Source: Candidatus Aenigmatarchaeota archaeon
GTDB taxonomy: Archaea > Aenigmatarchaeota > Aenigmatarchaeia > Aenigmatarchaeales > JACQIB01
Length of the DNA stretch: 13,409 nt
Direction of reading: 5' to 3'
NCBI GenBank assembly: GCA_038999215.1
Contig: JAWABM010000015.1
Location: 1-13,409 of the forward strand
The position numbers and the translations under genes are program-made. The notes under the pieces are model-generated. The model saw only the letters and a list, made by a program, of their open reading frames with translations. It had not been told where the DNA came from and did not search any database. Below, in pieces: positions 1 to 13,409 of this stretch (position 1 is its first letter; each line of letters starts with the position of its first letter).

Positions 1-2
1 CG

Positions 3-2489
3 GCCGCAAGCAACCCCGAGATAGCGCAGCTTGCGGCAGGGACGTACGCTTACAAAGTGAACACGAGCAGCAACCAGAACTATTCCGCGAACAATACAGG
101 AGTCACTTATTATCTTAAGATAGACAAGGCAGCATCAAGCGTGTCGGTCGGCTTCGCGCCGTCCAACTCCGAGACTTACGGAACCCAGACGAACGCGACA
201 TGCAGCATAATTTCAGGCGATCCAAGCGCGACCCTGGCGCTGCAGAGGAACGGCAGCGGCGTGGCCAACCCCGATTCGGCAGTGCTCGGCGCAGGCGCAT
301 ACAACTACACCTGCACGTATGCGGAGTCAGAGAACTACACCGCAAGCGCCAGCCTGAGCAACTATCTCTCGATAGCAAGGGCTGACCCATCGACGTACCT
401 GAAGCTCGAGCTGCAGGGAGCGGAAAATGACGCTTCTGTAAACTATCCAGCAGCGAGCAACGCCACAGGCTACGCCACGTTGGCGGACAACCAAGACCTC
501 GTGTTCAACCTGTACAGGAACGGCACTCAAGTGGCTTCCGGCGACCCTGCGAGCGAAGTGCAGACGCTCGGCGCAGGAGCCTACAGCTATGTTTACAACA
601 CGTCCGGCGGAGCGAACTACACGGCAGGCACGAGCGCCGCAAGATATCTGACAGTCAACCAGACAGCGCTGGCTCTGTCATTCCTCTTCAACGGCACAGA
701 AGGCGACCTTGCGGTAAACTACAACACAACCATAAACATGACAGTCGCCTCAACGCCTTCAGGCAAGGCGGTGCAGATAAGGACAAACTACTCGAGCGGA
801 GGCGACAATTTATGGCACTCGGGAACCACGCCGACAGAAAAGATAAGCAATTACACAGTGAACGGAACGTGGAACTTCACGGCCGTCTTCCCCGGCGACC
901 AGAACTACACAGCAGCGAGCAAGACCCATTATCTCACTGTCTACCCGACGGACCTCGAGCCGCCGCAATGGTTCAACCAGAGCCAGGGCTCAAGCTCGCC
1001 GACGGCAGGCGGCTCCAACACGCTTTCCGCCTACTGGACCGACAACGTGCAGCTGGGCCACTACTGGGTCTCCACGAACGAGTCCGGCAACTGGACCAAC
1101 CGCTCCGCGGCTGCGTTCAGCGGCACAGGGAACTGGTCGAACTACAGCTGGAGCAACTCGTCGGTAGGCGCAGGAACGCTGGTATTATGGAAGATATACG
1201 CCAATGACACTTACGGCAACGAGAACGTCACAGACGCAATGAACTTCACTGTCGCCGCAGCTCCGCCGGCGCAGCCGCCTGGAGCCGGAGAAGCGCCGCC
1301 GTCAGTGCCGTCGGCGGGGGCCGGGCCGTCCGCCACGTTCGACGTGAAGATGTCCAAGTCTGAATACAGCAGGGACGAGAACGCGGAGCTGGTCTTCAGC
1401 GCGACCAACCCCGGCAGCTCATTCGACATGTACGCCGACATCACAATCACGAAGTCAGGCGAATCTTACAAGAGCCTCAAGACCACCAAGACGGTGCCAA
1501 ACGGCTCGCTTGAATGGACTGAGGCGATAGACGCAATAGAATGCTCGACGCCCTACGGCCAATACGACGTCTCGGTCAAACTATATTATACTGCCAATGA
1601 CAAGTTCATAAAGGAGGTGTCTCTGAGCTACAGCGTCTCCACCTGCACCGACGCGCACATAACCAAGCTCGTCACGGTCAAGTCAACGCACGAACCCAAT
1701 TCGACAATGAGCCTGCTCACAGCGGTAAAGAACATAGGGAACCGTGACATAAGCGAGGCGGTGCTGGAGCTGTTCATCTGCAACAAGGACGGAGATTGCG
1801 GGTCGAACAAGCTCACGAAGATAAAAGAATTCACGTTCGAACTCCCGGTCGGCGAATCGGTTGAGAACGGCTACAACCACAGCCTGGCCGGCCTCAAGGA
1901 AGGGCACTACGAGCTGAGGGCCACGCTCTCCGAGGGCGCGAACCTGCTCGACAGCAAGAAGATAGACTTCAGCATAAGCCTGCCGGCGGCGCCGATGGTG
2001 GACGTGGGAACAGTAGGCATAGCTGCCGGAGGGCTGCTGGCGGCGGCTGCGGTGACCTACCTGAGGAGGAAGGCCCTGCTGGTGGCGCCGAAGGTCATAG
2101 TCATAGTGAGGAACACCACGCACGTGACAATGACGGTGAAGAACAGGACGAAGAACAAGTTCAGGAACGTCGTACTGGAAGACACCATACCAGGCAAGCC
2201 GGCGGTGTCTGACATATCACCCAAGCCGTTCAAGGTTGTAAGATCGAACATCTACACAAAGATAATATGGAAGCTGAACGTGCATCCGAAGGGCAAGCTA
2301 AAGCTCAGGTACAAGATAGGAGCCAAGTTCAAGAAACTACCGAAGGCCAAGATAAGGAGCTACGAGAAGGTCGGGGAGAAGAAGCGTGCGGTCCCAAAGA
2401 AGCATATTGCGCCGAAAAAGCCGGCCGCTCCGAAGAAGCCCAAGGCCAAAAAGCCGGCGCAGAAGAGGGCAGGCAGGAAAAAGCAGTAA
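3..2489 (+). CDS. Large membrane-anchored surface glycoprotein with Ig-like repeats (5'-truncated by window edge)
   Basis: The frame is open back to position 3 (AASNPEIAQLAAGTYAYKV...), so GTG 57 is probably not the true start. It has many N-x-S/T sequons, ~85-97 aa repeats ending in G(A/T)(Y/W)..N-Y-(T/S)-A, a Pro/Ala linker, a hydrophobic helix at ~2004-2063 followed by RRK, and a basic C-terminal region. Confidence 0.8.
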   Translation, partial: AASNPEIAQLAAGTYAYKVNTSSNQNYSANNTGVTYYLKIDKAASSVSVGFAPSNSETYGTQTNATCSIISGDPSATLALQRNGSGVANPDSAVLGAGAYNYTCTYAESENYTASASLSNYLSIARADPSTYLKLELQGAENDASVNYPAASNATGYATLADNQDLVFNLYRNGTQVASGDPASEVQTLGAGAYSYVYNTSGGANYTAGTSAARYLTVNQTALALSFLFNGTEGDLAVNYNTTINMTVASTPSGKAVQIRTNYSSGGDNLWHSGTTPTEKISNYTVNGTWNFTAVFPGDQNYTAASKTHYLTVYPTDLEPPQWFNQSQGSSSPTAGGSNTLSAYWTDNVQLGHYWVSTNESGNWTNRSAAAFSGTGNWSNYSWSNSSVGAGTLVLWKIYANDTYGNENVTDAMNFTVAAAPPAQPPGAGEAPPSVPSAGAGPSATFDVKMSKSEYSRDENAELVFSATNPGSSFDMYADITITKSGESYKSLKTTKTVPNGSLEWTEAIDAIECSTPYGQYDVSVKLYYTANDKFIKEVSLSYSVSTCTDAHITKLVTVKSTHEPNSTMSLLTAVKNIGNRDISEAVLELFICNKDGDCGSNKLTKIKEFTFELPVGESVENGYNHSLAGLKEGHYELRATLSEGANLLDSKKIDFSISLPAAPMVDVGTVGIAAGGLLAAAAVTYLRRKALLVAPKVIVIVRNTTHVTMTVKNRTKNKFRNVVLEDTIPGKPAVSDISPKPFKVVRSNIYTKIIWKLNVHPKGKLKLRYKIGAKFKKLPKAKIRSYEKVGEKKRAVPKKHIAPKKPAAPKKPKAKKPAQKRAGRKKQ

Positions 2490-2491
2490 TC

Positions 2492-2499
2492 TTTAAATA
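2492..2499 (+). promoter_or_regulatory. TATA box for psmB-aCPSF1
   Basis: TTTAAATA just after the upstream stop codon. A GGTGA RBS at 2532-2536 lies 5 nt before ATG 2542. Confidence 0.6.
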
Positions 2500-2541
2500 G
2501 ATAGGTCTGCAACTAATCTTAGTAAATTTCTGGTGAGACAG

Positions 2542-3162
2542 ATGGACGAAAAGAAGACAGGAACAACGACGGTCGGCATAATCTGCAAGGACGGGGTCCT
2601 GCTGGCGACCGAGCGGAAGGCCACGATAGGCTACATGATAGACTCGAAGGTCTCGAGGAAGGTCTACCAGCTGGACGACCACATAGGCATGACAATAGCC
2701 GGAAGCGTCGGCGACGCCCTGTCGCTGGTGCGGCTGCTCAAGGCGCAATTCAAGCTCTACAAGCTCGAGAGGGGTCCGATAACCATGAGGGCGGCGGCCA
2801 CGCTGCTGTCGAACATACTGCAGGGAAGCAAGTGGATGCCGTTCATGAACCAGCTCATACTGGCGGGCTACGACTCCAACGGGCCGGGGCTGTACTCGCT
2901 GGATCCGGTGGGCGGATGGTCGAACCAGGACAATTATTATTCAACAGGCTCAGGAAGCCCGTTCGCTTACGGTGTGCTCGAATCGGACTACAAGGAGGGC
3001 CTGTCGCTTGATGAAGGCATCGAGCTGGCGCTGAGGGCAATAAGGAGCGCCGTAGGGAGGGACATAGCGTCGGGCGGCAACGGCTTCATGGTCGCGCTCA
3101 TGACAAAGGACGGCTACAGGGAACTGAGCGAAGCGGAAATCAAGAAGCACATGAAGCAGTAA
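2542..3162 (+). CDS. psmB: 20S proteasome beta subunit
   Basis: Short propeptide MDEKKTG followed by catalytic TTTVG, plus the TGSGS motif and GRDIASG. Start set at ATG 2542 behind GGTGA. Confidence 0.97.
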   Translation: MDEKKTGTTTVGIICKDGVLLATERKATIGYMIDSKVSRKVYQLDDHIGMTIAGSVGDALSLVRLLKAQFKLYKLERGPITMRAAATLLSNILQGSKWMPFMNQLILAGYDSNGPGLYSLDPVGGWSNQDNYYSTGSGSPFAYGVLESDYKEGLSLDEGIELALRAIRSAVGRDIASGGNGFMVALMTKDGYRELSEAEIKKHMKQ

Positions 3163-3191
3163 GAGCGGGCATTCTCAAAAAGACTGATCGC

Positions 3192-5072
3192 ATGGTTGAA
3201 ATAAAGACATCGGAGCTATTCGAAAAGATAAAGCAAGGCCTGCCGGCGGACGCGCAGATATCGGACATAAGGTTCGAGGGCTGCGAGGTGGTCCTGTACA
3301 CGAAGAGCAGGGAATTCTTCACCTCCAATTCTGACGCGATAAAAGGCATGGTAGGCAGCCTCAAGAAAAGGATAATCCTCAGGCCCGACCCCTCTATATG
3401 CGCGGACCCCGAGGAAGCGAGAAAGGCGGTGGACGAGCTCGTTCCGAAAGAGGCCGGAGTGAAGGAGGTGCTGTTCGAGCCCGATTTCGGGATAATGACG
3501 GTAGAGGCCGACAAACCGGGCCTTGTGATAGGCAAGGGCGGGGAGCTGCTGCGGGAGATAAGGAAGAGGACGTGCTGGCTGCCGCACGTGAAGCGCTCGC
3601 CGGCGATACCGAACGAGATAATCAAGACCCTGAGGGAGCTGATATACAAGGAGAGCAGCTTCAGGAAGGAGTTCCTTGACAAGGTCGGCAGAAGCATACA
3701 TTCGGGATGGAAGCAGACCGACTGGGTCAGGCTCACGGCCCTTGGAGGATTCAGGGAGGTAGGCCGCTCGGCCGTTCTCCTGCAGACGCCCGAAAGCAGC
3801 GTGCTGCTGGACTGCGGCATAAAGCCGGGGAACAACGAGCTGCCCTACTTGAACATACCGGAGTTCGACGTAAAGAAGCTCAACGCTGTCGTGCTCACGC
3901 ACGCGCACATGGACCATGCCGGCGCGATACCGATGCTCTACGAGTACGGCTGCGAGGCGCCGCTATATTGCACGGTGCCGACGCGCGACCTGATGGTGCT
4001 GCTCTGCATGGACTCGCTCAACCTCATGAACAAGGAAGGAAGGCAGGCGCTCTATTCCACTAAGGGCATAAAGGAGGCAGTGAAGCGCTGCATAACGCTC
4101 GAATACGACGAGGTCTCGGACATAACGCCCGACATGAGGCTGACGCTGCTCAACAGCGGCCACATACTCGGTTCGGCGCTCGCGCACATACACGTGGGAG
4201 ACGGGCTGCACAACATACTCTACACCAGCGACATAAAGTTCGACAGGACGGCCCTGTACGAAGCGGCCAGCACGAACTTCGCACGCGCGGAAACGGTGAT
4301 AACAGAAAGCACGTACGGCCTTTCCACGGACGTGCTGCCGAGAAGGGACGAAGCCGAGGGCATGCTCACAGAAGTGGTGAAGAGGACCCTGAAGCGCGGA
4401 GGCAAGGTGCTCATACCGTCGTTCGCGGTCGAGCGCTCGCAGGACCTCCAGGTCATACTTGAGAAGAACGGAATAGAATCCACAATATACCTGGACGGCA
4501 TGGTCTGGGACGCCACGGCCATACACACCACGTATCCCGAATACATGAACAGGGACCTGCAGAAGCAGATACTCCAGCAGGGCAAGAACCCCTTCCTTTC
4601 CCCCGTATTCAAGAGGATAGGCAGCCAGGACGAGAGGCAGAAGGTGCTCTCCAGCCATGAGCCTTGCGTGATAATAGCGACGAGCGGAATGCTCATAGGA
4701 GGGCCCAGCGTGTGGTGGCTCAGGAACCTGGCGGAGGACAAGAAGAACACGGTGATTTTTGTCGGCTACCAGTCCGAGGGCTCGCTCGGCCGCAGGATAC
4801 AGAAGGGCTGGAAGGAGGTTCCGATGGAGCAGGGCGGCAGGAACGTGGCGGTGCCGGTTAACTGCGAGGTGGCAACCGTCGAGGGCCTGTCAGGGCACAG
4901 CGACAGGAAGCAGCTGGTAAATTACCTGACAAGGCTGAGGCAGCGCCCCGAGAGGATAATAGTCAACCACGGAGAGGAGCGCAAGTGTATCGAGCTGGCG
5001 AGGGACCTGCACAAGATAATGCGCGTGGAGACGCTGGCGCCCAAGCTCCTGGAAACGATAAGGCTCAAGTAA
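3192..5072 (+). CDS. fttA: beta-CASP ribonuclease aCPSF1 / transcription termination factor FttA
   Basis: N-terminal KH domains (PGLVIGKGG), LGGFREVGRS, HAHMDH, GHILGS, ESTYG, SGHSD and NHGE motifs. The adjacency to psmB is conserved in archaea. Confidence 0.96.
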   Translation: MVEIKTSELFEKIKQGLPADAQISDIRFEGCEVVLYTKSREFFTSNSDAIKGMVGSLKKRIILRPDPSICADPEEARKAVDELVPKEAGVKEVLFEPDFGIMTVEADKPGLVIGKGGELLREIRKRTCWLPHVKRSPAIPNEIIKTLRELIYKESSFRKEFLDKVGRSIHSGWKQTDWVRLTALGGFREVGRSAVLLQTPESSVLLDCGIKPGNNELPYLNIPEFDVKKLNAVVLTHAHMDHAGAIPMLYEYGCEAPLYCTVPTRDLMVLLCMDSLNLMNKEGRQALYSTKGIKEAVKRCITLEYDEVSDITPDMRLTLLNSGHILGSALAHIHVGDGLHNILYTSDIKFDRTALYEAASTNFARAETVITESTYGLSTDVLPRRDEAEGMLTEVVKRTLKRGGKVLIPSFAVERSQDLQVILEKNGIESTIYLDGMVWDATAIHTTYPEYMNRDLQKQILQQGKNPFLSPVFKRIGSQDERQKVLSSHEPCVIIATSGMLIGGPSVWWLRNLAEDKKNTVIFVGYQSEGSLGRRIQKGWKEVPMEQGGRNVAVPVNCEVATVEGLSGHSDRKQLVNYLTRLRQRPERIIVNHGEERKCIELARDLHKIMRVETLAPKLLETIRLK

Positions 5073-5439
5073 ACTTCATCTTCGGCACGCAGAAAATCAG
5101 CGCGTACAGGGCGTCGCAGACGACATGGAACAGCACGCCGATGAACAGCGGGTAGTAAATGAAGTAAGCAAGCGCGCAGAAGAGCGGGTTGTGGAAAGGC
5201 ATGAGGAACCACATCTTGAGGCCCTTGGCGCCGTGGCTCTTGCCGAGCTCGCGGCAGTGGCACCAGACCTTCTTGGGGCTCGCTGTCCTGAGCCTCAGGC
5301 CGAACACTATCATGTGGTCCGCGTCGATGAGGACGGACGCAGCGAGCGCGAAAGCAGCCCCGAACGGCGTGAGAACGCCGAGAAAGCGCAGCGGCAGGAA
5401 GAACGCCAATCCGAGCAGCAAATGCCAGTGCGGCAACAT
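5065..5439 (-). CDS. Membrane-bound metal-dependent hydrolase (YdjM/DUF457-like)
   Basis: Hydrophobic 124-aa protein with an N-terminal His, IDADH, FHN and FHVVCD motifs, and GTGAT upstream. It overlaps the fttA end convergently by 8 nt. Confidence 0.7.
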   Translation of the reverse strand: MLPHWHLLLGLAFFLPLRFLGVLTPFGAAFALAASVLIDADHMIVFGLRLRTASPKKVWCHCRELGKSHGAKGLKMWFLMPFHNPLFCALAYFIYYPLFIGVLFHVVCDALYALIFCVPKMKFT

Positions 5440-5450
5440 ATCATCACAAA

Positions 5451-5529
5451 TGGTGGGCGGGAGGAGATTTGAACTCCTGACCTCTACGTTATCAGCGTAG
5501 CGCTGCTGACCAGGCTGAGCTACCCGCCC
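5451..5529 (-). tRNA. tRNA-Ile(GAU), CCA encoded
   Basis: Reverse complement has acceptor stem GGGCGGG/CCCGCCC, anticodon arm CTACG-CT-GAT-AA-CGTAG, T arm AGGAG-TTCAAAT-CTCCT and a terminal ACCA. Confidence 0.96.
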
Positions 5530-5554
5530 GCTAAACGAGAATATGGACGCGACA

Positions 5555-5563
5555 TTTATATAA
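5555..5563 (-). promoter_or_regulatory. TATA box for tRNA-Ile
   Basis: TTATATAAA on the minus strand 26-34 nt upstream of the tRNA 5' end, immediately after the tRNA-Ala CCA. Confidence 0.6.
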
Positions 5564-5565
5564 GT

Positions 5566-5640
5566 TGGTGGACCGGGTGGGATTCGAACCCACGAACTCT
5601 TGCTTGCGAAGCAAGCGTCATTCCACTAGACCACCGGCCC
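5566..5640 (-). tRNA. tRNA-Ala(CGC), CCA encoded
   Basis: Acceptor stem GGGCCGG/CCGGTCC with the G3:U70 Ala identity pair, anticodon arm CTTGC-TT-CGC-AA-GCAAG, T arm GTGGG-TTCGAAT-CCCAC and a terminal ACCA. Confidence 0.97.
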
Positions 5641-5680
5641 GTTAATCCCTATATATTGGGGCTAGTATTAATTTTTATAC
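5641..5680. promoter_or_regulatory. Divergent promoter region (tRNA-Ala / DUF192)
   Basis: 40-bp AT-rich gap. TATATATT at 5650-5657 (+) starts 31 nt before ATG 5681, and AATTAATA lies on the minus strand at 5666-5673. Confidence 0.5.
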
Positions 5681-6151
5681 ATGAAACACGGGGGCATCGC
5701 CGCGGCAATAGCGGCCATAGTGCTGGCAGCGGCGTTCCTGATGATATTGAACAAGCCGAGCGAGACGATTTCTGTGGCCATAGGCGGCAAGGCGAGCATA
5801 GCTGCAGAGGTGGCCTATACCAGCGAGGAAAGGGAAAGGGGCCTCATGCACAGGAGCGGGCTGCCGGAAGGCAGCGGAATGATATTCATCTTCGACAAGG
5901 AGGGCTCGTATAATTTCTGGATGAAGAACATGAGGTTCCCGATAGACATAATATGGGTGAACCAGCATTGCTCCGTCGTCTTCCTGACAAATGGCGCGCC
6001 GCCGTGCGCCGCAGAGCCCTGCAAATTGTACTCCGCGGACGAGCCGGTAAAGTACGTGATAGAGGTGCCTGCTGGCTATGCCGGCAGGCACGGCATAAGC
6101 GCCGGGGACGAGGCAGCCTTCGCTTGGAATGGCTTCAGGTGTCCGGAATGA
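5681..6151 (+). CDS. DUF192 family protein
   Basis: N-terminal hydrophobic anchor followed by ERERGLMHR, GMIFIF, FWMKNMRFPIDIIW and YVIEVPAG, the DUF192 signature. Confidence 0.92.
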   Translation: MKHGGIAAAIAAIVLAAAFLMILNKPSETISVAIGGKASIAAEVAYTSEERERGLMHRSGLPEGSGMIFIFDKEGSYNFWMKNMRFPIDIIWVNQHCSVVFLTNGAPPCAAEPCKLYSADEPVKYVIEVPAGYAGRHGISAGDEAAFAWNGFRCPE

Positions 6152-6849
6152 GGATAGCAGCAGTCGCAGACATAGACTTCGGCGGCTCGATGGAGCTGTT
6201 CAGCAAGGAGCTGCAAAAGGCAAAGGAGCCTGACCTGCTTCTGTTAGCCGGGGACATGTGCGACTTCGGGCAGTACGGCCAGTACAAGGAGATACTTGCG
6301 AAGATAAGGAAAGCCGGCTGGAAATGCCCGATATACGCCTGCTTCGGGAACAAGGAGTTCGAGCAGGACCATGCGAAGCTGAAGAAGCGCTACCCGGAAA
6401 TAATCTTCCTGGACGACGAGAAGTCCGAGTTCACGGCGGCGGGAACAAAGGTCGGCATAGTAGGCAGCAAAGGGTGCCTGGACGCGCCGACATTCTGGCA
6501 ATCCCGCAACGTGATCGGCATAAGGGACGAATACAGCAGGCGTCTGGCGCTGCTGGAAAAGCTGATGAAAAGCCTGAAGGGCGAGGTGAAGATACTGCTC
6601 ACGCACTATGCGCCGACCTACAGGACCTTGGAAGGAGAGGACGCAAGGATATGGAAGGTGCTCGGCACGAGCAAGCTCGAGGAGCCGATGGAAGAGGCCG
6701 GCATAACTCTGGCGGTTCACGGGCACGCGCATTACGGCTCGCCGCTCGGCTTTGTAGGAAGGATACCCGTGTTCAACGTGGCGCTTCCGGTGAACAGAAA
6801 GATAGTAGTCGTGGACACCGACAGGCTTCCGAAGCCGGCGAAGGGCTAA
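6148..6849 (+). CDS. Calcineurin-like metallophosphoesterase
   Basis: The true start is MRIAAVAD at ATG 6148, an ATGA overlap with the DUF192 stop. Motifs are AGDMCD, FGNKE, THYAP and HGHAH. Confidence 0.88.
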   Translation: MRIAAVADIDFGGSMELFSKELQKAKEPDLLLLAGDMCDFGQYGQYKEILAKIRKAGWKCPIYACFGNKEFEQDHAKLKKRYPEIIFLDDEKSEFTAAGTKVGIVGSKGCLDAPTFWQSRNVIGIRDEYSRRLALLEKLMKSLKGEVKILLTHYAPTYRTLEGEDARIWKVLGTSKLEEPMEEAGITLAVHGHAHYGSPLGFVGRIPVFNVALPVNRKIVVVDTDRLPKPAKG

Positions 6850-6852
6850 AGG

Positions 6853-6860
6853 TTTAAATT
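6853..6860 (+). promoter_or_regulatory. TATA box for leaderless valS
   Basis: TTTAAATT preceded by AAAGG (BRE-like), starting 29 nt before ATG 6882. No RBS is present. Confidence 0.65.
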
Positions 6861-6881
6861 CTCTTTTGCCAACTATTGGCT

Positions 6882-9212
6882 ATGGAAATGCCAGCGAGAT
6901 ACGACCCGAAGGAAGCCGAGCCCAGGCTGCAGAAATGGTGGGAGAAGGAGGGGCTGTACAAGTACGACCCGAAAAGCAAGAAGCCCGCCTACACGATAGA
7001 CACGCCGCCTCCCACGGTGTCAGGATTCATACACGTGGGGCACGTGCTCGGCTACACGACGGCCGAATTCGTCGCCAGGTTCTGGAGGATGAACGGCCAT
7101 AACGTATTCTATCCCATGGGGTTCGACGACAACGGCCTGGCGAGCGAGAGATATGTGGAGAAGAAAAGGGGGATAAGGGCAAGCGAGCTCCAGCGCGACA
7201 AGTTCGTCAATATATGCCTGGAGGAGACGGCCAAGGGAGGCCGGGAATTCAGGAACGTCTGGGAAAGGCTGGGGATATCGGTCGACTGGAGCCTGCTCTA
7301 TAGCACCATAAACCCGCTATGCCAGAGGATATCTCAGCGGTCGTTCCTGGACCTTTACAAGAAAGGAAGGGTATACCAGCAGGAAGGCCCGACAGTATGG
7401 TGCCCGGCATGCCAGACGGCCATAGCCCAGGCGGAGCTTGAGGACGCCAGAAGGACAACGAAGCTCACGACGATATCGTTCATGCTCAAGGACGGAAAGA
7501 AAATACAGATAGCGACAACGAGACCGGAGTTCCTTCCGGCCTGCGTCGCGATATTCGTCCATCCGGAAGACAAGCGCTACAAGGGCCTCGTTGGAAAGAA
7601 GGCGATAGTACCGCTTTTCGGGCAGGAGGTGGCGATAGCGACGGACGAGAAGGTCGACCCGGAGTTCGGGACGGGCATAGTGATGGTCTGCACTTTCGGG
7701 GACCGCACCGACGTGGAGTGGTGGCAGAAGCACAAGCTCCCGCTCAAGATAATACTCGACAAGAGCGGAAGGCTCACCGTCAAAGGCTACGAAGGAATGA
7801 GGCCGGAGGAGGCGCGGACTGCGGTCCTTGAGCAGCTGAAAAAGGAAGGGCTCGTGACCGAGCAAAAGGACCTTGAACAGACAGTGAACGTGCATGAGCG
7901 CTGCGGAACGCCGGTCGAGTTCTACGTTTCGCAGCAGTGGTACATCAGGGTCACAGACATGAAAGAGAAATGGCTGGAGCTGGGCGAGCAGATAAGATGG
8001 CATCCGGAGCACATGAAGGTCAGATACAGGCAATGGGTCGAGGGGCTCAATACTGACTGGTGCATATCCAGGCAGAGGTACTACGGGATACCTTTCCCTG
8101 TCTGGCACTGCAAGAAATGCGGGGCCGCGATTCTTGCGGACGAGAAGGAGCTGCCGATCGACCCGACTCTCGTGAAACGCAAGTGCCGCTGCGGAGCTGA
8201 AGCCGAGCCGGACAGGAACGTGATGGACACCTGGGCAACTTCGTCGCTCACGCCGCAGATAAACGCAAGATGGGGGGAGAAGGACGAGCGCCTGCGGCTG
8301 CCGCTTTCGCTGAGGCCGCAGGGCTACGAGATAATCAGGACATGGGCCTTCTACACGATTGTCAAGGCCTGGCTGCACAGCCAGAGCCTGCCGTGGAAGG
8401 ACGTGATGATCAACGGGATGGGGCTGGATCCCAAAGGCAGGGCCATGCACAAGTCAAAGGGAAACGTGATCGACCCCCTGCCGCTGATAGGCAAGTACTG
8501 CGCGGACGCCCTGCGCTACTGGGCAGCGTCGGCGACGCTAGGGAACGACATGCCCTACCAGGAGAAGGACGTGGCCACCGGCCAGAAGCTCATAACGAAG
8601 CTGTGGAACGCTTCGCGCTTCGCAAGCATGCACATCAAGGGCAGGCCGAAAAAGCCGAAGGAGCTCAGGCCCATGGACAAGTGGCTGCTCGGCAAGCTTT
8701 CCGCGGTAATAACCGAGTCCACCGAAGCGATGAAGTGCTATAACTATGCCCGCGCGAAGGCGGCGGCGGACGTGTTCTTCTGGCACACGTTCTGCGACAA
8801 CTACCTGGAGTTCGTGAAGCACAGGATTTACGACAAGCAGGACGAATCGGCGAGCTACACGCTCTACGTCGCGCTCCTGTCGATGATAAAGATGCTCGCA
8901 CCCTTCGTGCCGCACGTCACCGAGGAAATATACCGGCATCTGTTCAAAGAGCACGAGGGTGACAAATCAGTTCACGTTTCTGCCTGGCCGACGGCAGATT
9001 GGGAGTTCCCGACGGAGGAAGGCGACAAGGCGGCAGCGGCGATAGCGGCCATAAGGCAGTGGAAGCACGACCAGAAGCTGCCGCTGAACGCGGAGCTGAA
9101 GAAGGTGACCCTGGCGGAAGGCAGCGTCGCGAAGGAGTTTTTGGACGATGTCCGCGGCGCCATGAAGGTGAAGGAAGTCGCTTTCGGCAGGGAGTTCTCC
9201 GCTCAAGCATAG
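6882..9212 (+). CDS. valS: Valine--tRNA ligase (archaeal type)
   Basis: IDTPPPTVSG, HVGH (HIGH), GFDDNG, ATTRPE, DWCISRQR, MDTWATSS and AMHKS (KMSKS-equivalent). ATG 6882 is preferred over TTG 6876. Confidence 0.96.
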   Translation: MEMPARYDPKEAEPRLQKWWEKEGLYKYDPKSKKPAYTIDTPPPTVSGFIHVGHVLGYTTAEFVARFWRMNGHNVFYPMGFDDNGLASERYVEKKRGIRASELQRDKFVNICLEETAKGGREFRNVWERLGISVDWSLLYSTINPLCQRISQRSFLDLYKKGRVYQQEGPTVWCPACQTAIAQAELEDARRTTKLTTISFMLKDGKKIQIATTRPEFLPACVAIFVHPEDKRYKGLVGKKAIVPLFGQEVAIATDEKVDPEFGTGIVMVCTFGDRTDVEWWQKHKLPLKIILDKSGRLTVKGYEGMRPEEARTAVLEQLKKEGLVTEQKDLEQTVNVHERCGTPVEFYVSQQWYIRVTDMKEKWLELGEQIRWHPEHMKVRYRQWVEGLNTDWCISRQRYYGIPFPVWHCKKCGAAILADEKELPIDPTLVKRKCRCGAEAEPDRNVMDTWATSSLTPQINARWGEKDERLRLPLSLRPQGYEIIRTWAFYTIVKAWLHSQSLPWKDVMINGMGLDPKGRAMHKSKGNVIDPLPLIGKYCADALRYWAASATLGNDMPYQEKDVATGQKLITKLWNASRFASMHIKGRPKKPKELRPMDKWLLGKLSAVITESTEAMKCYNYARAKAAADVFFWHTFCDNYLEFVKHRIYDKQDESASYTLYVALLSMIKMLAPFVPHVTEEIYRHLFKEHEGDKSVHVSAWPTADWEFPTEEGDKAAAAIAAIRQWKHDQKLPLNAELKKVTLAEGSVAKEFLDDVRGAMKVKEVAFGREFSAQA

Positions 9213-9218
9213 GATAGA

Positions 9219-9249
9219 TTTATATACTACTTAACAGTAATAATTATTA
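9219..9249 (+). promoter_or_regulatory. Promoter copy 1 (TATA plus shared downstream motif)
   Basis: TTTATATACTACTTAACAGTAATAATTATTA is 26/31 identical to 10712-10742. Confidence 0.7.
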
Positions 9250-9386
9250 TGGCACGTGCCGCAGAATCCGACCTCATTATGGACATAGCAGCCTACAGGA
9301 GGCTGTTCGAGAAGCAGGCAAAGGAGAGGAAGAAGGACAAGAGGGCAGTGGGGCCCTACGACAAGTATATCAGCGCATACCAGTGA
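9249..9386 (+). CDS. Small hypothetical protein, 45 aa (MARAAESDLIMDIAAYRRLFEKQAKERKKDKRAVGPYDKYISAYQ)
   Basis: ATG lies 30 nt from the TATA start, codon usage is genome-typical (AGG, ATA, AAG, GAG), and the ORF fills the valS-aRF1 gap. Confidence 0.7.
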   Translation: MARAAESDLIMDIAAYRRLFEKQAKERKKDKRAVGPYDKYISAYQ

Positions 9387-9395
9387 CTGAATTCT

Positions 9396-9403
9396 TTTAA
9401 ATA
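9396..9403 (+). promoter_or_regulatory. TATA box for the aRF1 transcript
   Basis: TTTAAATA starting 30 nt before ATG 9426. Confidence 0.65.
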
Positions 9404-9425
9404 CCCCGGACGCGATAAAAGTCCT

Positions 9426-9449
9426 ATGCCGAACGGAAAGCAGTTCTGA
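9426..9449 (+). promoter_or_regulatory. In-frame upstream ORF MPNGKQF-UGA ahead of aRF1
   Basis: ATG CCG AAC GGA AAG CAG TTC TGA C, then CGC AAT TCT TCC AGC GTG AGC TCT ATG continues in frame into aRF1 with no further stop. Confidence 0.55.
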
Positions 9450-9473
9450 CGCAATTCTTCCAGCGTGAGCTCT

Positions 9474-10679
9474 ATGACAGAAGACAACATAAAAAAGCTG
9501 AGAAAACTCATCGAGGAGCTCCAGGGCTTCCGCGGCAGGCATACGGAGCTAGTCTCAGTCTATGTTCCGGCGGGCTACAGGCTCGTCGAAGTTATAAACC
9601 AGCTGAAGCAGGAGCAGGGCACTGCCGAGAACATAAAGAGCAAGACCACGCGCAAGAACGTCGTGGACGCCCTGGAAAGGGCGGTGCAGTACATGAAGAC
9701 CTTCAAGGACACGCCGAAGAACGGGCTCGTGGTGTTCAGCGGGAACGTGTCGGAGCACGAAGGCGTCAGTGACATAAGGGTCTGGGGCATAGAGCCGCCT
9801 GAACCCTTGAAAGTGAAGATGTACTGGTGCGGCCAGACCTTCAGGCTCGAGCCGCTGCTGGACATGGTCAAGGAGAAGGAGGTGTACGGGCTCGTCGTCA
9901 TGGACATAGGCGAGGCCACTATAGGCATCCTCAGGGGCAAGACGATACAGGTCCTCAGGCACATGGACTCGATAGTCCCGGGAAAGACATCCAAGGGAGG
10001 CCAGTCCGCACAGAGGTACGAGCGCGTGCGCGAGGGCCTGATAAACGACTTTTTCAAGATGGTCGCGGAAGCCGTAAAGGCCATGAACAGCGACGAGGTC
10101 AAGGGAATAATCATAGGAGGCCCTGGACCCGGGAAGGAGGACTTCATGCGCGGCGAATACCTGCAGACCGCGATCAAGAACAAGGTGCTCGGGATAAGGA
10201 GCACGGGATATGCCGACGAGTCGGGGCTGCACGAGCTGCTTGAAAGGAGCAGGGACCTGCTGGCAGAGGCGGCGTTCACGAAGGAGAAGGATCTGCTCAA
10301 GAAATTCTTCGAGCAGCTGCAGAAGGACACGGGCCTGGTGACCTACGGGCTGAACTTCGTGCTCAAGGCGCTGGAAGCGGGCGCCGTCAGCGTATTGCTG
10401 ATAAGCGAGGGGCTGGACATCATAGAGGCGGAGCTGCTGTGCAGCTGCGGCAATTCGTACAAGAAGTTCATAAAGAGGGAGAAACTTGCGAGCGAGAGGT
10501 GCCCCAAGTGCGGAGGGCCTGTCGGCATCGTGGGCGAAAGGGGCATCGAAGAGGCGATGGAGGAGATGGCTAAGGCATCCGGCGCAAAAATAGAGATGAT
10601 ATCCAAAGAGACCAAGGAGGGCGAGCAGCTGGCAGCCATAGGCGGGATAGCGGCCTTCCTCAGGTACCGCCTGGAATAA
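9474..10679 (+). CDS. prf1: Peptide chain release factor aRF1
   Basis: GRHTELVS, NIKS, YWCGQTF (YxCxxxF), GGQSAQRY, a Cys4 Zn mini-domain (CSCG...CPKCG) and the C-terminal GGIAAFLRY. Confidence 0.97.
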   Translation: MTEDNIKKLRKLIEELQGFRGRHTELVSVYVPAGYRLVEVINQLKQEQGTAENIKSKTTRKNVVDALERAVQYMKTFKDTPKNGLVVFSGNVSEHEGVSDIRVWGIEPPEPLKVKMYWCGQTFRLEPLLDMVKEKEVYGLVVMDIGEATIGILRGKTIQVLRHMDSIVPGKTSKGGQSAQRYERVREGLINDFFKMVAEAVKAMNSDEVKGIIIGGPGPGKEDFMRGEYLQTAIKNKVLGIRSTGYADESGLHELLERSRDLLAEAAFTKEKDLLKKFFEQLQKDTGLVTYGLNFVLKALEAGAVSVLLISEGLDIIEAELLCSCGNSYKKFIKREKLASERCPKCGGPVGIVGERGIEEAMEEMAKASGAKIEMISKETKEGEQLAAIGGIAAFLRYRLE

Positions 10680-10711
10680 ACCCCTTACGGCGTAACCAAT
10701 CCTTTGTCAAG

Positions 10712-10742
10712 TTTATATACCACTTCTAAGTAATAATAATTA
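10712..10742 (+). promoter_or_regulatory. Promoter copy 2 (TATA plus shared downstream motif)
   Basis: TTTATATACCACTTCTAAGTAATAATAATTA, followed by an AGGTGA RBS at 10742-10747. Confidence 0.7.
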
Positions 10743-10752
10743 GGTGAAAGCA

Positions 10753-10845
10753 ATGTGCGACTGGAGCAAACTCGACAAGGAAGAGGACTACATGAAGGAA
10801 GAGCCGAAGAAGACGGCCTATAGCGGCTCATGCTTCGAGTGCTGA
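10753..10845 (+). CDS. Small Cys-containing protein, 30 aa (MCDWSKLDKEEDYMKEEPKKTAYSGSCFEC)
   Basis: TATA box, strong AGGTGA RBS 5 nt before the ATG and typical codon usage. It stops 5 nt short of the convergent NYN gene. Confidence 0.7.
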   Translation: MCDWSKLDKEEDYMKEEPKKTAYSGSCFEC

Positions 10846-10850
10846 AGCAA

Positions 10851-11327
10851 TCAGCTTATGAGCTCAACATCGTCCGCCGCATGCTGAAGGCTTGCGGCGA
10901 GGCCCGGCTTCGCGCCTATGAGAACGACCTTCTTTCCGCGTTCCTTCGCCTTCTGAATGAGGGCGAGGAAATCGGCGTCCCTCGTCGCAAGCGCGATTAT
11001 CTCTATCTCAGGGTTGTTTATGGCCTCCATCGCGTGCACGCAGACCGTGACGTCCACGTCGGTCTTCTGCTCGGCGTCGCCCAAAGCTATTATCGACTCA
11101 AGGCCCTCGTTCGCCACGGCCTCTATCAGCTTCTCGCTGGCGAACTGATTCAGGAACACTTTGCCCACTACGATGCGTCCGTGCTTTTCCACGCGCTTTC
11201 TGAGGTCGCGCAAATCGATGTTGAATTCCTTCCTTATCATGTTCGGGCCGTCAACAAAAAGGGCGACAGAAGGCCTTTCCTTGGCGAGAATGCCCAAACC
11301 CCTCTTAACAGCGCTCAAAACCGTCAT
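10851..11327 (-). CDS. NYN domain protein (TIGR00288/LabA-DUF88-like)
   Basis: ALFVDGPN, TDVDV, TRDADF, GKKVVLIG and LQHAAD motifs. Start MTVLS at 11327, with GTTAAATA beginning 30 nt upstream (11357). Confidence 0.9.
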   Translation of the reverse strand: MTVLSAVKRGLGILAKERPSVALFVDGPNMIRKEFNIDLRDLRKRVEKHGRIVVGKVFLNQFASEKLIEAVANEGLESIIALGDAEQKTDVDVTVCVHAMEAINNPEIEIIALATRDADFLALIQKAKERGKKVVLIGAKPGLAASLQHAADDVELIS

Positions 11328-11352
11328 AATCCTAAACTGGATTCTTAAGTAT

Positions 11353-12150
11353 TTAACCTTTAATACTGAGGCCGAAGAAGCGCACCGCATTTTCTCCGCA
11401 TGCCTTCCAGATTTCCCCGAAGGGCAGGCCCTTTATCTCCGCGACCTTTTCGGCGACCATCCTTATCGAGGTCGGCTCGTTGCGCGCCTTCGGGTCGATT
11501 TTCCAGGCTTCGCCCTCCCTTTTCAGACTCAGCCATGGGGCGTCCGTCTCCAGGAGCAGCCGCTCCAAAGGCGTATCGCGGACCACCTTCCTGTAGCCCT
11601 TGCTGGTGAAGACGATGGTGTTGACGCCCACATAATAGCCGGCCGCGAGCACGCGCTTCATCAGCCCCTCCTGGTGGCCGCCCCACATGTGCAAGTACGC
11701 CTTTGCCGGGCCGTGGCGTTCGAGGATGTCCAGCACATCTTGGTGCGAAGCGCGCGAATGTATGACAACGGGCAGGTCCAACTCCTTGGCGAGCCCGAGC
11801 ATCTCCGCGAAGAGCCGTCTGGACGCTTCCTGCTGGCCTGGCTCCTTTACCCAGTCATAGTCAAGGCCTATCTCGCCTATGCCCACCAGCCTAGCCTTAT
11901 TGGCTATTATCTTTTTGATGTATTCGGCTTTCGCCTCGGCAGAAACGTCCTTCATGAACTCGGGATGGAATCCGGCGGTAATGAAGACGAAACCGCTGTG
12001 CTTCTCGGCAATCGCAAGGGCCTTGTCGAAGTCCCAGGGCCGAGAACACGAGGATACGACGGCCTTCAGCTCCTTCCTGCAGCGCCCGACGACGGAATCC
12101 CTGTCGTCGTCATAGGACCTCCATTCAAGATGGCAGTGGCTGTCTATCAT
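11353..12150 (-). CDS. tatD: TatD family nuclease/hydrolase
   Basis: MIDSHCHL, GFHP, GEIGLD, IHSR, LETDAP and RNEP motifs. The true start is ATG 12150. Confidence 0.93.
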   Translation of the reverse strand: MIDSHCHLEWRSYDDDRDSVVGRCRKELKAVVSSCSRPWDFDKALAIAEKHSGFVFITAGFHPEFMKDVSAEAKAEYIKKIIANKARLVGIGEIGLDYDWVKEPGQQEASRRLFAEMLGLAKELDLPVVIHSRASHQDVLDILERHGPAKAYLHMWGGHQEGLMKRVLAAGYYVGVNTIVFTSKGYRKVVRDTPLERLLLETDAPWLSLKREGEAWKIDPKARNEPTSIRMVAEKVAEIKGLPFGEIWKACGENAVRFFGLSIKG

Positions 12151-12245
12151 CTTGTCTTTCTCCACTTGTGTGCGCCCTTCTTGCTCTTGAACCTGCGGCT
12201 GTACTTCCTCTGCGCCCTCCTGCACCCGAAAATCCTCTTTGACAT
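12147..12245 (-). CDS. Small highly basic protein, 32 aa (MSKRIFGCRRAQRKYSRRFKSKKGAHKWRKTR)
   Basis: AGGTGA RBS at 12255-12250, 4 nt before the ATG. Its stop overlaps the tatD start (ATGA). 15/32 residues are K or R. Confidence 0.72.
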   Translation of the reverse strand: MSKRIFGCRRAQRKYSRRFKSKKGAHKWRKTR

Positions 12246-12255
12246 GAGTTCACCT

Positions 12256-12286
12256 TACTTTTATATGGCAGCGGCAAATAAATATC
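12256..12286. promoter_or_regulatory. Overlapping divergent promoters
   Basis: TTTTATAT at 12259-12266 (+) for the PIN gene, and ATTTATTT on the minus strand at ~12277-12284 for the basic ORF-tatD unit. Confidence 0.5.
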
Positions 12287-12643
12287 ATGCGCATACTGCT
12301 TGACACCAATTTTTTGGTGTTCGCGGCGAAGAAAAAAGTGAGGATATTCTCCGAACTGGAGGGCGAACTGTACACGATCGACCTGGTCGAACGCGAACTG
12401 GCGAAACTTGCCGGGGGCAACGGAAAAGACGCGGCCGCGGCCAGAATAGCGCTCAAGCTCCTCAAAGCCGAGGGCATAAGGGCCCTGAAGGCCGAGAAGG
12501 AGGAGGCGGACGATGAGCTCGCGAGAAGGGCGAAGGCCGGATTCGCCGTGGCGACGCAGGACAGGGCGCTCAGGGAAAGGATCAAAAAGTCCGGCGGCAA
12601 GGTCATATTCATCAGGCAGGGCAGGCATGCCGTGCAAGGATAA
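12287..12643 (+). CDS. PIN domain protein (Fcf1/Utp24-like)
   Basis: ILLDTNFL, VERE, ADD and VATQD acidic tetrad. It occupies the usual archaeal position just upstream of rpoE1. Confidence 0.88.
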   Translation: MRILLDTNFLVFAAKKKVRIFSELEGELYTIDLVERELAKLAGGNGKDAAAARIALKLLKAEGIRALKAEKEEADDELARRAKAGFAVATQDRALRERIKKSGGKVIFIRQGRHAVQG

Positions 12644-12646
12644 AGG

Positions 12647-12677
12647 TTTTAAATATCACACATCACTATTGTGATAT
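12647..12677 (+). promoter_or_regulatory. rpoE1 promoter: TATA box plus inverted repeat
   Basis: AAAGG-TTTTAAAT (12647-12654) overlapping ATATCACA-N9-TGTGATAT (12653-12677). Confidence 0.6.
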
Positions 12678-12688
12678 GAGCTGATGCC

Positions 12689-13285
12689 ATGTACGAACTT
12701 TGCACGATAGAGGACGTGGTCGCGGTCCACCCGACAAAATTCTCGCTCCAGCTGGAGGAGGCGGTGAAGGACAGCATACAGCAGAAATACGAGGGCAAGA
12801 TAGACAACGACATAGGAGTCGCGCTCTCGGTGGTCGATGTGAAGAGCGTGGGCGACGGAAAAGTGCTGCCGGGCGACCCGTCGGTGCATTATCCTGTGAA
12901 TTTCACGCTGCTCACATGGATGCCGAAGGAGCACGAGATAGTCGAGGGCGAGGTGGTGGACGTCACGGAATGGGGGGCATTTGTCAGGGTCGGACCGCTG
13001 GACGGGCTCGTTCACATATCCCAGGTGATGGACGATTATGTCTCCTATGACGAGAAGAACGGCCAGTTGGCCGGCAAGACGAGCAGGAGGATACTGAAAG
13101 TGGGGGACAAAGTGAGGGCAAGGATAATCTCCATAAGCCTGAAGGAGCAAAGCAAGGTCGGCCTTACCATGAGGCAGCCGTTCCTCGGGAGCGTGAAATG
13201 GCTGGAGGAGAGGGCCAAGGAGAAGGCCAAGGAAGAGGCGGCGCAGGCCAAGGAGGAGAAAAAGGAAAAGAAAGAGAAAAAGTAA
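12689..13285 (+). CDS. rpoE1: DNA-directed RNA polymerase subunit E' (Rpo7)
   Basis: EIVEGEV, WGAFVRVGPLDGLVHISQVMDD (S1 domain) and GLTMRQPFLG. Confidence 0.97.
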   Translation: MYELCTIEDVVAVHPTKFSLQLEEAVKDSIQQKYEGKIDNDIGVALSVVDVKSVGDGKVLPGDPSVHYPVNFTLLTWMPKEHEIVEGEVVDVTEWGAFVRVGPLDGLVHISQVMDDYVSYDEKNGQLAGKTSRRILKVGDKVRARIISISLKEQSKVGLTMRQPFLGSVKWLEERAKEKAKEEAAQAKEEKKEKKEKK

Positions 13286-13312
13286 TGCCTATGCTTTACA
13301 TGCGGTGATTAG

Positions 13313-13409
13313 ATGGTAACAAGGGCGTGCAAGACATGCAGGAGGCTGGTCAAGGGCAACATGTGCCCTGTCTGCAAGACCAGCGAGCTGACAAGGAACT
13401 GGAAGGGCG
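13313..13409 (+). CDS. spt4: Transcription elongation factor Spt4 (RpoE''), 3'-truncated
   Basis: MVTRACKTCRRLVKGNMCPVCKTSELTRNWKG contains two CxxC motifs and WKG. A GGTGAT RBS lies at 13304-13309, and the gene follows rpoE1. Confidence 0.95.
   Translation, partial: MVTRACKTCRRLVKGNMCPVCKTSELTRNWKG

Follow-up and report, generated by a model that had tools for sequence, protein, structure and literature searches.

A tiny upstream ORF ending in a leaky stop before the aRF1 gene of Aenigmatarchaeota, by which the release factor probably controls its own production

The locus described here raises the question whether an archaeal class-I release factor can sense its own abundance through a stop codon placed in front of its gene. 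In the window (the whole stretch of 13,409 nucleotides that was analysed, from contig JAWABM010000015.1 of a Candidatus Aenigmatarchaeota archaeon), the gene for aRF1 follows a very short upstream open reading frame (uORF), and a comparison of leaders within the phylum suggests that such a uORF, with its leaky stop, probably allows aRF1 to control its own production. Sources given by PMC number or DOI are cited for those portions of their text that were available.

Direct reading of the window confirmed the arrangement that the earlier note had described: TTTAAATA begins at 9396, ATG 9426 lies 30 nt downstream, and the frame opened there encodes MPNGKQF, meets TTC-TGA-C at 9444-9450, with the stop 24 nt 5' of the aRF1 AUG, and continues in frame through RNSSSVSS into the aRF1 ATG at 9474 (Table 1). 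The uORF has the same length and position in genome G001 (MQTKRKL) and in the independent contig L385 (MQDGRAF), both of which also keep its TATA box. Read in the +1 frame relative to the uORF, the TGA inside the Shine-Dalgarno (SD) sequence (9466-9468) is a stop codon. The downstream product scored 451.6 bits against TIGR03676 (cut-off 234.7), which identifies it as a class-I release factor, and it is the sole copy above the cut-off in this genome.

Table 1. Annotated elements of the aRF1 leader and adjoining genes, in coordinates of the window
Feature	Position	Strand	Basis
Leaderless 45-aa ORF with its own TATA box (9219)	9249..9386	+	sequence
TATA box of the predicted leaderless uORF-aRF1 transcript	9396..9403	+	sequence; 30 nt spacing equals the genome-wide peak
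uORF, 7 codons (MPNGKQF) and TGA	9426..9449	+	sequence; relatives
Putative sensor stop, TGA followed by C	9447..9450	+	conserved stop context
Stop-anchored pyrimidine tract (+9 to +15)	9455..9461	+	conserved positions in relatives
Shine-Dalgarno GTGA, 5 nt 5' of the aRF1 ATG	9465..9468	+	complementary to the 3' end of the genome's 16S rRNA
aRF1 release factor, 401 aa	9474..10679	+	TIGR03676; NIKS, YxCxxxF and GGQ motifs in the translation

The 45-aa ORF has no NCBIfam match, and a C-terminus similar to its own is found upstream in G001 and L385. In transcripts reading through from it the uORF ATG would have no SD sequence in front of it, and such transcripts may have a role in the proposed switch. 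Its end (9384-9397) reads TGA-C followed by AATTCTT and resembles the end of the uORF (9447-9459), a likeness that may reflect overlap with the promoter or an old duplication. Elsewhere in the window a proteasome beta subunit and aCPSF1 (FttA, at 3192-5072) are encoded within 2533-5072, a linkage common in archaea, and genes for tRNA-Ile and tRNA-Ala lie at 5451-5640.

Statistics for the window's own genome were obtained from 605 genes predicted with a simple in-house gene caller. The distances from TATA box to ATG are commonest at 29-30 nt and form a minor second group at 37-41 nt, so ATG 9426 lies where a leaderless start is expected. The earlier note had compared this spacing with that of valS, the 45-aa ORF and the NYN gene, and the comparison holds, with 29 nt for valS (TATA-like element at 6853 and ATG at 6882, by eye), 30 nt for the 45-aa ORF (9219 to 9249) and 29-30 nt for the NYN gene. 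Its description of GTGA as a weak ribosome-binding site has to be revised: GTGA pairs over 4 bp with the 16S 3' end of the same genome, and GTGA, GGTG or GGTGA precedes 164 of the 605 starts, which makes it an ordinary SD sequence here. Any uORF of 5-16 codons ending 18-33 nt upstream precedes 18 of the 585 genes with enough upstream sequence; such uORFs end in TGA-C or TAG-C in front of three, and a TATA box is present as well only in front of aRF1. TGA-C closes only 34 of the 605 genes. Reassignment of UGA to tryptophan or selenocysteine was rejected, as TGA ends 309 of the 605 genes; no tRNA with a UCA anticodon occurs among the 25 tRNAs found, an incomplete set that also lacks tRNA-Trp and tRNA-Cys.

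Among 371 genomes of the phylum searched, 335 gave a match, and the 5' end of aRF1 was examined in 264, of which 263 were usable; a scan of genomes with a single protein gave one locus only. Two layouts are distinguished: design I, a uORF with a (presumably) leaky stop before aRF1, and design II, in which an SD sequence, AUU and a stop precede an aRF1 reading frame in +1. The uORF screen, which accepted any short ORF ending 15-36 nt 5' of aRF1 in the 210 genomes with a normal start, matched 48 genomes, and in families f1, f3, f5, f10 and f26 one common layout is present in 19 of the 20 matched genomes. Design I is found in 20 of the 263 genomes (13 genera, 5 families) and on two metagenome contigs. 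Within the window's own order it occurs in 16 of 38 genomes, the remaining 22 including congeners of carriers. One screen match (G025, with TAA, inside the upstream gene) was excluded from design I, and the locus of G267 is incomplete. G017 combines the layout with an inserted 17-codon ORF ending in TGATG on the aRF1 start, an overlap which indicates that a coupled path to aRF1 is kept.

Since the group was first recognised by eye, these counts are partly circular, and the family-level screen and a metagenome pattern that omits the stop served as checks. Among the matches listed for that pattern (at least 118 loci) two are aRF1 loci, and both have a uORF that ends in TGA-C, in frame, at gaps of 24 and 21 nt. 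Contig L385 has an aRF1 that is 90% identical, a uORF with 3 of 7 residues identical and the same TTC-TGA-C. The design I element is real and conserved. Contig L293, labelled Thorarchaeota, also carries design I with a leader nearly equal to that of G039, and is likely a misbinned Aenigmatarchaeota contig.

Several further leaders deserve mention. L293 and L548 (G373, Thorarchaeota label) and L342 (Micrarchaeota label, with the leader of G067) are Aenigmatarchaeota-type aRF1 loci, which likely reflects misbinning or old labels. G002 and G006 (L010, L086) have the design I spacer and SD sequence but lack a uORF, and their TATA box lies 40 nt 5' of aRF1, which likely reflects a loss or the ancestral state. 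In G015, G029, G032, G035 and G036 a long upstream gene ends 1-9 nt short of the aRF1 start. In family f21 (G184, locus L184; G193, L258; G195, L251) short ORFs or bare stops ending in TGA-C or TAG-C, accompanied by a pyrimidine tract, stand 27-33 nt ahead of aRF1 and may represent another form of design I, and in family f35 (G264-G266; L248, L149, L179) AAT/AAC-TGA-C and a pyrimidine tract lie 21-50 nt before aRF1 with no in-frame ATG nearby, where they may be the end of the upstream gene.

Among 87 outgroup loci, drawn from the phyla to which a Woesearchaeota genome, a genome labelled Thorarchaeota and a Thermococcus genome belong, neither design turned up. The automatic uORF test applied to them required an ATG and would have missed relatives of the misbinned contig only where these differed from it; the misbinned L548, viewed by eye, went unflagged, either because its upstream frame is little closed within the limits of the test or because the locus is incomplete. 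None of 42 pattern matches in viral contigs is a relative of aRF1, and apparent internal stops in two Asgard aRF1 genes turned out to be normal terminal stops. A FastTree tree built from 263 short fragments of aRF1 (70-170 aa) lacks the strength for counting how often either design arose; it shows only a patchy spread of each, with no genome carrying the two together.

In the 20 design I genomes the stop is TGA in 17, TAG in three and TAA in none (TGA-C 17, TAG-C 2, TAG-A 1; +4 C in 19 of 20), while ordinary stops near aRF1 in 13 carrier genomes are TAA in 32 of 47 cases and have C as the next base in 4 of 47. The final sense codon of the uORF encodes Asn, Glu or Asp in 16 of 19 loci, whereas such a codon precedes 3 of 51 ordinary stops; in the window the residue is Phe. 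Downstream of the stop, +9 is T in 19/19 loci and +10 to +12 are always pyrimidines; the C of the tract falls at +10 to +14 counted from the stop (sd 1.0) and at -13 to -24 counted from the AUG (sd 2.7), and this smaller spread ties the tract to the stop rather than to the AUG. The uORFs are 7-16 codons long across the 19 loci. Their start signals are a TATA-like element 26-30 nt upstream in seven loci, or one 34-38 nt upstream together with an SD-like sequence in nine, three loci fitting neither cleanly. The gaps from stop to AUG are 20, 21 (five loci), 23 (five), 24 (four), 25 (two), 27 and 30 nt, with no gap of 22 nt.

A conserved arrest peptide was rejected, as the uORF peptides diverge and show no conservation across design I loci. 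Nor was a hairpin hiding the SD sequence accepted as conserved: pairing between the tract and the opening codons of aRF1 occurs in some folds, yet per-sequence folds compared with shuffles gave z from -2.4 to +2.1, mostly near 0 and not consistently negative. The leader has no Rfam match at E<=1. The idea that the tract is a relic of a transcription start region fits G002 and G006 and does not fit the loci in which it stands at a fixed distance from the stop.

Conservation in relatives, which the earlier note had named as a check of its model, came out divided: the uORF, its start signals, the non-UAA stop and the +4 C are kept, and the reading frame is not. The uORF frame runs open into aRF1 in 9 of 19 loci (and in L385 and L391) and does not in the other 10; by genus the in-frame open layout occurs in 7 of 13, against a background of 17%. 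An aRF1 extended at the N-terminus, by 16 residues in the window as the earlier note proposed, cannot then be the general output. Extension itself is probably tolerated, since natural aRF1 starts lie 6-19 codons further upstream in 18 of 210 genomes. At the other 10 loci a ribosome reading through the stop would meet a second one at -13 to +5 of the aRF1 AUG in 9 of 10 cases; in G027 it would run to +22. Fusion or a stop within -13 to +5 is thus the outcome at 18/19 loci and, taking one genome per genus, in 13/13 genera; of 2090 start points placed 20-30 nt upstream in other aRF1 leaders, 48% have this outcome. The comparison lends only moderate support, because the range was chosen after seeing the data, kin are not independent, a TGA is already present within the SD sequence, and the two frames left unused at these loci likewise give a fusion or near stop in 28 of 38 cases.

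Design II, present in 53 of 263 genomes, lacks an ATG for aRF1 altogether; an SD sequence is followed by ATT and a stop, and aRF1 is open in +1 from TTT. It accounts for 13/13 genomes of family f12, 28/56 of f15, 9/13 of f16 and one each of f14, f34 and f39. No in-frame ATG, GTG or TTG exists in 44 of the 53 aRF1 frames, and none has an ATG. The A before TTT and the stop that follows (TAA 31, TAG 21, TGA 1) are set by the definition of the motif (at ATG-start genes the base at -1 is A in 47/210 and the second codon begins with AA, AG or GA in 94/210); the informative point is that no start-less gene escapes it, as 44/44 genomes lacking any in-frame ATG, GTG or TTG carry the motif. The +4 base is C in 40/53 loci, the ratio AAC:AAT is 20:2 at the site against 110:142 inside the same genes, and the spacing from SD to ATT is 5 nt in 40/42 scorable loci against 70/128 normal starts. 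In most loci a GTG within the SD sequence could open a 4-codon mini-ORF; 12 of the 53 have no ATG, GTG or TTG within 15 codons upstream in the frame of the mini-ORF, and in G139 a stop directly precedes ATT, which favours initiation at AUU followed by a +1 slip. Ten of 63 automatic hits (G119, G126, G134, G170, G217, G243, G245, G253, G290, G351) were dropped by eye as chance matches, since each has an ordinary in-frame start closer to the conserved region. The motif as a general habit of starting genes was rejected, since among other matches (20 of 51, in 5 genomes) none stands before a +1 ORF longer than 53 codons.

Examples of design II are L163 (G060), L177 (G050), L070 (G157) and L199 (G338), and also L301, L309, L310 and L321. 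G119 has TTG at the place of the motif, one base away from it, G091 has ATG where its congeners carry the motif, and in G279 (L211) an ACG preceded by a good SD sequence may be the aRF1 start. In families f12, f13, f15, f16, f27 and f35-f39 the GGQ motif of aRF1 reads GGW (39 cases), GGM (14) or GGY (1), 54 of 105 scored, with SQ following the motif in the cases viewed; all scored design II families fall within this group. Intein-like inserts (C...HN, about 140 to more than 500 aa) directly follow GGx of the catalytic loop in 17 of 105 aRF1 proteins (L039 of G010, L043, L045, L048, L050, L055-L057, L167, L175, L185, L190, L200, L204, L209-L211), and similar long open frames occur in four Nanobdellota genomes.

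The kept uORF, its start signals and stop context, together with design II in 53 genomes, point to selection for expression of aRF1 gated by a stop codon. We consider the chances about even that design I is a negative-feedback switch working by readthrough of the uORF stop, and somewhat less than even that the phylum has two mutually exclusive stop-sensing designs, I acting by leaky-stop readthrough (with fusion or reinitiation at a second stop) and II by a +1 slip from AUU before the first peptide bond. Ribosomes would start at the uORF and reach a stop that is poorly terminated (UGA or UAG, +4 C, pyrimidines at +9 to +12). When aRF1 is ample, termination would occur 20-30 nt 5' of the aRF1 AUG, a distance too great for reinitiation, and the ribosomes would be lost; when it is scarce, a near-cognate tRNA would read the stop and the ribosome would reach aRF1. 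In the window's genome and eight others this would yield an in-frame fusion, and at most other loci the ribosome would halt at the second stop beside the AUG and reinitiate on the SD sequence. In Haloferax a gap of 13-14 nt keeps 40-60% of reinitiation and one of 22-23 nt abolishes it (PMC10666635), so with gaps of 20-30 nt a ribosome terminating at the uORF stop should not make aRF1. Direct termination-reinitiation at that stop, the alternative offered in the earlier note, is unlikely for the same reason, and the part played by the SD sequence in archaeal coupling varies by gene (PMC6728339). The rules for leaky contexts come from eukaryotes and bacteria rather than from aRF1 (PMC13517186). 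In mammals readthrough can respond to mRNA as far as +11 or +12, a stretch still inside the entry channel (PMC13517186). From the leaders we infer translation of the uORF, readthrough, output that rises as aRF1 falls and low independent initiation at the AUG. The last point matters, as the in-frame loci keep the AUG and SD sequence of aRF1, which implies independent initiation that could swamp the feedback. A ribosome waiting at the uORF stop would also block the aRF1 SD sequence, with the wrong sign for feedback.

The free frame and the kept SD and AUG find a ready account in stop-sensing attenuation, which resembles tnaC: fast termination would free a U-rich tract on which aCPSF1/FttA would cut the nascent RNA before aRF1 is transcribed, and with scarce aRF1 the ribosome would wait on the stop, cover the tract and let the full mRNA be translated from its own SD and AUG. 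This too would be negative feedback, independent of frame and without readthrough, and we regard it as unlikely, if well short of negligible. It fits a tract anchored to the stop and rich in T (mean 6.1 in +5 to +13 of design I against 3.4 at 51 ordinary stops), and a nuclease encoded in this very window that favours U-rich RNA and that a ribosome, by one proposal, would exclude (PMC11616081; PMC13681488); that exclusion is, however, a hypothesis in its source (PMC11616081), the window's own tract is among the least T-rich (4 T in those nine positions, unremarkable for its genome), only 24 nt separate stop and next start, neither the missing 22-nt gaps nor the overlap in G017 are explained, and conserved alternative structures (in per-sequence folds), an Rfam match and an arrest peptide are all missing. 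The waiting ribosome might instead slip by +1 (or -1) at the stop as in prfB, stop at the TGA of the SD sequence and reinitiate; weak stops can feed readthrough and slippage alike (PMC9841425), G001 has CTT-TGA-C, the prfB shift site (PMC5009743), the +1 frame ends at -8 or -11 in 9/9 in-frame loci and coincides with that of aRF1 in G230 and G231, and design II needs +1. Since the last codon is mostly one for Asn, Glu or Asp, which offers no +1 re-pairing, and since +1 reaches aRF1 or a near stop in 15/19 loci against 18/19 for readthrough, we judge slippage quite improbable as the main route. Taking readthrough, attenuation and slippage together, some form of stop-sensing feedback at aRF1 is nonetheless strongly favoured by these sequence patterns.

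Other explanations involve no feedback. The uORF could be a fixed dampener whose translation occludes the aRF1 SD sequence, at a constant rate or with general translation load, as the short gap that puts a terminating ribosome beside the SD, the kept SD and AUG, and the patchy distribution with congeners lacking the uORF would allow; such a device would work without a non-UAA stop, a +4 C or a tract tied to the stop, each of which is strongly kept, and the gene is the release factor itself, with a second stop-gated design in existence, so that we find it improbable. A uORF arisen by chance, as the earlier note allowed, is hardly credible, and the same holds for an aRF1 with a longer N-terminus that is broken up by a sequencing error. 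uORFs are indeed common, with 29 matches in 28 genomes of other families, but those mostly end in TAA (19/29) and in TGA-C or TAG-C in only 4/29, and the arrangement seen here is unique among 585 genes and recurs in 13 genera and two independent contigs.

Design I works like release-factor autoregulation and is not a member of the prfB type. In plants the feedback on eRF1 reportedly acts at the gene's own terminal stop. Like the readthrough model preferred here, it is negative feedback on a class-I release factor via readthrough, and it works with nonsense-mediated decay (PMC5397192), whereas the design I sensor is 5' of the gene. Bacterial prfB (RF2) shares with design I a short ORF ending in UGA(C) early in the release-factor mRNA and the expectation that shortage of the factor raises its own synthesis (PMC5009743); the UGA-C context is found in 17 of 20 design I genomes, and design II resembles prfB in a main ORF in +1, without ATG, GTG or TTG of its own in 44/53. 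Unlike prfB, design I has no fixed +1 frame (+1 in 2/19 loci, frame 0 in the window), no conserved CUU-U shift site (CTT in 1/19) and no SD-like motif before the stop (by eye), its aRF1 keeps its own AUG and SD, and the protein family is unrelated. In-frame readthrough was once proposed for RF2 and found in no bacterial release-factor gene, as far as the available text goes (PMC5009743); nine design I loci show this layout. In Mimivirus R726 and Megavirus mg280 a gene of the aRF1/eRF1 family is likewise gated by stops, including readthrough, but those stops lie inside conserved coding sequence and both must be bypassed, while the design I stop ends a dispensable uORF (PMC3521657). The second stops of design I (-13 to +5) fall in the permissive range of archaeal termination-reinitiation, which the portions available describe as constitutive coupling of gene pairs and not as a regulated step after readthrough (PMC6728339, PMC10666635).

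The earlier note knew of no such mechanism for aRF1, and our reading of the literature agrees: no description of aRF1 autoregulation was found in the open-access literature searched. Such autoregulation was called absent from archaeal homologues in 2012 (PMC3521657, available portion), and neither aRF1 in the available text of a 2021 review of archaeal recoding (PMC8211752) nor archaea in that of a preprint on the start-stop element (10.1101/2021.07.26.453809) is mentioned.

Known cases of release-factor feedback come from bacteria, plants and giant viruses, and an archaeal case was not found described; designs I and II would, if the reading is true, be the first archaeal feedback loops of this kind, design I the first cellular case of the in-frame readthrough layout proposed for RF2, and design II a frameshift at the initiation codon. 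They add candidate cases to the short list of archaeal recoding and supply naturally occurring examples from which contexts of weak termination on the archaeal ribosome can be defined, in leaders of about 100 nt that are portable into Haloferax, Thermococcus or Methanococcus reporters. For annotation, the start of aRF1 is likely misplaced in about a fifth of the phylum (53/263). Two stop-gated designs at one gene within one phylum suggest strong selection for a steady level of aRF1.
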